64,000 nt of DNA from Candidatus Woesebacteria bacterium (GTDB taxonomy: Bacteria; Patescibacteriota; Microgenomatia; UBA8517), in contig CP058602.1 in NCBI GenBank assembly GCA_013426185.1, positions 399,123 through 463,122 of the forward strand, written 5' to 3'. Position 1 is the first letter of the stretch; every line of letters starts with the position of its first letter. Shown here one piece after another: positions 1 to 64,000 of the stretch. A program made the translations under genes and the position numbers. A model generated the notes under the pieces. That model saw only the letters and a program-made list of their open reading frames with translations. It did not search any database and was not told the origin of the DNA.

Positions 1-423
1 AGGAAGATTAATAAGGCCTGCAATTTTATTAAGACGATAAAACTTGATTACCATTAAAATAAGAGTAAACCACAAAGAAATAATTATAAACGCTCCAAGA
101 AGGGGATTTTTCAATCCAAAAAAGCCAATAGACCAGAAAGAATTCAAAATTAATTGAATAATAAAGATGCGAACCGCTTCATTTTTTTCTTTCCCCCCTT
201 CTGTCTTTAAGATAAGATAAAAAGAAATACCCATAAGAAAATACAAAAATGTCCAAACAGGACCAAAAACAAAATTTGGAGGGCTAAAAGATGGTTTTTT
301 CAAAGTAGAATACCAAGTTGGAATACTAGAAAAAGTAAAAATGGAGCCTACAAAACATGCTAGAAAAGGTAAAAGCAAAGAAAAAAACAGCTTTTTCAGA
401 TTTAGATTAAGAGAAGATTTCAT
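1..423 (-). CDS. tspO: TspO/MBR tryptophan-rich sensory protein (3' end runs off the window)
   Basis: Not in the ORF track; manual translation from ATG at 423 gives MKSSLNLNLKKLFFSLLLPFLACFVGSIFTFSSIPTWYSTLKKPSFSPPNFVFGPVWTFLYFLMG, containing the TspO signature WYxxLxKPxxxPPxxxFxPVWxxLY. Confidence 0.9.
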   Translation of the reverse strand, partial: MKSSLNLNLKKLFFSLLLPFLACFVGSIFTFSSIPTWYSTLKKPSFSPPNFVFGPVWTFLYFLMGISFYLILKTEGGKEKNEAVRIFIIQLILNSFWSIGFFGLKNPLLGAFIIISLWFTLILMVIKFYRLNKIAGLINLP

Positions 424-451
424 CAATCAAATATTAGCACTGTATTAATAA

Positions 452-1627
452 TTAACCAAGCCATTTCTTTTTGAGGTCAACAAAATCACCATTGATAATA
501 GAATCTCTAATTTGATTCATTAAATTATTGATAAAAAAGACATTGTGAATTGTTGCAAGCCTCAAGCCCAAAATCTCACCAGAAGTCAAAAGATGGCAAA
601 TATAAGCTCTCGAAAAATTAAGGCACGAATAACAATTGCAAACCTTGCTAAGAGGTCTTTCGTCTGACTTAAAAGTGCTTTTTTTAATATCAAGCCTAAA
701 TTTATTTGACCTTTTTCCTCCATCTTCAGGATGAATAAAAAGAAGCCCAGTTCTTGCCATTCTCGTAATTCCGGTGTTGTCAAAAGTATCAATCCCTCTT
801 GCAATAGCTTCAAAAATGCCCTCAGGCCCACCCCCTAAGCCTAAAGCGTGAACTGGTTTTTCGTCAGGCAAGATATCAGAAATTGTATTAAGAGCTTCAG
901 AGGTAATTTTGGGATCAGAGCCTATTGCCTCGCCTCCAATAGCAATTCCAGGAAATCCGAAGGAAAGCACAAAATCAAGCGATTGTCTCCTTAAATTTTT
1001 ATCCAAATCCCCTTGAACTATGCCATAAAGTGCCTGAAATTCGCCTTTTTTATTCAACTTTTGCCAAGCCAAAAATGACCTTTCTTCCCACTTCAAAGTT
1101 CTCAAAAAAGCCTCTTTAGCTAATTTTTTGGGCATATTCAAAGATTGAGGCTCGTCAAGCGCCATAATAATGTCAGCACCCAATATTTTTTGAATCTCAA
1201 TTGATTTCTCAGGTGTTAAAAGATGCAAAGAACCATCAAGATACGATTTAAAAAGCGCACCTTTATCATTAATCTTAACAACTTTAGCTTCGTCTTCTTC
1301 GCCTTTTGACCACAAAAAAGAAACTTGATAACCACCACTATCTGTGATTGTCGGGCCTTCCCATTTCATAAAATTTGCAAAACCGCCAAACTTTTCTATT
1401 ACTTCAAGACCAGGTTTAAGATAAAGATGATAAGTATTAGCCAGAACCACCTGAGTTTTTGCATCTTTTAAATCCTCAGGGCTTAAAGTGCGAACAGAAG
1501 CGCGGGTTGCAACAGGAGAAAAGGCTGGAGTTTTAATTATTCCATGAGGAGTCTTGATAACACCAGCTCGAGCTTTAGTTTTTAAATCTTTGCCAACTAT
1601 TTTAAAAGAAAAAAGAGACATCAGCAA
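452..1627 (-). CDS. tgt: tRNA-guanine transglycosylase (queuine tRNA-ribosyltransferase)
   Basis: ARAGVIKTPHG..TPAF, LANTYHL, TDSGGYQV, GIVQG, and CNCYSC...HN zinc site. Confidence 0.95.
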   Translation of the reverse strand: MLMSLFSFKIVGKDLKTKARAGVIKTPHGIIKTPAFSPVATRASVRTLSPEDLKDAKTQVVLANTYHLYLKPGLEVIEKFGGFANFMKWEGPTITDSGGYQVSFLWSKGEEDEAKVVKINDKGALFKSYLDGSLHLLTPEKSIEIQKILGADIIMALDEPQSLNMPKKLAKEAFLRTLKWEERSFLAWQKLNKKGEFQALYGIVQGDLDKNLRRQSLDFVLSFGFPGIAIGGEAIGSDPKITSEALNTISDILPDEKPVHALGLGGGPEGIFEAIARGIDTFDNTGITRMARTGLLFIHPEDGGKRSNKFRLDIKKSTFKSDERPLSKVCNCYSCLNFSRAYICHLLTSGEILGLRLATIHNVFFINNLMNQIRDSIINGDFVDLKKKWLG

Positions 1628-1668
1628 ATTCTAGCAAAAAGATTGGGGAAACTAAATTAAGGCGAAGA

Positions 1669-1920
1669 TTATTCGCTATCCTCAGTGTCAATTCTTGCCC
1701 AAAAGCAGTTCTGACATTTCTTAGGTAGTCGCCCCAGAACTTTCTCTGTTTCCCCAATCTTTTCGAGGCTCCGCTCAAAAATCCTGTCTTCCATATCGGG
1801 AGGAAGACGGAAATCTAAAACTGAATTCAGACCTTCCAGAGCTTCTTCATACTCGTCTTGAATCCGAACAATAGTCTCTACCCAAGGACATCCGCCATTG
1901 CAACTAATTCTTTCAACCAT
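1669..1920 (-). CDS. small hypothetical protein with Cys pairs
   Basis: ORF in operon orientation; CxxxC near the N-terminus and CxxC near the C-terminus. Confidence 0.5.
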   Translation of the reverse strand: MVERISCNGGCPWVETIVRIQDEYEEALEGLNSVLDFRLPPDMEDRIFERSLEKIGETEKVLGRLPKKCQNCFWARIDTEDSE

Positions 1921-1983
1921 AAACTAAATAGAAATTAAAATAATATAAACAAAAAGTCAAGTCAAAAGATCAAGCTCTTTCTA

Positions 1984-2517
1984 TCAAGGACTAGTTGCAA
2001 TCCATGCTATCTTATACTTGCCAGTTTCAACCTCTTTAAGATTTATCCATCTTTTATTTATTCCTTCCACCCAACCGTAATTGGGAATAGGAAGATCAGT
2101 TAAATTCTTTTTAAGAGAAACATCTATATCAACCTCAAAAGAATTGCGAGTCTTATCTATCTTTGACTCTTTGATATTAACCGATTTAAAAGAAGAAAAA
2201 TTGTTTAAAGAAACAGCCCAACTTTGCATTCCTGCGTCGTCTTTCAGATCCATCATAAGAACAGCATCGGAAATTCTGCCTCCATCTATTAATTCACAAA
2301 AAGTCCTGACCATATCTTCTTTTGATGGCAAAGGGGTACTAATTTCAGGAGAAGGAGATAAAACAGCAGTTAAAATCGGAGAATTCAAGACCTCGGGCTC
2401 ATTAGTATTTTTCTTATTTAAAAATTTACCGGCCAAAAAGAAAACTCCAACAAAAGCAGCCAAAATCACAAAAAACAAAATCCACCTTTTTGCAATTTTT
2501 GCAAGCATTATACACAC
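1984..2517 (-). CDS. membrane-anchored hypothetical protein
   Basis: N-terminal TM helix, Pro/Ser-rich linker, globular C-terminal domain. Confidence 0.65.
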   Translation of the reverse strand: MCIMLAKIAKRWILFFVILAAFVGVFFLAGKFLNKKNTNEPEVLNSPILTAVLSPSPEISTPLPSKEDMVRTFCELIDGGRISDAVLMMDLKDDAGMQSWAVSLNNFSSFKSVNIKESKIDKTRNSFEVDIDVSLKKNLTDLPIPNYGWVEGINKRWINLKEVETGKYKIAWIATSP

Positions 2518-2611
2518 AGATTATATAGCAAAAAGAAGATTAACAAAAACATCAATTTGATCCCGGATCAGGGTAATGGCATTTCTTGAAGTGCTAGCCA
2601 AATAGGAAACC

Positions 2612-3163
2612 TTATATCTCTATTTCTTTCATCTCCAAAGGTGACCAATCGATATACCTCGCTAAATCAAGAAATACCAACTGATCATATTTTTTTCCCG
2701 CAGCAATAACTCCAAGTAGATGCCTGAAAAATATTGCGTGTCCAACCACAGCAACTCTATTATATCTCTCTTTTTGTTTTTTAAGAAATTTTAAAAATTT
2801 CTCTGCCCTTGCCTTTATTTCGTTAAAACTTTCGCTGCCATCATATTTCCAATTAGGATCTTTACGATATTCTAAAAGCCCCCAATCCCAAAATTTTCTT
2901 GCCTCTTCTCGACTTTTACCGTCTAAAAACTTGGGCCTAATATACTCATAAATATAATCGACAATTTCATAGTTGCCTTTACCAAAAAGCAAATCTGCCG
3001 TTCTTGTTGCCCTAACTAAAGGAGAACAATATACTTTATCTACCTTTAGATCAGAATAAAGCCCTTTTTCAACTGAGGTTTCATCTATTATTGCATCTGG
3101 GCTTTGAGATTTCCCCTCTTCTGAATCAATTGTCTTAGCATGGCGAATTAAATATAATTTCAT
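2612..3163 (-). CDS. histidine phosphatase (phosphoglycerate mutase family)
   Basis: LYLIRHA, SPLVRA, GSES, VVGHA motifs; ATG at 3163 preferred as start. Confidence 0.9.
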   Translation of the reverse strand: MKLYLIRHAKTIDSEEGKSQSPDAIIDETSVEKGLYSDLKVDKVYCSPLVRATRTADLLFGKGNYEIVDYIYEYIRPKFLDGKSREEARKFWDWGLLEYRKDPNWKYDGSESFNEIKARAEKFLKFLKKQKERYNRVAVVGHAIFFRHLLGVIAAGKKYDQLVFLDLARYIDWSPLEMKEIEI

Positions 3164-3264
3164 ACAGTCAAAAGTTATTCTATATAAAACATCAATTCTT
3201 TTCACCTTTTCTATAAGATTCTAGGCTCAGAAAAAACAAAAAGAGGCTTGCAGATGCTTTCGAT

Positions 3265-3370
3265 TCCTAACTTTTGGGTGTGTAAAGCTTGCGAAGAAGC
3301 CTTCAGGTTCCTAACTTTCGATGTCTTTTGGTTTTTCTTCCAGCCTTTTGGTTCCTAACTTTCGATGTCT
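3265..3370. repeat. 21-bp direct repeat GGTTCCTAACTTTCGATGTCT x2 plus a partial third copy
   Basis: Exact copies at 3306-3326 and 3350-3370; partial TTCCTAACTTT at 3265-3275. Confidence 0.7.
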
Positions 3371-4013
3371 GCATTAATTTTTCCAAACCATCGGCTACAT
3401 ATTCTAGTATTTTGGTTTTATCATCAAATAGAAACGTATTTCTTTGGCAAGAAAGTTTTTCTGTTAAAAATTTATTCAATTTTAAAGCTGTTTTAATTTG
3501 TTTCTTATTCAGAAATCTCCTATGAGTAATAGATTGCATGTTATTAATTAATCTCTTTTCATCATCTAATATTAAATAAAAATCTAGGCAATCCACTCCC
3601 TTAATCTCAATCAATGTTTTTAATTCAGGAAATATGTGGTTGCCTTCTATAATAAAATTCTGCCTTTCGGTTTTGGAAAAGCGTAAAATATTAACAATCG
3701 GTGTAAATAAGGCTTTCGCCTGGCTAAAATAATTATTAAAAAGATCTTTATCTGAATTTGAGTATTTGTAAAGATCGTATGTATGACAAGTAAAAATTTC
3801 TCCTTTTTCCTCTAATAATGAATAATAAACAGCCCTGATTATACCGGTAGGAATAATAGCCATACTATGTAAGAAACCCTGAAGTTCCCTCGCTATTGTT
3901 GATTTCCCGGTACCACAATAACCGCCTATAAGGATTACTAGAGGCCTCTTAATTCTGCCTGAAGACCACATTTCGTTAAATCTATTAAAAACCGAAAAAA
4001 TTCTCTTATTCAT
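3303..4013 (-). CDS. P-loop kinase, 2-phosphoglycerate kinase-like
   Basis: ILIGGYCGTGKSTIAREL Walker A, IPTGIIR and IIEGNHI, matching the 2-PGK-type pattern. Confidence 0.75.
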   Translation of the reverse strand: MNKRIFSVFNRFNEMWSSGRIKRPLVILIGGYCGTGKSTIARELQGFLHSMAIIPTGIIRAVYYSLLEEKGEIFTCHTYDLYKYSNSDKDLFNNYFSQAKALFTPIVNILRFSKTERQNFIIEGNHIFPELKTLIEIKGVDCLDFYLILDDEKRLINNMQSITHRRFLNKKQIKTALKLNKFLTEKLSCQRNTFLFDDKTKILEYVADGLEKLMQTSKVRNQKAGRKTKRHRKLGT

Positions 4014-4639
4014 AACCCAATATTTCTAAATAAGTTATAAACTCTATCTTTTGCAACTTGTTGTGCACCAGGATCTCTAAAATTATTTAAAGAAAAGTTT
4101 ATTATATGCCACCACCGCATTTTCTCCTCATCGGGTAAAGAGGAAAAATTATTTACAAGCAATCTTACATCTTTAAAATCTTTTTCACGAGGCGGTATTT
4201 CTCCTTTATTTGCTAATTTTTGGACTAAAATAATTGCGGGGTGGACTATTAATACTCCATGATCCTCACGCTCTATCTCAACTGCGCTAGACACTAGAAA
4301 ACCATCCTCGAACGATAAACCATTCCAAAAAGTATTAGGCCTTACAACATCAATCCTCCTAAAATGTAAATCTGTATCCAACCACCCATTTACAACCACA
4401 ATATCTATATCTCTATGATACCGACTCTTTCTACCAATAAAAAAATCCATCGCCAACCCTGAGGCTAAAAGGTAATTAATTCTCCCCTCTGAAGAACGTT
4501 GAGGGAATTTTGATATCAATTTGAAAAAACCCTCAAATGTTCCCCCTTTCAAAAGCATTCCTAAAGACAGTCTTCTCAAATAACTACTAAATTCTTCTAA
4601 ACTAAAGCCCTTTCCTCGAAAAACTTCTAATTCTTTCAT
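4010..4639 (-). CDS. nucleotidyltransferase-fold protein
   Basis: ASGLAMD...RYHRDIDIVV (hG[GS]...DxD) and C-terminal REKDFKD. Confidence 0.65.
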   Translation of the reverse strand: MKELEVFRGKGFSLEEFSSYLRRLSLGMLLKGGTFEGFFKLISKFPQRSSEGRINYLLASGLAMDFFIGRKSRYHRDIDIVVVNGWLDTDLHFRRIDVVRPNTFWNGLSFEDGFLVSSAVEIEREDHGVLIVHPAIILVQKLANKGEIPPREKDFKDVRLLVNNFSSLPDEEKMRWWHIINFSLNNFRDPGAQQVAKDRVYNLFRNIGL

Positions 4640-4662
4640 GGTATGAACAAGAACTTAAAATA

Positions 4663-5484
4663 TTAAAATCTCACTACTATTTTTAATGCTACATGATCAG
4701 ATAGTAATCCTTTATTAAGCTCTTTATCAATCAATGGTTTTTTAAAAAGATGCTCTCTTTTTTCAACTCCAATATCTTTGGCTGATGGCTTTAACAAAAT
4801 GTAGTCTAACCTCTTTCCTTTTTCACCTTTCGGTAAAAATACTTTTTGAAAAGTTGGAGAATCAAAATTTTTGTAAGGGTCCATAACTCCTAATACCTTA
4901 ATCAATTCTTTATAAAAAGCCGAATTTTTAGAAATATTAAAATCCCCGGTCAAAACAATCAGTTTATATTTACTCAATCTCTTAATAACATTTTTTAACC
5001 TCTCAATAGAAGCACTATAGATTTGATTAAATTTATTAGCCGAAGACCAATCATGAGTAGGATTAGCCACCATGTGAGTATTTGCCACTACAACTTTCCC
5101 AGAAAGAAACTTTGAAAACAAAATTCCTTTTCCTGAAAGAAGGTTTCGAAAAATAACTCTTAACCATCCTTCCACAGCCAAACAAGCCACAACACTTAAA
5201 GGATAAGTATAGGCAAAATAAGCGCTTTCAAAAGGTTTTAATTTTGAGAAGGTAACCACCCCCCCTCTTGGGCCAAGCAATGCCCTTTCATAAACACAAT
5301 AAGGAAAATTAGTAAGTTTATTCTTAATAATTTCTAAATGTTTATATGTAAAAACTTCCTGAAGGTTAATAATATCCAGATTTTCGTTATTTAAAAAATC
5401 CCCTATCTTAACTAACCTTTTAACAGTAGATTCGCTAAAAATAGGTGTTCCTTTTATATTAAAAGTAACTACAGATAATTGCAT
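4663..5484 (-). CDS. endonuclease/exonuclease/phosphatase (EEP) family protein, sphingomyelinase-like
   Basis: TFN, LQEVF, NTH, GDFN, RLDYIL and SDH motifs. Confidence 0.9.
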   Translation of the reverse strand: MQLSVVTFNIKGTPIFSESTVKRLVKIGDFLNNENLDIINLQEVFTYKHLEIIKNKLTNFPYCVYERALLGPRGGVVTFSKLKPFESAYFAYTYPLSVVACLAVEGWLRVIFRNLLSGKGILFSKFLSGKVVVANTHMVANPTHDWSSANKFNQIYSASIERLKNVIKRLSKYKLIVLTGDFNISKNSAFYKELIKVLGVMDPYKNFDSPTFQKVFLPKGEKGKRLDYILLKPSAKDIGVEKREHLFKKPLIDKELNKGLLSDHVALKIVVRF

Positions 5485-6488
5485 TTTTTTGATATTTTAC
5501 AGAGCGTTGTTATTTTTTTCAAAAAAATTACAATATGTTTTTTCTGAAGAACCAAAACTAGTAATATCATAGTATAATCTCCTGTGCTTAGAAGTACCGA
5601 GACTGCTATATACATGGGTAACCAGACATAATAAAAATCAGATAGAGGAAACTCATTTAAAGAAAAAATATTAATAAATCGCCTACTATGAGGGGAAAAT
5701 AGATAGACCAAGATCCAAAAAATTAAATAAACAAGAAATAGAATCTTCATGTTAATATTTTTAACCAAAAAAGAAAAGAATAAAAGAAGCAACACTTCTG
5801 GCAAATATAAGATCTTAATAAGCTTTTGGCTAAATTTCACATCTTTAACAGTGGTTAAAGTTTTAACACCTGAACCTAGATCACTAGAAAAATCTTCTAT
5901 TTGGTGCATCAACATAGCTCTCAACCCCAAAACGAAAAGTGCAACCGAAAAAAGATAACCCTCAGTTTTATTGTAATCTAAAACAGAAAACACCAACAAA
6001 ACAGGCAGAGTCCTTTGGATCAAAGAGCCAACAACTATATCAAGAAAAGGCTTTTCCTTAAATCTCACTGGCGGAGAAGAATAAAAAACTACCAAAAAAA
6101 ACATTATTACCCACCAAAACATTATTTTTAAAACAAAACCTCCAAAAAACCACCAAAAAATAGAGGATAAAATAAAAAACAAAACCGAAGTTAAAAAAAT
6201 ATGATAATCTTTAATATTAGCACTTGTGCGAATTTTGCCAGCTTTTAAATCTACAAATTTATCCCAATAATCGTTAAGGATAGAGGCAAAAGAACCATAA
6301 AGCACAAAAAATGCAAGAAGAATCCAAAATACTATTCCAAAACCTGGCGTCAGTTCTTTGAGACCTCCTTTTTCTATAATAACTAGACCAATTGAAACAA
6401 TAAAAAAAATTAACTTTGTATTTGACCAAGAATGCCAACGAATAAACTTATTCAAGAATTCAAGTCTACCCGCTAATGATCCGAACAT
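5469..6488 (-). CDS. UbiA-family prenyltransferase
   Basis: NDYWDKFVD, YSSPPVRFK and HQIEDFSSDLGSGVKTL aspartate-rich motifs; multiple TM helices. Confidence 0.85.
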   Translation of the reverse strand: MFGSLAGRLEFLNKFIRWHSWSNTKLIFFIVSIGLVIIEKGGLKELTPGFGIVFWILLAFFVLYGSFASILNDYWDKFVDLKAGKIRTSANIKDYHIFLTSVLFFILSSIFWWFFGGFVLKIMFWWVIMFFLVVFYSSPPVRFKEKPFLDIVVGSLIQRTLPVLLVFSVLDYNKTEGYLFSVALFVLGLRAMLMHQIEDFSSDLGSGVKTLTTVKDVKFSQKLIKILYLPEVLLLLFFSFLVKNINMKILFLVYLIFWILVYLFSPHSRRFINIFSLNEFPLSDFYYVWLPMYIAVSVLLSTGDYTMILLVLVLQKKHIVIFLKKITTLCKISKKCNYL

Positions 6489-7747
6489 TTCATATAATTA
6501 GAATAAGTTTGTAAAAACTTTTCTCTCAACCCTTTAATTAAAAAATTGTCTGGTAGAATAATTTCTTTTGATTGATTTATCCACTGATCCAGGTATCGAC
6601 TATCCGGGATAAGGGAAACCAGATATTCAAAAAAACTATCTAGTTCTCTTCGAGGTAAATTTTTACTAACATAATCAAACATCTCATTATATATACCGTG
6701 GCCGATTATTTCAAGATCACGTTGTTTTATCGATCTCAACTTAATAAAGCTTTCAGCTAAACCAATAATTTCTGCCCAAACAGGCAAGTCCCACAACCAA
6801 TAAAGATTTTGTAATTTATTAAAAGCAATTCCCCTTATTAGAATCATTCTAATCATTCTTCTTAAAACCATCTTTAAGTATTCATCATTATTTTTATCCA
6901 AATCTAATTCTCCTGGAAATTCCTCTCTCGCTAAAGAAAAAACCTCCGATTTGTTATTGTTTAGTTTATAACCTTTATTTTCATCTTTTTTCCCCAAAAA
7001 AAATATTTCCCTTCTAATACTAGCTAATGAAACAAAAGGACTCACATAATGATTTATTCCCATCCTGTTTGCCACAATACCAAAACGATTATTCTCCCCC
7101 GTTACCGGATTTCCTTCATCATCAAAGGGTTGAAAGTGTCCAATTCTTTTAAAGGTCTGAACATGCATAGCATAACCACCCGAACCTCTAGTCTCCTTGA
7201 TCCCAGACAAAGTTAAAGACCAGACGACCTGAAACCTTATCCAAGCTGATCCAACTATTAGCATCAAACTACTTTTTCTGCTCTTCTGACTATTAACCCA
7301 TTTGATCAACTCAGTAGGATTATTCCTCTCACAAAAACTGACCAATTCGAAATTCCTATTAATAGCAGAAACTATTTCTTGGAAGAACATTTTATGAACA
7401 AAAACATCGGCATCAACCGTTGAAATAATCGCATTATCTTTAGAATTCCCTAATTCCGAATCTAAAAGATTTAAAACATATTTAAAACCAGTATTTCTTG
7501 GTTGGCCTCCGCACCTCAATTTAGAATTTTCCTCAATAACCTTAAAAGAATCAAAACCATTTTTATACCTTAACCCTACCTCTACAGTTTTATCTTCGCT
7601 CCTATGATTTACAAGAACTAAATTAAGACTAAAATTACCATAACTACCAGCATCTAACAAACTTTTTAATATAAATCCAATATACCTCTCCTCATTATAG
7701 GCCGGTACTATTATAAATATTCTTTCCCTCACGTTTTTTGGAAACAC
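6473..7747 (-). CDS. glycosyltransferase family 2
   Basis: IIVPAYNEE, SEDKT, RNTG and DAD motifs. Confidence 0.85.
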   Translation of the reverse strand: MFPKNVRERIFIIVPAYNEERYIGFILKSLLDAGSYGNFSLNLVLVNHRSEDKTVEVGLRYKNGFDSFKVIEENSKLRCGGQPRNTGFKYVLNLLDSELGNSKDNAIISTVDADVFVHKMFFQEIVSAINRNFELVSFCERNNPTELIKWVNSQKSRKSSLMLIVGSAWIRFQVVWSLTLSGIKETRGSGGYAMHVQTFKRIGHFQPFDDEGNPVTGENNRFGIVANRMGINHYVSPFVSLASIRREIFFLGKKDENKGYKLNNNKSEVFSLAREEFPGELDLDKNNDEYLKMVLRRMIRMILIRGIAFNKLQNLYWLWDLPVWAEIIGLAESFIKLRSIKQRDLEIIGHGIYNEMFDYVSKNLPRRELDSFFEYLVSLIPDSRYLDQWINQSKEIILPDNFLIKGLREKFLQTYSNYMKCSDH

Positions 7748-7886
7748 TTTTTCACTTTTTAATACTTTCCCTAAAAAAACCAGCTCTTTCCTTAAATCAG
7801 GCTGGTTTCTAAGTATCTAAAATAATCTAAACGTTAACTGACTATATCTTATCACCAAACCCCTAATTCATCAAATTCCGGTTTAG

Positions 7887-8465
7887 TGTAAAGACATATG
7901 CGACACTTTTAGGTAAGATAACAGATTATGTAGGTGAGAAATATGCATATTGTCAAACTAAACGATAAAGAGGTTTTAAGGCCCAAACTTTTGGGCGCAT
8001 ATGAGGCTATGGAACCTAAAAATGTCAGGTATTTGTGTAAACTTTCTGAATACATCATTCAACTTTCCACAGGGTTAAGAAAACCACACAAACATTGTAC
8101 AATTGATTTTGTAAAAAACTTTTGACTGAAACTAAAAAGAAAGTTATAATAATTAAGTTAATCCAATCTGATAATGACCATGAATTTCAGGCTAAATTTG
8201 AAGAATATTTAAAATCATCAAACATTAGTATTCAACATACTTGGATTCACACACCTGATCAAAATGGAGTTGTTGAAAGAAGCCATAGAACCGATGAAGA
8301 GGAATTCTACCAAGAAACTGAGATAGACTACTCAGATTTGGAAGATATAAACAACAAGCTCAAGCTCTGGCTTGAATATTACAACACTAAAAGATTACAC
8401 TTTAGTCTGAATTATTTGACACCCGAAGAATACCAGTGTCGCATATCTAGTTACCTCGCACGACA
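7887..8465 (+). mobile_element. internally deleted IS481-family insertion sequence remnant
   Basis: Inverted repeat ATATGCGACACT (7896-7907) / AGTGTCGCATAT (8435-8446); encloses an rve-type transposase C-terminal fragment; right end ...ACA abuts the secA stop codon. Confidence 0.65.
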
Positions 8466-8490
8466 TCAATTCGGTCCCGGATCGGGGTAA
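8122..8490 (+). pseudogene. truncated DDE transposase (integrase core)
   Basis: IQSDNDHEF, TPDQNGVVERSHRTDEEEFY, YNTKRLHFSLNYLTP; N-terminal HTH and first catalytic Asp absent. Confidence 0.85.
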
Positions 8491-11225
8491 TGACATTTCT
8501 TCCATTTCTTCCCCGACCCGCACCAACAGGGATCGTTTCGGCCAATCTTTTTGGAGGAAGCCTGAACCCTTTTGACCAAAGGCTTGTCTCCACTTACCGA
8601 CTCTTTTACTTCGGGAGATTGGCTTAAGCCCATCATATCGGATGTATCAACATTAGTTTGAGCCATATCAAGCGGAATCTCCTGAGGCCTTTCCATAACA
8701 CCAATCCTAAATATTCTTCGCGTAAGTTCGTCATCAATTTTTTCGAGAAGACTTTCAAAAGAATTATAAGCTTCATTTTTAAACTCAACCAAAGGATCCT
8801 TCTGTGCGTAAGCCTGAAGCCTTACATTTTCTCTTAAGCTATCCAAATAATCTATATGTTCAATCCAAAAATGATCAATCGCAGAAAGATAAGCAAACTT
8901 GTCAATTTGGTTTGAGATATCAGTGCCATACTGCTTTACCCGCGCATCATAAACATCTTTTACAACTTTCAACAAAAACCCTCTAATCTCATTTTCTCCC
9001 TCTAATTCGCTCAATTTTTTCTTAAAAGCGTCTTTTGAGGCATCATCAAAAGGAACTATTTCCAAAAATAAAGCCAAAAGATATTCATAATCAAAACTAC
9101 CTTCCCGTTGTGAAGACAAAATAATTCTGTCAATTTTCTTCTCAAGCTTTTCAAAAACAACATCATGAAGGTCATCTGCCATCAAAACTTTCCTTCTTAA
9201 CTTATAAACAACCTCCCTTTGCTGATTAGCAACATCATCGTATTCAACTACACTCTTCCTCAAATCAAAATTGAAGCCCTCAACCTTAATTTGCGCCTGC
9301 TCAATCGCCCGCGAGACAAGCCTATTTTCTATTGGCTGGTCTTCAGGAATAGCAAGCCTATCCATCAAAGATTTGATTTGATCTCCACCAAAAATACGCA
9401 TCAAGTCATCTTCAAGAGAAAGATAAAAACGAGAGGAACCAGGGTCACCCTGCCTGCCTGAACGACCACGAAGTTGATTATCAATTCTTCTTGATTCATG
9501 CCGCTCGGTGCCAATCACATAAAGCCCCCCAAGGCTAACAACTTTGTCATGATCCTCTTGCCATTTTTTGACTTCTTTTGATTTTGCCCATTTTTCCTTG
9601 GAAACCCCAGCCGGACAATCCGGAAAAGAACCTCCTAAGACAATATCAACTCCTCGCCCAGCCATATTGGTTGCAACAGTTACTGCATGGAGTTTACCAG
9701 CATCAGCAATAATTGATGCTTCTTTTTCGTGGTTTTTGGCGTTTAGGACATTGTGGGGAATTTTCTTTCTCTTTAAGTACTGGCTTATTATTTCGTTCTT
9801 TTCAATAGAAGTCGTACCCACCAAAACTGGCTGACCCTTTTTGTATCTTTCCTCAATATCAGAAACTATGGCTCCATATTTGGCACGAAGAGTTTTGTAA
9901 ATCAAATCAGGGTGATCAACCCTAATCATTGGCTTATGAGTTGGAATAACAACCACATCAAGTTTATAAATCTTTTTGAATTCCTCAGCTTCAGTGGCTG
10001 CAGTTCCTGTCATACCTGAAAGAACCTCATACATCCTGAAGTAATTCTGAAAAGAAATAGTCGCCAAAGTCTTTGACTCCTGCTGAATAGGAACGCCTTC
10101 TTTGGCCTCAACTGCCTGATGCAAACCATCACTCCAACGCCTGCCAAACATCAGTCTTCCCGTAAACTCATCAACAATAATCACCTGATTATCTTTGACA
10201 ATATAATCTCTATCTTTCAAAAAAAGCGTCTTGGCACGAAGCGCGTTTTCAATATGATGTATGGCGTCAAAATCCTTTTCATAAAGGTTGGGAACACCCA
10301 AAAGCTTTTCTACCCTTGCAATACCATGGTCAGTTAAAGTCGCTGTTTTTGCCTTTTCGTCAATTTTAAAATCAGTATCAGGGTTTAATTTTTCAACAAG
10401 CTGAGCAAATTGATAATATTTCTGGGTTGGTTCACTATCAGGAGCAGAAATTATAAGCGGCGTTCGCGCCTCATCAATTAAAACTGAGTCAACCTCATCA
10501 ACCACGGCAAAATAATGCTCACCCAAGCCTTCCTTTCCACCAGTCTTTTTGCCAAGAGGTGATGATTGAACAATCTCATCCAAACTTTGGGCCATATTGT
10601 CGCGAAGATAATCAAAACCAAACTCATTATTGGTGCCATAGGTAATATCACACTCATAAGCCTCGCGACGAGAGGATGGCCTTAAATGTTCAAGCCTCTC
10701 ATCCCCATGGCTTTTGTCAGAATAATTAGGATCAAAGACAAAAGATTTTGACTCCTGAATAATAATACCAACCGAAAGCCCCAAGAGATTAAATGTCGGT
10801 CCATTCCAACCAGCATCGCGTCTTGCTAGATAGTCATTGACCGTCACAAGATGAGCGCCTCTTTCTTTTAAGGCACGAAGATACAAAGCAGGAACAGCAG
10901 ATAAAGTTTTTCCCTCGCCTGTTTTCTGCTCTGCCACTTTGCCTTCAAACAAGGCAACTGCCGCCATCAACTGGACATCAAAATGCCTAAGGCCAATAGC
11001 GCGAAAGGAAGCCTCACGCACTAAAGCAAAGGCTTCAGGCAAGATGGATTCCAAAGACTCGCCTTTATTAATTCTTTCTTTAAACTCCTGTGTCTTTTTG
11101 GCAAAATCCGAGTCTTTTAGCTTTTTGACCTTTGAATCGTAAGAGTTGATTTTCTCAACTACTTTGGCAAGGCGATCAACTTCTTTAGCATTTAAATCAA
11201 GCAATTTGGAAATAAATTTAAACAT
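8466..11225 (-). CDS. secA: preprotein translocase subunit SecA
   Basis: KTGEGKT, VTVNDYLA, DEVDSVLIDEARTPLII, GRSGRQGDPG, C-terminal SEC-C GRNDPCWCGSGKKWKKCH. Confidence 0.98.
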   Translation of the reverse strand: MFKFISKLLDLNAKEVDRLAKVVEKINSYDSKVKKLKDSDFAKKTQEFKERINKGESLESILPEAFALVREASFRAIGLRHFDVQLMAAVALFEGKVAEQKTGEGKTLSAVPALYLRALKERGAHLVTVNDYLARRDAGWNGPTFNLLGLSVGIIIQESKSFVFDPNYSDKSHGDERLEHLRPSSRREAYECDITYGTNNEFGFDYLRDNMAQSLDEIVQSSPLGKKTGGKEGLGEHYFAVVDEVDSVLIDEARTPLIISAPDSEPTQKYYQFAQLVEKLNPDTDFKIDEKAKTATLTDHGIARVEKLLGVPNLYEKDFDAIHHIENALRAKTLFLKDRDYIVKDNQVIIVDEFTGRLMFGRRWSDGLHQAVEAKEGVPIQQESKTLATISFQNYFRMYEVLSGMTGTAATEAEEFKKIYKLDVVVIPTHKPMIRVDHPDLIYKTLRAKYGAIVSDIEERYKKGQPVLVGTTSIEKNEIISQYLKRKKIPHNVLNAKNHEKEASIIADAGKLHAVTVATNMAGRGVDIVLGGSFPDCPAGVSKEKWAKSKEVKKWQEDHDKVVSLGGLYVIGTERHESRRIDNQLRGRSGRQGDPGSSRFYLSLEDDLMRIFGGDQIKSLMDRLAIPEDQPIENRLVSRAIEQAQIKVEGFNFDLRKSVVEYDDVANQQREVVYKLRRKVLMADDLHDVVFEKLEKKIDRIILSSQREGSFDYEYLLALFLEIVPFDDASKDAFKKKLSELEGENEIRGFLLKVVKDVYDARVKQYGTDISNQIDKFAYLSAIDHFWIEHIDYLDSLRENVRLQAYAQKDPLVEFKNEAYNSFESLLEKIDDELTRRIFRIGVMERPQEIPLDMAQTNVDTSDMMGLSQSPEVKESVSGDKPLVKRVQASSKKIGRNDPCWCGSGKKWKKCHYPDPGPN

Positions 11226-11305
11226 ACTCAGTGCAAAAAATATTAACAAGGTAAGTATAGCAAAGAAAACTGCTAAGTGATAATGAAGACTTAAGAAATC
11301 AAAAA

Positions 11306-11384
11306 CAGTAGGCTAAAGGCCGTAAAAGAAAAAAGCAACCAAAGAACGCTTCTTCCTTTTTAAAAAGACGCTTTAGCCTACTGT
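11306..11384 (-). terminator. large stem-loop closing the accessory operon (putative terminator or 3' end structure)
   Basis: ACAGTAGGCTAAAG ... CTTTAGCCTACTGT inverted repeat just beyond the last trailer arm. Confidence 0.5.
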
Positions 11385-11390
11385 AATTTT

Positions 11391-11403
11391 AAGCCAAACA
11401 AAC
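11391..11403 (-). promoter_or_regulatory. trailer arm of module 5
   Basis: AAGCCAAACAAAC is the exact reverse complement of 12921-12933. Confidence 0.7.
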
Positions 11404-11468
11404 TTAAAAGAGGTGAGGCAAACCCCTAAAAATAAGGATAAAAAAGGGTCTGCCCCACCTAATAAAAC

Positions 11469-12800
11469 TTAATACTGAGGATCAGGGTTCTCCTCACAAT
11501 ACTTCAAAATACGCCTGTGCGTCTCCTCTGGGGGAAGAAGTCTCCCTGCGCTGTCAAAGAAACAGTCTTTTTTGACTTTTTCCTGTTCCTTCCGAAGCGC
11601 CTCTGGGATTAACCTCTCGGAACGTCGGGTATAGGTTTCCAAAGGTATAACACTTATCTTTGGAAAAGGAATCTGAGGACTAGGGACGAGGCGAATTCGG
11701 GAAGTGGTATTATGATCCGCTGTCATCAGAGCAAACTGAGCTAGTGGATCCGCAGACTTGTTGCCATCTAAAACCGATACTATGTTAGTATTAGATGTAC
11801 CAAGCTTAGGATAAAAACCACCTCTTCCAACCATAGCCGCAACCCTACTTATCGCCTCAGTAGGAATTCCACCCGTAACCATTCCACCACCCGGTTCTGC
11901 TACAGCTCTAAAAGCATCAACTGCACGCGACGCGCTCTCATAAAAAGTAATACAATGGTAGTGCGCCCCAAGAACAAGGCTACGGTGGTACCCCCAAAGA
12001 AAGACCTGCCACTGAAATTCCTGCGGGACCCCCTTGGGAGCAGACCAAACTTCAACTAAGCCATGGGGGGTATTTTGGAGAAGATCTAAATAATCACTTA
12101 GGTCCTCACCACGCTCTCCCACAAAGACCAACACTGCACAAATCCTCGAGTCCTGAGTCAATTTTAAAACTTCCTTCCAGGCCTCAAGAATAAGAGTAGT
12201 TTTACCCAAGCCGCCCTCACCAAGAATATAAGTTGTTTGCCCATAACCTTGAACAGCTCCCAAAAGATAAATCATTCTCCAAGCTATACTTCCGCCTTTA
12301 TCCAGAGGGATTATCTCTTGAGGATATTCAGGCAACACTTCAAAGTCAAAAAATGGCCTATGAGAGAAAGGCTTTTGGCCATTTACGGAAGTGATACAGA
12401 CCAGATCACCCTCAACCCCCACCTCCACTTTATCCCCCATCCTCAAATTGTAATACTTCACTATAGGTGGAGGGACTTCCAAACCCCAGCTTTTCAAATC
12501 ATCCGAATTGATATCACCCTTTTTCAAAAGGTCGGCATAATCTGCAGGGTTTAGGTAGTGCGGGTAAGGGTTCGGAAGAGTCACACTCTCTCCATCAAAA
12601 GCCCAAAAACACGTGGGGCCGTCTGGCTTGACCAGGACTGCCTGAGAACTCTGGCCTATTATCTGATCAGATGGAAAAGAAGTTAAAACCCTTCGCAGGT
12701 CTTTTTCTAAAACCAAAACGGTCCTGGGAACAGGTTTATCCCCATAAAGGAGTAGCTCTTTAGGGTCAACCTCCTCCTGAATAACATAAGCAGAAATCAT
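11469..12800 (-). CDS. divergent transcription termination factor Rho paralogue
   Basis: OB-fold segment VPPPIVKYYNLRMGDKV (Rho VSPSQIRRFNLRTGDTI); GYGQ...GEGGLGKT; VGERGED (DERPEE); Q-loop GGMVTGGI (GKVLTGGV); FPKI...YTRRSERL (FPAI...GTRKEELL); strong SD AGGAGG. Confidence 0.8.
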   Translation of the reverse strand: MISAYVIQEEVDPKELLLYGDKPVPRTVLVLEKDLRRVLTSFPSDQIIGQSSQAVLVKPDGPTCFWAFDGESVTLPNPYPHYLNPADYADLLKKGDINSDDLKSWGLEVPPPIVKYYNLRMGDKVEVGVEGDLVCITSVNGQKPFSHRPFFDFEVLPEYPQEIIPLDKGGSIAWRMIYLLGAVQGYGQTTYILGEGGLGKTTLILEAWKEVLKLTQDSRICAVLVFVGERGEDLSDYLDLLQNTPHGLVEVWSAPKGVPQEFQWQVFLWGYHRSLVLGAHYHCITFYESASRAVDAFRAVAEPGGGMVTGGIPTEAISRVAAMVGRGGFYPKLGTSNTNIVSVLDGNKSADPLAQFALMTADHNTTSRIRLVPSPQIPFPKISVIPLETYTRRSERLIPEALRKEQEKVKKDCFFDSAGRLLPPEETHRRILKYCEENPDPQY

Positions 12801-12920
12801 AGTTCCTCCTTTTTCTATTACTATTTTACCCTCGAGGACTTGGCGCTATTTTTCTTTTTGGATACGCCACGCCATAGGCTTAAAGCAAAACTTAAAGACC
12901 ATGGCATGGCGTACCCAATC

Positions 12921-12942
12921 GTTTGTTTGGCTTTCAAAGTGC
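12921..12942 (-). promoter_or_regulatory. boxA-like motif GCACTTTGAAAG with leader arm of module 5
   Basis: Minus strand GCACTTTGAAAGCCAAACAAAC directly after a hairpin. Confidence 0.7.
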
Positions 12943-13075
12943 CCTTCTTTAATTAAAGCTATAGAAGGCTTATCTTCCTGCTTTAAGCAAAGAAGAATTA
13001 AATTTTTAAATAAATTCTCTAGTTTTAACCAACTAACAAAAGCTAGTTGGCTAAAAAAGAGACACAGCAAGAAAG
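12936..13075 (-). repeat. structured intergenic repeat copy D (trailer arm + three hairpins + boxA-like motif)
   Basis: Near-identical to 15182-15320 and 18768-18905. Confidence 0.9.
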
Positions 13076-13146
13076 TTAATTAAAAAGGGCGTTTACCAAA
13101 AGAAAAGGAGGATGGGAATCAAAGATCCCCATCCTCTGGGCCAAAC

Positions 13147-13329
13147 TCAAAAATTAGAGATCCAGTAATTAATGAGACTAAGTAATATACAGAGAAAAGA
13201 AAGCACCAAAAAACTTAAAACATAAAACAAGCAAGATCGCCACACCATTGTCTTTTCAAACCTGTTGGGATCTGGCAATTCAAATCTTACATATCTTCCC
13301 ATAGTTACCTCAACTCCATAAACTGGCAC
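13147..13329 (-). CDS. small membrane protein
   Basis: One TM segment; operon position; followed by a 3' hairpin at 13108-13136; start uncertain. Confidence 0.5.
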   Translation of the reverse strand: MPVYGVEVTMGRYVRFELPDPNRFEKTMVWRSCLFYVLSFLVLSFLCILLSLINYWISNF

Positions 13330-13799
13330 AAAAACAAATAGTAATACCGGCGAGAAGGAAACTCTTTCCTAACTGCTGGGCCAACAATAGCAAGACTCCA
13401 ATCAAGGTAAAAAGGTATTCCAGTGGATGAAACAGCAATACTATCAACGCCAAATTCAACCAGAGCCTGTTTCGGCCAAAGGGAAGCCATCGCTTCTAAA
13501 AATCTATCCACCCAAAGAGCCAGATTACAACCCTCGTCTAAAAACTCTTCGAGAGTAATGTAGCCATTATTAGGATAGACAATAGCTCTTTCACCCTCAG
13601 GACTAGCCTCAAACCCAAGGCCTAACTTTCTAGCCTGAAAGTTAAAAGCCTCTAGAACACGATCCCTCTGATCAGGGTTGCCAAAAATCTGGACTCTAGC
13701 AAATTCTGGGGAATATCTAAATCCCCAAACAGGAAAACTCCCATCCCAGGATCCAGGAAGAAAACAATTAAACGCAGGAGCATAAATATCTGTGTCCAC
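13305..13799 (-). CDS. hypothetical protein
   Basis: GTG start with strong SD GGGAGG. Confidence 0.7.
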   Translation of the reverse strand: MDTDIYAPAFNCFLPGSWDGSFPVWGFRYSPEFARVQIFGNPDQRDRVLEAFNFQARKLGLGFEASPEGERAIVYPNNGYITLEEFLDEGCNLALWVDRFLEAMASLWPKQALVEFGVDSIAVSSTGIPFYLDWSLAIVGPAVRKEFPSRRYYYLFLCQFMELR

Positions 13800-13814
13800 T
13801 TTTCCTCCCTCTTT

Positions 13815-15029
13815 TTACTCCTGATCGCTCCCTACATAGATAACAGAACCAGAAGGGCCTTGGCTTTCATCAACCTCATTAGAAGATGAAGAAGTTGAAG
13901 ACGAACTAAGAACCCTGCCAGTTAACAACGAAAAGAAAGGGCCCTGCTGCCCTTGCTGCTGCTGTTCCGCCTGCAACCGTCTGGACTCATCCCTCGCTCT
14001 GAAAAGAATCTCTTTCAGACGAGAAACATCATCCATATAAGGAAGAAAATCTGTGCCGGATTTATTAATGTAGATGATTAGCAAAGCCCCAGTGCCATAC
14101 TTCCTGTACCAGAGTGAAAGGAAAAATTCCTTAAACCACCCGGTTTTGAACCTGTTTTTTACCTCCGGATCTAAATCGACTGTAACATCCTCCGGATCTG
14201 CAGCCGTCAACACATCCTGGATACCAGAGTTGACAGTCAAAGAGGTAACAGGAAGCCCTGAATGGCCACCTGAAAAAAACAGATGCTTCAAAAAAGCCCG
14301 TGTAGTCTCAGGAAGTAAAAGTATTGCTAAGACTAAAATAATGCTCCCAAAGATCCACAAGTTAAAAATACCAACAATCAAAAGAAAAACCATAAAGATC
14401 AATGGCTTGATAACAGGCATCAAGCCAAGGAGGTTCTTCCTGATCCTTAACAAGACTGAATTGTGTGTAAAGACTGTAAAAATTGTCGTCCTCCGATCCC
14501 ACTCCAGAAGGGATAACTTCACAACAAGGACCAACACTAAAAGACAAACAAGAATTATATTTGCCCCAATATTTAGAGGCAAAGGTAAAAAAAACCATAA
14601 AGCGAAAGAGATAAACCAACCCAAGATGGTAACAAGTGGCAAAAATTGCCAGTTCATCACAAAATCCACTGTCGCCACTTTTGAAGGCAGCTGACGGTGG
14701 AATAAAATCTCACGATCTCGAGCGCGATAAACTAACTTGTCTTCTTTGGGAAGCCAGAAAAAACTAAATAGCCGGAGAAGAAAACCAGGTTTCTCCTCCG
14801 ACCCGACCGCAATTTTGGAAAAGATGGAATACAACAATATTACAGCCGCTAAAGTAGCAAGGCTGTAAAAAATGTAATATCCCGCTCTTCCAAAATCGAT
14901 CTGAAATTCAGGAAGACCAAAACTTACAAGGTCTATCCCAAAAAGGCTTAGCATAAAAAGGTAACCCAAAGCGGCTACCAAAACAAAAACCAAGGCCAAT
15001 ATAGCCCCTAAAAAATTCTTTCCTTCCAT
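13815..15029 (-). CDS. polytopic membrane protein with possible C-terminal bacterial PH-like domain
   Basis: About 6 TM segments; YGTGALLI...FLPYMDDVSRLKEIL resembles the bPH_2 pattern; ATG 15029 with SD GGGAG. Confidence 0.65.
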   Translation of the reverse strand: MEGKNFLGAILALVFVLVAALGYLFMLSLFGIDLVSFGLPEFQIDFGRAGYYIFYSLATLAAVILLYSIFSKIAVGSEEKPGFLLRLFSFFWLPKEDKLVYRARDREILFHRQLPSKVATVDFVMNWQFLPLVTILGWFISFALWFFLPLPLNIGANIILVCLLVLVLVVKLSLLEWDRRTTIFTVFTHNSVLLRIRKNLLGLMPVIKPLIFMVFLLIVGIFNLWIFGSIILVLAILLLPETTRAFLKHLFFSGGHSGLPVTSLTVNSGIQDVLTAADPEDVTVDLDPEVKNRFKTGWFKEFFLSLWYRKYGTGALLIIYINKSGTDFLPYMDDVSRLKEILFRARDESRRLQAEQQQQGQQGPFFSLLTGRVLSSSSTSSSSNEVDESQGPSGSVIYVGSDQE

Positions 15030-15060
15030 AGATCTCTCCCTTCCGAAAAACAAATTTTTA

Positions 15061-15322
15061 TGGCTCCTCTTGTTTTTGGGTGAGCCTCGATTAATCTCCT
15101 AAACTCAAATTAGAGAATTAAGAAACTAATCAAGGCTCACCCAGATTGGTGTGGGATAATCTTCTTTCTTGCTGTGTTGTTAAAGTGCCCTTCTTTACTT
15201 AAAGAATAGAAGGCTTATCTTCCTGCTTTAAGTAAAGAAGAATTAAATTTTTAAATAAATTCTCTAGTTTTAACCAACTAACAAAAGCTAGTTGGCTAAA
15301 AAAGAGACACAGCAAGAAAGAA
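15061..15322 (-). repeat. structured intergenic repeat copy A (trailer arm, hairpins, boxA-like GCACTTTAACAA, leader arm, 5' hairpin)
   Basis: About 260 bp nearly identical to 18646-18905; stems contain G-U pairs on the minus strand. Confidence 0.95.
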
Positions 15323-15377
15323 AAAAGAAGTGAAAGGACCGCCAAAAAGAAGGCTTTGAAACTTGAAAGCAGTCCTT

Positions 15378-16634
15378 TCACTTACAAAACAAAATAGAAT
15401 GGTCTTGGATATTCGAGGAGGCCTGCCTTAGCCAAACATGCGCATGGGCAGCCGTTGAATTCCCAATATTACCCACACTGCCTATTTCCCGTCCGGCTGT
15501 GACTTGGCTCCCCACGGCAAGATTTTCAGGAAAATGCAAATGCATTATCCCTAGTTCTGTACCGTTTTCCAACTTGAGGGTTAGAATAGAATTGCCCAAG
15601 CCATCATAAAACATAGCTGTGACAACCCCATTCATTGGAGTAAAAAGCGGAGTCCCATCAGAAGCTATATAATCATAGCCTTTGATGAGTCCACAGCTCC
15701 AACTTGTACCCTCACAGCCGGTGTGGTAACCTCGAGGACCAATGGTATACATGCCACCAATAAGGGGCTTGCAGTCACCATCGCCTCCAGGATTATCAAC
15801 CGGCAAACCTTCACCTGGGCTGTCATCATAGGCATAAGCAACTTTCGGAAAGATTCCAAGAAGTTGCAAAGCCTCCAAGACAATTTTTTTCCAGAACAAA
15901 GGCTTAAGAACTACACGGTTGGCCCCGGGGGTTGTTGCTATCGGCAATTTATCTCCAGTTCTACTCAGAAGCTCTGAGTAGAGCCGGTAGACAAATTCAC
16001 CCTGCGGAGGATAACGATTCCACCCCATAAACTCGTTAATAAAATTCTCCTTCCCCTTAGAATAGGCGTCATCCAGTCCTATCAGCTTGTAATAAACACA
16101 AGCCGCATAGGCTGACGCCCGCCTATCAGTTCGATCAGGGATAGGGAACACTTCCAAAAGTTCAGGGTAAAGCTCCGGGATTTGAACGGTCCAGAGCCTT
16201 TCCCATGTGGAATCTATAAACTGCCAAGTACCAATAGCAGTTGCCCTGTTTTTAGTCCTATAATTGGTATAGGAACTAGATTCACTAAAAGCAACCGCTA
16301 TGTTAAGGCGCGGATCACACCATGGGAAATGCATATAAGCCTCCCAGACCGGATCCCACACCTCAGGAGGAGCATAAAACTCTACCTCATTTCCATTCCA
16401 ATAGGTTATGGTGAATGGTTGGATAACTGTCTCTTTACCATCCACCACAACTGGAACGGAACGGATATTAAAATCCTGGACCCCCAGGAGTCCGGAAACG
16501 ACTTCTTCATAATGCTGGGGGTCCGTGTCATGATAGTAACCCAAGGATAAAACCATGGTTACTATCAAGACAAATAGGAAAAAAGGGGTATTAGCCAAAA
16601 GAAGAAGGAAGAGTTTAAGAGTCAGTTTCTTCAT
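15378..16634 (-). CDS. membrane-anchored lytic transglycosylase (SLT-like) + M23 peptidase cell-wall hydrolase
   Basis: IAVAFSESS...AIGTWQFIDSTW (SLT); GYDY..GTPLFTPMNGVV...MHL...VGNIGNSTAAHAH (M23); N-terminal TM. Confidence 0.85.
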   Translation of the reverse strand: MKKLTLKLFLLLLANTPFFLFVLIVTMVLSLGYYHDTDPQHYEEVVSGLLGVQDFNIRSVPVVVDGKETVIQPFTITYWNGNEVEFYAPPEVWDPVWEAYMHFPWCDPRLNIAVAFSESSSYTNYRTKNRATAIGTWQFIDSTWERLWTVQIPELYPELLEVFPIPDRTDRRASAYAACVYYKLIGLDDAYSKGKENFINEFMGWNRYPPQGEFVYRLYSELLSRTGDKLPIATTPGANRVVLKPLFWKKIVLEALQLLGIFPKVAYAYDDSPGEGLPVDNPGGDGDCKPLIGGMYTIGPRGYHTGCEGTSWSCGLIKGYDYIASDGTPLFTPMNGVVTAMFYDGLGNSILTLKLENGTELGIMHLHFPENLAVGSQVTAGREIGSVGNIGNSTAAHAHVWLRQASSNIQDHSILFCK

Positions 16635-18615
16635 CCTCTTCCCCTTTCGGCTTAATACGTTCGACAAAACTCAGAAGGGGGTAGTGGAGATGCTGATTCA
16701 GGGTGACTACTAACTCACCTGTTTGCGGGTTTATCACCTTAGCCAGATGACCTGTGCCCTCACCCATCTTAAACAAAAAATTAAAGGATTGGACCACATC
16801 TCCAATAACTTTCTTAAAATCATCGACATTCTGGATAGCTATCCAGATACGTATGCCAGCGTTTGCCCCTTGAGTTACAAACCAGTTAATAGTTCTTGCA
16901 AGATTAACTGCCGTGTCCCAAGGCAAGCTTCCCAAGACAGGGTGATCCTTCTGCTGGTTCGCCAAGTGCGACCAGTTATCTACAACCAACAGTAGATCAC
17001 TCCCAGTCTGAGGATAAAAATCTACCATAGCCCTTTTAAGGCTATTCAGAAAGCTATCCAGATACGCAAGCCAGCCAAGAGTATTGCCGGACTTAAGTTC
17101 AAAAGCGACAGACCTCGTTGGAAAACCGTATTTCTTCCACTCTTCAACAAGCTCTACAACATGGCCTTCTGCGATTTTGCCATATTCAACATGAAGCTGC
17201 AATTGTTTCTCTCTAACCTCTTTGTCAGTCGGATTGTTGTTGCTATCCTCATTTCTGAGAACATCCAATGCATCCGGCAGAATTAACTCAAATACCTTAC
17301 CACCTTCTTCACGTATTCTAGTCGCAGCTCTATCCAAACGGCTTGCAGTCAAATCCACCCACACTACAACTCTTTTTGCCTGAGCCGCTAACACCTGCAT
17401 AATAGTGGATTTACCCGCCTTCTTTGATGGGCCCACAAACACCCACGAAGGGTACAATTTGGGATTTATTAGATAGGGGGTTCTGCCCACATGGCCAAGA
17501 ACCAATGACCCGTTCGGATCTCCAACGGGTATAATGGCCTCGGCCACTTGCTGCAAAATCCCAGAAGGAGAGACACTAGTCCATCCTCTAACAGAGTGTC
17601 TTCCAAAACGGCCAGGCAAATTCGGACCGCCAGGGAAAAAGGCGCGCCAGGCAATTTCCAGATCAGCCCCTGTAACAAGCTTCCAGTTACTGATTTCCAG
17701 TAACTTTCCGCTCATTGACAATACTGACTGAGAGTCACCCTTGCGCACTTTTAACCGCAGAAGTGGCGTAACAAAAAGAAAGGGTGTTCCTCTCTGAAAT
17801 TCGAGGCGGAGGAAAATATCAACAGGCAGCTTTAGCAACTCGGCAAAATTCTTCGAGCTGAGCTGCCCGCCATCCCAGAAATAAAACGACCATTGATTGT
17901 CTATGACAACCTGATCGTCTACGAACACCACCGACCGCGGCGATGCATAGTCTAGGTGACACGCATCACCCGTCATAGGGTCGTGGGAAATATAGTTAAG
18001 CTTCGGAGGAAGACCATAAACTAATGAATGGAGCCCTGAACCTGCATTACTACTGTTCAGGACTTTCCCTCCAAAAACACCACTAAAACGTGGTGCGAAG
18101 TTGGGAGGAACAAAAAGCCAAAGAGTTCGAGCAATGTGGATAGAACTATCATCGTTCCCCACTGCCCATCTTTTTATAGCATCCAAGAAGCTCCTCCGAT
18201 AGTCGTTTGCCCCCTCAGTCAGACGAGACAGGTTTCCAAAAAACCGGCCAAACATCAGGGGGTGGCAAGTGAGCACCAAGCGCAAGTCATAGCATCCCAT
18301 CTCGGGAAGCTTGAATAGCGCCGGCACCTCAACTACCTTGCCATTACCGGCGTCAAATGGGTAAGGAGAAAGGGTACTCCCGTCAGTAAAAACCAATACA
18401 GAGTTGGCACCGCTCTTCCCAACAAAGGTAGCTTGTATCTTGTCACCGTCAACCACTTTTGACGGTAATACCCTAAGACCACCAAATAACCAAGCGGTAC
18501 TGGTGTCCTCGTTGTGCCCATTTACCCCGACAACAGGGTCTCTAGGAGGTGGTAAAAGAGGCTGATGTCTCCCATTAAGACCCAAACGATGGAGTAAAAG
18601 CTGAAGACTATTCAT
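16615..18615 (-). CDS. VirB4/HerA-like P-loop ATPase
   Basis: C-terminal VFVGPSKKAGKST (Walker A), LLLVVDNW (Walker B), GIRIWIAIQNVDDF sensor; large N-terminal domain. Confidence 0.65.
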   Translation of the reverse strand: MNSLQLLLHRLGLNGRHQPLLPPPRDPVVGVNGHNEDTSTAWLFGGLRVLPSKVVDGDKIQATFVGKSGANSVLVFTDGSTLSPYPFDAGNGKVVEVPALFKLPEMGCYDLRLVLTCHPLMFGRFFGNLSRLTEGANDYRRSFLDAIKRWAVGNDDSSIHIARTLWLFVPPNFAPRFSGVFGGKVLNSSNAGSGLHSLVYGLPPKLNYISHDPMTGDACHLDYASPRSVVFVDDQVVIDNQWSFYFWDGGQLSSKNFAELLKLPVDIFLRLEFQRGTPFLFVTPLLRLKVRKGDSQSVLSMSGKLLEISNWKLVTGADLEIAWRAFFPGGPNLPGRFGRHSVRGWTSVSPSGILQQVAEAIIPVGDPNGSLVLGHVGRTPYLINPKLYPSWVFVGPSKKAGKSTIMQVLAAQAKRVVVWVDLTASRLDRAATRIREEGGKVFELILPDALDVLRNEDSNNNPTDKEVREKQLQLHVEYGKIAEGHVVELVEEWKKYGFPTRSVAFELKSGNTLGWLAYLDSFLNSLKRAMVDFYPQTGSDLLLVVDNWSHLANQQKDHPVLGSLPWDTAVNLARTINWFVTQGANAGIRIWIAIQNVDDFKKVIGDVVQSFNFLFKMGEGTGHLAKVINPQTGELVVTLNQHLHYPLLSFVERIKPKGEEDEETDS

Positions 18616-18645
18616 AAAACTCTCCTTTCCGAAAAAAAATTTTAC

Positions 18646-18908
18646 TGGCTCCTCTTGTTTTTGGGTGAGCCTCGATTAATCTCCTAAACTCAAATCTAGA
18701 GAATTAAGAAACTAATCAAGGCTCACCCAGATTGGTGTGGGATAATCTTCTTTCTTGCTGTGTTGTTAAAGTGCCCTTCTTTACTTAAAGAATAGAAGGC
18801 TTATCTTCCTGCTTTAAGTAAAGAAGAATTAAATTTTTAGATAAATTCTCCAGTTTTAACCAACTAACAAAAGCTAGTTGGCTAAAAAAGAGACACAGCA
18901 AGAAATTT
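18646..18908 (-). repeat. structured intergenic repeat copy B
   Basis: Near-identical to copy A; trailer arm 18893-18908, boxA-like motif 18763-18774, leader arm 18748-18763. Confidence 0.95.
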
Positions 18909-19044
18909 TTGGATAAAAGAAAGTTAATCGGCAATTAACCAAAGCTTTTTTGGAATGCTTCAAATTAACTTTCTCAAACAAAAAAAGAGAGGATGGTAGT
19001 TCCTTGATTTGTTCCTTGAAAGAAAAGGAACTACCATCCCTCAA

Positions 19045-19371
19045 TTATCTCTTAATTACTCTTATTACCTTACTGTAAGGTTTATACGACCTTACTTTTT
19101 TCCGGTAAATCACAAACCTAACTAGCCTTGTGGCTAGAAAGACTAGTAATATACTTACCGAAAGGGGTAACAGGCAAGCAAGAGACAGACGGAAAAATAA
19201 AACTACTACTGGTTTCCATGCTACCGACAAAATGCAGAAAAAGGAAACCAGTAGCATCAAAAACGGGGCAATATACCTAGTGAAGTACCTCTTCACTGGA
19301 TAGTGCTCCGTTGGGTCAAACAAAAAATATAACCAGAACCTAACTTTTTCCCTAAGATTCCTCGTATTCAT
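19045..19371 (-). CDS. small two-TM membrane protein (position of VirB3/PrgI-like genes)
   Basis: Two hydrophobic segments, SD GGAGG; family inferred only from position. Confidence 0.65.
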   Translation of the reverse strand: MNTRNLREKVRFWLYFLFDPTEHYPVKRYFTRYIAPFLMLLVSFFCILSVAWKPVVVLFFRLSLACLLPLSVSILLVFLATRLVRFVIYRKKVRSYKPYSKVIRVIKR

Positions 19372-19380
19372 CTTAACCTC

Positions 19381-20769
19381 CTAGGGAATTACAATATCGT
19401 CTGAATTAGAAAGCTGGGAAATTTTTTCCCCAAGACTGGTAAGGTTGGGGTCTCCCTTAGCCTTACTGGCAGCTTGGAGAATACCACCAAACACCTTCTC
19501 CTTGGGATAGGCCTGTTGCAGGTCTTGGCCTGCCTCTTTAGCAGCTTTCCTATCAATCAATCCCTCTGCTACCTGTGTAGTAGCGTTGACAACAGGGATA
19601 ACGATAGGTGCCGCCTCAGGGGCTGCCACAGCTGTCACTAAATTTACAGCCGTAGCCACCTTACCCACAGCCGCCTTTGCCTTACTAGCCTCCTCTTGCG
19701 GCTTGGATGGAGAAGGCGTTGGAGAAGACTGGTTAGGGCCATTCTCTCCCGGGCTTGGGGGGATGACAACATCTCCGGAAGGAACATCTGTTGGCCCACT
19801 GGAAGTGAAACCACTATCCCCAGCCGGTCCAGAAGGGACATCTCGTTCAGAGCCAGAAGAGGAAGAGCCAGCTGTTAGCAAAGGAACAAATTCTTCGGGA
19901 ACTACAACTTCTCCCCCTCCGCTTCTACTAGCTCGCCTACTCCTCTCCCACGGTTCTAAAACAGAATTCCAGTCTACCGGAGGTCTTTCCTTGCTCACAC
20001 CCTCTATAGCCGTTTCTTCTTCATCCCTAAATTCGGGAGTGAGGATTGCGGCCAGGAAAGGTACGGTGACATAACAAAAGAACATTGTCAAAATAACTGT
20101 CCCCGTATAAAACACATTTACTAGGACAGTTACTGGACCAAAAGCCCAATCAGGATAATTGCTTCCAAAGAATTGAACGATGGCATTGAAAAGGGCAAGA
20201 AAAATTGCCCATCCAAAAACCTCGCCAATTATGAAAGCAATACCCTTAATTGATCGCCCCAAAATGGACCAAGATAGAGCAACGATAGCTGCAATCAACA
20301 TAACGACCTGCCACCTTGAGACAATCAAAGGGATCAGAAAAGTCAACGTAACCCCCCATGCCGCACTTGCCAAATTTCCCAAATCAGGAGACAACTCCCA
20401 CCGCATGGCGGTAAGGATTTTCTCCAGCCTAAGTTCGGCGGGTAAGACTATTTCACCCAATCTGGTAGTGAAGTCTATAAATAACAACACTACCATCGGG
20501 ATAGAGAACATCAATATCATGCTAGTTACAAGCCCAGCACTAACAACTTTCCCTCTACCCACACTACGTGCAAGGGATATAAGCGCTGAGATAAAACCAG
20601 CAAGGATTAAAAAAATCAAGACCGGACCAAGATACTGTTGAATTTCCTGCGGCGAGATCTTTAAAAAAAAGCTGTCCCGCCAGTGTCCTTCAACAGCATC
20701 TGGGATTTGACACCCCGTCAGCAGAAGACTGCCGACGGTTAAGAAGAAAAATGCCGGCAGTCTCTTCAT
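19381..20769 (-). CDS. polytopic membrane protein with lipoprotein signal and Pro/Ser/Gly-rich tail (VirB6-like architecture)
   Basis: LLTGC lipobox, about 6 TM helices, low-complexity C-terminus; SD GGAGG. Confidence 0.65.
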   Translation of the reverse strand: MKRLPAFFFLTVGSLLLTGCQIPDAVEGHWRDSFFLKISPQEIQQYLGPVLIFLILAGFISALISLARSVGRGKVVSAGLVTSMILMFSIPMVVLLFIDFTTRLGEIVLPAELRLEKILTAMRWELSPDLGNLASAAWGVTLTFLIPLIVSRWQVVMLIAAIVALSWSILGRSIKGIAFIIGEVFGWAIFLALFNAIVQFFGSNYPDWAFGPVTVLVNVFYTGTVILTMFFCYVTVPFLAAILTPEFRDEEETAIEGVSKERPPVDWNSVLEPWERSRRASRSGGGEVVVPEEFVPLLTAGSSSSGSERDVPSGPAGDSGFTSSGPTDVPSGDVVIPPSPGENGPNQSSPTPSPSKPQEEASKAKAAVGKVATAVNLVTAVAAPEAAPIVIPVVNATTQVAEGLIDRKAAKEAGQDLQQAYPKEKVFGGILQAASKAKGDPNLTSLGEKISQLSNSDDIVIP

Positions 20770-20785
20770 TGCCCCTCCTATAGTA

Positions 20786-21070
20786 CTACGGCAACAGGCT
20801 GGGGGCGCTTCCCGAAAAGACAGAGTTGTAGATCCCCTCTGCCCATCTTACGATTTGAGCGTTGGAGAGGTTCATGATATCCCTAAAGCCGACTACCACA
20901 AAGGCCGCTGCAATTAACACGCCAAAAATAATTACCCCGAGGCCCCAAACAGTTTGGTTGCCTCTCCAAACGCCGGAGACCCCGGCTTGAGAAAACAGGG
21001 CCTGGATTAAAAAATACAGGCCAAAAACTATCATCGCGATGCCAGCGACAACTCCTACAAAAGCAATCAT
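20786..21070 (-). CDS. small hydrophobic pilin-like protein (VirB2/TrbC-like)
   Basis: Two Gly-rich TM helices; first gene of module 2; SD AAGGAG. Confidence 0.55.
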   Translation of the reverse strand: MIAFVGVVAGIAMIVFGLYFLIQALFSQAGVSGVWRGNQTVWGLGVIIFGVLIAAAFVVVGFRDIMNLSNAQIVRWAEGIYNSVFSGSAPSLLP

Positions 21071-21106
21071 TTTACACTCTCCTTCTGAAGATTGGGTTAG
21101 ATTTTA

Positions 21107-21397
21107 GGCTCCTCTTGTTTTTGGGTGAGCCTCGATTAATCTCCTAAACTCAAATTAGAGAATTAAGAAATTAATCAAGGCTCACCCAATTTGGGATTTT
21201 TGTTAAAAAGGTTCTCTTGTCGCCTCAAATTTCTTGCTGTGTTGTTAATGTGCTCTCCTTTACCAAGTTAAAAGAAGGGCAACCCTTCTTTTCTTAAGGC
21301 AAAGAAAATCAAACTTTTGAAGACAAAACTTAATTTGTCTTCAAAACTAAACACTCAAATAATCTTAAGTGCTTAGTTTTAAATAGGGGTGTAATTG
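21107..21397 (-). repeat. structured intergenic element copy C
   Basis: 21107-21188 identical in large part to copies A/B; boxA-like GCACATTAACAA 21242-21253; leader arm 21227-21242; trailer arm 21383-21397; spacer hairpins differ in sequence but not in layout. Confidence 0.9.
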
Positions 21398-21483
21398 AGA
21401 AAGACCTGCTGGTGGAGACGAGATTAAAAAACGCGCAAAATGCGTTTTAATCTTTGCCAACCACCAGCAGGATGAATTTAAAA

Positions 21484-21564
21484 TGGTGGGGAGAGGATTC
21501 GAACCTCCTTATTCCTGGAGTATAAAATTCCAGCGCTCATCCTTTCTCTTTGAGCTTCCCCACC
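21484..21564 (-). ncRNA. tRNA-like element with non-canonical 9-nt anticodon loop
   Basis: GGTGGGG AA GCTC-13nt-GAGC G CTGGA-ATTTTATAC-TCCAG GAATAA GGAGG-TTCGAAT-CCTCT CCCCACC A folds as a full cloverleaf. Confidence 0.8.
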
Positions 21565-21575
21565 AATACCAATAA

Positions 21576-22061
21576 TTACCGATAACGACGCCACTTTTTC
21601 TGGCCGGCACGGTCAACAAATTCCTGCCAGACAGCAACCCCTTCTGGAATATCCTCTTCCCGTGTGAAGAAAACAGGGTCGCCACCCATATTAGCCAAGA
21701 AACGACCGGTTGGCCTTTCTTTATTGCTATTACCAGGCGTCGCTTTTTTTTGGCCCTGAGGACGATTGCCTTTTTCTTCCTCTTCCATCTGCGCGAGGAC
21801 TTCTCGCACCACCCACTGTGGGCAGAAATCCTCAAAGTTGGCGAGGAAGTAAAAAACAAGGACATCGTCCAAGGGACCCACAATAAGATCCGGAAATACA
21901 ACCCAAAGAAATCCGGCCACAAAACCAAGCTTAAGCCAACCGGAAACTCTGGGATCTTTTAAGAGCCGAATTTTAAGCTTCAGACCTTTTAAAATCTGAA
22001 GCATAATTCCAGCTCTTTCCGGATCACGGCGAACAGGGGATTTGGGTTGGGGAGTCGCCAT
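21576..22061 (-). CDS. YkvA/DUF1232-family membrane protein
   Basis: LLKDPRVSGWLK...PDLIVGPLDDVLV; SD GAAGGAGGT. Confidence 0.75.
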   Translation of the reverse strand: MATPQPKSPVRRDPERAGIMLQILKGLKLKIRLLKDPRVSGWLKLGFVAGFLWVVFPDLIVGPLDDVLVFYFLANFEDFCPQWVVREVLAQMEEEEKGNRPQGQKKATPGNSNKERPTGRFLANMGGDPVFFTREEDIPEGVAVWQEFVDRAGQKKWRRYR

Positions 22062-22129
22062 AAAAAGACCTCCTTCTACTCCCCAACCCTTAAATATCCC
22101 TCACGGCTGGGGAGCATCAGAAAAGGAAC

Positions 22130-22588
22130 TCAAGCCGTAGTAGCCGGCTCGGCAGCCTTTTTCGCATTGCCATTTTCGTTGTCTTGGTACTCCTTGTAAC
22201 GTTTTTGCCAAGGCCTATCTTTGATAGCTTTGATGAACTCATCCTTAACTTGCCGAAGCTGCTCGTCAGAACAACCGAGGTCTTTCATTACCAACGTCAG
22301 CAGCCAAGGGGTATTATGCCGAGTTACATCAAAACGTCGGCCATTTGGTAAACAGATAAACAATCTACCACCTTCGAAAGAGAAGTGTGGCACAGAAGGA
22401 CGACTCAAGCGAGAAACAATTTCTGCAGCCACTCTCGCAGGGCCCGCAAAGGAAACATTGTTTGGACCCGTCAGAATCACCTTCTGTTCACCCATACCAT
22501 CCCAATCGCCTGGAGTAAAAAATCTTGGGAAGACCTCCGGGTTCTCAGCCTTTATTTCAAATGAGCCAATTCTCAACGTGCCAGACAT
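22130..22588 (-). CDS. hypothetical protein (first gene of the operon)
   Basis: ATG with SD AAGGAG. Confidence 0.7.
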   Translation of the reverse strand: MSGTLRIGSFEIKAENPEVFPRFFTPGDWDGMGEQKVILTGPNNVSFAGPARVAAEIVSRLSRPSVPHFSFEGGRLFICLPNGRRFDVTRHNTPWLLTLVMKDLGCSDEQLRQVKDEFIKAIKDRPWQKRYKEYQDNENGNAKKAAEPATTA

Positions 22589-22879
22589 ATCTCACTCTCC
22601 TTAAACGAATGAAAAGATTTTTACTGACTTACAGAACTTACAGAAATTAAAAACCCGGTTTCCTCAATATGACCTCCTTCCTTAATTGAAAGAAAAAACT
22701 ATGTGCCCTGCTTTTTCTTTTTAGCTTGGGGCCGGAATACTTTTAAACTTAATAAACAATAAACACAAAAACAAAAATAATAAAAATGGAAAACAATTTT
22801 AAGAAGACTGTTGAAGAAATAACGCTTAAAAGCATTCCTGCCCCAAGCTTTTTGGCCCAAACTACCCCTGTCTTAATTC

Positions 22880-22923
22880 CAATTACACCCCTATGTTAAG
22901 GTGCAATTCCTTTTTCAAGGAAT
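22880..22923 (-). promoter_or_regulatory. boxB-like GAAA hairpin + boxA-like GCACCTTAACA + leader arm of module 1
   Basis: Minus strand ATTCCTT-GAAA-AAGGAAT T GCACCTTAAC ATAGGGGTGTAATTG; the arm is complementary to 21383-21397. Confidence 0.75.
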
Positions 22924-23011
22924 AAGAGCAGGAACAAAAAAAGCTGCCACAGGCAGCCTCTCAACCACTTTTCAACTTAAAAAGATCTAACCACTTATAG
23001 GATTATGGCCT

Positions 23012-23040
23012 ATTATAAAAAAACTTTTATTTATTGTCAA
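23012..23040 (-). promoter_or_regulatory. consensus sigma70 promoter driving the 11.3-23 kb operon
   Basis: TTGACA (23040-23035), 17 bp, TATAAT (23017-23012). Confidence 0.9.
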
Positions 23041-23093
23041 GCTTTTCAAAACAAAAGAGGCAAAACCCACTAACAAAATTACTATAAGAGATT

Positions 23094-23522
23094 TTAATTA
23101 TTCTTATTACGGGATAAATTAAAATTCAAAAACAAAGAAATCATAAAAAGAAAAAACATAACTGTTTGACAAGTAAGACAGACTGGGCAGACAACTTTAA
23201 TAAAGAAAATCTCCAAGATTGTAAGCCTCAAGCAAAATATCATCCCAAAAGAAGACATAAAAAGAGCCAGTCTTTTCCTTTCGGTGAGAGAGGAAAACAA
23301 AATCACAGCATAACCAATAAGACCAACCAAAGCCACAGGAACACCGGCGAAAGTAGCCAAAGACCCAGAAATAACAGCCTGGCAATTTACTTTATCGTTA
23401 ATGTCGCAAAATAAAACAGGTTTGGGATTGTAAAAGTTGTAAAGAAGATAACTAGCAAGAATAATGCCAACAAAAGAAAAAGCCGCCATCAAATAAAACC
23501 AAATTTTCTTATTTAAAGCCAT
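23094..23522 (-). CDS. vitamin K epoxide reductase (VKOR) family protein
   Basis: CDINDKVNCQAVISG loop cysteines, GVPVALVG, CPVC active site. Confidence 0.9.
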   Translation of the reverse strand: MALNKKIWFYLMAAFSFVGIILASYLLYNFYNPKPVLFCDINDKVNCQAVISGSLATFAGVPVALVGLIGYAVILFSSLTERKRLALFMSSFGMIFCLRLTILEIFFIKVVCPVCLTCQTVMFFLFMISLFLNFNLSRNKNN

Positions 23523-23544
23523 AGACAATTTTATCATATTTAGA

Positions 23545-24150
23545 CAGGAGGTGTCAGACATCGGCTATCGGACATTGGCCGTCAGACATCAGATGTCGGA
23601 CATCAGCTATCGGAATTTGGTCGGAACTGGCCGAAGTTGGTCTCCGCCTGTGGCGGAGTTGGTCAAAAGTTAGTCCTCACTTACAGTGAGGTTGGTCAAA
23701 GTTAGTCGGAGTTAGTAGAAAGTAGAACGTAGTAAATAGAAAGCAAAATTAATAAATAGTTAAAAGTGCAAAGTTAAAAGTTGTGTATTATCCTTTCTAC
23801 TTTCTGCTTACTAATTTCTACTAATTTTAAGTTTTGATTTTTGAGTTTTAAGTTTTAATTTAATTTGTAATTTGGAAAATTGGAAAATTGTAATTTGTTT
23901 AGGATTTAGAATTTAGAATTTGAAATTTGTATATTGTAATTTGTTTGGATCTTGGAATTTGGAGCTTGTAATTTGGGACTTATTTTTAATTTGTGATTTG
24001 AAATTTGTGATTTGTTTAGAGTTTAGAATTTCGGATTTAGAATTTAATTCAGTAATCTATAATCTAGAATCTATAATCTAACTAGAAAGTTTTAACTTTT
24101 AAGTTTTGAATTATATTTTTGACTTTTGAGTTTTAATTTTTGAGTTAATT
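23545..24150. repeat. low-complexity intergenic tract of degenerate 7-mer repeats
   Basis: GTCAGAC/ATCGGCT-type units, then TTGTAAT/TTAGAAT/TTTTAAG-type units; part is the reverse complement of about 49300-49395. Confidence 0.75.
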
Positions 24151-24201
24151 ATCAATTTGACCAAAAACAATTCTTATCTTAGAATAACTTAGAATAAAGA
24201 T

Positions 24202-24654
24202 ATGGAAAAGAAAAAGGAAAGCATACTTTTAAGATCAAAAGAAAATCGGATCATCGCTGGCGTTTGCGGCGGGTTGGGAGAGTTTTTCAAAATCGATCCA
24301 ACTGTAATCAGAATTATTTTCATTCTTATTACTCTTTTTGGTGGCTCGGGTGGTCTCCTTTATCTTATTCTCTGGCTTATTATCCCCTCTGAAAATAAAG
24401 GCAAAGAACCAAAAGATTTAATTAGAGATAACGCCAAAGAGATAAAAGATGAGACAAAGGAACTAATCAAAAAGAGTAAAAATTACTCCAAGAAAGAAGA
24501 AGGAAGACTGATTATCGGCATGACCTTAATGATTTTGGGCCTTATGTTTTTGCTTGAAAACTTCAACATCTTCCGTATTCAATATCTTTTTAGACTCTGG
24601 CCTTTAATTCTTATTGTCATTGCTCTTGGTATTCTTTTTAAGAAAAATGACTGA
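24202..24654 (+). CDS. PspC domain protein with LiaF/DUF5668-like TM tail
   Basis: LRSKENRIIAGVCGGLGEFFKIDPTVIRI...YLILWLIIP; LWPLILI. Confidence 0.9.
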   Translation: MEKKKESILLRSKENRIIAGVCGGLGEFFKIDPTVIRIIFILITLFGGSGGLLYLILWLIIPSENKGKEPKDLIRDNAKEIKDETKELIKKSKNYSKKEEGRLIIGMTLMILGLMFLLENFNIFRIQYLFRLWPLILIVIALGILFKKND

Positions 24655-25033
24655 AGAAGATAGTGATATCTACAGCGCAATTATTTTAATTTTTGTTGGT
24701 GTAATCTTGCTTTTGAACAATTTTGGCTTTCTGCCTTGGAGTTATTGGGGCGTTCTTTTCCAATTTTGGCCACTTCTTATTATTAACTGGGGAGTTGCCC
24801 TTGCCTTTGGCAGAAACTCTATATTGCACCTTGTTAGTTTCTTACTTATAGTTATTGTCTTTATCTATTCTGCCAGTGTCGTAAGCCCTAAATTTAATAA
24901 CTGGATTGAAAGCCAAGTTCCAAGCTGGAAAGAAATTAGAAAAAGAATACCTGAAAGGAAGTTCCAAGTAGAAAAAAGAAAAGTCTTTCGCTGCGACCCT
25001 ATTACAGGTGAATGCTCGGTTTACTACAAATAA
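24647..25033 (+). CDS. LiaI/LiaF-like (DUF5668) membrane protein
   Basis: LIFVGVILLLNNFG..W...FWPLLII. Confidence 0.75.
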   Translation: MTEEDSDIYSAIILIFVGVILLLNNFGFLPWSYWGVLFQFWPLLIINWGVALAFGRNSILHLVSFLLIVIVFIYSASVVSPKFNNWIESQVPSWKEIRKRIPERKFQVEKRKVFRCDPITGECSVYYK

Positions 25034-25658
25034 AAACTAAATTAGCCTGAGGATAAAAGTATTCAACTTCACTAAAAAAATTCTCAAGTTTACGGCCTAA
25101 AAAAAGAGCAGATTTACGAGTCTTTAAATCCGAAGTATAAAGCCTGTTAAAAAGAACAACACCTCCTTTTGAGATAATCTTTGACACCAACTTCAAAAAT
25201 TTATCAGAGGAAAATTTTTCTGGAAATTTAGAACCGCAATAAAGATCAACGACAATAAGGTCATACTTTTTGCGCCTTTTTAACTCATTTAAAACAAAAT
25301 CCAAAGCATCGGCAACTTTTATTTTTACTTTTTTTCTATCAAGACCTAAATATTTCTCCCCCAGACTAACCATAAAATGATCAATATCAACACCATAAAC
25401 TTTTGCCTGAGTCCAAGTTGAATTTACTAATTTTGCTACTGTTCCCCCACCCAAACCCAAAATCAAACAATTCTTAATATCAAGATTTCTCTTTTTGAGC
25501 TTCTCCAAAACTTTTTTCCAGATAGATTCAACAACTCCACCTGATTGGGTTAATCCTTCTGCTTGAATATAAGTCCCCCAGGCCAAAGATTTAACAACCT
25601 TCAATCGACCATTATAAGGAGATTCAACTGAAGCCAAAGTTTTCTCAAAAATTACCAC
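25002..25658 (-). CDS. class I SAM-dependent methyltransferase, spermidine synthase-like
   Basis: LILGLGGG, VDID, ADALDFV, YDLIVVD. Confidence 0.85.
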   Translation of the reverse strand: MVIFEKTLASVESPYNGRLKVVKSLAWGTYIQAEGLTQSGGVVESIWKKVLEKLKKRNLDIKNCLILGLGGGTVAKLVNSTWTQAKVYGVDIDHFMVSLGEKYLGLDRKKVKIKVADALDFVLNELKRRKKYDLIVVDLYCGSKFPEKFSSDKFLKLVSKIISKGGVVLFNRLYTSDLKTRKSALFLGRKLENFFSEVEYFYPQANLVFICSKPSIHL

Positions 25659-25690
25659 TAAGTTATTCTAGCAAATTCTAGACCAAGAGA

Positions 25691-25778
25691 TTGACAAGGA
25701 CGGACCTTGTCAAAAAGCAACTTTTTTCGAGGCCAATTTTCTAGTCGTATGACAAGGACGGACCTTGTCAAAAAGCAA
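25691..25778. repeat. REP-like palindrome TGACAAGGACGGACCTTGTCAA, two tandem copies
   Basis: Copies at 25691-25713 and 25750-25771; degenerate third copy near 25810; inverted copy at 31316-31338. Confidence 0.75.
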
Positions 25779-25864
25779 TTTCTATTGAAGCTAATACGTC
25801 TTGGCTTTGGACAGAGTCGGATCCTGTTCAGGGAGTTTTTTAAAAATTGTTATATAATTGGCTG

Positions 25865-27019
25865 ATGAATAAACCTTTAGCCGAGATTTTAAGACCCAAA
25901 AGCCTTGATGAATTTATAGGACAAGAGCATTTGGTTGGAAAAAATGGAATAGTCAGCCTTCTTCTCAAAAATCAAAAAACCAATTTTCCTTCTCTAATTT
26001 TTTGGGGACCACCTGGTGTCGGAAAAACCACTCTCGCAAGAATCATAGCCAGAAGCCTAAACCGAAATTATTTTGAGTTCTCAGCTGTTTCCTCCTCAAT
26101 CAAAGAAGTAGAAAAAATAGTTAATAGCGAAGAAAATCCGCCTGTCATAGTTATCGATGAGATCCATCGTTTCAACAAATCCCAACAAGCAAAATTTTTG
26201 CCTTGGGTTGAGTCGGGCAAAATCGTTTTAATCGGCGCAACCACTGAAAACCCTTCATTTGAGGTAATCTCCCCACTTTTATCAAGAACGAAAATTCTTG
26301 TTTTCAAACAACTTGAAAAAGAAGAGCTTGAAAAAATTGCTCAGAAAGGAATTAACTACTTTAAAGCAAAAATTAAAAATGACGCCCTTGATTTTTTGAT
26401 TGAAAGTTCAAACGGAGACGCAAGAATTCTCTTAAACACGATTGAAGTTGCCGCTTCTTTACTCAAAAAAGGAAAAATGATCGATACCACAACAATTGAG
26501 CAAGCATTGCAGAAAAAACAATTAATGTTTGACAAAAAAGGAGAAGAATTTTATAACCTGATTTCAGCCTATATTAAATCAATGAGAGCATCTGATGTTG
26601 ATGCGGCACTATATTATCTTGCCCGAATGGTTGAGGCAGGGCAAGACCCTTTATATATTGCAAGAAGAATGGTTGTTTTTGCTTCAGAAGACGTAGCATC
26701 ACCAACTGCTTTAGTAGTTGCAAACTCAGTTTTTCAAGCTTGCCAAGAAATAGGTTATCCTGAATGTCAGGAAAATCTAGCCGCAGGCACGGTTTACCTT
26801 GCAACTGCCAAAAAAGACAGAAGCGCTTATGAGGCTTATATAAAAGCTTTGGAAGACGTCCGCCAATTTGGCAATCTACCAGTACCTTTAAAAATCAGAA
26901 ATCCTGTCACTAAACTAATGGAACAAATAGGCTACGGCAAAGGCTACAAAAAATACACAAAAGAAAGTTTGCTACCAGAAAAATTAAAAGGCAGAAAATA
27001 TTATAAAATTCAAAAATAA
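25865..27019 (+). CDS. rarA: replication-associated recombination protein A
   Basis: PLAEILRP, WGPPGVGKTT, DEIHRFNKSQQ, GATTENPSF, MgsA C-terminal YIKSMRASD. Confidence 0.95.
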   Translation: MNKPLAEILRPKSLDEFIGQEHLVGKNGIVSLLLKNQKTNFPSLIFWGPPGVGKTTLARIIARSLNRNYFEFSAVSSSIKEVEKIVNSEENPPVIVIDEIHRFNKSQQAKFLPWVESGKIVLIGATTENPSFEVISPLLSRTKILVFKQLEKEELEKIAQKGINYFKAKIKNDALDFLIESSNGDARILLNTIEVAASLLKKGKMIDTTTIEQALQKKQLMFDKKGEEFYNLISAYIKSMRASDVDAALYYLARMVEAGQDPLYIARRMVVFASEDVASPTALVVANSVFQACQEIGYPECQENLAAGTVYLATAKKDRSAYEAYIKALEDVRQFGNLPVPLKIRNPVTKLMEQIGYGKGYKKYTKESLLPEKLKGRKYYKIQK

Positions 27020-27022
27020 AAT

Positions 27023-27190
27023 ATGGAAAGAAAATTAGAATGTAAAAAAGGTCAAGATAGCCAAGACAAAGAAAAAGTAATCAAACCCAAGGAACCAATA
27101 AACGGCACAAAACCTATTGAGATACCTCGTAAACCAGAATGTGAGAAAAAACACATCACCCAAGATGGAAAAAGAAAATCTCAATCATGA
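27023..27190 (+). CDS. small Lys-rich hypothetical protein (55 aa)
   Basis: Open frame ATG 27023 to TGA 27190 directly after rarA. Confidence 0.4.
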   Translation: MERKLECKKGQDSQDKEKVIKPKEPINGTKPIEIPRKPECEKKHITQDGKRKSQS

Positions 27191-27220
27191 ATCTTCAACA
27201 CCTGGTTTTGAAATCTGCTA

Positions 27221-27865
27221 TTGCCACCTTCAAAATCAAGATATACAATTTTCTCTACTATGATTACCGAAGTTTTCTTTGATGTTGAAACAAAAACTTT
27301 TTTTGATGAATCCGGAGCCTCAAAACCTGAAGAATTGGGTATTTCTATAGTCTCTCTATACAGAAGAACCCTTGACGAAAATCTAAATGAAAAAGAAGGA
27401 AAAATGTACAGCTTTTGGGAAAATGAAATATCTCAAATGTGGAACCTATTTCTTGACGCTCAAAGAATTATTGGTTTTAACAGCATTAGGTTTGATTTGC
27501 CAGCCTTAAAACCTTACAGTCCGCCATTCTTCCCCAAACTTCCACACTTTGATATTTTACAAGAAGTGAAAAAAGTGTTCGGCAAAAGAGTTTCTCTTGA
27601 TAACATAGGTCGAGAGACTCTGGGTATAACCAAGATAGATAATGGGGCAAACGCAGTTCTTTACTTCCAAAAAGGAGACGGCAAAAGCCTCTCGCTCCTT
27701 AAAAAATATTGTGAAGCTGATGTTGACCTAACACGTAGAATTTATGATTTTGCTCTGAAAAACAAGAAATTAAGATTTAAAGATCACTGGAACAATCCGC
27801 AAGAGATAGAGGTAGACTTTTCATACAGCAAAAATTCAAAAGACAATCAGCTTGGTTTATTTTGA
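27221..27865 (+). CDS. RNase H-like / DEDD 3'-5' exonuclease domain protein
   Basis: FFDVET, IGFNSIRFDLP, YCEADV; true start probably about 27260. Confidence 0.85.
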   Translation: MPPSKSRYTIFSTMITEVFFDVETKTFFDESGASKPEELGISIVSLYRRTLDENLNEKEGKMYSFWENEISQMWNLFLDAQRIIGFNSIRFDLPALKPYSPPFFPKLPHFDILQEVKKVFGKRVSLDNIGRETLGITKIDNGANAVLYFQKGDGKSLSLLKKYCEADVDLTRRIYDFALKNKKLRFKDHWNNPQEIEVDFSYSKNSKDNQLGLF

Positions 27866-28417
27866 ATGAATATAATAAAAATAAAACCACTACTTCCAGC
27901 TTCCTCAGGAGCACTTGTATTCTTTAGAGGAAAAATCTTGCTAATTAAAAGAGATAACAAACCTAATATTCCTCATCCTGATATGTGGTCTATTCCTGGC
28001 GGTCAAGTTGAAAAAGGAGAAAGTTTTGATGAAGCTCTAAAAAGGGAATTGCAAGAAGAAATTGGAATAATTCCTAAGAGGTATAAACTACTGGGTTTCC
28101 TTAAAGTAAAAACAGACAAAGTAAAAAGAGCTATCTATTTAATAAAAATAAGCAGAGAAGAATTCAAAAAAGCTAAACTGGGCAATGAAGGGCAAGAAAT
28201 GAAATGGTTCAGACCTGATGAGATAAAAGACTTAAATGCGGTACCTCAAGTGAGAGATTTCTTCCGAAAAAATGCTGGGGTATTAAGCATGCTAATAAAA
28301 GACTGTACAAAAATTGAGGAATTGAAAAATTCTCTTAAAACGAAAATAAGAAAGGATACAGAATTTGTGTTATTTGATTTCAAAAACAACAGTAACAGTC
28401 TTGGAAACAACTCCTGA
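27866..28417 (+). CDS. NUDIX hydrolase
   Basis: GGQVEKGESFDEALKRELQEEIG Nudix box. Confidence 0.9.
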   Translation: MNIIKIKPLLPASSGALVFFRGKILLIKRDNKPNIPHPDMWSIPGGQVEKGESFDEALKRELQEEIGIIPKRYKLLGFLKVKTDKVKRAIYLIKISREEFKKAKLGNEGQEMKWFRPDEIKDLNAVPQVRDFFRKNAGVLSMLIKDCTKIEELKNSLKTKIRKDTEFVLFDFKNNSNSLGNNS

Positions 28418-29155
28418 CCCTGGTTCAATAGGCATTCCCCCTCCTCCTCCCATATTACTCCTTAAATATGGAACTACTGGACTTGATGAGTATCCTTCAG
28501 ACACATTAAGTATTCCCCCCAACTTTTTTCCAGACAAATCAGCAATCTTCTGCGCCTTACTTCTTGCGTTTTCAATAGCATCTTTAATAAGTAACTCTTC
28601 AACTTCCTTTGTGTCATCAAAAGAAAAATTTGGACCGTAAACATTTGTCGCTCCAGTCTGGGTTAGAACTTTTGATAGTTCTGAAGCTCTGTCAACATTC
28701 CTCAAGATAATGCTAACATTATTGCTAACGCGCCACTGGCCAGGTCTCGTTTTTTGTCTGCCCTCCTCCCAATAAGATTCCTCTTGCTGATATATGTTTA
28801 GATTTTCCGTCTTAATATCAGATCTCTCAATTCCAAACTTCAAAACAGCATTAATTATTCCTTCTACCTTTTGATTTACAGAATTAACTGCCTCATCCTT
28901 ATTGTCAGATACCGCCGAAACGCCTGCTGTAAAAGTAGCGATCTGTGTTTTTTCCTTACTTTCAGCAGTTCCAGTAACAACGATGGTTGAAGGCTGTGCC
29001 AATTCAATTTTGCCCCATTTAATATCTTTCCAGGGTAAAAAATAAAAAGCAGCTAAAAGCAAACCTAAGACAAAAACGGAAACAAACAAATTGGAAAGAA
29101 AAGAAGAACTCTTCGCTTGAGTCTGTTTCACTTGGACAGGATTATTTTCTTCCAC
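28370..29155 (-). CDS. SIMPL (DUF541) domain protein
   Basis: IVVTGTAE, AIENARSKAQKIA, IEPG...VTVVFEI; N-terminal TM. Confidence 0.85.
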   Translation of the reverse strand: MEENNPVQVKQTQAKSSSFLSNLFVSVFVLGLLLAAFYFLPWKDIKWGKIELAQPSTIVVTGTAESKEKTQIATFTAGVSAVSDNKDEAVNSVNQKVEGIINAVLKFGIERSDIKTENLNIYQQEESYWEEGRQKTRPGQWRVSNNVSIILRNVDRASELSKVLTQTGATNVYGPNFSFDDTKEVEELLIKDAIENARSKAQKIADLSGKKLGGILNVSEGYSSSPVVPYLRSNMGGGGGMPIEPGSGVVSKTVTVVFEIK

Positions 29156-29210
29156 ATTTATATCCTAGAAAGAAAGGCTGCGAGTGTCAAGACGCAATCT
29201 AAAAAAGATC

Positions 29211-29480
29211 TTAAAACGGAGTTTGTTCTTCAAGAGAATCATCTCCCAATTCCTCTTCGTTCACACCACTTGGCAACTCTTCCAAATCACGAAACTCATT
29301 TTTAATCTCATGAATTTCGTTTTCTATCTCCTCAAGCCTCTTCTTAATTCTTCTTGAAAGCTCAAGGCCTCGCCTAAACTTAGGTGTCGCCTCCTCAAGC
29401 GAAATTTTGCCCGATTCAAATTCTTCAGTCAACTTGGTTAATTCCTCAAAATCAGACTTTAGTGTCCCTTTTTTATTCAT
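29211..29480 (-). CDS. xseB: exodeoxyribonuclease VII small subunit
   Basis: FEEL..LTEEFESGKISLEEA...FRRG; follows xseA. Confidence 0.9.
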   Translation of the reverse strand: MNKKGTLKSDFEELTKLTEEFESGKISLEEATPKFRRGLELSRRIKKRLEEIENEIHEIKNEFRDLEELPSGVNEEELGDDSLEEQTPF

Positions 29481-30742
29481 AATTTTTCAAGTTTTAACAC
29501 CTCCGATGCTATTTTACCATCAACAAAGTTAGTTGTAATCAGTGAATTTTTAGAGACACTTTTAATTGATCTGACAAGTTTGCCATTTTCATCAAAAGTA
29601 AGACTAAAACCTCGTGCCAAAGTCTTCTTTATATCAAATGAGTGAAAATATCTGATTAGACTCAAGATCGCTTCTTTCTGTTTCAAAAACAAATAATTGC
29701 AGGCATTGTAGAGTCTCGTTTTTAATACTTTATTTTCTTTTCCTAAATTCAAAATCCGTGACTTTAATAGATTAAACTGGCTAAGCATTTTATCCTTTAC
29801 TCTTGTCACAAGATAGATTTGATAAGAAATAGCCTTTTCCAAAATTGAGACTCTCTTTCTTAAATCGTTTTTGGTATCAGCAAGCCTCTGCTTAATAAAA
29901 TTGTCTATAATTTTCAGGAAATAATTAACATCACTTAAGATCTCATTTCTTGTTTTGACCAAAAGCTCGGCTGCATTTGAAGGAGTAGAAGCTCGCAAAT
30001 CAGAAACCAAATCGGCAATGGTAAGATCATCCTCATGTCCCACCCCACAAACAACCGGGATTTTGCTTGAAAAAATAGCCCTAGCCAGCCTTTCGTCATT
30101 AAAAGACTGCAAATCCTCAAGCGAACCACCCCCACGAACCAAAACCAAAGCATCAAGGTCGGGCATCTTTTGATTGAAATAATTAAAAGCAGAAACAATA
30201 GAATCAACAGAGTCTCTTCCCTGAACCAAGACTGGATAAAAATATATTTTTATGCCGCCAATTCTTTCTCTTAACACCTTGACAAAATCATTGAAAGCGC
30301 GAGAAGAGGGTGCAGTAATAAGTCCTATATTTTCAGGAAAAGGAGTAATTTTCCTTTTTCTTGCCTCATCAAAAAGCCCTTCTGACGACAATTTTTCTTT
30401 CAACTTTTCAAAAGCGAGCCTCAAAGCTCCTTCACCAGCCGGTACTATTTTAGTCGCATAAAGACTGAATTTCCCAGTTTTCTGGTACAACCGAGGGATT
30501 CCATAAATATGAACCATCATTCCAGCCTCCAAAACAGAATAACCTGAGATTTGATAAGTGACAGCAAAAACATCAAGACTTGAAGTATCATCTTTAACAG
30601 TCAAAAAAAGCCACTTATTCTGGCTAACTTTAATTTCAGCAATCTCACCTTCAACTACAACTTCACCAACACCAGAAAGATAAATATTGATAAACTCATT
30701 AAACTCACTAACTTTAAAAACCTTTTCTTCTATTTCTTTCAT
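29477..30742 (-). CDS. xseA: exodeoxyribonuclease VII large subunit
   Basis: VEGEI, GEGAL, RGGGSLEDL..FNDE, GVGHEDD, RASTPS. Confidence 0.95.
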   Translation of the reverse strand: MKEIEEKVFKVSEFNEFINIYLSGVGEVVVEGEIAEIKVSQNKWLFLTVKDDTSSLDVFAVTYQISGYSVLEAGMMVHIYGIPRLYQKTGKFSLYATKIVPAGEGALRLAFEKLKEKLSSEGLFDEARKRKITPFPENIGLITAPSSRAFNDFVKVLRERIGGIKIYFYPVLVQGRDSVDSIVSAFNYFNQKMPDLDALVLVRGGGSLEDLQSFNDERLARAIFSSKIPVVCGVGHEDDLTIADLVSDLRASTPSNAAELLVKTRNEILSDVNYFLKIIDNFIKQRLADTKNDLRKRVSILEKAISYQIYLVTRVKDKMLSQFNLLKSRILNLGKENKVLKTRLYNACNYLFLKQKEAILSLIRYFHSFDIKKTLARGFSLTFDENGKLVRSIKSVSKNSLITTNFVDGKIASEVLKLEKL

Positions 30743-30786
30743 TCCTAAAGTATAATCACACAAAGACAATTTTTAATCAAGAGAAT

Positions 30787-30996
30787 ATGACAAATGAAAG
30801 ACTAGAACAGATTATAAAATTTGCTGAAGGATTAAAACAAAATCCAAAAGGCAAAGATCTATTAAAAGGGGCCATAGAAAACGTGAGAGAATTGCTAAAA
30901 AATGGAGAGCCTGTAGAAAGAACACTTGAGAGTTTGGAACAAGTGCAAAAGACTTTCGATTCAATACCAACAAAGGGAAAAGAAAGAAATAACTAA
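30787..30996 (+). CDS. hypothetical protein
   Basis: Short helical ORF in an intergenic gap. Confidence 0.5.
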   Translation: MTNERLEQIIKFAEGLKQNPKGKDLLKGAIENVRELLKNGEPVERTLESLEQVQKTFDSIPTKGKERNN

Positions 30997-30998
30997 AA

Positions 30999-31277
30999 CT
31001 AAACTCGCCCAAAAGCTTTCTTCAACTCAATCTTTGCTTCTTCAAGTATCTTTCTTCGCTCAAGTGGCAATCTTTTTCCGGCTCGATTGATATAGAAATT
31101 AAGCATACTCATTGCTGATTGATAAGGCGTTTTTGCCTTGCTGCGTATTGAATTTTCAGCTGATTCTTTTAAAGAAAGGGCAATCTTTTTGGGATCATTC
31201 CAAGTAAAAACCCCTTCTTCAAGATCAAGAGCAATAGAAGTCTTTGTCACTTTCTCCGACCAGTTCCGCGAAGTCAT
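30999..31277 (-). CDS. DUF3175 family protein
   Basis: WSEKVT..S.ALDLEEGVF..DPKKIALSLK...SAMSMLNFYINRAG. Confidence 0.85.
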   Translation of the reverse strand: MTSRNWSEKVTKTSIALDLEEGVFTWNDPKKIALSLKESAENSIRSKAKTPYQSAMSMLNFYINRAGKRLPLERRKILEEAKIELKKAFGRV

Positions 31278-31302
31278 ACCTAAACTAATTTTACACCTTT
31301 TG

Positions 31303-31338
31303 GACAAGGTCCGAATTGACAAGGTCCGTCCTTGTCAA
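31303..31338. repeat. REP-like palindrome (inverted copy of the 25691 element)
   Basis: TTGACAAGGTCCGTCCTTGTCAA at 31316-31338 plus a half copy just upstream. Confidence 0.7.
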
Positions 31339-31347
31339 TCCCATAAT

Positions 31348-31914
31348 TTATTCCCTACAACAATCTATCGCTTTTTTGACTAGCTGTCCCATCTTCTCAA
31401 AAATACTAGCAGAACCTTGAACTTCAGGTTTTTTATCTTCGCTCAAGAATTCAATCTTCTTATTTTTCGTTGTTTTAATATCAGAAACACCAACCACACC
31501 AAGATTCAAACCCCAAAAAAGAGAATAAAGCTGATAGGATTTTTGGAACATGTCTTCTGCCTCGCTTCTCTCTCCTTTTGTCAAAGCCTTTGTGCCAACT
31601 TCCAGCAAACGCATCGAGGCAGAAAGTAAATGCTTACTAATACACCAAACCTCACCTTCATAATCCTTGATAATCCTTTTCAAAAGAGATTTTCTCATCT
31701 CGCGAACTTCATCTAAAAGATCAAGATACTTCTTATTTTTTGTCTTGTTATAGGTAAAAAATAAGTGCTCTTCAATCGAGATTAAATTCATAATTCCAAT
31801 TGAAAGATCCTCGTCTGAAGATAAATCAAGCTTTTCGCCTTTTTCCATTTCCTTCACTTTTTCCAAAAACTTATTTATATCAACCTCCATCTTTTTGCCT
31901 TTCATAAGATTCAC
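31348..31914 (-). CDS. conserved hypothetical protein (WCISKH, C-terminal CC)
   Basis: Last gene of the ArsR operon; EDLSIGIMNLISIEEH, DCCRE. Confidence 0.7.
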   Translation of the reverse strand: MNLMKGKKMEVDINKFLEKVKEMEKGEKLDLSSDEDLSIGIMNLISIEEHLFFTYNKTKNKKYLDLLDEVREMRKSLLKRIIKDYEGEVWCISKHLLSASMRLLEVGTKALTKGERSEAEDMFQKSYQLYSLFWGLNLGVVGVSDIKTTKNKKIEFLSEDKKPEVQGSASIFEKMGQLVKKAIDCCRE

Positions 31915-31920
31915 CTCCTT

Positions 31921-32433
31921 TTACAAGGTTAACAAATAAAAAATAAAACTGGTCAAAGTAAGCAAAAAAACAGGAACTATAACTTTCTGATAATAAATAA
32001 AGACCTTGCCATTATTTTTATTTCTTAGCCATCTGTCAAGCCAAACTCCAAGAAGAAAAACAAAAGAACCAAATAGTATTCCCAATAAAATTTTATCAAC
32101 ACCCCAAAAAGTATTGCCATTTATTCCAATAAAGTGGGACCAATAAAGAGGAGGAATTACAAAAACAAACATCAAAAAAGTAGAAATAAAATCTAGATGA
32201 CGAATTTTTATCCCCTTTTTACCTATAAAGTCAGATAACCAAAACCCGCTTGAAAGAATAAGTCCACCTATCCAAACTCCAACAACAGTATCATCTATCC
32301 CCAGCCATCTTGAAATTCCAAGCCCAGCACCAACCGCAACTGTACAAACAGGACAAACTGCCAATACGGGTTTGGAAAAGACAAAAAATGGCAAAAATAA
32401 AGTCAAGAAAAAGAAAACAAATCGCATAATCAT
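31921..32433 (-). CDS. membrane protein with CPVC motif
   Basis: AVCPVCTVAVGAGLG followed by TM helices. Confidence 0.75.
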   Translation of the reverse strand: MIMRFVFFFLTLFLPFFVFSKPVLAVCPVCTVAVGAGLGISRWLGIDDTVVGVWIGGLILSSGFWLSDFIGKKGIKIRHLDFISTFLMFVFVIPPLYWSHFIGINGNTFWGVDKILLGILFGSFVFLLGVWLDRWLRNKNNGKVFIYYQKVIVPVFLLTLTSFIFYLLTL

Positions 32434-32885
32434 TTTGAAAGAGTAGAGCTCTCACTTGCCGCCTTTAATTTTTCAGAAAAATAATCAATGATATCAGGGG
32501 TTCCAATTAAGCATTTCCCTTCAGGTGTATAAAGAAAAGGAACTCCAATTGAATTTGTACTAATTCCGCATCTCTGAGCCACTTGAGAAAGCTCAAAAGC
32601 ATTAGTTCTATTATCATAGACTTCTTTTTTGATAACCTTAACTTTCTCCTCAAGCTTATTTTCTTTCATCCACCCCTCGACATCAGCGCAATGAGGGCAG
32701 GTATTGCCGTAATAAAAAATTGGATCGCCATTATTTTTCGCTTCATCCGGAGTTTTTGTTTCAATAGTATCTTGAGAATTCTTAACCTGGCTAGTCTTTT
32801 TACCTTGGCTTCCCCAGACAATAGCAGCTAGCATTCCAGCTGTTAGTAAGATAACAAGCAAGGTAACAATAACCGTTTGCTTCAT
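32430..32885 (-). CDS. membrane-anchored thioredoxin/glutaredoxin-fold protein
   Basis: YYGNTCPHC, GVPFL. Confidence 0.85.
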   Translation of the reverse strand: MKQTVIVTLLVILLTAGMLAAIVWGSQGKKTSQVKNSQDTIETKTPDEAKNNGDPIFYYGNTCPHCADVEGWMKENKLEEKVKVIKKEVYDNRTNAFELSQVAQRCGISTNSIGVPFLYTPEGKCLIGTPDIIDYFSEKLKAASESSTLSK

Positions 32886-32890
32886 AGCCT

Positions 32891-33886
32891 TTAGATTTTA
32901 ACAGAAAAGAAATTAAACAGGTAGCCTATTAAGATAATTCCCAAAGTGACCATAGCAAAAAAACTAACAAGCAGCTTTGTTTTCATCGCCCGCTTTAAAA
33001 TCAAGGCTTCCGGCAAAGACAAACCAACAGTTGCCATCATAAAAGCAAGAGCTGTGCCAAAAGGAACCCCTTTTTGAACCAAAGCTTCCATAACAGGTAT
33101 GACACCAACTGCATTTGAATATAAAGGCACCGCTAAAATAGAGGCTAAAGGAACAGACCAAAAACTGCTATTCCTTAAATACTTCTCAAAAAAACCAACA
33201 GGCACAAAACCATGAATTAGAGCTCCCAAGCCAACACCAATTAAAACATAAACAAAAATTTTCCTTGTCAGACTCCATCCCTCCAACCAAAATTGCTTCA
33301 AAAGAACAAGTAAAGGTAATTTTTTTGTCTTGATCTCCAATCTTTGGTTTAGCTTTCCATTTTCAATAACCTTTCTTATAGTTTCATCTATTTCTTTATC
33401 AAGTCCCATCTTACCCAAAAAAAAGCCTCCTATCATCCCCAAAACAACACCTGAAAAAACATAGAGCAAAGTTATCTTCAAACCAAAAAGGCCAATAAAA
33501 ACTGCAATTGAGGCCTCATTCACAAGAGGAGAGGTAATTAAAAAAGCAAGTGTCACACCAAGAGGAATTCCTGACGAGAGAAAACCAACAAAAAGAGGTA
33601 TAGAAGAACAGGAACAAAAAGGAGTAATCACCCCAAAAGCTGAAGCTAAAAAGTAATCAAAACCATACCATCGTCTTTTGGTTAGAAAATCGCGAATTTT
33701 CTCAGTTGGAATAAAGTAGCGAATAATCGCCATTAAATAATTGATAACAAGAAGTAAAATAAAGATCTTAACTGAATCATAAATAAAAAAGTTTAAACTT
33801 TGAGCCAAATGAGTATTCTCCTTAAGGCCGAGAAGACTAAAGGTCAAAAAATCAAAAATTTTTTGTAAAGGGTAGAAAATATCCAT
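32891..33886 (-). CDS. ArsP/DUF318 permease
   Basis: TPFCSCSSIP, FLITSPLVNE, GLSLPE. Confidence 0.9.
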   Translation of the reverse strand: MDIFYPLQKIFDFLTFSLLGLKENTHLAQSLNFFIYDSVKIFILLLVINYLMAIIRYFIPTEKIRDFLTKRRWYGFDYFLASAFGVITPFCSCSSIPLFVGFLSSGIPLGVTLAFLITSPLVNEASIAVFIGLFGLKITLLYVFSGVVLGMIGGFFLGKMGLDKEIDETIRKVIENGKLNQRLEIKTKKLPLLVLLKQFWLEGWSLTRKIFVYVLIGVGLGALIHGFVPVGFFEKYLRNSSFWSVPLASILAVPLYSNAVGVIPVMEALVQKGVPFGTALAFMMATVGLSLPEALILKRAMKTKLLVSFFAMVTLGIILIGYLFNFFSVKI

Positions 33887-33906
33887 AAAAACAAAATTCT
33901 AGAAAA

Positions 33907-34155
33907 TCAAGAATTTTCCTGAATTATTTTCTTTATCTCTTCAGTATCCGGTGTAAATCCAACCATCACAGGTTTGCCATCAATCACGAGAACCGGAGAT
34001 TGCATTATTCCAAACTCAATTATCTTTTGAATTCCCTCCTGTCCACTAATATACTCAACCTCATCTTTAATCCCCAATTCAGAAGCAGCCACTTTAGCAG
34101 CTTCCCATAAATTCCTGCAGGTTGAGCACCCAGAACCCAAAACTTGGATTTTCAT
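33907..34155 (-). CDS. small redox-active disulfide protein (Thioredoxin_3 type)
   Basis: KIQVLGSGCSTC, GIMQSPVLVIDG. Confidence 0.9.
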   Translation of the reverse strand: MKIQVLGSGCSTCRNLWEAAKVAASELGIKDEVEYISGQEGIQKIIEFGIMQSPVLVIDGKPVMVGFTPDTEEIKKIIQENS

Positions 34156-34433
34156 ACTTCCACCTCCCCCAAAATCTGAACAACCTTCTGTCCCTTTCTT
34201 GTTAAGGAATAATATGTCCTTGGGCCAACTTCTCTACCTTTAATAAGACCAAAATCCTTAAGGTCTGCAATGTGATGAGAAATTAAGCTTTGAGATAATT
34301 TTGTAGATTTGACCAAATCACAAACGCAATTTTCTTTTTTTGAGAGCTCTTTTAAAAGTCTTAATCGATTTTCTTCAGATAAGATTTTAAGAAAGAATGA
34401 CAATTTCCGACAATTATATGAACCCATATTCAT
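34152..34433 (-). CDS. ArsR/SmtB transcriptional regulator
   Basis: KILSEENRLRLL...CVCDL...SQSLISHH. Confidence 0.9.
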   Translation of the reverse strand: MNMGSYNCRKLSFFLKILSEENRLRLLKELSKKENCVCDLVKSTKLSQSLISHHIADLKDFGLIKGREVGPRTYYSLTRKGQKVVQILGEVEV

Positions 34434-34437
34434 ATAT

Positions 34438-34463
34438 CATAGTACTTTTGAATACTATGTCAA
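34438..34463 (-). promoter_or_regulatory. putative ArsR operator overlapping the promoter
   Basis: Palindrome CATAGTA-N8-TACTATG (34438-34459) overlapping TTGACA (34463-34458) just before the arsR start. Confidence 0.55.
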
Positions 34464-34519
34464 GAAGCAAAAGGTCCTCTTTTTTCAAAAAAAAAGAGGA
34501 CCTTTCAAGAGAAGTAAAA

Positions 34520-34684
34520 CTACTTTCCCAAACGAGCAGCGTCTGCAGCACTTAAAATCTTGAAAAGCTTCATTCCGTCAACTTCAGCCTTTGCTGCTTT
34601 TTTACCATTCTTCATGGTAACAACAGTCACCTGACTATCAGGGACTTCAACGGTTGATCTTGTCTTAACGTTATAGAATTTCAA
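34520..34684 (-). CDS. small basic protein, DUF5679/CC1-like (Cys-free)
   Basis: TTG start after SD GGGGGTGA; MKFYNVKTRSTVEV...MKNGKKAAKAEVDGMKLFKIL. Confidence 0.7.
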   Translation of the reverse strand: MKFYNVKTRSTVEVPDSQVTVVTMKNGKKAAKAEVDGMKLFKILSAADAARLGK

Positions 34685-34804
34685 TTTACTCACCCCCTTG
34701 CTCTCAAAGCTAACTAGCCTTAAACTAATACAAACTTCAAGCTTTGTCAAGAAGTAAAGCTAAACAAGCTTGAAAAGGGAGACAAAAATGCTATTATAAG
34801 GATT

Positions 34805-35002
34805 ATGGCAGAAAAAGGCGAAAATCCTTTAAAACTCCCAAAAAGAAAGATTTCTGAAGATGAAGCCAATTATTATGCAAGATCAGGCGGAAGTGGAGGA
34901 AAAAGCCTAGAAGTTCCAACTTTTATGAGAGAGGAGCAAGAAAAAATTAAAAGTCTACCCAAAGCAAAAACGCCTCAAGAAAAAGATATTTCCAAAAACT
35001 AA
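34805..35002 (+). CDS. hypothetical protein
   Basis: ORF preceded by a TGCTATTAT -10-like element. Confidence 0.5.
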   Translation: MAEKGENPLKLPKRKISEDEANYYARSGGSGGKSLEVPTFMREEQEKIKSLPKAKTPQEKDISKN

Positions 35003-35005
35003 ATT

Positions 35006-35230
35006 TTGAAAATTAAAAGCTCAAGTAGAATGAAAGAAGAAGAAATTTGCCTAAATTTTGAAAATATTAAAGCTGCCGGCAAGACTAAATTAGCCCGCTG
35101 CCCATACATTGAAAGTTGCGATGGTAAGACTTGCGATTTTACTAGAGAGTCAAAAAAAGAACTAAAAGAAGACCTAGAACAAGAAAAAGCTATTCTTGCT
35201 TGGCAGTTAAGTCTAAATAAGAGAAACTAA
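35006..35230 (+). CDS. hypothetical Cys-containing protein
   Basis: C...CP...C....C pattern; start possibly 35030. Confidence 0.45.
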   Translation: MKIKSSSRMKEEEICLNFENIKAAGKTKLARCPYIESCDGKTCDFTRESKKELKEDLEQEKAILAWQLSLNKRN

Positions 35231-35280
35231 ACCTATTTATTTCGGCTTTCTATAAAAGAGAGTAGAGCAAAAAAATCAAG

Positions 35281-35976
35281 ATGAAAACCCTTTTAGAAGT
35301 CAAAAACCTAAAAATAAACCTTGACGAAAACAACATCGTTAAAGATCTATCATTTCAACTTAAAGAAGGAGAAATATTAACAATTCTTGGCCCAAACGGA
35401 TCTGGAAAGAGCGTCTTGATTAAAACTCTACTCGGAATTTTTCCATACGAAGGAGAAATAATCTGGCACAAAAAGCCAAAAATAGGGTATCTACCTCAAA
35501 ATCTAAATCAAATTGGCCTCAAAAATTATCCCCTGACAGTATTTGACTTTTTCAAACTCAAAAACGAAAGACTTACAAAAAAAGAAATGATCAAATATCT
35601 AGAAATTGTGGGGCTTAAAGAAGAAATTTTGGACAAAACTGTAGGAGTCCTCTCTGGGGGAGAGTTTCAAAGAGTGTTAATAGCCTGGGTCTTAATATCA
35701 AAACCAGAGCTCGTATTTTTTGATGAACCAACATCAGGAATTGATCTTTCAAAAGAAGAGACTATCTACTCTCTTCTTAAAAAAATAAAGGAAAAAGAAA
35801 ATTTAACCATAATCCTGATAACACACGACTTGAGTGTTATTTACAAATACTCAGACAATGTTTTGTATCTAACACACAAAAAACATTTCTGCTACGGCAA
35901 GCCTAAAGAAATATTAAAAGAAGGAAATCTAAAAGAAATCTACGGAGAAAATATTGGAATTTATAAGCACAAATAA
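35281..35976 (+). CDS. Zn/Mn ABC transporter ATP-binding protein (ZnuC-like)
   Basis: GPNGSGKS, IGYLPQ, LSGGEFQR, DEPTSGID, ITHDL. Confidence 0.9.
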   Translation: MKTLLEVKNLKINLDENNIVKDLSFQLKEGEILTILGPNGSGKSVLIKTLLGIFPYEGEIIWHKKPKIGYLPQNLNQIGLKNYPLTVFDFFKLKNERLTKKEMIKYLEIVGLKEEILDKTVGVLSGGEFQRVLIAWVLISKPELVFFDEPTSGIDLSKEETIYSLLKKIKEKENLTIILITHDLSVIYKYSDNVLYLTHKKHFCYGKPKEILKEGNLKEIYGENIGIYKHK

Positions 35977-35977
35977 T

Positions 35978-36748
35978 ATGGAGCAAGCCATACTTACAAT
36001 AACAAGCGCAATTTTTATAAGCTCAGCTGCTGCCTATCTTGGAACTCTTATGCTTTCAAGGAAGATGTCTGTCACAGCTGACCCTTTGGCACACCTTGCC
36101 TTTCCCGGAGTAACATTGGCTCTAATTCTTGGAATTGAAATCTCGTTTGGCATCTTCCCTTTTATAATCATCGGCGCTTTATTAATTTGGCTTCTTGAAA
36201 AAAGAACCAAACTCCCCTTTGAAAATCTTTCAGCCGTTATTTTTGCAATAGGCGTTGGAACAGCCTTAGTTTTTTTGCCTATTGAAAAAGCTGAAGAAGC
36301 TCTTGTTGGTGTAATTGATAATATCACACTAAGCGAGACACTTTTTATAACTCTCACATCTCTAACCTCTATTGTCCTGACAAGAAAAATATATTCCAAA
36401 ATTATGCTAATTAATATTGACGAAGAACTGGCAACAGCAGAAAAAATAAATGTAAGCAAATACAACTTAATTTATCTTTTAAACATTGCCCTTGTCATAG
36501 GACTTGGGGTTTACTTGGTTGGGGGATTGATTACTGCCGCTTTAGTTGCAATACCTGCTGCAACCTCAAGAAATTTAAGTAAAAATCTATCTTCATACCA
36601 AACAATGTCTGTTATATTTGGAATTTTATCTTCTATAACAGGTATAACCACTGCTCACCTGACAAATTTGCCTACAGGACCGATGATAATTGTAGCAAAC
36701 GCTATTTTATTTATTCTCTCTCTTGCCTTCTCAAGAAAGAGGAGTTAG
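35978..36748 (+). CDS. Zn/Mn ABC transporter permease (ZnuB-like)
   Basis: ADPLAHLAFPG, ALVAIPAATSR, PTGPMII. Confidence 0.9.
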   Translation: MEQAILTITSAIFISSAAAYLGTLMLSRKMSVTADPLAHLAFPGVTLALILGIEISFGIFPFIIIGALLIWLLEKRTKLPFENLSAVIFAIGVGTALVFLPIEKAEEALVGVIDNITLSETLFITLTSLTSIVLTRKIYSKIMLINIDEELATAEKINVSKYNLIYLLNIALVIGLGVYLVGGLITAALVAIPAATSRNLSKNLSSYQTMSVIFGILSSITGITTAHLTNLPTGPMIIVANAILFILSLAFSRKRS

Positions 36749-36948
36749 TTGCTTCTGACAAATATCTGCTCACCATTCGGCAAAACAATATTCTCCTCTC
36801 CACCTCCAGACACAACAATAGCATCATTTTTACCCTGCGAGACTACATATTTTTTACCACCATCACCCACAAGCTCTACCACACCATCGCCAGCACCTTC
36901 GTTTTTAATTAAATCTCCCAACTGTTGATAAACTTTTCTTTCGGACAT
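36745..36948 (-). CDS. hypothetical protein
   Basis: Short Gly/Val-rich ORF. Confidence 0.5.
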   Translation of the reverse strand: MSERKVYQQLGDLIKNEGAGDGVVELVGDGGKKYVVSQGKNDAIVVSGGGEENIVLPNGEQIFVRSN

Positions 36949-37031
36949 AAGCAGTGATTTTACTCAAAAAACGGCAAAAAAACAACAAAAATTGCAAAAT
37001 TATGAATTTTTATTTTGAGGTAAAATAAGAT

Positions 37032-37628
37032 ATGCATAAAACCAAAAGTAAAAACAAAGAAAGACAATTGATAATAATTGATCTTGATGATACCTTAATT
37101 GACACTTATTCATTCAAAAATATAATCTTTGACAAGCTTGCCTTAGAGTCAGGCCTTACAAAAAAAGAAATAGAAGAAATTTATCAAGAAATAAAAAGAA
37201 AAGGAAATAAAAACCTTTTATCAACCTTTTGTTTAGAAATTGGTAACAAATCTAATAAAGACAAGAACATTTTTGAGAAGACAATTCTATCAGCCGTAAA
37301 GACCATAAAAATTAACAAAGAGGTTCTTAACTTTGTCAAAAAAACGAAAGGAGACAAAATACTATTAACGCAAGGAGAAACAAAATTCCAAAAAGCAAAA
37401 ATTGAATTTCTAAAAGAGAAAACAAAAATAGACAAAATTTTGAGCGATATAGTTATAACAAAAAATGACAAAGCACAATTTATAAGTTCCAAAATTAAAA
37501 GGAACAAATTCATTTTCAAAGGGAAAAGCTACAACACTATCACTATTTTAGACGACAAACTTGATTTGTTTTATGATTTGAGAATGTATCCTTTTATTGG
37601 ACTAATTCACCCCAAAGAAATTGAGTAG
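37032..37628 (+). CDS. HAD-superfamily hydrolase-like protein
   Basis: IIDLDDTLID, LLTQG...Q..KI, ILDDK. Confidence 0.8.
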   Translation: MHKTKSKNKERQLIIIDLDDTLIDTYSFKNIIFDKLALESGLTKKEIEEIYQEIKRKGNKNLLSTFCLEIGNKSNKDKNIFEKTILSAVKTIKINKEVLNFVKKTKGDKILLTQGETKFQKAKIEFLKEKTKIDKILSDIVITKNDKAQFISSKIKRNKFIFKGKSYNTITILDDKLDLFYDLRMYPFIGLIHPKEIE

Positions 37629-37632
37629 GAGT

Positions 37633-38940
37633 TTAATTTTTGAGAGAAGAGATAAAATCTTCAAGATTAACTAACTTTTGATCTCCAGTTTCTAGATCTT
37701 TGACCTTGATAAGACCTTTTTTAATCTCTTCCTCGCCAAACATAACCACCCAAGGAATACCCAAACTATCAGCATATTTAAACTGTTTATCAAGTTTTGA
37801 GGAATCATAATAAACTTCAGCGGCTATTCCTGCCGCTCGGAATTTCTTCGACAAGAGAGAATAATTTGAGGGATCAATTCCAGGAAAATTAACAACCAGA
37901 ACCTTGGAATTGGTCTTAACTTTTTCAACTTTACCTAACTTTTCAAGAGCCGAAAAAAGCCTATCAACACCCACTGAAGTTCCGACAGCTGGCAAATCAA
38001 CTTTGCCGTCTGACAAAAGTGAAATCAATTTATCAAATCTGCCACCACTGCAAACACTGCCTATTTCAGGCAAATCCAAAAGGTAAGTTTCATAAATTAT
38101 GCCCGTATAGTAGTCAAGCCCACGAACAATGGTTGGGTCAAAGACAACTAGATTTTCACCATAGCCTGATTTCTTTAAAATAGAAAACACTTCCCCCAGG
38201 TTAGATATTCCCTCAAGAAGAGCAACACTTGACCCCAAGACTTCTCTTATCTTGTCTATTTTTTCTTCGCTACTGCCACTAATTGACAAAAATTGTAAGA
38301 CTAATTCAGAAACTTTGTCTCCAAATTCAATCTTTATTTCCTCAAGAACTTTGTCTTTTCCTAGCTTACTAGTCTTATCAATTATCAAAAATAATTTCCT
38401 GGAAGCATCGCTATCAAGGCCTAATTTTTCAGATAAAGCATCAAGAATTCTTCTATTGTTAACAGAAATCAAAGCACCAACACCCAAGGCCTGCATGGCA
38501 TCTGCCATCATCATCACAATTTCACTATCAGAAAGTGCGCTTTTGGCACCAACTATATCAGCATCAAATTGCAAAAACTCGCGATACCTACCTGTCTGCG
38601 GGCTTTCGCCACGCCAGACATTACCAACTTGATATCTTTTATAAGGCAAGACTAGATCGTCTTTATATTGCGCCACAACCCGTGCCAAAGGAACAGTTAA
38701 ATCATAACGAAGCGCAACTTTTCTTCCCCCATGATCCTCAAACTGATAAATAAGTTTCTCCCCTTCCTCGCCATATTTACCTGTTAAGGTCTCAAAACGC
38801 TCGATGGCAGGGGTATCAAGTGGGAGAAAGCCATAGCTTTCGTAAACCTTTTTTATAGTTTCAATCATCCTTTGCCGAGGTATAAGCTCTGAGGCAAGAA
38901 AATCACGAAACCCCGACATCGGACCTTTAGTTTTTGCCAT
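37633..38940 (-). CDS. hisS: histidine--tRNA ligase
   Basis: LRYDLTVP, WRGESPQTGRYREFLQFDAD, RGLDYYTG, SGGRFD. Confidence 0.97.
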   Translation of the reverse strand: MAKTKGPMSGFRDFLASELIPRQRMIETIKKVYESYGFLPLDTPAIERFETLTGKYGEEGEKLIYQFEDHGGRKVALRYDLTVPLARVVAQYKDDLVLPYKRYQVGNVWRGESPQTGRYREFLQFDADIVGAKSALSDSEIVMMMADAMQALGVGALISVNNRRILDALSEKLGLDSDASRKLFLIIDKTSKLGKDKVLEEIKIEFGDKVSELVLQFLSISGSSEEKIDKIREVLGSSVALLEGISNLGEVFSILKKSGYGENLVVFDPTIVRGLDYYTGIIYETYLLDLPEIGSVCSGGRFDKLISLLSDGKVDLPAVGTSVGVDRLFSALEKLGKVEKVKTNSKVLVVNFPGIDPSNYSLLSKKFRAAGIAAEVYYDSSKLDKQFKYADSLGIPWVVMFGEEEIKKGLIKVKDLETGDQKLVNLEDFISSLKN

Positions 38941-39033
38941 ATTCTTAATTATAAAAGACGCGATCGCAAAAAGAAACCGACATAAAGACTTTCAACCAAA
39001 GGGACCACAGCCTGAGAACCAAGAAAAGAATCT

Positions 39034-39759
39034 CTAAGGGCGATAGGGAATACTTACAACCGTGATATTATCCGAACCACCACAAGCATTGGCCATCTCA
39101 ATCAAAGTTTTTACAAAATCACGATTGGAGGAGGATTGCTGATTCACATATAATACATTTCCAATTCCAATCTTTCCGTTGTCAAGATACCTAGTAAACC
39201 CATCCGTTGCCAAAACAAGCTTTTGTCCAGGAGTCAAATTTACCTCTGCAATATTTGGAGTCCGAAGCATCATCGGCTTTCCTCCCGAGCTACCCAAAGC
39301 TTGATTAAGCCTTCCCTTACGATCTTCATCACGGGGCGTGAGTTCTCGGATCTCCCCTTTTCGGGAATCAAGCAGCAAGGCAGAGCTATCACCGACCGAA
39401 AAAATACGAAAATGATTTGGCACTATCTCCTGAGCAACAACAAGTGTTGTAAAACCCTTATCAATTTTAGAATTAATAATCGCGATATCCTCTGGGGTTA
39501 CAACCTTCGACCCCTCCGCAATTTTTCTTAACAAAACAACTGCTGTTCTAGAAGCTATCTCACCATGTTCTTCTCACCCAACGCCATCTGCCACAGCATA
39601 AGTTGGTCGCGGAAGATCAAAGCCTAGCAATATTGCGTCTTCGTTAGATCTCCTTTTCAAACCCCAATTCGTTTCGCCATAAGGTTGATGAGCAGCAAAG
39701 TCTTTTTTCTCTCTACTCCTCCTCCCACCTTCCAGATCAACTCTAACTGCATCTACCAT
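39034..39759 (-). pseudogene. PP2C/PPM-family Ser/Thr phosphatase interrupted by in-frame TGA at 39574-39576
   Basis: RSNEDA...AVADGVG*EEHGEIAS continues in the same frame into VGDS, LATDG, GGSDNITV. Confidence 0.85.
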
Positions 39760-39793
39760 AATCTACATTATAAATTTTACTTAATTCATCAAG

Positions 39794-39997
39794 TCAATAA
39801 GCCTCTATCTGTTTTGGAGGGCACTTACTATCCGCAAAAGAACAAAAAACACAGCAATCCCCCTTCTTGGGTTTTAACAGCTTACTACAATAAACACACT
39901 TATAAAAATACTGGCAAGAATCAGTGGGCATGGTCAGCACCTGCTTTTCTCCACATTCAGGACAGGTCAAAACAGCTTTCGTCCTAATCTCGCCCAT
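39794..39997 (-). CDS. GDCCVxC-domain small Cys-rich protein
   Basis: LTCPECG...MPTDSCQYFYKC..C...KKGDCCVFCS. Confidence 0.85.
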   Translation of the reverse strand: MGEIRTKAVLTCPECGEKQVLTMPTDSCQYFYKCVYCSKLLKPKKGDCCVFCSFADSKCPPKQIEAY

Positions 39998-40168
39998 AAA
40001 GCTAGTATACACCCCACCACCGCGATTACAAAACAAGCCAATATCCTAGCCACTGACAGAGGCGCATTTTGCTCGGTTGCGCTAGGAACGAACCCTACTC
40101 AGCCATAATCAGAGTAAAATCACAAGGTTCTAGCTTGTCGAATGGCTTGCACTGAGCTTGCCGAAGTG

Positions 40169-40239
40169 CTGCCCAGCAGGGATTCGAACCCCAATTTTCG
40201 CGTCCAGAGCGCGACGTCCTACCATTAGACGACCGGGCA
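40169..40239 (-). tRNA. tRNA-Gln(CTG)
   Basis: TGCCCGG/CTGGGCA acceptor stem; TCGCG-CTCTGGA-CGCGA anticodon arm; GGTTCGAATCC T arm; CCA not encoded. Confidence 0.95.
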
Positions 40240-40500
40240 AAGTTTTAAAGAATCTCTAAGCATTAGCTTCAGAGCTTTCTTGCCTTTTGCTGTTTTAAGA
40301 TATTTTTCTCTCCTTTGTGCATCTTCTTTGCTCAAATATGCTTCGTAAAACACCAACCTTAGACCTTTTCTATTTTTTGTCAACTTCACCCCACCACTTT
40401 TATGCTTCCTAATTCTTTGTCTCAAATCCCCAGAATAACCTATATAAAAACGCCGACCATCAAACAAGACATAAACATAGTAGAATTCTCTAAGCACCAA
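40225..40500 (-). CDS. stand-alone GIY-YIG nuclease
   Basis: YYVYVL...FYIGYSGDLRQRI..H..G...YEAY.....A..RE..LK; its stop codon lies inside the tRNA-Gln D arm. Confidence 0.9.
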   Translation of the reverse strand: MVLREFYYVYVLFDGRRFYIGYSGDLRQRIRKHKSGGVKLTKNRKGLRLVFYEAYLSKEDAQRREKYLKTAKGKKALKLMLRDSLKLCPVV

Positions 40501-40511
40501 TATATATTATA

Positions 40512-40642
40512 GCGTCCACCCCAAACCAGAATAAATTCGGTTTAGGGTGCCATGAATCAAACGTTGTTTTGGTTCATGGCAGAGCGCGACGTCCTACCAT
40601 GTCGTCGCTTCGCTCCTTTTGCTTCGCACAGACGACCGGGCA
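40512..40642 (-). pseudogene. duplicated 5' half of tRNA-Gln with two inserted segments
   Basis: TGCCCGGTCGTCT[about 29 nt]ATGGTAGGACGTCGCGCTCTG[two hairpins]GACGC; matches the intact tRNA apart from the inserts. Confidence 0.75.
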
Positions 40643-41060
40643 ACGATAAACAGGTAAAAGGCAAGAGTTAAAAGTTAAAAGAATTCGGATTTCAGCCATC
40701 GGCTGTCAGCTGTCAGTTCCGAGTCCTATCTTAATTCATAAATCAAAAATCAATATTCTATGATTAAAAATAAAAGAGCAATAGAAATCAAATAAAACTA
40801 TTTAATTTTAGCACAAATCAGATTCAAAATCGATAAAAAATAGAGCTTAGGCTTGATAGCAAAAAACAACAACCAACATTCAACAACCAACAATCGAAAA
40901 CTGCCACAGGACTTACAAAATCCTCAGCTCCGATACTGTAGTAAATTCAGATATAAACAGAGGCAGATCAAAAGATAAGTTGTTTCTTTAGAAATTCAAT
41001 AGTATTGGAACAGTTCTCTACTCTCGTACTTAAAAATCCATATTAAAAATAAAATAAAAT

Positions 41061-42629
41061 TTAAGAGACAATCTCTTCTTTCTTCGCTTTAATAAAATGA
41101 ATCCATTCTTCAACAACCTCAAGAAAAACTTTAAGTGGCGCCTCGATAATAAAATCAAGAATAAAACTTAAGACATTAATACTTGCAATTTTTGATGATA
41201 GCCATTGCCCTACTTTAATAACAGGCAAGAAAATAAAATCTTTAAAAGAAGAAAGCAAAGATTCTCTGTCATCCTTCTCTAAACTAAAATCCTTGGCAAT
41301 GCCGCGCACACGATAAGCAAAAAATGAAACCACCGACAAGAAAAACAAAAATATAATTTGACTAACAGGGTTAAAACCAAGTTTTGTCAAAATCCAAATC
41401 ACCCCGCCAAAAGTAATGCCAAACATCACAAGATAAAAAATGCCAAAAATCTCACTTATTTTTTGACCTTTAGAAAGTGAAGAGATAATTTTTACTTCAG
41501 GTTTATCTTGAGAATAAAAATAATCATTAATCACTTCTACCATCCTTTCGGTATTTTCCTCATCGGGTAAATCTATATCAAGATTGAGAAGGAACATCAA
41601 AAGAGGTGGAAAAGAAAGATTAATTCCAAGCGCTAGATAATTCACCTTCCCAAAGATAATGTCTATTGGCAGCTCAAGCAAAATCCCAATCACCATTTTG
41701 GTCAAAAAAATATAAACAATGCTTCTTAAAGAAGCGCGTGAGAGCTTGTCTTTTGTTTCGCGATAAAGATCTTCAAGAAGAGATCTAACGGTCTCCTCTA
41801 GCCTATCTTTATTTGAGACCAAATCAACAAAATCTTGTTGATAAGTATTCACCATTTCGCGAATAATATTAAAAGGGGGCGAAAGAAAAACAACTTCTCT
41901 TTTTAGGACAGAAGCAAGCGGATAATTAAGCTGAGATTCAATATACGAAAGATTTTGAAAGAAATCGCCTCTTAATTTTTCAGCGTCAGCTTGATTATTA
42001 AACCAGGCAGGAAAGAGCGTCTTTAATAACTTATACGCTATCAAGCCGTCACTGTTTTTACCAAATCCGCGCTCAACAGCAATGTAAATTTGAATCGATT
42101 TTGTTTTGGAATCAGCTTCATCAAAATCAAGTCTTCTAGAAAGCGTTTCAAAAACATAATTGATAATAACCTGCGGCAGAGGATCAAAAGCAAGCTTTTC
42201 TTCTATCTCACAAGAGGCAATCTCCAAAACTCTCTTTGACAAGCCGTTGACACCCTCGGCTCCCGAAAGCAAGGACCTGTATTTCTCAATTATCACAGCT
42301 ATTTCCTCAACTAACCCTGCAGATACAGATTCGGGCTTTAAATACCTTGCCCAAAGAAGCTCTTTTACAAGAAGACGGGCTAACTTTTCGCTTTTCTGGT
42401 TTAAAAAAAGACGCCTTTTCAAAATTCTTTCGATTGCCGCCTGACGAATCAGATGCTCCGCTCTAAACTCGACTGCATTCCTTGCCGACTCATAAATTAC
42501 CGCCAAAGTAGAAGCAGTTTTACTAATTGCAAGCGGTTCCTCAACTTTCTTCTGGGAAAGCTTTAGTTTAAAAGCTAAAGAAAGTTCTTTTTTAAATTCT
42601 TCTGTTTGTAAGTTAAGCCCGTCTCTCAT
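41061..42629 (-). CDS. conserved membrane protein
   Basis: YESARNAVEFRAEHLIRQAAIERILKRR N-terminal domain and C-terminal TM helices. Confidence 0.75.
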   Translation of the reverse strand: MRDGLNLQTEEFKKELSLAFKLKLSQKKVEEPLAISKTASTLAVIYESARNAVEFRAEHLIRQAAIERILKRRLFLNQKSEKLARLLVKELLWARYLKPESVSAGLVEEIAVIIEKYRSLLSGAEGVNGLSKRVLEIASCEIEEKLAFDPLPQVIINYVFETLSRRLDFDEADSKTKSIQIYIAVERGFGKNSDGLIAYKLLKTLFPAWFNNQADAEKLRGDFFQNLSYIESQLNYPLASVLKREVVFLSPPFNIIREMVNTYQQDFVDLVSNKDRLEETVRSLLEDLYRETKDKLSRASLRSIVYIFLTKMVIGILLELPIDIIFGKVNYLALGINLSFPPLLMFLLNLDIDLPDEENTERMVEVINDYFYSQDKPEVKIISSLSKGQKISEIFGIFYLVMFGITFGGVIWILTKLGFNPVSQIIFLFFLSVVSFFAYRVRGIAKDFSLEKDDRESLLSSFKDFIFLPVIKVGQWLSSKIASINVLSFILDFIIEAPLKVFLEVVEEWIHFIKAKKEEIVS

Positions 42630-42660
42630 CTTTGAGGAATTTTACACCTAAAAGCAGTTA

Positions 42661-42975
42661 TTAAAAAGATGATAGACTGTTTCTTAATTTCTTCAAGATT
42701 AATGAGAAAAGCGAAGGCGCTCTTTTTTCCTGTTGCCTTTTGGTCCAAACCGAAATTACCACCCACCTTTTGTCTTTCTCTTTTGCCACAATCTCAACTC
42801 TCAAATTACCATATAAACGCCAGTAGATGTAGGCTCCTTTTGAAAAAGCATAGCGGCTACCTGAGGGATTATGCCAAACAGCCCAAATATCAGAAATTTT
42901 AAGACCGCGCTCTCTTGCTCTTTCTAAAGCATGATTCGTAAAGTAAAGTCCTTTAAAACTTTTTGTGCTCACCAT
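42661..42975 (-). CDS. DUF4258-like protein
   Basis: FTNHALERARERG...VVISVW. Confidence 0.65.
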   Translation of the reverse strand: MVSTKSFKGLYFTNHALERARERGLKISDIWAVWHNPSGSRYAFSKGAYIYWRLYGNLRVEIVAKEKDKRWVVISVWTKRQQEKRAPSLFSLILKKLRNSLSSF

Positions 42976-43294
42976 AAGTGGAAACTAACCCAGTTATCTC
43001 AAGGGTCAAAATAAGAACAGCTTCCTTTACAATCTTAATAATATCTTCCTCAGCTTTTGATTTGAGAAAATCAATTATTTTTTCATCAGCAGGATTTTTT
43101 GCAACAAGCGAGGCAAATTCGGCATGATGCTCCTTGGGTAAAACTTTCAAAATCGAAGACAAAACACGATAATGAATCAGCTCATCAATAAGTAGTGCAA
43201 GTTCCGAAAATTCATCATTATCTCTTACTATTTTCTTTAGTTTTTTTTCTATCTTTTCTAACTTTAGAAAACGATCGTAAAAAACAGTACTCAT
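42953..43294 (-). CDS. hypothetical protein
   Basis: Tightly packed in operon. Confidence 0.65.
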   Translation of the reverse strand: MSTVFYDRFLKLEKIEKKLKKIVRDNDEFSELALLIDELIHYRVLSSILKVLPKEHHAEFASLVAKNPADEKIIDFLKSKAEEDIIKIVKEAVLILTLEITGLVSTYGEHKKF

Positions 43295-43298
43295 ATTT

Positions 43299-44276
43299 TT
43301 AAGCTTTAACTAAATTTTTAGCCTCAAGATCAATCTTGTCATATTCAACAGGTCCCAAAGGCACCTCACCTTCTGACTCATCAATAAAAAAAAGAAGAAC
43401 AGGCCCCTTTTTGTAAGAAGGCCCACCCAGATAATTCATAACTTCAGGGCTCCCACCAAAATGCTTACCTGTCCAAGCAGCAGGTCCTGAATCAGCAATT
43501 GAGGCAACAACGGCTCTCCCATTTTCTGTATTTACAATTAAAACCTTGCGATATTTATACCAATTCTTAAGAAAAGGTTGATTAGTGTTCCAGTCAGGTA
43601 GATAAAGAGTTTGGACCACTGCATACCACCTTTCTATATTTTCGATTTCAGGAGTCATTTTTTGAGAAGACGGAGCAAAATAACCCCAAGCACCAAGTCC
43701 GGGTGCCATTCCCTCTTTCAAAACCAAGCGGTCATCTGTATGTTTTTCAAGAGTATCGCCTGGATATCTTCTTAAATGCTGCTCAATACCAATAATTCCA
43801 TAAGTAGTATTCAAGTGTTGGCCATCAAGAGTTGCTTTGGCTTTAATTCCAAGAACCTGGCCAAAAAGCTTCTCCAATAAACTTTCTTCCTGAGGCATAA
43901 GCGGTCTTACCTTTTTGGGCAAAATTGAATCTAGATTTGAAACAAGAATATTTCTTAAATTGACAGCGTTATCCAAACCATTATCCTTAAATCTTTCAAT
44001 AGACATTGACGGCAAGGCCGCTATCTTACCGTCAGGGACAGAAAAAAGTAGCGTTCCTGCCAAGAGCCCACCTGAAATAATCTTTGAAGAATGCTCTCTT
44101 ATTTTCCCTAAATTTATTCCTTTTTCAGAAAGCAAAGACCAAAATTCAGGATATTTTTCTTTAAGGTTCTTTTCAGCCTCAAAACTTTTTAGTTTTAACT
44201 TGTTACGATAAAATTCTCCGTCAACTTTATCTTTATAAGTTTTATGATAAGTCTGTGTAGGAAGTTTTCCTCCCAT
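43299..44276 (-). CDS. hypothetical protein (possible double-psi beta-barrel/RlpA-like C-terminus)
   Basis: KVLIVNTENGRAVVASIADSGP resembles the RlpA-type V...V.DxGP motif. Confidence 0.6.
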   Translation of the reverse strand: MGGKLPTQTYHKTYKDKVDGEFYRNKLKLKSFEAEKNLKEKYPEFWSLLSEKGINLGKIREHSSKIISGGLLAGTLLFSVPDGKIAALPSMSIERFKDNGLDNAVNLRNILVSNLDSILPKKVRPLMPQEESLLEKLFGQVLGIKAKATLDGQHLNTTYGIIGIEQHLRRYPGDTLEKHTDDRLVLKEGMAPGLGAWGYFAPSSQKMTPEIENIERWYAVVQTLYLPDWNTNQPFLKNWYKYRKVLIVNTENGRAVVASIADSGPAAWTGKHFGGSPEVMNYLGGPSYKKGPVLLFFIDESEGEVPLGPVEYDKIDLEAKNLVKA

Positions 44277-44278
44277 AG

Positions 44279-45625
44279 TTAAAGCAAAGCGCTTATTCTT
44301 TTCAAAGCCTCATCCCTTCCAAGAATTATTATAGACTCGTTAATTGGAGGAGTAATCCTCTTGCCTGTTATCGCCAACCTTAAATCCATAAAGAAATCGC
44401 CTGTCTTAAAACCTTTTTCCTGAATTTTATCCATCAAAGCCTCATTTAATGAATCAAGATTCCAAGGAACACTTTTTATAGCCTCAAGACAAGTTGAAAG
44501 ATGTTCTTTGTAATTATTACCAAGAAGAGAGACATCTACACCAGGCCTTTCGAAAAAGAATCCCGCCAAAGTCTCAAACTCTCTTAATGTCTTAATTCTT
44601 TCTTTAATCAGAGGAACCACTTTCAATATCTCATCTAGCTCGTACTTATCACGAAAAAGGCTAACTATACGAGATGCCAAATCTTTATCTGATAATTGCC
44701 TGATATACTCACCATTAAACCAATCAAGCTTGTCTCTGTTAAATATGGGATTATTCTTTTGAAAACCAGCAGGGTCAAAGACACTTACAAAATCAGAGAG
44801 GGTAAAAAGCTCACGGTTATCCTTCGGCGCCCAACCTAAAAGCATTACAAAATTAAGAAGAGCTTCGGGCAAATAGCCATCATTAAGCAGAGCCTCACAG
44901 GAAACAGATCCTTTTCTCTTTGACAACTTTCCGCCTTCAGGATCCAAAATATCTGTCAGATGCCCAATTGCAGGCATCTTGTAACCTAAGTATTCATAAA
45001 CCAGAAGATGAATAGGTGTTGAAGGCAACCAATCATGACCTCTTAAAACATGAGACACCTCCATCAGATAATCATCAACCACGACTGCCAAGTGATAAGT
45101 AGGAAAACCATCTGACTTTAAAAGTGTTGTGTCTGCCACGCTTGAAGTGTTCCAGCTAATCTTTTTGTTTAAAACAAAATCGTTAAAAGAAACTATTTTA
45201 TTTTCAGGGACTTTGAGCTTGATAGCGCCTGTCTTAAGATTTAAGTCTCGGCAAGGGTCGCGCAGCACTTTACCAGAACTTTCGGTTTTGGGATTTCGGG
45301 GAGGACATTGGCAATAAAAAGCATAACCCTTTTTCACTAAAGACAAAGCTGCGTCCTGATAGATTCCTGTTTTAACTCTTTCTGATTGAACATAATATTC
45401 ATCCCACTTAAGACCAAAAGTTTCCAAGAGCTCAAGAATTTTTTCTTTTGATCCTTTTATTTCTCTTTTTTGGTCCGTATCTTCAATTCTTAAAATAAAA
45501 TCACCACCATAATGTTTTGCCAAAGCATAAGAATAAAGAGCTGTTCGCAAACCTCCTATATGCAAATCCCCAGTAGGGCTTGGGGCAAAACGGGTTCTAA
45601 TCTTTGACTTTCTTTTGTCAGGCAT
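44279..45625 (-). CDS. gltX: glutamate--tRNA ligase
   Basis: RFAPSPTGDLHIG, LRIEDTD, PTYHLAVVVDD, KLSKR. Confidence 0.97.
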   Translation of the reverse strand: MPDKRKSKIRTRFAPSPTGDLHIGGLRTALYSYALAKHYGGDFILRIEDTDQKREIKGSKEKILELLETFGLKWDEYYVQSERVKTGIYQDAALSLVKKGYAFYCQCPPRNPKTESSGKVLRDPCRDLNLKTGAIKLKVPENKIVSFNDFVLNKKISWNTSSVADTTLLKSDGFPTYHLAVVVDDYLMEVSHVLRGHDWLPSTPIHLLVYEYLGYKMPAIGHLTDILDPEGGKLSKRKGSVSCEALLNDGYLPEALLNFVMLLGWAPKDNRELFTLSDFVSVFDPAGFQKNNPIFNRDKLDWFNGEYIRQLSDKDLASRIVSLFRDKYELDEILKVVPLIKERIKTLREFETLAGFFFERPGVDVSLLGNNYKEHLSTCLEAIKSVPWNLDSLNEALMDKIQEKGFKTGDFFMDLRLAITGKRITPPINESIIILGRDEALKRISALL

Positions 45626-45675
45626 TACAATTGAATTATACCCTCTCTTCAGGCTATACTCAAAAGGGGATTTTT

Positions 45676-46722
45676 ATGACAAGACTTACACAAGTTTCAA
45701 TAATTACAAGAAAGATAATTCGTTATACCTTTTTCGGTATTATTGGCATCATACTTTTGCGCGGTGCTTTCCTTACTGCCTATAAAATCTACAGGCACTA
45801 TTTTCCAGCTCCTCCACCGCCACCCACTGTCTCCTTTGGCAAACTGCCAGCTTTACCCTTTCCTCAAAAAGACAATCCAACCAACTTGCAATTTCGTCTT
45901 GAGACACCAACTGGCAGCTTGCCTCAATTTCCATACACTGTAAAGATTTTCTTTATGCCCAAAGTCTTTCCGACACTTTTGTCTCTTGATGAAACGAAAA
46001 GAAAAGCTCTCAGCCTCAACTTCGATGGTGAATCTTCTCAGATAACTGAAACGGTTTACTCTTTCAAAAACTCAAAAGTGCCTTCGGAATTAAAGATTAG
46101 TATAGCCACAGGAGTTTTTTCAATCAGCTATAATTTGGCCGAAGATCCATCACCTCTAGACAAAAGGCCTCCGGTCCCTGAAATAGCTGCAACCAAGGCT
46201 AGATCCTTTCTCTCAAGGGCCAATCTTTTAGCAAAAGACCTAAACGGGCCTACAATTACCGAACCCGTTGTGCTTGAGGGAACAAAGATTATTGGCGCAA
46301 AGTCTCTATCTGACGCAAATTTCGTCAAGGTTAATTTCTTCAGGAAAGACTACGACAACTACCCAAGTGTCACTCCTGATCCAAAAGAAGCTAATGTGTG
46401 GCTGATTGTAAGCGGCGACCCTCAACGCGAGAAAGAAATCGTGGGCGCTGAATATCATTATTTTCCAGTTGATGAAACCAAATTCGCCACCTACCCTGTC
46501 AAAACTGCTCAAGAAGCATGGCAAGAATTGCAAGCTAACAAAGCTTTTATTGCCAGTCTCGGTGAAAATCAAGACAAAGAAATTACAATAAGAAGAATTT
46601 ATCTTGCCTATTATGATGCTGGAGTCCAAACAGATTTTTACCAACCAGTAGTTGTCTTTGAAGGAGACAGAAACTTTAAAGCTTATCTCCCTGCTGTCAC
46701 TAGTGACTATTACGGGCAATAA
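45676..46722 (+). CDS. membrane-anchored hypothetical protein
   Basis: N-terminal TM, poly-Pro linker, YLAYYD...YQPVVVF..YLPAV C-terminus. Confidence 0.75.
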   Translation: MTRLTQVSIITRKIIRYTFFGIIGIILLRGAFLTAYKIYRHYFPAPPPPPTVSFGKLPALPFPQKDNPTNLQFRLETPTGSLPQFPYTVKIFFMPKVFPTLLSLDETKRKALSLNFDGESSQITETVYSFKNSKVPSELKISIATGVFSISYNLAEDPSPLDKRPPVPEIAATKARSFLSRANLLAKDLNGPTITEPVVLEGTKIIGAKSLSDANFVKVNFFRKDYDNYPSVTPDPKEANVWLIVSGDPQREKEIVGAEYHYFPVDETKFATYPVKTAQEAWQELQANKAFIASLGENQDKEITIRRIYLAYYDAGVQTDFYQPVVVFEGDRNFKAYLPAVTSDYYGQ

Positions 46723-47757
46723 TTATTTAACCTCCACCCAAAGCCAATCGTAGCTTGAATTGACCCAATTTATAAGCTCCTTGGTTTCTCCAAATCGGTC
46801 TTGACTCCCAAGAAGAATTATAAGCAAACGATGATCATCTTTTTCATAATAAGTAATCAGGTTTTCCCTTGCATTTTCTGTCCACCCTGTTTTAAGACCC
46901 AAAACCCCATCCACTTCTCCCAACAATTTATTAGTGCTTACAAGGTGCTGTCTTATTTTTCCGTCAGCGCTTTCAATATTTATTTCTTTTTTTCTAACTA
47001 TTGCTTTGATTTCAGGATTCTCAAGCGCTGCTTTTGCAATTAGAACTAAATCACGCGCTGTTGTTTTATGATTTCCACCGTCAAAACCTGTTGGGTTCTC
47101 AAAATGGGTATTAACAGCCCCCAAATCGCTAGCTTTTTTGTTCATAGCCAGAACAAACCCCTCAACTCCGCCGGGATAATTTTCAGCCAAAAGATAGGCT
47201 GCATCATTCGCAGAATAAACCAAAAGAGCATTTACCAAATCTATCACCTTAACACTTTCACCTCTAACAAGACCCATCTTTTGACCATCAATAAACTGAC
47301 CATTAAAAGTAAAAACAGCATTCAGGTCAAAAGACTCAAGCGCAACCAAAGCTGTTACAAGCTTTGTAATTGAAGCTGGAAGCAAAGATAAATCAGGATT
47401 CTTTTCATAAAGAGAAGTGTTACTATCAAGATCAAGAACAATAACTGATTGGGCTGAAAGAACAGGAAAAGAAAAAACTCCTTCCTTAAGAACAGGTTTT
47501 AAGACGAAAACCTTATCCTCAAGAGGAACCTTTTTGTAATCCATTTGATAAGACAAAACTGAACTAGTTTTCTTTACCTCTTGTTTTTGGTGAGATATAA
47601 AAATAAAAAAGAAGATAATTACAAAAGCCGACGACAAATAAATTATGAGATGATCTTTGGCTAGCAGCTTTCCTGCCTTACCCTTTTTTAGCCTAAAAAA
47701 AAGAAAGGAAAAGATTTTGTTCTTCAATTTCAGATTTCTTTTCTTCTTTGCTTTCAT
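46723..47757 (-). CDS. D-alanyl-D-alanine carboxypeptidase (peptidase S11)
   Basis: PASITK, SANDAA, KTG motifs. Confidence 0.92.
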   Translation of the reverse strand: MKAKKKRNLKLKNKIFSFLFFRLKKGKAGKLLAKDHLIIYLSSAFVIIFFFIFISHQKQEVKKTSSVLSYQMDYKKVPLEDKVFVLKPVLKEGVFSFPVLSAQSVIVLDLDSNTSLYEKNPDLSLLPASITKLVTALVALESFDLNAVFTFNGQFIDGQKMGLVRGESVKVIDLVNALLVYSANDAAYLLAENYPGGVEGFVLAMNKKASDLGAVNTHFENPTGFDGGNHKTTARDLVLIAKAALENPEIKAIVRKKEINIESADGKIRQHLVSTNKLLGEVDGVLGLKTGWTENARENLITYYEKDDHRLLIILLGSQDRFGETKELINWVNSSYDWLWVEVK

Positions 47758-47759
47758 AA

Positions 47760-49154
47760 CTACTTCTTGGCAACTTTTATCCCCAACTCTTGAAGTTGTT
47801 CGTCTGTGGCTTCACTTGGAGCATCAAGAACAGAGGTGGTACCGTTTGAAGACATTGGGAAAGCAATCACCTCCCGCAAGCTGGGCTGGCCTAAGATAAC
47901 CATCAGGAGGCGATCAATTCCGGGCGCGATCCCTCCATGAGGTGGAACACCATATTTGAAAGCAGTTAACATATGGTCAAACTGATGCTTTTGTTCCTCG
48001 GTAAAACCAATTAAATCGAAAACTTTATCTTGAATTTCGGGTTGATGAATTCTAATGCTGCCTCCACCCACTTCAAAACCATTCAAAACCAGATCATGCT
48101 GCAAACCCCGCACCCGACCTGGGTCTTTATCCAAAAGTGGAATATCATCAGGATGAGGAGCAGTAAACATATGATGTGAAGGCGCCCACTTAGACTTGCC
48201 CGAACCATAGAAAAAATCTTCTTTTGTCTGCTCACTAAACAGTGGAAAATCAATCACCCAAGCAAAAGCCAATTCGTCAGGATTATTTTTGTCTTTTCTC
48301 AAGTCAGGCTTGTCACTACCGTACTTTTCCATTGCCTCATGATGAGAAATTCTAGGCCAAGGCTCCTTAGTAAACTTCTTATTTGGAAAAAGCTTTTTAA
48401 TCATCTTGGTAAACATCTCCTCAACCAAAGCCAAAATATCATCTTGGGTCACAAAGCTCATTTCAATATCAAGTTGTGTAAACTCACCATAGGCTCTGTC
48501 TGCTCTTGGATCTTCATCACGAAAGCATCTTGCAATTTGGAAATATCTTTCAAATCCGGCAACCATTAAAAGCTGCTTATATTGCTGAGGAGATTGAGGT
48601 AAAGCATAAAACTTCCCAGGTTGAAGTCGAGAGGGAACTATAAAATCACGAGCGCCCTCAGGAGTAGTTTTTGTCAAAATTGGGGTCTCGATCTCCACAA
48701 AATCACGTTCAAAGAGCCAGTTTCTTAAAAATTGAAGAACTTTAAAACGATTCCTGATATTTTTGGTCATACGAGGCCTTCTTAAATCAAGATAACGATA
48801 CTTAAGACGAACCGCTTCTTCTATTTCAAGACCATCTGTATCAAGAGGAAGAGGCAATTCCGAAGCCAAACTTATAACTTCAAGGTGTTTTACTTCTATT
48901 TCAACTTTCCCTGTTTCAAGATTGGGGTTAACTAATTTTTCTGGTCTTTCACGAACAACTCCAACAACTTCAACTACTGATTCGACAGTCAATTTTGGCA
49001 AAGAGCTAAAAACACACTGGACTATCGCGCTTCTATCTCTTAAGTCGATAAAAGCTATTTTTCCATGATCACGAATAGAATTGACCCAACCCAAAAGTCT
49101 GACCTTCTTGCCAACCAATTTCGTTGTTTCAATCGCTAAAGTTCTTTTTCCCAT
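47760..49154 (-). CDS. aspS: aspartate--tRNA ligase (lacks GAD domain)
   Basis: RLKYRYLDLRR, PEGARDF, LPQSPQQYKQLLM, PPHGGIAPGIDR. Confidence 0.96.
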   Translation of the reverse strand: MGKRTLAIETTKLVGKKVRLLGWVNSIRDHGKIAFIDLRDRSAIVQCVFSSLPKLTVESVVEVVGVVRERPEKLVNPNLETGKVEIEVKHLEVISLASELPLPLDTDGLEIEEAVRLKYRYLDLRRPRMTKNIRNRFKVLQFLRNWLFERDFVEIETPILTKTTPEGARDFIVPSRLQPGKFYALPQSPQQYKQLLMVAGFERYFQIARCFRDEDPRADRAYGEFTQLDIEMSFVTQDDILALVEEMFTKMIKKLFPNKKFTKEPWPRISHHEAMEKYGSDKPDLRKDKNNPDELAFAWVIDFPLFSEQTKEDFFYGSGKSKWAPSHHMFTAPHPDDIPLLDKDPGRVRGLQHDLVLNGFEVGGGSIRIHQPEIQDKVFDLIGFTEEQKHQFDHMLTAFKYGVPPHGGIAPGIDRLLMVILGQPSLREVIAFPMSSNGTTSVLDAPSEATDEQLQELGIKVAKK

Positions 49155-49199
49155 TACTTCAAGATATTTTAATCTCAAAAAGGAAGACTTACAAGAAGA

Positions 49200-49500
49200 A
49201 CTTATAACTCAAAACTTAAAACTTAAAAGTTAACAATTAGATTATAGATTTTGGATTATTGTAGATTATAGAATAAAATTACAAATCACAAATTACAATA
49301 TACAAACAAATTACAATATACAAATTCCAAATTTTAATCTCTAATTTCTAAATTCTAAACAATTCTACAATTATCCAATTTTCCAAATTACAAACAAATC
49401 AGGAATACTGAATATAGTATTATGAATTATGTATTATGGGGGTAATGCATTTCTCTGCATAATACATAATACAAGATACTAAATACCAGCTTTCGACTAG
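49200..49500. repeat. heptamer-periodic intergenic tract, inverted relative of 23780-24130
   Basis: CAAACAAATTACAATATACAAATT and CCAATTTTCCAAATTACAAA are reverse complements of segments at 23865-23948. Confidence 0.75.
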
Positions 49501-49510
49501 CTTCGACTAA

Positions 49511-50992
49511 CTATTGTCTCAACGCTTTCTTTATTTCCCTTTTTGCCGCACTCGTCGCCACAAAATCAAGCCAATCACGACGCGGCTTTTGAGGATTTTT
49601 ACTTTTGATTATTTCAACAACATCCCCGCTTTTTAGTTTATAATCAAGTGGGACTATCCTGCCATTTACTTTTGCTCCTTTAATATAATTACCTAGATGT
49701 GTGTGCACAGCATAAGCAAAATCAACAGGTGTGGCATCAGCAGGTAAATCATAAACATCTCCAGCCGGCGAAAAAACAAAATTTCTATGCATTAGAACAT
49801 CAAACTTAACTGCCTCAAGATATTCTTTAGAATCGCTTAGCTCTTCCTGCCAACGGACCAACTGATTTACCCACCCCATTTTCTCTTTTGGAGCTTTCAC
49901 ACCTATCTCCTCGAGATAGGCCCCACTCTTGCCCTTTGCTTTCTCCTCGCTATAAGCCCAATGAGCTGCAAGACCATATTCTGCTTCCTGATGCATCTTT
50001 TGTGTTCTTATCTGAATCTCAACAATTTTACCCTTAGGCCCAAAAACTTTTGTATGGATAGAGCGATAACCATTAGGCTTTGGCTGAGCAATAAAATCCG
50101 AAATCCCCAAGTAAGGCACGGGTTTATAGAAATTATGAATTATACCCAAGCTTGAATAACAAGCAGGAATGTTATTATCTTCAACAATAACTCTTAAGGC
50201 TACGATATCATAAATCTTTCCAAAATCACCGGCAATTTCAGGCCTCTTCAACTTCGTCCACAAAGAATAAAGATGCTTCTTCCTTGACTGCATAACTACT
50301 CGTATTTTTTCCTCTGCCAAATAACGCAAGATCTTCTGCCTCATAGTTTTTATAATATTTTCAGCCTCTTTATAGTAAGGTTTGGAAATCTTCACAAGGT
50401 TTTGATATTCATCAGGGTAAAGATAAAAAAAAGACAAGTCTTCAAGTACACCCTTAACCTCTCCCATACCCAATCTCTCAGCCAAGGGAGCATAAATTTC
50501 AAGCGTCTCCCGAGCAATCTTTTTCTGCCTATCGGAAGGCAAAGCCCAAAGAGTTCTCATATTGTGGAGTCTATCGGCTAATTTAACAAAAACTACTCTC
50601 AAATCTCGGGCCATAGCCAAAAACATTTTTCTTAAATTCTCAACAAACTGATCCTCTTTGGATCCTCTCAATTTAATGGAAGAAACCTTACTGACACCTT
50701 GAACAAGATAGGCTATATCAGAACCAAACTTGGTCTCTAATTTTTCTTTCTTAACACCAGCATCTTCTATAGTGTCATGAAGAAGACCTGCAATAACAGT
50801 AGCCAAGTCTAACTTCCAATCAGCTAAAATTAGAGCAGTCTCCAAAGAATGAGAGACATAAGGATCACCAGAGAATCTTAACTGACCTTGATGCGCTTCT
50901 TGGGCAAATTGCCATGCCTCATCAAGAAGTTTCTCTTCCTTTCTGCTATTTAAGTCTAACTTTCTCTTTAACTCAAGAAATTTCTCCTCCAT
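49511..50992 (-). CDS. rel: RelA/SpoT (p)ppGpp synthetase/hydrolase, short HD-SYN-TGS form
   Basis: LLHDTIED, KLADRLHNMRT, KPNGYRSIH, EIQIRT, TPVDFAYAVHT. Confidence 0.93.
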   Translation of the reverse strand: MEEKFLELKRKLDLNSRKEEKLLDEAWQFAQEAHQGQLRFSGDPYVSHSLETALILADWKLDLATVIAGLLHDTIEDAGVKKEKLETKFGSDIAYLVQGVSKVSSIKLRGSKEDQFVENLRKMFLAMARDLRVVFVKLADRLHNMRTLWALPSDRQKKIARETLEIYAPLAERLGMGEVKGVLEDLSFFYLYPDEYQNLVKISKPYYKEAENIIKTMRQKILRYLAEEKIRVVMQSRKKHLYSLWTKLKRPEIAGDFGKIYDIVALRVIVEDNNIPACYSSLGIIHNFYKPVPYLGISDFIAQPKPNGYRSIHTKVFGPKGKIVEIQIRTQKMHQEAEYGLAAHWAYSEEKAKGKSGAYLEEIGVKAPKEKMGWVNQLVRWQEELSDSKEYLEAVKFDVLMHRNFVFSPAGDVYDLPADATPVDFAYAVHTHLGNYIKGAKVNGRIVPLDYKLKSGDVVEIIKSKNPQKPRRDWLDFVATSAAKREIKKALRQ

Positions 50993-52681
50993 CTAACTAA
51001 TTTTAAAATCTTTTAACCTAAGTTCTATTTTTTCAATACCATTCCAATTATTTTTATCAATACCAAACACGATGTCTAAAAAAGTATCTCTTTTTATTCG
51101 AGACAGAGAATTTCCAAAACCAAAAGCAACCGCTTCAAATATTCTTTGAGAATGATTTAAAACTAGACGCAAATGTTTACCATCTTTCCCCATATTTTTC
51201 GCATCTAGCACTCTCACTTTGCGAGAAAGAAAAATTGGAGAAGGATTATCTATACCCAGAGGCTCAAAAAGAGAGAGAGCTAAAAGCAATTTATCATCTA
51301 TAAAATCAAAGTCCACCTCAAGATCAACATAAAGCTTGGGTTGTAAGAGACTATCTTTTATCTTTTTGTTGGCATATCTAATAAATTTCTCTTTGAAACT
51401 ATCAATCTTGTCTGTTTTTATAGAAAAGCCTGCTGCCATCGAATGACCACCCAATGATTCGAACATGCTCTCAAATTCTCTTAGTCCTTTTGTGATATCA
51501 AACCCAGCTACAGAACGAACAGAAGCTTTGGAAAACCCTTTTTTCTCTGAAATAACAACAGCTGGTCGATAAAATTCTTCAACTAACTTGCCTGCCACCA
51601 AACCTATAATTCCCTCATTGTAATCTCGCCCTTTAACTACCAAGACCTTGTTCCCAAGCTCTCTCGTGGCTTTGATACGCACTTCTTCCACAAGCTTGTC
51701 TACCATATTTTGCCTTTCTTGATTAACCCGACTTAAATGCAAAGCCAGATCCCGTGCTTTTTCCTGATTTTTGGTACATAAAAGATGCAAAGATTCAAGA
51801 GCATGAGAAATTCTGCCCATAGCATTAATCCGCGGCGCGATAACATAATTCATCTCATAAGTCCCTATCTCACCTTTTTTGATACCAGCCTCTTTAAAAA
51901 GCTCTATAAGACCTTTTCTTTTGGTGTTATTTATAGCCTCAATTCCATATTTAGCAAAACTACGATTAACCCCAACAAGTGGCATCTGATCAGCTATTGT
52001 GCCTATTGCCAGAAGATCTAGGCCATCATTGTCATAGAATGAATTCTTAACTTCCATCTTCTTCTTTAAGAAAGAAGACAAGAACCAGGAAACTCCCGCC
52101 CCTGAGATTTTTTCAGTGTGAATGACAACATCAGCAGCGGGAATTTTGGGACCTTTTTTATGGTGATCACTAACAACAACCTCAAGTCCCATTTCCTTAA
52201 TCCTTTTCACCTCATCAAAGGCAACTATGCCATTATCAACAGTAATCACCATTCCTAAATCAGGATACTTTTTTTTCAAGCGAGCCACACTCTCAGCTCT
52301 TACACCATAACCTTCCTTGGCGCGGTCAGGCAAATACGGCAAAACTTTAAACCCTCGAGAATACAAGGCTTCCCATAAAATAGCGCTTCCTGTTATTCCA
52401 TCAGCATCATAGTCTCCATAAATAATAATTGATTGACCTTTTTTGCCAACTTCTTTTATCTTGGCGACTGCTTCTTCCAATTTTTCTTCGTCAAGGCCAA
52501 CATCTGAAGCTTTCAATTTAAAAGGATGAGGTGGATTAAGAAAGAATTCTCTCTCTTTTTTATCTTTAATACCCCTATTTTCCAAAAGAATGGTCGTCAA
52601 GCGATTAATATCAAGCTTTGATTTTGAATCTAACGAGCTCTTTATTTCCCAAATTTTGCCAGAAACACCAATAATCGCCAT
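50993..52681 (-). CDS. recJ: single-stranded DNA exonuclease RecJ
   Basis: YGDYDADG, TVDNG, SDHH, PRINAMGR, GGHSMAAG. Confidence 0.95.
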   Translation of the reverse strand: MAIIGVSGKIWEIKSSLDSKSKLDINRLTTILLENRGIKDKKEREFFLNPPHPFKLKASDVGLDEEKLEEAVAKIKEVGKKGQSIIIYGDYDADGITGSAILWEALYSRGFKVLPYLPDRAKEGYGVRAESVARLKKKYPDLGMVITVDNGIVAFDEVKRIKEMGLEVVVSDHHKKGPKIPAADVVIHTEKISGAGVSWFLSSFLKKKMEVKNSFYDNDGLDLLAIGTIADQMPLVGVNRSFAKYGIEAINNTKRKGLIELFKEAGIKKGEIGTYEMNYVIAPRINAMGRISHALESLHLLCTKNQEKARDLALHLSRVNQERQNMVDKLVEEVRIKATRELGNKVLVVKGRDYNEGIIGLVAGKLVEEFYRPAVVISEKKGFSKASVRSVAGFDITKGLREFESMFESLGGHSMAAGFSIKTDKIDSFKEKFIRYANKKIKDSLLQPKLYVDLEVDFDFIDDKLLLALSLFEPLGIDNPSPIFLSRKVRVLDAKNMGKDGKHLRLVLNHSQRIFEAVAFGFGNSLSRIKRDTFLDIVFGIDKNNWNGIEKIELRLKDFKIS

Positions 52682-52683
52682 AA

Positions 52684-54084
52684 TTGAAGTATAATAATAC
52701 CAGAATGGAAATTAAACTACCAGAAAAAGTCATAGAAATCATAAAGATATTAAAAGACAACAAATTTGAAGCCTATATTGTCGGCGGCGCGGTAAGAGAT
52801 ATCCTGATGGGTAAAGACGTCTATGATTGGGATTTTACAACAAACGCCACACCAGAAGAGATGCTTAAAATTTTTTCCAATAGTTATTACGACAACGAAT
52901 TTGGAACAGTAGGTATTCCCAACGAAAAAGAAGGAGAAAGACCTTATGAAATTACAACCTTCAGGACTGAAAGAAAATATGATGATAAAAGGCATCCGTC
53001 GGAAGTTAAATGGGGCAAGACTCTTGAAGAGGACTTAAAAAGACGAGATTTTACTATCAACGCTATGGCTTTTGATATTTTGAAAGATAAGCCTAAAGTT
53101 GAAGTTAGGTTAATCGATTATTTTGACGGGCAAAAAGATATGGAAAAGAAATTAATCAGAGCGGTTGGTGAACCACAAGAAAGATTTTCAGAAGACGCCT
53201 TAAGAATGATGCGGGCAGTAAGAATAGCAGCTGAGCTTAATTTTAAAATCGAAGAAAAGACTCTTGAAGCAATAAAAAATAATGCGAGTTTAATCAAAAA
53301 AATTGCCTACGAAAGGGTAAGAGACGAGTTACTTAAATTACTTGCTTCCAATCATCCTTATGAAGGCGTGTTGGTATTGAGAGAGTCTGGTTTGATGGAA
53401 ATAATTTTACCTGAACTTGAAAAAACATTTGGGGTTGACCAAGTTTCCCCAAACAGGCACCACATCTATGATGTTGGAACACACAGTCTTCTCACCTTGA
53501 AATATACCGCTTTAAAAAACAATGACCCCATAACAAGGCTTGCAAGTCTAATTCATGATGTTGGCAAATATCAAACTTATAAAAAACAAGATAATGGAGT
53601 TATTACTTTCTACAATCACGAAATAGTAGGTGCAAAAATTGCAAACCGTATTGCAGACCGCTTAAAATTTTCCAAAAAACAGAAAGACAAACTTTGGCGT
53701 CTTGTCCGTTATCATCAATTCACAGTAGATGAAAAGCAAACTGATTCTGCCATAAGAAGATTTATTAGAGAAGTTGGAATTGAAAATGTAAAAGACGCAA
53801 TTGATATAAGAGTTGGAGACAGACTCGGAAGTGGAGCTAGAGAAACTAGCTGGAGGCTAGAAGCGTTTAAAAGAAGGCTAGTTGAAGTCCAAAAAGAGCC
53901 ATTTAGTATCCACGACCTTAAAATAGACGGAAATCAAGTTATGGAGATTTTGAAAATTAAACCTGGTCCAAAAGTAGGGCAAGTGCTCCAAATTCTTTTT
54001 GAGAAAGTGGTCAACAAAGAATTGCCCAACGAAGAAGAAGCTCTAAAAGAAGAAGTCGCAAATATCGGAAAAGGCTTATCTTAA
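52684..54084 (+). CDS. cca: CCA tRNA nucleotidyltransferase (with HD domain)
   Basis: VGGAVRD, DWDFTT, RRDFTINA, EDALRMMRAVR, LIHDVGK. Confidence 0.92.
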   Translation: MKYNNTRMEIKLPEKVIEIIKILKDNKFEAYIVGGAVRDILMGKDVYDWDFTTNATPEEMLKIFSNSYYDNEFGTVGIPNEKEGERPYEITTFRTERKYDDKRHPSEVKWGKTLEEDLKRRDFTINAMAFDILKDKPKVEVRLIDYFDGQKDMEKKLIRAVGEPQERFSEDALRMMRAVRIAAELNFKIEEKTLEAIKNNASLIKKIAYERVRDELLKLLASNHPYEGVLVLRESGLMEIILPELEKTFGVDQVSPNRHHIYDVGTHSLLTLKYTALKNNDPITRLASLIHDVGKYQTYKKQDNGVITFYNHEIVGAKIANRIADRLKFSKKQKDKLWRLVRYHQFTVDEKQTDSAIRRFIREVGIENVKDAIDIRVGDRLGSGARETSWRLEAFKRRLVEVQKEPFSIHDLKIDGNQVMEILKIKPGPKVGQVLQILFEKVVNKELPNEEEALKEEVANIGKGLS

Positions 54085-54179
54085 GAGCTAAGTGATTTCA
54101 AAATAAAAAACTTAAACCTATAATCTATCGGATATTCACCCCTCTGGATGAGAAGATTAATCCTAATACTTTATCAAAA

Positions 54180-55025
54180 TCACCCAGGCTTACACCCCCT
54201 AGCAAAATAATAACCGAGTAGTCCTCTTTCTATGGCCTGATGAGAAGCTATAGGAGCTCTTCTGCTTCTCCTCAAAATTTCGGAGCCAGGATCTCCTTCG
54301 GTTATCCTTAAACTAGCATGTTCGCTCATTCTCCTGACAGATCCAATTATACTAGGTGTATGATCTACTAAAACTATATCCGTAAAACCGATTGCCTCCC
54401 AAACATTCTCTAATTCCCTCGCTTTCAAGACACTAGGAATGCACCAACCATCTTTAATCTGCTCCAAAAGCGCACCCTCAACTTCATCCAAAGGATCCCT
54501 TAGTAAAAACATATCGCTCAGGACAACCCTACCGCCCGGCTTAAGAACACGGAAGGTCTCTTGCATAAGCAACACCTTATCATAAGAGTGAACATAACTC
54601 TCGCAAAAAATAACCGCATCGAATACCTCGGTAGGAAAAGATAGATAATGATAGTCTTGACAACTAAATAGTATCTGACCTTCTGGAGCTTGATGCCGAT
54701 AATTCTCAGCGGAAATTAACTGGTTATAGGCAATGTTAACTCCCACAACCTTTACACTTGGATGCTTGCCAACAAGTTCAAATGTCAGCGCTCCCGACCC
54801 GCAACCAGCATCCAACACTAATGAACGAGGTGGTAGTTGTGCAAAATTGATAAGCTGTCTTGTAAGCTCTTTAACCTCTTCGTAATGAGATAGGTTCCTC
54901 CCTTCAACAGCAAAACCAGCATGAAGAGCATAAACTCCTTCTCTCTCCTCGTCTCTTCCCCAGTTGTTATAGGCTTGTTCTGCTGCAAGATAATAACCTT
55001 TAATCTTTTCAATTATCTCTTTCAT
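54180..55025 (-). CDS. class I SAM-dependent methyltransferase (tocopherol/sterol MT-like)
   Basis: LHAGF, VLDAGCGSG, RVLKPGGRVVLSD. Confidence 0.88.
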   Translation of the reverse strand: MKEIIEKIKGYYLAAEQAYNNWGRDEEREGVYALHAGFAVEGRNLSHYEEVKELTRQLINFAQLPPRSLVLDAGCGSGALTFELVGKHPSVKVVGVNIAYNQLISAENYRHQAPEGQILFSCQDYHYLSFPTEVFDAVIFCESYVHSYDKVLLMQETFRVLKPGGRVVLSDMFLLRDPLDEVEGALLEQIKDGWCIPSVLKARELENVWEAIGFTDIVLVDHTPSIIGSVRRMSEHASLRITEGDPGSEILRRSRRAPIASHQAIERGLLGYYFARGCKPG

Positions 55026-55504
55026 ATTCTTTTCAAAAAATATTTAACTACTCTTCTGAAAGTTATTTTTAACTCACGATAAGTTAGTAAAGAAAGAATT
55101 TTGTCCGAACTGTACCAATGTGCCCAAATAACATCCTTATCTATAGGAGTGAAAATCAAATTACCTCTTCTGAGAAAGACAACAAAAACTTGTTGCCAGC
55201 TCTCTATTTTGAGTGGCAAATTTTTATATTTAAATTTATGTATTAATGGTATTGAAATTAATTCTGATTTTTTGATTTCAAGGCCGGTTTCCTCCAATAA
55301 TTCTCTAATCGCCGCTTCGCGAAAATCCTCAAAAGGATTTAAACTCCCACTTGGAAAGGTTACCGCATTACTGGGCATAGATTTAATAACCAGAAATATC
55401 CTTCTTTTATTCCTGTTTCTACAAACAATTACAAGCACTCCAGGTAACGCTTTACTTTTTATTAGAAACTTTATGTTGTTGATGAATTTGAGAAATCTAT
55501 CCAT
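55022..55504 (-). CDS. NUDIX hydrolase
   Basis: PSGSLNPFEDFREAAIRELLEETG. Confidence 0.85.
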   Translation of the reverse strand: MDRFLKFINNIKFLIKSKALPGVLVIVCRNRNKRRIFLVIKSMPSNAVTFPSGSLNPFEDFREAAIRELLEETGLEIKKSELISIPLIHKFKYKNLPLKIESWQQVFVVFLRRGNLIFTPIDKDVIWAHWYSSDKILSLLTYRELKITFRRVVKYFLKRI

Positions 55505-55563
55505 TCTATCTCCCTCTAACTAAAATAATTATTTAATTTCTGATTGACAATTTTTTGCAGATT

Positions 55564-56460
55564 CTACTTTGAAAGTCTTCTCAGGCGCAGTTTTTCTTCA
55601 ACACTATTCCAAACCACAAGAAGGGGAACTGCAACAAATGGCGAGGAATAAGTACCAGAGATTGTACCAACCAAAAGAGCCGCAGCAAACCATTTAACTG
55701 TTGAGCCACCAAGAAGTATCATCGCAAGAAGCATAAAAATTATGGTAAAAGAATTATTTAAAGATCTGACCATAGTCTCGCTTAAAGCACGATTGGCAAG
55801 AGAAGTAATCTCTCCTCCTTCCTTTTTCTGTAATTCTCTTATCCTGTCATAAACAACAATCGTATCGTGAACCGAAAAAGAAAGAGTGGTCAAAAGTGCA
55901 GTAACAAAAAGAAAATCTACTTCAGCAGAGAAAAAGCGACCAAACCAAGCAAAAGACCCAATCAAAATAAAGGTATCATGAAACATTGCCAAAATAGCAG
56001 AAACCCCAAACTTAAAGCTACTAAACTGACGCGCCACCATCAAAAGAATAAAAAATGAGCTGATTAAAACCGCATAGACTGTCTTTTTGACAAGCTCAGG
56101 ACCAACCGATGGTCCTACGCTTTCAAATCTCAATTCTTCAACCTTACCATTAGTAGTATCCTTTAAAATCTTGTTTAGTTTTTCCTTCTGACTTTCATCA
56201 ATATTTGAGAGACGAAACAAATAGACATCATCACTACCCACTTGAGAAATCGAAGAAACATTTACTCCCAATTCTTTTTCTATTTGAGATGTTATAGCTT
56301 CAGTCGGCGCATTCTTAATAAGTTTATATTCGGCCATTACTCCACCTGTAAAATCAACACCAAGCTTAAGTCCCCATCTCAAAAGTCCAAAAATAGAAAG
56401 AAAAAGCGCTAAAAGCGAGATACTAAAATAAATATATTTATATTTTAACCAGTTAATCAT
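55564..56460 (-). CDS. secF: protein translocase subunit SecF
   Basis: GVDFTGG, SVGPSVG, SVHDTIVVYDRIRE, GTYSS. Confidence 0.95.
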   Translation of the reverse strand: MINWLKYKYIYFSISLLALFLSIFGLLRWGLKLGVDFTGGVMAEYKLIKNAPTEAITSQIEKELGVNVSSISQVGSDDVYLFRLSNIDESQKEKLNKILKDTTNGKVEELRFESVGPSVGPELVKKTVYAVLISSFFILLMVARQFSSFKFGVSAILAMFHDTFILIGSFAWFGRFFSAEVDFLFVTALLTTLSFSVHDTIVVYDRIRELQKKEGGEITSLANRALSETMVRSLNNSFTIIFMLLAMILLGGSTVKWFAAALLVGTISGTYSSPFVAVPLLVVWNSVEEKLRLRRLSK

Positions 56461-57814
56461 TTTTGTTTTTCTCCCGAACAAAAACACGAAGCAGATTCCT
56501 TGAGACAACAATACCCGTAAACATACTAAGGCCCACTCCAAGCGCCAAAGTTATAGCAAAACCTCGCACAGGACCTGAAGTGTGCAAAAAACCCCAATCA
56601 AAAGGATTAGCAAGAACAAAGGCGGTAGTTAAAGTTGCAATATTGGCATCACGAATTGAATCCCAAGCTCTTCCAAAAGAAACTTCAAGAGCCTCGCGCA
56701 GTGGTCTTCTTGGCCTTTCTTCTTTAAACCTTTCAAAAATCAGGATATTGCTGTCAACCGCCATCCCAACTGAAAGCAAAAAGCCAGCAATACCAGGAAG
56801 AGTCAAGACAACAGGGATCAATTTATACAAAGCAAGACTGATAACAGCAAAGACAAAAAGAGCAATGCTGGCAATTAAACCAAGCCAACCGTAGGATAAA
56901 ACCATAAACAAAACAACCATAAAAAGACCTATCAATCCTGCTTGAATACTTCTTTGGATAGACTCTTCACCTAAAGTGGCACCGACAGTTCTTTGTTCAA
57001 TCAATTTAACAGGGACAGGGAGAGCTCCCGCATTAAGTTGTATGGTCATCTTTTTAGCCTCATCAAGCGTAAAGTCACCGGTAATCTGTGCCATACCGCC
57101 AGCTATCTTCTCTTTCACCAAAGGAGCAGAAATAATCTCATTATCAAGAAAAATAGGTAACACTTTATTAACATTTCTTTCGGTTAAAGTCTCAAACTTC
57201 TTTGCTCCCTCAGGAGTAAATTCAAGACTCACAGAAGGTTTACCTGTGGTATTGTCAAAAACTACACTTGCTTTTTTCAAATCAGCGCCAGTCAGATCAC
57301 TAAAGGTAAAAGGAAGCTCGTTTGTCTTTTTCTCTCCCTCTCCCTCTTTAATTTCCTTAACCTCTGCAAAGACAAGCTGAGCTGTCTGACCAATCAAAGC
57401 TGTAGCATCCCTAGGATCGCTTACTCCAGGCAATTCAACAATAATTCTGCTTTTGCCTTCAAATAAAGAGGTTTGAACATTGGGTTCTGACACGCCAAAA
57501 AAATTAACCCGCCTCTCAATCACTTCTTTAAGAGAAGAAAGAGCAGTTGCTTTTTCCCCTTCTGGAATTTTTGATAAATCAGCCTCAAAAACCAAGTGGC
57601 TGCCTCCCGCAAGATCAAGCCCTAAAACCAAATCAAGGCTTCTTTTAAATGAAAATCGACCCAACTTAAGATCAATATTGCCTCTTTCCAAAGTCTTGTC
57701 AAAAGAATATCTGCCTACTTTAAACTTTACAGGAAGTTTGGCTGGCAAGCTAATATAAAGGCAAATCAAGGTAACAAGAAAAATGGCAATAACCTTAAAA
57801 AGAGGTGACTTCAT
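56453..57814 (-). CDS. secD: protein translocase subunit SecD
   Basis: LGLDLAGG, GVSEP, GALPVP, GMAVDSNILIFER. Confidence 0.95.
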   Translation of the reverse strand: MKSPLFKVIAIFLVTLICLYISLPAKLPVKFKVGRYSFDKTLERGNIDLKLGRFSFKRSLDLVLGLDLAGGSHLVFEADLSKIPEGEKATALSSLKEVIERRVNFFGVSEPNVQTSLFEGKSRIIVELPGVSDPRDATALIGQTAQLVFAEVKEIKEGEGEKKTNELPFTFSDLTGADLKKASVVFDNTTGKPSVSLEFTPEGAKKFETLTERNVNKVLPIFLDNEIISAPLVKEKIAGGMAQITGDFTLDEAKKMTIQLNAGALPVPVKLIEQRTVGATLGEESIQRSIQAGLIGLFMVVLFMVLSYGWLGLIASIALFVFAVISLALYKLIPVVLTLPGIAGFLLSVGMAVDSNILIFERFKEERPRRPLREALEVSFGRAWDSIRDANIATLTTAFVLANPFDWGFLHTSGPVRGFAITLALGVGLSMFTGIVVSRNLLRVFVREKNKND

Positions 57815-57821
57815 ATAACCA

Positions 57822-58406
57822 TTATTCCACAAGTCCTTCCTGATCTCCAATAATCATTATTCTGCTTGAAGAGAGAATTCCCAATAAAAATGGGTCACGC
57901 CTTTTTTTCCTAAATTCAAATTCCTCCCGCGACATCACTGTATAATTTATTTCCATATTACGACTTGCTTCTTCATATCTTATTAGGGACGCAAGTTCCG
58001 GTAAGACAATATCTCCAACCACAAGAATATCTACTTCATCCTCTTTTAATCTCCTCTCTCTTTTTACAAATCGTTCAGAAAACATTACCCAGTTGACATT
58101 GCCTATTTTTCTTCTGTTTTCAATAATTTTTTCCCCTATACCTGTGGTTTTAGCAACCATCGAAAGAATATCCTCAAAAAATGGATAATCCTGCCTTGGC
58201 CAATAGTAAACTCTGTTACCTCGCACTTCTTTTTTAATGACACCAGCCTTCTCAAGTTTTTCAAGCCCAAGCCTGACTGCATTAATTTCTTCTTTAATCT
58301 CACGGGCAATACCTCTTACATGATAGAGCTCATTAATATTGGAAAAAAATAATTCCAAAAGCTTTACCCTAACCCGAGAAGTTATGATATCTGAAAGACT
58401 TGCCAT
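57822..58406 (-). CDS. winged-HTH protein with nucleotidyltransferase-like C-terminal domain
   Basis: SRVRVKLL...HVRGIAR...GNRVYY; EVDILVVG. Confidence 0.75.
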   Translation of the reverse strand: MASLSDIITSRVRVKLLELFFSNINELYHVRGIAREIKEEINAVRLGLEKLEKAGVIKKEVRGNRVYYWPRQDYPFFEDILSMVAKTTGIGEKIIENRRKIGNVNWVMFSERFVKRERRLKEDEVDILVVGDIVLPELASLIRYEEASRNMEINYTVMSREEFEFRKKRRDPFLLGILSSSRIMIIGDQEGLVE

Positions 58407-58424
58407 TTTAAGTTAAGGCAGGAA

Positions 58425-59627
58425 TTAATAATTGACTTTGTTGCCGATAGCTAAAATCTCTACCCAAATTGGACCTCTTACAAAAAAGATCTCTTTACCC
58501 TTTTTATCCCTAAAAATAATCATTGACTCTCGACTCTCTTTCTCCCAAGTTGCCTCAATCGCCTCACCATTTTGGAAAATCAAAGCATTCCCTTTACCTA
58601 TTGTTGTGTACAGATTATGTTTATTTCTGTCAACTGATGTTTTTTCTTGAGTAAAAATAATTGCCACATTCTTGGCTTTTATTTGCTCATTGTTCTCGTG
58701 ATCTTTATGTTCAACTCCGCCATTAAATCTTAAATACTCATTATTGGCAGGATTATATTTCCAAGTGACACTATATTCTGGCTTATTGCTCCAGAAGTCA
58801 AAAGATATTTCTTTCACTGACTGAGATTGAGATTTGCCATCAGCAAATCTCCACGGTTTAAAATTAATATCCCAAGAAACTCCATTTTTATCTTTGGCTG
58901 CAAAACCTCTCTTTTCTGCTTGCAAGTAAGCCTGATCAAGAGAAGCCATCATGGTATGTTCTGTCGCTACAGGGTGGTCAAGCCTATCATAATTGCGCCA
59001 AAAGACAGGATAGCCTGAATCGTAAGTTGTATCAAAATCATTACCCTGCGGGACTCTCCAACCCAAAGTCTGAAGGAGCTCAAGAGCGCGAGCTTCTTTT
59101 ATTGTATCGCCCGTTCCGGCAAAATCATTAGCACCTCCAACATGCATAAAGATAGGATTTTTACCATAGGCTGCAGCCAAATCAATGAAATAGACACGAG
59201 CAGACCTAACTGGCGCTACCTTAACATCTCCTGCTGCTGCGCCACAATAAAAAATGGCTAAAAATCGAGTAATTCCACCCTCTGCTACTGCCTCATAGAC
59301 AACATCAGCCTTAGAAATTCCAGATTGAGGCCTTGCATCAACCGAATTTTCTATGACAACAGCAATAGGCCTTCTTTTCTCCCAAACAGCTCTCTCAGGT
59401 TTACTAAACAAGGCCCCATTCAAAGGACATTCTTCAGTCTTGGGCAATCCTTCCCCAATCTTGGAACGAACCTGAGACAGATCACCTGAAACATCTACGT
59501 TATTTGAAGAAGATGTTTTACCACCAAGAAAAGAAAATATCGCAAGAGAAGCTCCTGCCGAAAAAAGATAAAGACCTAAAAAGGCCGATATCAACATAAT
59601 CCTTTTTGATGTTAGAAAATTTTTCAT
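58425..59627 (-). CDS. DUF3048 domain protein
   Basis: RPIAVVIENSVDARPQSG..ADVVYE..AEGGITRF, PVRSAR. Confidence 0.9.
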   Translation of the reverse strand: MKNFLTSKRIMLISAFLGLYLFSAGASLAIFSFLGGKTSSSNNVDVSGDLSQVRSKIGEGLPKTEECPLNGALFSKPERAVWEKRRPIAVVIENSVDARPQSGISKADVVYEAVAEGGITRFLAIFYCGAAAGDVKVAPVRSARVYFIDLAAAYGKNPIFMHVGGANDFAGTGDTIKEARALELLQTLGWRVPQGNDFDTTYDSGYPVFWRNYDRLDHPVATEHTMMASLDQAYLQAEKRGFAAKDKNGVSWDINFKPWRFADGKSQSQSVKEISFDFWSNKPEYSVTWKYNPANNEYLRFNGGVEHKDHENNEQIKAKNVAIIFTQEKTSVDRNKHNLYTTIGKGNALIFQNGEAIEATWEKESRESMIIFRDKKGKEIFFVRGPIWVEILAIGNKVNY

Positions 59628-60094
59628 TTTGTCTTGACCGCTTTTTCAAGAGCCTTCTTTTCCTCATCCGAAAGCTCATATTCGCTCTTTAAGTTCTTAA
59701 TAGGCTTCACATAGAGCCTCGTCCTCTCACGAGTGTGCAAACCTGTCATCACCCAACCATTATTTTTTCCATCCAAAAGAGCCAAAGAAAAACTATTATT
59801 ACCCCCTGTCTCATTGAAAGGATTAAATCTAATTAAACCCAACTTTTGAAAATGCGCCAATCCTTCTTCCGAATTCTTTCTTACCTCCTGTCTTAAACTC
59901 TCAACCGCTTTTATATTCTCCTTCTCCTTCTTAATTAAATCTTCAAAAATCTTAATAAACCCCTGTTTATCGTTGTCTTTAATTAGCCTGTTTAATCTCA
60001 GAAAGAACCAAAGAAATACTCCTGAGAGTACAACAAGATAAATACTAACAAAAAAAAGCCAAATAAAAAAGGGATTGTTAAAATCCATAACCAA
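59624..60094 (-). CDS. DUF4446 family protein
   Basis: RFNPFNETGGNNSFSLALLD...YVKPI...LSDEE. Confidence 0.88.
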   Translation of the reverse strand: MVMDFNNPFFIWLFFVSIYLVVLSGVFLWFFLRLNRLIKDNDKQGFIKIFEDLIKKEKENIKAVESLRQEVRKNSEEGLAHFQKLGLIRFNPFNETGGNNSFSLALLDGKNNGWVMTGLHTRERTRLYVKPIKNLKSEYELSDEEKKALEKAVKTK

Positions 60095-60215
60095 AAATCA
60101 AACTTGAAAACTTTAACATTGTCGCATCTTGACTTTTTTATGTCAAGACTTTCAATTTTATTTAAATACCGAAGCCTGCCCTTGTTTTCAATATAAAATT
60201 CGTATATAAATTAAA

Positions 60216-60497
60216 ATGATGAGCGAGCGAAGAACTAAAGAGAAAAAGAGCATGGCTAACTATCAATTTCTCCTAAAATTAAACCAGGAGGGCTCAACTC
60301 CCAAGATAAGCTTTGTTAAGCCAGAATCATCCATACAAATTACAAAAGAAAAACAGAATATACCCGTCCAAAAAAACACAACAAAACCCCTAAGCGAAGT
60401 CGGTATCACTTTCATAAAAAGGGATATCTTCAAAAGTCTGAGCCTGGCAACTTTCATCTTAGTCTTAGAGATAGTGCTATACTTTGTTCTTAGATAG
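60216..60497 (+). CDS. hypothetical protein with C-terminal TM
   Basis: IKRDIFKSL followed by a hydrophobic tail. Confidence 0.6.
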   Translation: MMSERRTKEKKSMANYQFLLKLNQEGSTPKISFVKPESSIQITKEKQNIPVQKNTTKPLSEVGITFIKRDIFKSLSLATFILVLEIVLYFVLR

Positions 60498-60509
60498 GGG
60501 GTGAGAAAC

Positions 60510-60644
60510 ATGATGTATTGCGTTAAGTGCCGATCTAAAAGAGAAGGCAAAAACAAGACAGAAGTTGCTCTTAAAAACGGCAAGAAGGCGACAAAAGCAA
60601 TCTGTGAAGTTTGTGGCACCACTATGTTTAAGATCGGAGGCTAA
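60510..60644 (+). CDS. DUF5679 small zinc-ribbon protein (44 aa)
   Basis: Not in the ORF track; [12 protein letters not shown]...[24 protein letters not shown] with SD GGGGGTGA. Confidence 0.85.
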
Positions 60645-60703
60645 AACCACCCTTATTGAAAAGTACAAAAGAGAATTTGAAAGTGGGTTTGTGTTTCCAA
60701 AAA

Positions 60704-61315
60704 ATGGTTAGCATTAAAAAAGTTCTAGCTACTTTCCAAAAAAAACCTCTAAATGTTCCTCTTGAGGTCTATAAAGATGATTACAAAATATTAATTTCGA
60801 CGCTTTTATCTTCAAGAACAAAGGATGAAACCACATTTAAAGCTGCTGAAAGACTCTTCAAAAAAGCTCCCAATTTTAAAAAACTAAGTGTCTTAAAACA
60901 GAAAGAAATTGAAATACTTATTTATCCTGTCGGCTTTTACAAAACAAAAGCAAAACATCTAAAAGAATTATCCAAGATAATCCTAAAGAAATATCAAGGC
61001 AAAGTGCCTGTAACAAGAACCGACCTTGTCAGTTTGCCTGGTGTGGGAAGAAAAACAGCCAATTTAGTCTTGAATCGAGCTTTCAAAAAACCCGCAATCG
61101 CCGTTGACACTCATGTCCATAAAATTAGTAATCTTTTGGGTTGGGTAAAGACAAAAACACCAGAAGAAACAGAAAAAGAGTTGATCAAAATTGTGCCCAA
61201 AAAATATTGGAAGGATATAAACCGTCTTTTTGTTTCAATAGGAAGGCAATATAACACAAAAGAAAAGTTAGTTGGTTTCTTAAAAGAAAAGGGGCTTATT
61301 GGTAAGCAGCAATAG
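60704..61315 (+). CDS. nth: endonuclease III (HhH-GPD), without Fe-S cysteines
   Basis: [35 protein letters not shown]. Confidence 0.9.
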
Positions 61316-61925
61316 CCACTCCAAAACCATTCTGGGCATAGGTACAACCCCAAACATACTCGCCACCTGTTAAAAGCTTCTTGTGACCCAAAGTGTCAAG
61401 CCAACTATCAACCGCTTCCTGAGGTGAACTTGCTCCAGCTATTAAAAATTCGCTAATATTATACCTTTCAAAAATCCATTTTAAATCAGGCCGTCTTTTA
61501 GGAAGATTAGAAAAACCTTCATGCCCATCAAGTTTGCCAAGTTCTAAGAGCTCGTTTAGACGAATCGAGGCAATGGTGCAAAGCTCGTCAGCTTGTTTTA
61601 AGGGGTTAACTCCATGTTCAACTCGAGATTTGTTTACGGCCTCCCAAAGCTGCGGGCCTGTCCAATCAACACTTTTCTTTTTTGGCGGCAAAGAAGGCGA
61701 AACTATTAAAGTCGGCACCGGAGTTTTCGTAGATAAACCTGAACCTTCTTCCTGCCTAGACTTAATTTGGGATAAATAATTAGAAAACTCATTTATACTT
61801 GAAATTTCTCCCTTCTTAAACCCCAGCAAATAGGCAACTACCACCAACGAAATTACCAAAAAGACAACAAAAATAAAGTAAAAGACATCAAAAATGATTC
61901 TCCAATTAATTTTCATTTGAATCAA
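61296..61925 (-). CDS. CAP/SCP domain protein
   Basis: [29 protein letters not shown]; N-terminal TM. Confidence 0.85.
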
Positions 61926-62352
61926 GGATAATGGTCACAGGCCCATCAAGCTCCAAGCTGATCTTCATATAACTTCCAAATTTACCAGTCTCCACCTCGA
62001 TACCCAAATTCTTTAGCTTTTCTATAAAAAGATTATAAAGTTTTAAAGCAAGTTCCGGCTCTGCTGCTTTAATAAAAGATGGTCTGTTACCACCTTTAGT
62101 GTCAGCATAAAGAGTAAACTGAGAAACAACAAGCACTTTACCTTCCACATCCTTAACTGCAAGATTTATTTTTCCCTTTTCATCAGACATTACCCTTAAT
62201 TTGGCTAGTTTTTCTGCAAGAAAAAGAGCATCCTCTTCTTTATCTCCTTTTGAAACTCCAAGAAGCACAAAAAGACCTCTCTTGATTTTACCCACAATTT
62301 TTCCCTCGTTTTTTACTTCAGCTTGATCTACCCTTTGCATAATAAGCCTCAT
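61906..62352 (-). CDS. dtd: D-aminoacyl-tRNA deacylase
   Basis: QRV, SQFTL, GNRPSF, DGPVT. Confidence 0.96.
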   Translation of the reverse strand: MRLIMQRVDQAEVKNEGKIVGKIKRGLFVLLGVSKGDKEEDALFLAEKLAKLRVMSDEKGKINLAVKDVEGKVLVVSQFTLYADTKGGNRPSFIKAAEPELALKLYNLFIEKLKNLGIEVETGKFGSYMKISLELDGPVTIILDSNEN

Positions 62353-62451
62353 AAGTCAATTCTATCAGATTTTAATGGAGAGATAACAATTTATCAAAGC
62401 TTAATTCCCAAAGCTCATAAGTGTAGATTACAATAGTTGTTTAGATTTCTT

Positions 62452-62826
62452 TCAGACATCATCTTCTTTCTTGAGATAACGATTAATTGAAACCAGATTC
62501 TCTCCTGTAAGAACAACAAACGATTCACCATTACTTTTAAGGTTTCCGATTTGCCTTACCTTACAACTGGATCTGAAAAGATGCTTTTTTGGAGTCTCTG
62601 TCACTTCAACAAGCTTTGATTTGCCTGCTTTGAGATTAGTAACTCTGAAATCAATTAACGAAGAACCACCATTACCATTTTGATGATTATGACCATTAAT
62701 TGGCACCTGATACTCCAACTTGATATGAGGCTTACCAAGACAAGCTTCGGCAAAAGTCCTTTCTCCCCAATTTTTGATTCTTTCAAGATCTTGAAATGTT
62801 AAAATTTTTACATTTTCAGTACTCAA
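62452..62826 (-). CDS. hypothetical protein, possibly PD-(D/E)XK fold
   Basis: E...IDF...LVEVT pattern. Confidence 0.5.
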   Translation of the reverse strand: MSTENVKILTFQDLERIKNWGERTFAEACLGKPHIKLEYQVPINGHNHQNGNGGSSLIDFRVTNLKAGKSKLVEVTETPKKHLFRSSCKVRQIGNLKSNGESFVVLTGENLVSINRYLKKEDDV

Positions 62827-63041
62827 TTGTTTAACGGCAGACTAAAAAGGAAATTACTATTTAAAAAGTAAATTTTCAACCCCCAAAAATGCTTAAAATT
62901 GTAATAGAATTAAACACATAAAAATATCTATATTTTCAATCCATATTTATAAAAATATGAGTTTTTACATCTTACTAATCTTTAGACTTTCAAAAAGGCA
63001 AAAACATCCTCTCTAAATTTTTTGGCATTCAACCAAAATTG

Positions 63042-63659
63042 CTAATCTTCGCGGAGACGGTATTGAAGAGCCTCGGCTAAATGATTGACAGCAATTTCTT
63101 TATCAGAAGATAAATCAGCAATTGTCCTTGCCACTTTTATAACTTTAAAATAAGCGCGCGCTGAAAGATTAAGGCTCGAGATCGCGCTTCTTAATATTGT
63201 GCGACACTCATCGGATAGGGGACAGTATTTTTTAACATCTTTTGTCCCCATCTCAGCATTTGATTTGAGCTTTGTTCCTTGAAAACGCTTTGTTTGTGCT
63301 TCCCTTGCCTTCTGAACTCGCTTCTGGATTTCCTTTGAAGTCTCTGCCTTGTTTTGGCTTGAGAAACCAATTTTTGCGTCTCAACTGATGGAACCTCAAT
63401 ATGAAGGTCAATTCTATCAAGAATTGGCCCTGAGATTCTTTTCTGATATCTTGAGATCTGGCCTGGCGCACATTTGCAAGGCCTTTTAGGATCGCCAAAA
63501 TAGCCGCAAGGACAAGGGTTTGAGGCGGCGACTAAAAGAAACTGAGCAGGATAGGTAACTGAGCCTCTGGCGCGGGAAATCGAAACTTTTCCATCTTCCA
63601 AGGGTTGCCTTAAACTTTCCAAAACATTGCGCGGAAACTCAGGAAATTCATCCAGAAAT
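63042..63659 (-). pseudogene. comM: 3' half of ComM/YifB Mg-chelatase-like ATPase, interrupted and frameshifted
   Basis: [37 protein letters not shown], then a frame change near 63355-63375 into [10 protein letters not shown]...LSARAY..ARTIADL..AEALQYR; sequence upstream of FLDE is unrelated to ComM. Confidence 0.85.
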
Positions 63660-63746
63660 CGGAATCCTCGAAGGACAAATAAAAAAGGCTTCATAACCTC
63701 TTAAATTATCCCACAAAATTAAGGCGCAATCCCAGGGCAAAAAACC

Positions 63747-64000
63747 ATGACTGCCCAAAGATTGTCACAAATTCAAACTCTAAGGAAGCGAAATGTCAAG
63801 CGATTTTTAGATTGGGACGCAAACACCGACATTCTCAAAGACTACTTCGCAGGGTTGACCCTCGAACAAATGGTCGCCAAAAACGGTAAAGACTCTTATG
63901 CAGTAAATAGAATCCTCCTCACCAACATATCCGAAAACTGGGAACGAGACAGGCGCATCCTAAGCGATTACCTCTACTCTCCGCTGTCGATAAAAGATAT
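63747..64000 (+). CDS. hypothetical protein, partial (likely first gene of an element inserted in comM)
   Basis: Open frame from ATG 63747 (MTAQRLSQIQTLRKRNVKRF...) to the window end. Confidence 0.5.
   Translation, partial: MTAQRLSQIQTLRKRNVKRFLDWDANTDILKDYFAGLTLEQMVAKNGKDSYAVNRILLTNISENWERDRRILSDYLYSPLSIKD

Follow-up and report, generated by a model that had tools for sequence, protein, structure and literature searches.

A protein-coding operon of Candidatus Woesebacteria arranged in boxA-led, helix-closed blocks like a ribosomal RNA precursor

Why should the mRNA of a protein-coding operon be laid out in the manner of a ribosomal RNA (rRNA) precursor? The question is raised by a 64,000-nt stretch of Candidatus Woesebacteria DNA (GCA_013426185.1 CP058602.1:399123-463122; hereafter the window, with positions counted from its first letter), whose carrier is a tiny host-dependent bacterium. 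On the minus strand of the window, a ten-gene operon is divided into five blocks, each opened by a boxA-like motif and closed by a trailer complementary to the leader (Table 1). The cargo of the blocks consists of ten ORFs with SD sequences, and no rRNA match was found inside them. The original prediction, which had described a perfect promoter, five boxA-like motifs, five long-range arm pairs and hairpins at both ends of every block, was borne out on each of these points: the promoter matches the consensus fully, with both hexamers retained in the relatives L003 and L005, an 11-mer boxA-like motif lies immediately 5′ of every leader arm, in all five pairs the leader arm is the perfect reverse complement of its trailer arm, and 5′ and 3′ hairpins are found in every module. 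In L002, hairpins homologous to the terminal hairpin follow the last two trailers.

boxA motifs and leader–trailer helices

Comparison with the rrn operon of the same genome revealed the same motif type and the same hairpin–boxA–arm geometry as in the 16S and 23S leaders, and the terminator-like hairpin 5′ of the first boxA has the same place as the hairpins in both of these leaders. The boxA motifs of modules 1–4 are 2–3 nt off the 16S-leader motif and that of module 5 is identical to it. Measured from the end of boxA, the leader arm begins at −2 to 0 nt in the five modules, at −2 in the 23S leader and at +5 in the 16S leader, and the start codon follows boxA at 130–300 nt. Folding of modules 1, 2, 4 and 5 gave the helices a probability of about 0.99. 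An exact partner of at least 13 bp was found by chance in 0.05% of 200,000 draws from the same genome, each comparing a random 30-nt stretch with a 400-nt segment 1.2–3.6 kb downstream. Strict boxA-like motifs number 24 in this genome, and in a ranking by anchored long-range helix the 16S and 23S leaders took places 1–2 and the modules places 3, 4, 5, 7 and 9; a Watson–Crick arm of at least 13 bp accompanied 5/10 intergenic non-rRNA motifs versus 0/11 motifs in coding DNA. The module helices span 13–18 bp versus about 31 bp and 22+27 bp for the rRNA stems of this genome, and fall short of the rrn length standard (>17 bp); for E. coli, PMC10250234 gives a leader–trailer helix of minimum 17 bp, mostly >30 bp.

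The variable tails of the arms had also been said to co-vary with the correct partner. This stood for modules 2 and 3 and failed for module 4: leaders 3 and 4 have the same sequence, and leader 4 finds a better partner in trailer 3, which lies 130 nt upstream of it, than in trailer 4; with trailer 3 left free, leader 4 pairs with it (14/14) and not with trailer 4. Local mispairing is possible among arms 2–4. Because junctions 2/3, 3/4 and 4/5 are near-identical copies, modules 2–4 are not independent.

Table 1. Features of the operon in order of transcription (window positions)
Feature	Position	Strand	Remark
Sigma-70-type promoter	23012..23040	-	12/12 consensus
Terminator-like hairpin with U tract, 5′ of first boxA	22938..22962	-	boxB-like position
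boxA 1, GCACCTTAACA	22894..22904	-	same 11-mer as 16S-leader boxA of G002
Leader arm 1, 15 bp with trailer 1	22880..22894	-	pair probability 0.99; compensatory changes in G035 and G257
5′ hairpin, module 1	22723..22849	-	homologous hairpin in G035
ORF1, 152 aa, fast-evolving	22130..22588	-	33–43% identity in L003/L005
ORF2, 161 aa, one hydrophobic segment	21576..22061	-	homologues in G035, G630, G513
tRNA-like element, module 1	21484..21564	-	Rfam RF00005, 40.2 bits versus cut-off 29
3′ hairpin, module 1	21405..21471	-	
Trailer arm 1	21383..21397	-	
Junction 1/2 hairpins	21254..21377	-	
boxA 2	21243..21253	-	
Leader arm 2, 16 bp with trailer 2	21227..21242	-	
5′ hairpin, module 2, 27 bp	21121..21189	-	
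ORF3, 94 aa, two hydrophobic segments	20786..21070	-	
ORF4, 462 aa polytopic membrane protein, six segments	19381..20769	-	
ORF5, 108 aa membrane protein immediately before ATPase gene	19045..19371	-	
3′ hairpin, module 2, U-rich tail	18991..19039	-	
Trailer arm 2	18893..18908	-	
Junction hairpin A, 5+15 bp, small internal loop	18846..18892	-	z −7.1; copies at 15268-15301 and 13023-13056
Junction hairpin B, immediately 5′ of boxA	18774..18828	-	z −5.6; copies at 15188-15242 and 12944-12995
boxA 3	18764..18774	-	
Leader arm 3, 16 bp with trailer 3	18748..18763	-	16/16 pairs in module MFE
5′ hairpin, module 3	18663..18728	-	
ORF6, 666 aa, VirB4/TraG-like P-loop ATPase	16615..18615	-	
ORF7, 418 aa, N-terminal anchor, VirB1-like	15378..16634	-	M23 peptidase PF01551, E 6e-11
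3′ hairpin, module 3, U-rich tail	15328..15383	-	
Trailer arm 3	15307..15322	-	
boxA 4	15178..15188	-	
Leader arm 4, 14 bp with trailer 4; alternative partner trailer 3	15164..15177	-	
5′ hairpin, module 4, copy of module 3's	15077..15143	-	different hairpin at this site in L003 and L005
ORF8, 404 aa polytopic membrane protein	13815..15029	-	homologues in G257, G841, G630
ORF9, 164 aa	13305..13799	-	homologue in L002
3′ hairpin, module 4, terminator-like	13108..13136	-	
Trailer arm 4	13062..13075	-	
boxA 5, GCACTTTGAAA	12932..12942	-	identical to 16S-leader boxA of same genome
Leader arm 5, 13 bp with trailer 5	12921..12933	-	
5′ hairpin, module 5	12858..12918	-	
ORF10, 443 aa divergent Rho-fold ATPase	11469..12800	-	NF006886, E 9e-9
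3′ hairpin, module 5	11411..11460	-	
Trailer arm 5	11391..11403	-	
Terminal hairpin before secA	11305..11384	-	

Gene content and homologous operons

The operon likely codes for a minimal type IV-like secretion machine. ORF6 was placed with VirB4/TraG-like ATPases by features (ESM Atlas, 0.95) and by TM values of 0.51–0.57 to VirB4/TraG clusters; it has 42 relatives, and its VirB4 identity was detected by neither Pfam nor NCBIfam. A TrbL/VirB6-like match of ORF4 (ESM Atlas score 0.87) is a lead only. Judged only from size, hydrophobicity and position, ORF3 would be pilin/VirB2-like, and from hydrophobicity and position only, ORF5 would be VirB3/PrgI-like. Next to its M23 peptidase domain, ORF7 has a weak SLT match (PF01464, E 0.07), and a Pfam search with ORF2 gave no match. 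No coupling-protein or relaxase family was found among the ten ORFs with Pfam and NCBIfam.

The Rho-like nature of the last gene was missed in the first reading. The best Foldseek matches of ORF10 are all Rho (E 1e-12), and the protein is a paralogue of the canonical Rho of the same genome, present in 6/6 distant homologous operons. This Rho-fold ATPase travels with a likely type IV-like system for which neither relaxase nor coupling protein was recognised in the operon. Also missed was the tRNA-like element, which has intact acceptor, D and T arms, an enlarged D loop and an anticodon loop of 9 nt, not the canonical 7 nt; its anticodon arm differs among relatives and is replaced in L005, and ARAGORN did not call it.

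The gene set (pilin-, VirB6-, VirB3- and VirB4-like proteins, SLT/M23 and Rho-fold) is kept in six distant Patescibacteria genomes, with block order and orientation constant in all homologues. boxA-plus-helix modules are retained in 5/6 of these operons; in G614 the genes are kept and boxA–arm modules were not detected. The five-block partition recurs in G257, and G841 and G630 have two blocks together with a third boxA without an arm. Checking arm covariation on homologous loci, as the original prediction had suggested, revealed helices conserved by compensatory change across Patescibacteria: between ten distant helices and those of the window, with two out-of-register rows left out, 94 pairs are the same, 1 has changed on one side, 32 have changed on both and 2 are broken. 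Against shuffles of the cognate intergenic region, 30/33 modules beat at least 97/100. In L003 and L005 the arms and boxA are near-invariant while ORF1 identity is just 33–43%. G035 has additional modules with unrelated arms and cargo, 4/15 intergenic motifs having at least 11 bp (null 1.1%); an order-wide sample revealed no general enrichment (2/57, p 0.19).

Probable cutting of the transcript and competing explanations

The mRNA had been proposed to take the rRNA route of antitermination and processing into end-paired, possibly circularisable units. The genes that were to be checked for that route, nusB, nusG and rnc, are all present, as are nusA and canonical rho, and RNase III was found in 7/7 operon-bearing genomes. 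A search of the complete genome for SuhB gave no PF00459 match (controls 14/14 positive); in E. coli, a stable complex depends on SuhB (10.64898/2026.03.17.712431), and the boxA complex is thought to be incompatible with ribosome coupling (PMC8632103). Circularisation is weakened because RtcB, the RNA ligase for 5′-OH/cyclic-phosphate ends, was not found in any of the 7 operon-bearing genomes.

Type III hammerhead cores lie 6–8 nt 3′ of a trailer arm, one in G035 and two in G257, with a CUGANGA and GAAA core, a NUH triplet and three stems that form a three-way junction in the MFE structure. The Rfam score (RF00008) is 22.4 bits versus a cut-off of 48.5, below the gathering score, and the G257 hammerheads had no RF00008 match at E 0.05. 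The catalytic core is absent from the junctions of the window, where junction hairpin A (20 bp) occupies the site that the hammerheads have in G035 and G257. Hammerheads at the junctions of two relatives support scission into units, and because the arms are short compared with rRNA stems and the ribozyme lies outside the helix in relatives, cleavage by RNase III inside the arms is doubtful. This points to cuts that fall between modules and leave the helix in place to clamp the ends. The proposed rRNA-type route is partly supported: the rrn-type boxA, the Nus and rnc genes, the conserved helices and, for scission, the hammerheads of two relatives speak for it, and RNase III cutting inside the arms is the part in doubt.

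Such cutting would be expected under full mimicry of pre-rRNA, with RNase III freeing the blocks like 16S and 23S by cleavage within the leader–trailer helices. We consider this rather unlikely, given helices about half as long as those of rrn and a ribozyme immediately outside the helix that would be redundant, although the geometry equals that of the rrn stems, RNase III is encoded throughout, one side of a cleavage site can do with about 11 bp, and substrates shorter than 20 bp are numerous in cells (PMC3867540). It would also accommodate the arm core of modules 2–4, whose sequence is conserved across classes, suggesting protein recognition, and junction 4/5 of G257, where trailer and boxA are 1 nt apart with no space for a cutting element, so that only the helices are cuttable there. 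Alternatively, the transcript might not be cut here at all: each repeated boxA would reload the Nus complex so that terminator-like hairpins are read through, the helices would only insulate or compact one long mRNA, and partial termination would produce a gradient. This account fits the block ends, whose terminator-like hairpins carry U tracts, the armless boxA of G841 and G630, a window without ribozyme and the canonical Rho, but it is made distinctly improbable by the hammerheads that two separate lineages have at homologous junctions and by a tRNA-like element that RNase P/Z would be expected to recognise.

A DNA-level reading, in which the arms serve inversion, excision or cassette recombination or are left over from duplication and pair in RNA only incidentally, is extremely improbable and already largely refuted. 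Junctions 2/3 and 3/4 are indeed nearly identical within genomes (99% in this window, 336/340 nt in G257), and the operon is a G+C-richer island (43.7% versus 37.1%) whose VKOR–secA slot is occupied by other genes in G001 and G002. Against this stand the uniform block order and orientation, the G-U pairs tolerated in the arms, and the strand-specific boxA and ribozyme, sensible only in RNA. DNA contigs from five runs, representing major forms only, contained no strand-switch joint; in contigs of X4 and X7 that cover modules 1 and 5 in full, the two arms have a single orientation. The alternative orientations expected of a DNA inversion system were not seen in these contigs.

Relation to known systems and proposed mechanism

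A literature search found no mRNA architecture of this kind; the block layout is otherwise known from rRNA precursors. Phage T7 early mRNA, which is processed by RNase III, is one comparable case. Another is that of selective RNA processing and stabilisation (SRPS) operons such as cip-cel, described in the available part of PMC4423207 as polycistrons for a multi-subunit machine with intergenic cuts and stem-loops that set stoichiometry. The gene blocks of this operon likewise end in stable stem-loops on their 3′ side, but those of SRPS are local, and boxA, a 5′–3′ helix or a ribozyme is not described in that part of the source. RNA runs examined for intergenic processing sites yielded contigs from relatives only. 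With the rrn operon (boxB-boxA-boxC, rrnTAC, RNase III), as set out in PMC10250234, PMC8632103 and 10.64898/2026.03.17.712431, the operon shares one promoter and a hairpin, boxA and helix 5′ strand repeated before each product, as well as its own rrn-type boxA and a tRNA-like element in the transcript; it differs in carrying translated mRNA in five units, in helices about half as long with extra 5′ and 3′ hairpins, in the junction ribozymes of its relatives and in a genome where SuhB was not found.

boxA as a Nus-binding motif on non-ribosomal RNA, predicted here from the motif, has precedents in suhB and other 5′ UTRs (PMC5725501), CRISPR operons (PMC13753749) and lambda nut sites (PMC10250234); in the available portions of these sources, however, each is a solitary motif acting in antitermination or as a repressor of translation, and no helix that pairs the distant ends of each gene block is reported. 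Type III hammerheads and retrozymes (RF00008; PMC11722881) find a likeness in G257, whose ATPase/hydrolase block lies between two identical cores like a retrozyme monomer, whereas this operon is chromosomal and protein-coding, the window has no ribozyme, RtcB was not found and no mobility signals were seen. The present operon resembles the Patescibacteria T4SS related to monoderm MPF_FATA (PMC12102498) in its VirB4-like ATPase, in a VirB1-like neighbour, in having no relaxase and, should the leads for ORF3–ORF5 hold, in pilin-, VirB6- and VirB3-like neighbours; it differs in its rare, highly divergent VirB4 family (5/800 genome slots sampled) with no Pfam match, in having no recognised coupling protein and in its co-conserved Rho-fold ATPase.

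We think it reasonably probable that Nus-guided looping and cleavage at the junctions yield separately stabilised mRNA units. By analogy with the delivery-and-looping model for rrn, as given in PMC10250234, PMC8632103 and 10.64898/2026.03.17.712431, the operon would be transcribed with the organism's own rRNA (Nus) elongation machinery. NusB/S10 on each boxA would keep the adjoining arm at the polymerase while 1.5–3.4 kb of translated mRNA loops out, and the leader arm would thereby encounter its own trailer first, ahead of the neighbouring look-alike arm. The polymerase would pass the terminator-like 3′ hairpins and withstand Rho. The transcript would then be cut outside the helix: G035 and G257 would rely on self-cleavage, and in this window junction hairpin A would probably be the target of RNase III, the cutting agent here being a guess. 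Each released unit, sealed by its helix and two hairpins, would have its own lifetime, and these lifetimes would set the ratio of pilus and membrane parts, ATPase plus wall hydrolase, and Rho-fold protein. Going further, in a speculation to which we give little credence, such transcripts may form a second class of Patescibacteria mRNA, made by the rRNA machinery, cut by ribozyme or nuclease, end-clamped, long-lived and in some lineages circular, with the Rho-fold ATPase as the motor for opening these units or for feeding RNA to the host cell by way of the secretion channel.

Paired arms and gene content of the operon

The genome is complete (818,817 bases), and the operon forms an 11.7-kb island on the minus strand with a G+C content of 43.7%, compared with 37.1% genome-wide, flanked by a VKOR gene and secA, a slot occupied by other genes in both congeners, G001 and G002. 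The five arm pairs that the original prediction described as exact were all confirmed as exact reverse complements, and its perfect promoter matched the consensus at 12 of 12 positions. Every leader arm started no more than 2 nt from the end of a boxA-like 11-mer, and each block comprised, in the predicted order, a 5′ hairpin (a long one), SD-led genes, a 3′ hairpin whose tail is U-rich, and the trailer. The chance of a 13-bp exact partner at a comparable distance was 0.05% (200,000 random draws). Partition-function folds gave a mean arm-pair probability of 0.99 for modules 1, 2, 4 and 5, and all 16 of the 16 arm pairs of module 3 formed in the MFE structure. Because RNAduplex lacked specificity when bulges were allowed freely, arms were scored with an anchored ungapped measure instead. 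Arms 2–4 have a 13-nt core in common; leader 4 is the same as leader 3 in sequence, and in folding a free trailer 3 captured leader 4 locally. The cognate register had a modest advantage (−77.0 versus −68.0 kcal/mol as duplex energies, loop costs excluded), and therefore the order of synthesis must matter; a boxA-anchored complex would enforce it.

Coordinates of the operon and of individual features in the window, its genome (G000) and related sequences
Sequence	Coordinates	Feature
Window	about 11305-23040	Ten-ORF operon, minus strand
Window	8122-8490	Integrase-core (rve) fragment on the opposite strand, overlapping the secA 3′ end
Window	11469-12800	Divergent Rho-fold ATPase
Window	13147-13302	Possible small hydrophobic ORF downstream of ORF9; region diverged in the homologous loci L003 and L005
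Window	15040-15320	Module 4 5′ hairpin, replaced by a copy of that of module 3
L003	13220-13560	Region compared with window 15040-15320
L005	13175-13520	Region compared with window 15040-15320
Window	23540-24150	Tract of mosaic short repeats separating VKOR from pspC, with further copies close to the 23S leader
G000:C1	774040-777060 and 780497-784643	16S and 23S genes
G000:C1	797729-798975	boxA-arm module outside the window
G257:C1	157881-159590	VirB4-like gene with one in-frame TAG inside the match
L002	5100-9250	Cassette-array-like region in a distant relative

From their sequences and positions, the five blocks would hold, in order, an unknown pair, pilus and membrane parts, an ATPase with a wall hydrolase, a membrane pair and a Rho-fold ATPase. 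ORF6 was VirB4/TraG-like by language-model features (0.95), in agreement with its predicted structure, and was missed by Pfam and NCBIfam; ORF4 gave a TrbL/VirB6-like lead (score 0.87), and ORF7 an M23 domain with a weak SLT match. ORF3 and ORF5 are small membrane proteins in the putative pilin and VirB3 positions. ORF10 matched Rho models (E 9e-9), and its alignment to the canonical Rho of the genome, at 22% identity, covers the P-loop as well as the catalytic region; its predicted structure had a pLDDT of 67, with only Rho among the Foldseek matches listed. Type IV secretion (T4SS) clusters without a relaxase are described as common in Patescibacteria (PMC12102498). The ORF6 ATPase family was rare (1 of 400 class genomes and 4 of 400 phylum genomes, with 42 relatives in a representative library) and was not found in 60 relatives or in 138 other genomes of the order. 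The Rho-fold gene was kept in all six distant homologous operons; this divergent ATPase travels with the VirB4-like operon in L002, G257, G841, G630, G614 and G513, although the genome has a canonical Rho.

The ribosomal boxA and its use at other sites

In the leader of the genome's single 16S gene, a hairpin bearing a U tract is followed by GCACTTTGAAA and a leader–trailer helix of about 31 bp; before the 23S gene come two boxA-like motifs, one on either side of tRNA-Ala, and then a 22+27-bp helix. Comparison with the genome's own ribosomal RNA operon (rrn), one of the checks proposed with the original prediction, revealed that the module 5 motif is identical to the 16S-leader motif; the module 1 motif equals the 16S-leader motif of G002. 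When the 24 strict motifs genome-wide were ranked by anchored helix, the rRNA leaders took ranks 1–2 and the five modules ranks 3, 4, 5, 7 and 9. Judged by sequence, the module motif is the organism's rrn boxA. The genes nusB, nusG and rnc, also listed for checking, were all present, with nusB adjoining rnc, and nusA and canonical rho are encoded as well; no inositol-monophosphatase family member that could represent SuhB was found in the genome. The boxA variants of relatives resemble both the E. coli and the B. subtilis consensus sequences given in PMC13753749. The linkage of the 16S and 23S genes is broken by an opposite-strand gene of 717 aa; both rRNA genes are enlarged by ORF-containing insertions, and each has its own boxA leader. 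ARAGORN identified a single CAT-anticodon tRNA plus a tRNA-Ile(TAT).

Similar modules were found around other genes. Outside the window, a few kb upstream of rho, a boxA-arm module surrounds one exported protein of about 300 aa, with heptamer repeats inserted in the leader; it is the imperfect orthologue (at 797729) of a single-gene module with a perfect 13-bp arm in G002 (L035). In the relative G035, which belongs to the same family, 4 of the 15 intergenic non-rRNA motifs at the loci examined had perfect 11–15-bp arms around unrelated cargo (null, 1.1%), and additional G035 sequence contained further arm-bearing motifs; binomial p-values for such enrichment assume independent sites, which repeated junctions are not. 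Another genome, G063, had two modules in tandem, which enclose DUF11 and PKD surface proteins. The layout is not universal: it occurred in 2 of 57 cases, not above the null (100 regions sampled from about 150 matches listed; 294 others outside the list). In the order sample (L054–L153), 63 of 103 boxA-like matches were intergenic, indicating widespread use of boxA away from rRNA in the order's genomes. The order's two sister families repeatedly had boxA followed by one conserved sequence, without a long-range arm (L058, L066, L081, L083, L088, L093, L099 and L106). In L002, short hairpins resembling one another stand after each cargo gene, and a repeated motif lies before each gene, upstream of the SD.

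Conservation of the helices and the elements at the junctions

Three metagenome loci were colinear with the operon and had near-invariant boxA motifs and arms, with few arm changes, mostly G–U, at ORF1 identities down to 33–43%. G035 contained homologues of modules 1, 2 and 5 and a sixth module whose cargo and arm pair are both new; searches found no copy of modules 3–4, probably owing to an assembly gap, and its 'M3/4' pair is unproven because it joins two contigs. G257, from another family of the class, had five modules, four with the window's gene partition, and arms of 13–18 bp. G841 and G630, which fall in other parts of the phylum, had modules 2 and 3 followed by a third boxA that lacks an arm. 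In G513 there were two weaker helices, and G614 kept the genes, with no boxA-arm module detected at the locus. On arm covariation, raised in the original prediction, comparison of ten distant helices with the window gave 94 unchanged, 1 one-sided, 32 double and 2 broken pairs, a count that leaves out the G841 and G630 module-3 rows (one base out of register) and becomes 88 unchanged and 24 double without the G257 module-1 helix, which contributes 8 of the 32 double changes and is homologous by position only. As complementarity, searched for in a fixed intergenic region, was itself the means of finding the trailers, the shuffle test, rather than the count alone, carries the weight: 30 of 33 modules were reached by no more than 3 of 100 shuffles (each leader scored against the intergenic region that follows the last gene of its module), the misses being the last boxA of G841, the last boxA of G630 and one G513 site.

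In G035, a type III hammerhead core separates trailer 2 from the boxA that follows; in G257, such cores, identical to each other, come after trailers 2 and 3. Their cleavage triplets lie 6–8 nt beyond the arm, the set of core nucleotides is full and the MFE structure is a three-way junction; their Rfam scores were below the cut-off. At the same position the window has hairpin A, just 3′ of the trailer arm (5+15 bp, z −7.1), G841 and G630 have another long hairpin, and a hairpin-A homologue occurs at a different G035 junction. Neither a hammerhead nor a hairpin-A-like element was found at G257 junction 4/5. A hammerhead-like match in L046 was probably due to chance (G–U-rich stems, 1 such match in 1.96 Mb), and miRNA-family matches were rejected as generic hairpin matches. 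In module 1, a local Rfam search revealed a tRNA-like element after ORF2 (40.2 bits) that whole-window Rfam at gathering had missed; the acceptor, D and T arms are retained in L005 and G035 while the anticodon arm changes, a pattern more in keeping with a signal for processing or stabilisation than with decoding. G257 junctions 2/3 and 3/4 are identical at 336 of 340 positions; such copies suggest that junctions undergo concerted evolution. BLAST of the junction against 125 family genomes returned short chance matches only, the junction-hairpin pattern matched G035 alone among the order's 138 other genomes, plus four viral stretches without modules, and neither the boxA-plus-arm pattern nor the ORF6 ATPase had a match in viral contigs or plasmids.

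Proposed processing of the transcript and its significance

The proposal for E. coli is that the complex bound to boxA retains the leader strand at the exit channel and releases it to pair only once the trailer has emerged (PMC10250234, PMC8632103). By analogy, the same boxA-bound delivery would be renewed at each block, the polymerase would read through the terminator-like hairpins, and the transcript would then be cut between blocks into units closed by the helix and two hairpins; we consider this sequence of events probable, if by no means assured. Excision by RNase III inside the arms appears unlikely. That a ribozyme and a long hairpin replace each other at the same place suggests that the signal for cleavage lies beyond the helix, which would then stay on the product. 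RNase III substrates are described as ideal at 22 bp and minimal at about 11 bp (PMC3867540), and the length of hairpin A fits a candidate substrate. Antitermination without scission seems less likely still.

RNA contigs from two studies (relatives approximately 90–95% identical) both end at 22722 and near 21490, and also at 15404 inside ORF7; because stops also fall inside ORF7 and hairpins break such contigs, we gave these ends no weight. Explanations at the DNA level are very improbable: the original prediction named action of the arms as inversion or excision sites among its refuting conditions, and DNA contigs of five runs contained no strand switch, with two runs spanning modules 1 and 5 whole. 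Circularisation is possible in principle for the G257 block between two hammerheads, which is comparable to retrozymes (PMC11722881); RtcB was found in none of the seven operon-bearing genomes, which counts against it.

The operon would work similarly to an rrn leader but is not one, because it has no rRNA, its helices are short and no SuhB was found. The boxA sites known on mRNA are single and regulatory (PMC5725501), and a 2026 preprint contrasts stable complexes on rRNA with transient ones on mRNA (10.64898/2026.03.17.712431). Full-text searches, mostly without subscription papers, returned no protein-coding operon with repeated boxA and end-pairing helices or ribozyme punctuation; supplementary boxA lists could bear on this novelty. 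We class the architecture as new for mRNA and made of known parts, with a mechanism that we infer. boxA-guided looping and leader–trailer pairing are regarded as rRNA-specific, and here a conserved protein-coding operon repeats the signal five times, providing natural substrates for asking whether pairing over long distances in translated RNA is chaperoned by the Nus complex, and whether this is possible in the absence of SuhB. Operon punctuation is a candidate job for chromosomal bacterial hammerheads, and the layout could be transferred as a design for mRNAs of several stabilised units. With separate units, stoichiometry would be set block by block, as SRPS operons do (PMC4423207). The operon suggests how reduced-genome symbionts might set the subunit ratios of a secretion machine, or stabilise its mRNAs, with few regulators.

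Follow-up and report, generated by a model that had tools for sequence, protein, structure and literature searches.

A divergent paralogue of Rho is encoded as the last gene of a type IV-like secretion cluster in a Candidatus Woesebacteria genome, in the 64,000-nucleotide stretch of DNA analysed here (the window), and the same gene closes the same series of secretion genes in relatives. On alignment its family retains the residues of ATP hydrolysis and has lost the pyrimidine-binding cleft of Rho, and the gene blocks of the cluster are bounded by boxA-associated leader and trailer arms of the kind found around rRNA. We tentatively propose that this Rho-derived ATPase may be the substrate motor of the secretion machine, predicted to form a ring that would feed RNA into the secretion channel and stand in for a coupling protein; we regard this as a real possibility, somewhat short of probable.

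A Rho paralogue with a remodelled N-terminal domain

The protein (Table 1) carries the motifs that the initial annotation had read from its open reading frame, namely GEGGLGKT at residues 194–201, FYES at 286–289 and ADHNTT at 361–366, and lacks the PPKAGKT, GSxMD and EEFKGTGN motifs of canonical Rho. In profile searches the family models that it matched best were those of Rho, all far under their cut-offs: 34.6 bits for NF006886 (cut-off 315, E = 9e-9), 23.9 bits for TIGR00767 (cut-off 509) and a weak 33.3 bits for NF041509, 'Rho, short form' (cut-off 628). Rho also headed a sequence search of the PDB (8hsj, E = 2e-9), a search of the ESM Atlas returned solely Rho-like clusters, and identity to E. 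coli Rho was 23% over 318 columns.

An AlphaFold model built from a 35-row family alignment (pLDDT 93.6) retrieved Rho in all 30 of the Foldseek matches listed. By VIA-align, the model superposed on M. tuberculosis Rho with a Z-score of 33.9 (r.m.s.d. 3.0, 339 residues aligned), followed by A/V/F-type and type III ATPases at 24.9–20.9; against chain 2ht1 of E. coli Rho, a shorter chain, the score was 23.5. The predicted structure bears out the Rho layout that had been recognized from sequence and assigns the protein by fold to the Rho superfamily, with an OB-type domain joined to a RecA/F1-type ATPase that is nearer to Rho than to the F1, V1 or type III secretion system (T3SS) ATPases. Because the 2ht1 superposition begins with model residue 1 on E. 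coli Rho residue 50, the N-terminus, described earlier as novel, does not represent a new fold and reads instead as a probable OB domain with an insertion, missing the first ~49 residues of Rho (the helical bundle). Two of the quoted motifs are to be read differently. ADHNTT, which had been taken for the R-loop, aligns with E. coli K336–M341, whereas the R-loop, which in E. coli Rho ends at K326 (10.1101/069559; PMC4499133), aligns at about N347–S349 of the protein; and GEGGLGKT is present as Walker A but typical only of the subclade, many relatives having APGGxGKT. By hydropathy the protein is soluble, with no transmembrane segment.

Table 1. Features of the secretion cluster and its Rho-like gene in the window, from the upstream end of the operon
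Feature	Position	Strand	Basis or remark
Sigma-70-type promoter	23040–23012	(-)	12/12 match
boxA, module 0	22894–22904	(-)	Leader arm next
Two small genes of module 0, 152 and 161 aa	21576–22588	(-)	
tRNA-like element in module 0	21484–21564	(-)	Rfam tRNA 40.2 bits; no ARAGORN call
Trailer arm closing module 0	21383–21397	(-)	
boxA, module 1	21243–21253	(-)	Leader arm next
Two-helix membrane protein, 94 aa	20786–21070	(-)	Possibly pilin-like, by size and position
Polytopic membrane protein, 462 aa	19381–20769	(-)	Possibly VirB6-like, by hydropathy and position
Membrane protein, 108 aa	19045–19371	(-)	Possible VirB3 counterpart, judged from size, hydropathy and position
Trailer arm closing module 1	18893–18908	(-)	
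boxA, module 2	18764–18774	(-)	Leader arm next
VirB4-fold ATPase, 666 aa, very divergent	16615–18615	(-)	Predicted structure, Foldseek
Membrane-anchored peptidoglycan hydrolase	15378–16667	(-)	M23 domain, E = 6e-11; weak SLT match
Trailer arm closing module 2	15307–15322	(-)	
boxA, module 3	15178–15188	(-)	Leader arm next
Conserved membrane protein, 412 aa	13815–15053	(-)	344–529 aa in relatives
Soluble accessory gene, 164 aa	13305–13799	(-)	Relatives only in loci L050, L053 and G509
Trailer arm closing module 3	13062–13075	(-)	Pairs with the arm after the boxA at 15188
boxA, Rho-like module	12932–12942	(-)	
Leader arm, Rho-like module, 13 nt	12921–12933	(-)	
Rho-derived ATPase gene	12800–11469	(-)	443 aa; ORF call, profiles, AlphaFold model
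Protein parts	residues ~1–150, then remainder		OB-type N-domain with insertion, then RecA-type motor
Motor residues	G199-K200-T201, E229, R230, E288-S289, R292, Q-loop 306–311, R392		
Hairpin, then T-rich sequence	11411–11460	(-)	Follows the stop codon of the Rho-like gene and precedes its trailer arm; part terminator-like
Trailer arm, Rho-like module	11391–11403	(-)	Perfect complement of 12933–12921

Catalytic and RNA-site residues

We compared 52 family rows with 89 canonical rows in E. coli numbering, dropping duplicates and short fragments. G183, K184 and G288 are present in 100% of the family rows, T/S185, E/D211 and D/E265 in 99%, R366 in 98%, R212 in 96% and R269 in 86%; the counterparts in the window's protein are K200, T201, E229, R230, E288 (D to E), R292 and R392. 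R212 and R366 are included by number, as residues that we take to act in ATP hydrolysis in Rho. On this alignment, the ATP-hydrolysis residues are conserved in the family.

The primary RNA site of Rho presumably consists of D78, Y80, E108, R109 and Y110. In the family D78 and Y80 are replaced and the 105–110 loop is gone, with a gap at Y110 in 98% of rows; in its own numbering the window's protein has G106 and E108 here, with the loop deleted, and the alignment around F62–R66 is unreliable. Canonical Rho's basic residues have largely given way as well: K181 is G in 55% and K/R283 is G in 78% of the family, and lysine occupies the K326 column in 23% and the K336 column in 15%. G337 is D in 53%, and the OB segment is acidic, with a net charge of −2.3 versus +2.4 in canonical Rho. 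To judge from these columns, the pyrimidine-binding cleft and most of the pore lysines of Rho are lost in the family. The Q-loop is unchanged in length (13 residues on average in family and canonical sets alike) and keeps a hydrophobic 284–285 and G287–G288, and at the secondary site the window's protein retains T309 (T286) and the glycines, has lost K283 and has S349 in the K326 column with K348 adjoining it. A Lys or Arg is present in 43 of the 52 family R-loops, and the N-domain of the family carries conserved aromatic and basic positions of its own. Among the residues whose roles in Rho are named in 10.1101/069559 (E211, R269, G337, K326, T286 and V284), V284 touches RNA via its backbone.

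A separate and rare family alongside canonical Rho

The source genome, a single contig of 818,817 bases, encodes a canonical rho at 803.5–804.9 kb with PPKAGKT, LLDS and FKGTGN (508.4 bits against a cut-off of 509.45), and all five other carrier genomes tested encode one above the cut-off, giving 6/6 carriers. Because canonical rho sits elsewhere in the genome, the gene in the window is a paralogue and not the housekeeping Rho.

A search of 1.84 billion representative sequences returned 111 matches, 33 of them at E ≤ 1e-10, and a profile made from 35 of the closest sequences scored family members at 206–519 bits versus 143–168 for canonical Rho in genomes. The family is rare: counting the source genome, it is present in 2/401 genomes of the class, 3/401 of the phylum and 2/125 of the window's taxonomic family; it occurs in 1/140 genomes of the taxonomic family of the relative G160 and in 11/89 of the WWE3 order, and is missing from two complete genomes of the same genus as the source. 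A named relative comes from Ca. Woesebacteria. Narrow pattern queries found six metagenome loci and one genome locus, and no viral locus was among 92 pattern matches. Phage and plasmid records gave just 8 and 7 weak matches, respectively (23–28% identity, annotated as rho or sctN where annotated), and a search with one protein across 40 relatives yielded 29 weak matches (23–29% identity), the 14 inspected all having the canonical FKGTGN.

Quick trees of the motor domain, made without a mixture model, comprised 46 family rows (chosen by a profile score of at least 200 and so partly circular, after exclusion of six rows that were near-duplicates or fragments), 31 rows of canonical Rho (E. coli, Priestia and 29 drawn from a pool of 87), 13/23 other divergent Rho rows and three outgroup ATPases. 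In the first tree the family stood inside Rho on one branch (support 98), joined by two long-branch rows of the other divergent set; after removal of four long rows it formed a single clade (support 99), with a weakly supported grouping of family and outgroup ATPases on one side (support 45). Joining the window's protein to the canonical Rho of its class was rejected by the AU test (P = 5e-90), which, together with the canonical rho found elsewhere, upholds the earlier view of a repurposed Rho paralogue over one of ordinary vertical Rho; an origin of the whole family from the class's canonical Rho clade was not rejected (P = 0.50). On this sequence evidence the family is a separate, rare and fast-evolving clade.

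Compared with the L050 copy, dN/dS was 0.17 overall, 0.23 in the N-domain and 0.09 beyond residue 105 (dS was saturated in all five more distant gene pairs), values indicating that the N-domain and the motor are both under purifying selection. Residues 1–105 agree at 57–75% among close relatives versus 88–98% in the motor. In the pair L050 and P0114, however, residues 1–105 are 97% shared and the motors 49% alike, and this mismatch points to exchange of the N-terminal domain between alleles of the family.

A fixed place in a type IV-like secretion cluster

Across 17 loci the genes follow one series: a small membrane protein, a polytopic membrane protein, a second small membrane protein, a large ATPase, a peptidoglycan hydrolase, a membrane protein of 344–529 residues and, last, the Rho-like gene. 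A VirB4-like ATPase lies upstream of the Rho-like gene in 14 of these loci, the remaining three contigs ending too early, and the gene for the 344–529-residue membrane protein adjoins it upstream in 12. Among the 89 genomes of the WWE3 order, the Rho-like gene is carried by 11, all of which belong to the 12 that carry the VirB4-fold ATPase; in the twelfth the ATPase is split in three pieces. The ATPase profile was built partly from the WWE3 genomes themselves, and kin are not independent, so that it is the 77 joint absences that hold the information. G509, a genome of the window's family in 50 contigs, has the Rho-like gene with no ATPase match, the G956 locus is broken, and some clusters (L053) contain variable small genes. 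Synteny and co-occurrence thus sustain the link to secretion-like genes that the initial annotation had drawn from the window alone.

The 666-residue ATPase gave no sequence-profile match. Its predicted structure (pLDDT 78.5) found TrwK/VirB4, or a complex thereof, in its ten best Foldseek rows (E = 1e-11 to 5e-10), at a TM-score of only ~0.43–0.46. The VirB2, VirB3 and VirB6 candidates likewise had no profile match and are of the right size, hydropathy and order. The 412-residue membrane protein, with no Pfam, family or PDB match, is a candidate membrane anchor. A profile search of the cluster's 10 ORFs found no match to a coupling protein, relaxase, integrase or reverse transcriptase; VirD4-like matches in the source genome lie only at 731 and 778 kb, more than 300 kb from the cluster, and its ordinary VirB4-family gene, at 651 kb, is missed by the cluster's ATPase profile. 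The cluster ends have no terminal direct repeat longer than 10 nt.

boxA sites and leader–trailer arms around gene blocks

The promoter upstream of module 0 is the sole perfect one among 24 sites in 11250–23100. All five boxA sites in the window are followed directly by an arm that has a perfect complement, of 15, 16, 16, 14 or 13 nt, at the end of the block 1.5–3.4 kb downstream; as a control, 39 of 600 random intergenic 23-mers reached 13 nt anywhere within 8 kb. The Rho-like gene accordingly has a leader- and trailer-bounded module of its own, as had been noted, and its arm pair differs in sequence from those of the other modules. The same boxA motif precedes the 16S and 23S genes of the source genome, where the 23S arm has its complement just past the gene with one G–U pair, and genes for NusB and RNase III are present. 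This match to the rRNA motif supports the identification as boxA, whereas the anti-Rho role ascribed to these signals stays conjectural; the sites are better described as the starts of leader–trailer helices. In rRNA, leader–trailer helices are cut by RNase III (PMC10250234), and boxA outside rRNA is known to repress as well as protect (PMC5725501).

Counted by hand across loci, 31 of 45 hits to the boxA pattern find their best or second-best pairing partner in the spacer or trailer that comes next. Arm sequences vary between lineages, and most misses concern the last module in WWE3 and in L053 and G509. The Rho-like module is closed by its own stem in 4 of the 14 loci tested (the window, L050, L054 and G160), with none found in the other ten, including by a 7-kb exact-match search of a kind that misses G–U stems such as that of L050. 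A sixth boxA-like site, at genome position 797310 with a 15-nt complement, was rejected, as it apparently falls within the terminal part of a short gene and pairs with a low-complexity repeat. Several spacers of the operon contain terminator-like hairpins; Rfam miRNA matches on spacer hairpins scored far below gathering thresholds and were discarded. The five blocks have a C content of 0.18–0.21 and a G content of 0.24–0.26. RNA data amounted to a single 215-nt contig, from one of three runs, at 16470–16673, which is silent either way on expression or processing.

In relatives, we found five hammerhead patterns in 4 of the 17 loci (two in G160 and one each in G948, G898 and G899), each with a CUGAUGA/GAAA core, three stems and an NUH site, located in the spacer that precedes the gene for either the ATPase or the membrane protein; the window and the other 12 loci have none. 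An Rfam search at the gathering score gave no hammerhead in seven loci, four of which hold patterns. By pattern, these elements are candidate hammerheads.

A proposed substrate motor

Among the three roles that the initial annotation had offered, a motor for the membrane machine fits best. The protein would form a hexamer and hydrolyse ATP. Transcription from the single promoter would read through the operon in a Nus-dependent manner, each gene block would fold as an end-paired RNA, and RNase III or, in some relatives, a hammerhead might free it. The motor could dock at the membrane, perhaps via the conserved membrane protein encoded just upstream, its remodelled and exchangeable N-domain would recognize the substrate, and RNA would then be transported through the channel, by export or import. 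Export of end-paired RNA blocks suits the RNA layout, and import of host RNA suits a report on an RNA-uptaking member of the class. In that report, a Microgenomatia parasite in culture acquires RNA from its host by a route left unresolved, and its tubes could be pili of a type IV secretion system (T4SS) (10.64898/2026.06.21.733656). Such uptake makes RNA traffic plausible; the cluster is so rare in the class (2/401 genomes) that it cannot be a lineage-wide route of RNA feeding. The fuller scheme, a type IV machine for RNA in which the operon is transcribed like rRNA and cut into end-paired segments that a Rho-derived ring pumps into a host or neighbour, or in which the ring pulls host RNA in, we consider unlikely.

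Several observations weigh against the motor reading. The lost basic residues suit a non-RNA substrate equally, the Rho-like module has its own stem in a minority of loci, and the products of neighbouring genes do not necessarily interact. A mobile element borne on RNA would call for a reverse transcriptase or integrase, and neither was matched in the cluster.

Alternative explanations

The main rival to a secretion motor, listed earlier as a remodeller of the structured RNAs, keeps the protein in the cytoplasm as a helicase or terminator for its own operon transcript, where it would open leader–trailer helices, recycle Nus-held loops or terminate where blocks end, thereby determining how much the secretion genes yield, with no membrane transport. 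Rho is by descent a helicase and terminator (PMC4499133), the lack of a transmembrane segment agrees with a cytoplasmic site, the tight co-occurrence is accounted for equally well, and one perfect promoter, terminator-like hairpins in the spacers and five boxA–arm pairs imply an unusual need for RNA handling. However, every carrier genome checked already has canonical Rho, the cleft for pyrimidines has disappeared and none of the five blocks is rich in C, and terminator-like sites (27 versus 15.6 ± 3.9 in shuffled sequence) lie in many cases within genes; that the gene is kept from relatives of 25–35% identity onward, always last after the same membrane gene, would be more like a machine part. 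We hold this account possible but rather unlikely. Distinctly less likely is a protein translocase or unfoldase that supplies the secretion machine with protein substrates, in the manner of the related type III export ATPases. The loss of basic pore and OB residues would fit, as would the exchangeable N-domain and the variable small genes of some clusters as possible cargo; after Rho, the structures closest to it are those of T3SS and F1/V1 ATPases (Z 21–25), and the weakly supported grouping with the outgroup ATPases is neither shown nor rejected. Against it, the OB-type N-domain and Rho-type Q-loop are kept, the match to Rho stands nine Z units above the others, most R-loops retain a Lys or Arg, the Rho of M. 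tuberculosis functions as an RNA motor although it lacks K326 (PMC4499133), and the elaborate RNA layout would be left unexplained.

Fast evolution and swapping of the N-domain between alleles are typical of conflict and would suit a secreted effector that enters a host bacterium and either poisons or outcompetes host Rho through mixed rings or terminates host transcripts; for second copies of Rho, the possibility of hetero-hexamers has been put forward (PMC11347177). A dominant-negative subunit needs no full catalytic set, yet all of it is conserved, so the inhibitor role suggested at first fits poorly; residues invariant in canonical Rho at ~328–342 and 353 are changed, which would make mixed rings unlikely, purifying selection acts on both N-domain and motor, and the cell's own Rho would be at risk too. 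We consider an effector very improbable. A second Rho of the short 'Group B' type, either ordinary or in decay and not specially linked to the adjacent genes, has precedent in the second rho copies without an N-terminal domain reported for 116/2730 genomes (PMC11347177), and the NF041509 match and the broken G956 locus could be cited for it. That match nonetheless falls far below its cut-off, Group B keeps the RNA-binding domain (PMC11347177) that is remodelled here, and the separate clade, purifying selection, fixed synteny and co-occurrence largely refute this explanation, which we find scarcely credible.

Relation to known systems

With Rho (E. coli, M. tuberculosis; TIGR00767, NF006886) the protein shares the OB-type domain and RecA-type motor, the Walker A Lys and Thr, the catalytic acid, R212, R269, R366 and the Q-loop glycines; it differs in that the N-terminal helical bundle is missing, the OB domain contains an insertion and the pyrimidine cleft is lost, and in being an accessory, rare gene carried alongside canonical Rho. 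Group B Rho (PMC11347177; NF041509) is likewise a second copy beside canonical Rho, with no N-terminal domain and with catalytic residues kept, but is found mainly in Actinomycetota and PVC, whereas the Rho-like gene is tied to a secretion cluster. The rRNA leader–trailer helices and their Nus complex (PMC10250234) resemble the operon in that boxA is directly followed by an arm pairing with the far end of the enclosed RNA, block by block, in a genome encoding RNase III and NusB; the cluster, by contrast, encloses protein-coding blocks of 1.5–3.5 kb, with perfect stems of 13–16 bp in the window and 18 in G160 and, in some relatives, hammerhead patterns between blocks. Like the T4SS of Patescibacteria (PMC12102498) and the conjugation machines of monoderms (VirD4/TcpA), the cluster has a VirB4-fold ATPase, a peptidoglycan hydrolase, small and polytopic membrane proteins and no recognized relaxase. 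Unlike the Patescibacteria T4SS, it is a second, far more divergent system whose second ATPase is Rho-derived. A RecA-type ring that moves discrete RNA segments via a portal exists in the packaging motor P4 of cystoviruses, a viral protein of an unrelated fold branch that acts with a capsid and an RNA polymerase. Neither of these partners was recognized at the cluster, and the likeness is one of analogy only.

In the literature searched, we found no description of this Rho-like family, of the cluster or of any secretion cluster that incorporates a Rho relative. Neither the Patescibacteria T4SS paper (PMC12102498) nor the RNA-feeding preprint (10.64898/2026.06.21.733656) has the word 'Rho' in its main text, and 'Patescibacteria' does not occur in that of the Rho survey (PMC11347177), whose supplement contains 'Rho-like' sequences that may bear on novelty. 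We describe the gene as a new Rho family within a new type IV-like cluster, which would be categorically new if RNA transport were shown.

Rho is among the most conserved of bacterial motors. The cluster unites a Rho-derived second ATPase in the coupling protein's place with rRNA-style boxA helices around coding blocks and, in some lineages, hammerhead patterns. The protein's predicted solubility makes in vitro study possible with no need to culture the organism. Should RNA be what the motor moves, it would be a concrete candidate to explain how RNA passes between Patescibacteria and host cells; and if the RNA secretion reading proves true, the cluster would be a dedicated bacterial RNA-transfer system, which in its export version would amount to a segmented RNA phase of a chromosomal gene cluster.

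Possible domain exchange, and divergence, among Rho-like proteins

The Rho-like protein of locus L050 and P0114, a second allele used for comparison, are 97% identical over their N-terminal 105 residues and 49% identical in their motors (the RecA-type domains), suggesting on sequence grounds a domain exchange between the two alleles. The FKGTGN motif is absent from nine further divergent Rho-like proteins (P0038, P0062, P0067, P0085, P0088, P0094, P0095, P0098 and P0111), which lie beyond or at the margin of the family of the window protein. By motif scan, a pattern search only, no F1- or V-type ATPase subunits were found among the 753 ORFs of the window's whole genome.

Coordinates of features in the window and in other loci
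Feature	Locus	Coordinates	Strand	Support
tRNA-like element	window	21484-21564	-	Rfam, 40.2 bits
secA	window	8466-11249		
Rho-like allele, N-terminal segment	L050	10001-10315		sequence comparison with P0114
Small genes	L053	5566-15844		
Short hydrophobic ORF	L047 (G160)	about 18500-18750		
Decaying cluster	L079 (G956)	14686-19193		
16S-23S spacer	L091 (window's genome, G000:C1)	776050-780497		
Apparent interruption of the 16S gene	window's genome, G000:C1	about 774070-774556		

Decay and surroundings of the cluster

The clusters of genomes G956 and G944 (L108-L110) are decaying. The Rho-like gene is broken into two parts in G956, where the hydrolase ORF is short; in G944 the VirB4-fold ATPase is split into three pieces and the Rho-like gene was not found.

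secA lies downstream of the cluster in all four of the window, L050, L053 and L054, and in G160 and the WWE3 genomes the cluster adjoins other genes. About a dozen small genes without known identity occur within and past the cluster of L053, between its core and secA, and are possible cargo. In G160, the short hydrophobic ORF sits 3' of the Rho-like gene, enclosed by that gene's leader-trailer stem.

RNA genes

The 16S-23S spacer of the window's genome, 4.4 kb long, contains a VirD4-like gene and a tRNA-Ile on the opposite strand, and an insertion carrying a 120-aa ORF seems to break up the 16S gene itself close to the 5' end of that gene. The tRNA-like element of module 0, the first gene block of the cluster, has an enlarged anticodon loop, and sequence comparison found this stretch identical in L050 and the window; it could be a processing signal within the module.

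Follow-up and report, generated by a model that had tools for sequence, protein, structure and literature searches.

A non-decoding tRNA-like cloverleaf in a Woesebacteria genomic island and its proposed role at the 3′ end of an mRNA

Introduction

The genome of a Candidatus Woesebacteria bacterium carries a tRNA-like cloverleaf that is real, transcribed and non-decoding. It occupies positions 21484..21564 on the minus strand of the window, the 64,000-nucleotide stretch of contig CP058602.1 analysed here, and is recognized by its sequence, its fold, the Rfam tRNA model and RNA contigs of a close allele. The reading proposed for it, which we hold at about even odds (roughly 0.5), is that the cloverleaf stays on the first mRNA of a genomic island, where it would form and shield the 3′ end. 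Among the papers found in the literature searched (mostly freely accessible), none describes this cloverleaf or the island in its title or at the start of its abstract.

Anatomy of the cloverleaf

An earlier note on this DNA had described four intact stems, an A at position 8, a 13-nt D loop, a 9-nt anticodon loop and a TTCGAAT loop, and the sequence at 21564-21484 shows all of them. On the minus strand, the acceptor stem (21564-21558 paired with 21491-21485) encloses A8 (21557), the D arm with its 13-nt loop (21555-21535), the anticodon arm (21533-21515, with the 9-nt loop at 21528-21520), a 6-nt variable region (21514-21509) and the T arm with its TTCGAAT loop (21508-21492). The discriminator is an A (21484), and CCA is not encoded. 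With permissive filters, the Rfam tRNA model scores the element at 40.2 bits (E 1.1e-6) against a gathering score of 29. ARAGORN, which the note had named as a check, does not call the window cloverleaf, and a fast-filter Rfam scan misses it as well. The folding z-score is -2.78, with 1 of 200 shuffles equally stable, and a scan for the combined acceptor, D and T arms returned one match in the 11.85-kb island and none in 300 Markov simulations.

The element shares with tRNAs its four stems, a 7 + 5 bp acceptor branch and a T loop of the form TTCRANY. One correction to the note concerns the stem lengths: A8 lets the window allele fold an 8-bp acceptor and a 4-bp T stem, and this is its minimum-energy fold, in which the two stems together still make 12 bp. 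The probability of an 8:65 pair in the predicted fold is 0.61 in the window allele and 0.0 in the other four alleles. In its sequence context, pairing is predicted at 0.99-1.0 for the acceptor stem and at a lower value, 0.74, for the T stem. A decoding tRNA would have U33 in an anticodon loop of 7 nt and an anticodon that is conserved, a combination not found here; in place of U8 and a normal D loop with GG, the window allele has A8 and the 13-nt D loop, whose last position is U, not A. Every one of the 46 intron-less host tRNAs combines a 7-nt anticodon loop with U33 and a D-loop GG, so the cloverleaf departs from them all. Starting at its first U-turn, the anticodon loop reads UUU and then A, which makes it look like a lysine relic. 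For the cloverleaves of two metagenomic contigs (L004 and L008), the best host alignments are to tRNA-Lys genes, a weak hint for origin, and the body of the element probably comes from a captured tRNA gene.

Genomic setting

The host genome is a single contig of 818,817 bp with 47 tRNA genes and one tmRNA, and homologues of the neighbouring proteins are labelled Ca. Woesebacteria. The cloverleaf is located in an island of raised GC content, at about 11,300-22,700, between the VKOR gene and secA; in both same-genus genomes, no island is present between these two genes. The island is built of modules on one strand with repeats between them, and its genes encode, among others, an M23/SLT protein, a P-loop protein and a distant Rho relative. 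The accessible part of a preprint on the Patescibacteria T4SS (10.1101/2025.01.22.634366) does not mention tRNA, Rho or M23.

The first module begins, on the minus strand, with a predicted sigma-70-type promoter (23012..23040; a 12/12 pattern match only), a hairpin with a U tract (22962-22938) and a boxA-like motif (22906-22894) that shares 10 of 13 bases with the motif preceding the host rRNA genes and that we take to be a boxA. NusB is encoded in the host genome. Directly after the motif stands the 5′ arm (22893-22880) of a 14-bp closing stem, whose 3′ arm (21384..21397, minus) is the perfect complement of 22880-22893 and is predicted to pair with it when the module is folded as a whole. The first gene of the module (22130..22588, minus) encodes a fast-diverging 152-aa protein without a family match. 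A 161-aa gene (21576..22061, minus) follows; its stop codon (21578-21576) and 11 further bases precede G+1 of the cloverleaf. Located 12 nt past the cloverleaf, a 67-nt hairpin of the predicted fold (21405..21471, minus) is a candidate for a cut site or for a cause of library dropout, and no RNA contig covers it. The description of the 161-aa neighbour as YkvA-like in the earlier note is not a Pfam call and corresponds to a distant resemblance to DUF1232/YkvA: none of its eight homologues matches the Pfam family, and DUF1232 is hit only by a more distant match, L014 (E 2.7e-8).

The downstream modules (11469..21070, minus), with repeated boxA-like spacers between them, encode membrane proteins of 94 and 462 aa, a 108-aa protein, a 666-aa P-loop protein, the M23/SLT protein, proteins of 412 and 164 aa, and the distant Rho relative. 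A layout copied from the host rRNA units is seen at 22906-22880, at 21253-21225 and in repeats near 18750 and 15165 of the window, with its counterparts in the host near 773,935, 780,307 and 780,408 of genome C1. The boxA-like motif recurs in the islands of three further genomes, G257, G841 and G630. By eye, hammerhead-like cores can be made out in spacers of related islands, at about 14,250-14,320 of contig L009 and in L025, none of them listed by Rfam at E 0.05; Rfam microRNA matches on the long hairpins all fall under their gathering scores. In L025, which belongs to G257, the island is followed, at 6061-6133 and just upstream of that, by a short DUF1232-like frame, recognized by eye, and by a canonical tRNA-Thr(CGU) on the same strand.

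The host 16S and 23S units share the module layout of a hairpin with a U tract, a boxA-like motif and long paired arms. The analogy with rrn spacer tRNAs drawn in the earlier note is sound for this leader and arm layout and breaks down for the tRNA itself: spacer tRNAs are canonical and stand between processing stems, and the host tRNA-Ala precedes the second boxA and does not fall within the 23S stem, whereas the cloverleaf is non-canonical and lies inside the module stem. At 774,070-785,000 of genome C1, the 16S and 23S units are about 3 kb apart with a tRNA-Ile on the opposite strand between them, and the 16S gene carries insertions, one with an open-frame-like stretch.

The host encodes RNase III, PNPase and a CCA-adding enzyme, and it has both the RNA (99.3 bits, E 1e-31) and the protein of RNase P. 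A search of the host genome with TIGR02651 found no RNase Z; its sole weak match is a 566-aa protein that we presume, from a motif, to be RNase J-like. Nor was a member of the RNase R/II family found in this genome. CCA is encoded in only 8 of the 43 placed host tRNAs and is missing from 35, from which we infer that trimming and tailing the 3′ ends of cloverleaves in general must be routine for the cell. Genome C1 also contains a second, degenerate tRNA-Leu(UAG)-like gene (621001-621089) and, like G035, a tRNA-Ile with the anticodon UAU (732521-732594 in C1), which is unusual in bacteria.

Homologues and alleles

A metagenome scan yielded 12 loci, from which L011, L013 and L014 were dropped as other DUF1232-type genes outside the island and L006 was left out because it ends before the stop of the gene. 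Among the eight remaining island contigs, six carry the cloverleaf behind the same gene (L003, L007, L005, L004, L008 and L009), and in L003 and L007 it is identical to that of the window. The cloverleaf is absent behind the gene in the other two (L010 and L012), and no tRNA-like match lies inside the islands of G257, G841 and G630. By lineage, it is found in two of seven and absent from five. Plain hairpins take its place behind the gene in G630, L010 and L012. A DNA search in 60 relatives matched only the gene in G035, and the G035 contigs are the only genome contigs matched by the Rho-like alignment. A candidate island relative, G019, was rejected since its match is another Rho-like gene and no island is present. 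Five viral-contig matches to the module-arm pattern were set aside as chance, having no island proteins; in viral contigs, no match to the neighbour protein was confirmed and the Rho-like alignment gave one weak match.

Across the five distinct alleles, stem pairing is kept in 103 of 105 cells and the elbow-forming T loop is intact throughout. The anticodon loops measure 9, 9, 15, 21 and 7 nt, the 7-nt one with A33, and the D loops 13, 13, 7, 7 and 7 nt. U8 is present in the four non-window alleles, and the 7-nt D loop with GG in three. Three homologous copies are labelled Leu, Phe and Arg by ARAGORN, so there is no anticodon common to the alleles. Stems that are kept while loops range from 7 to 21 nt without a shared anticodon make a suppressor or an attachment site unlikely. 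The earlier note had proposed a search of relatives for just such kept stems and variable loops and had favoured a non-decoding, structural role, which these homologues, none of them canonical tRNAs, bear out. Its preference for such a role over decay is matched by the kept stems, but decay retains some probability: A8, the enlarged D loop and, in L005, the loss of one D-stem pair are lesions, and five of seven lineages lack the element.

In all five close contigs the acceptor and T arms are identical to the window at 30-32 of 32 positions, and the fourfold sites of the adjacent gene in the same contigs range in identity from 35/56 to 79/79; against these sites, conservation of the two arms reaches p = 0.001 for L008 and p = 0.08 for L004. 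L007 is identical to the window over all 81 nt, beside a gene that has changed at 13 of 60 fourfold sites (p = 7e-6). When the window group is compared with L004/L008, the acceptor and T arms match at 30 of 32 positions and the middle part at 20 of 43-48, with 23-28 middle positions differing. The anticodon stems of the window and L008 differ at five positions, including two two-sided changes, with all pairs kept; such retention arose by chance in 1-21% of simulations, depending on transition bias. The 120 nt downstream of the cloverleaf are as conserved as its top half (112-120/120), so recent recombination could explain the invariance. The two-sided changes in the acceptor and T stems all come from one sequence, L009, which is the same DNA as G035. 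Here about 250 nt separate the gene from the cloverleaf, which is similar to tRNA-Arg(UCG) but has A33 and may be a separate tRNA capture. A second tRNA-Arg(UCG) is not among the 37 tRNA matches of G035, an incomplete assembly from which several other tRNAs are missing too. Outside the island, G035 contig C27 (L105) carries at 968-1041 a non-canonical tRNA with a 6-nt anticodon loop, whose 3′ end is partly repeated about 90 nt later.

RNA contigs across the cloverleaf

The RNA evidence comes from Logan contigs, not reads, in six RNA runs (X15-X20), each covering a small share of the region. In X15, X16 and X17, contigs run from inside the 161-aa gene across +1 and end at 21493, 21487 and 21490, with no loose end; they stop 3-9 nt short of the discriminator and cover 72-78 of the 81 nt of the cloverleaf. 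The +1 position is thereby bridged in all three runs whose contigs reach it. These runs carry three study codes, with X16 and X17 possibly from one campaign, and the bridging contigs represent the L005 allele, which has U8; none is seen for the A8 allele of the window. The contig of X18, another allele, leaves the window sequence near the stop, and those of X19 and X20 do not reach the cloverleaf. On L005, X15 is represented by six contigs without a single difference, which cover modules 1 and 2 and leave the 1.8-kb flank bare, and a DNA run, X10, spans the cloverleaf region. The confinement of the X15 contigs to the coding modules of the island is a weak hint that they derive from RNA rather than DNA. 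Their depth is 14.5 over the gene and cloverleaf and 2.5-7.2 elsewhere, figures that are not an expression ranking.

Long hairpins elsewhere in L005 (1715-1841, 2430-2471 and 3347-3414) likewise interrupt the contigs. The contigs of the cloverleaf end 16-22 nt ahead of the 67-nt hairpin, and that of the first gene ends 6 nt ahead of its own hairpin. The stop at the cloverleaf could therefore reflect the 67-nt hairpin instead, and missing coverage of a spacer alone proves nothing. Unlike the spacer hairpins, the cloverleaf is included in the contigs over 72-78 of its 81 nt and so travels with the mRNA. At the opposite end, the contigs of X15-X18 start within 4 nt of each other, at 22722-22725 of the window, at the foot of a long leader hairpin; this shared start marks either 5′ processing of the RNA or the point at which reverse transcriptase stopped.

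Proposed role and alternative readings

The contigs join the gene to the cloverleaf and stop at its 3′ side, which argues for a 3′-terminal structure that is not efficiently cut off by RNase P. In the proposed mechanism, transcription from the promoter at 23040 would yield one long RNA of the operon. A downstream cut, for which RNase III acting at the module stem or at the 67-nt hairpin is a candidate, would provide an entry point for PNPase, whose trimming would halt at the GC-rich acceptor/T helix. CCA may finally be added by the host enzyme, on which most host tRNAs must also rely, and the cloverleaf would stabilize the mRNA. That lineages without the cloverleaf have plain long hairpins fits an exchangeable end structure. 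A bolder extension, which we consider highly improbable, is that an mRNA ending in a CCA-tailed tRNA mimic, from modules cut as rRNA-style units, is tagged for the island's Rho-like motor and putative secretion-type apparatus, for instance for RNA export to a host cell.

Two other readings, both unlikely though worth weighing, can coexist with the cloverleaf as an mRNA 3′-end structure. One is that RNase P cuts at +1, freeing the mRNA 3′ end and releasing a small tRNA-like RNA, as at the t-elements of ccmC and nad6. The presence of RNase P RNA and protein and of G+1 and U-1 in the four close alleles speaks for such a cut, but U-1 is predicted to pair with A73, and +1 is bridged in every run that reaches it, whereas the uncut form of ccmC is undetectable according to the accessible text of PMC1920247. 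Contigs cannot fix an RNA end, and partial cleavage by RNase P would leave a contig unbroken. The determinants of RNase P were taken from the accessible part of PMC11143913. A paired 5′ leader that blocks the enzyme was rejected, because the mean unpaired probability at -6..-1 (0.27-0.60) lies within the host range (0.08-0.95). The bridging of +1 and the failure of TIGR02651 to detect RNase Z likewise weaken the suggestion of the earlier note that the element is a signal for release by RNase P/Z. The other reading takes the cloverleaf for a pseudo-tRNA that was captured into module 1 as a passenger and is now decaying, with the neighbouring hairpins setting the RNA end. Its lesions do vary by allele, with A8 in the window, C opposite A in the D stem of L005, G9 in L008 and expanded loops; the G035 copy is close to tRNA-Arg(UCG) with A33, the flanks are equally conserved, and most lineages lack the element. 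Against decay, nearly all stem cells pair despite the 23-28 differing middle positions, and the 81 nt of L007 are unchanged beside a gene that has diverged at its fourfold sites.

The remaining readings find less room. A tRNA mimic released to act in trans, as a decoy for an anticodon nuclease or as a ligand of the ribosome or a T-box, would profit from the intact elbow-forming T loop and the encoded CCA-adding enzyme; that neither anticodon nor loop size is shared, and that the window allele has A8 and a U for A at the last D-loop position, makes this highly improbable. We regard an ochre or frameshift suppressor as less probable again, in agreement with the earlier note. TTA is indeed central in the 9-nt loop and TAA is the stop of 6 of 10 island genes, but the suppressor is unsupported because TTA is not conserved: sister alleles have loops of 15 and 21 nt, a TTA anticodon would put a pyrimidine at 37 and A at 32, and the U-turn reading yields the lysine-like relic. 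The G035 copy might still decode arginine, given that no other tRNA-Arg(UCG) is among the matches from that incomplete genome. The least credible reading, and one largely refuted, is the remnant of an attachment site of an integrative element, to which the higher GC of the island and its absence between VKOR and secA in both same-genus genomes had pointed. The cloverleaf lies 1.5 kb inside the island and not at its edge, no integrase family matches any of the 10 long island ORFs, and a search with the exact T arm and acceptor pattern gave 0 viral-contig matches. The earlier note would have counted identity of the 3′ part with a chromosomal tRNA against its own reading, but none is identical; the best, tRNA-Ser(UGA), matches at 22 of 23 nt, and the longest shared stretch is 16 nt.

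Comparison with known systems

Judged by analogy, the cloverleaf would work most like the t-elements of plant mitochondria. In the accessible text of PMC1920247 and PMC11658184, these too are non-decoding, tRNA-derived cloverleaves with a conserved T arm and no encoded CCA at an mRNA end; the 5′ leader of plant cox1 terminates in a t-element to which C and A residues have been added, and t-elements located 3′ of ccmC and nad6 are efficiently cut by RNase P, those located 5′ by RNase Z. The cloverleaf has the tRNA-derived fold and T-arm motif without a decoding loop, and it may coincide with an mRNA end: RNA contigs of three runs stop 3-9 nt short of position 73, although contigs cannot fix an end. 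Unlike t-elements, which are mitochondrial by definition, it lies on a bacterial chromosome, the contigs keep it on the mRNA, and RNase Z was not found. A bacterial counterpart is tRNA-Other of Bacillus cereus, which the accessible text of PMC3399842 describes as a pseudo-tRNA at a genomic island that translation does not use and that is expressed within longer RNAs. That element flanks its island and belongs to a regulatory RNA, and its sequence hardly varies between strains, whereas the cloverleaf is inside an operon, 11 nt past a coding gene, and its anticodon arms vary by strain.

Allo-tRNAs offer a likeness in the 8/4 acceptor branch that the window A8 allele can fold, and some allo-tRNA-like genes are not translated, as far as the accessible text of PMC5389517 and PMC7609411 goes. 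The cloverleaf differs from them in that the 8/4 fold is possible in one of five alleles, a long variable arm is lacking and the discriminator is A. A further comparison is with plant RNA viruses, whose tRNA-like structures at the 3′ end are pseudoknotted and receive an amino acid from synthetases of the host. Like these structures, the cloverleaf would form a tRNA mimic at the 3′ end of a coding RNA; unlike them, it is a plain cloverleaf from a tRNA gene, and charging is not indicated.

Implications

The tRNA shape as the end of an mRNA is known from plant mitochondria, and hardly from bacteria. If the proposed role is true, a bacterium would here have reused a tRNA gene as an mRNA 3′ end, with a decoding arm that drifts freely among strains of a single species group. 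Elements of this class are missed by ARAGORN and by fast Rfam scans, or are mislabelled as tRNAs for Leu, Phe or Arg. Here the cloverleaf stands in a transcribed island with modules laid out like rRNA operons, so that it would offer a small, testable handle on how mRNA ends are shaped in reduced Patescibacteria without a recognizable RNase Z or RNase R.
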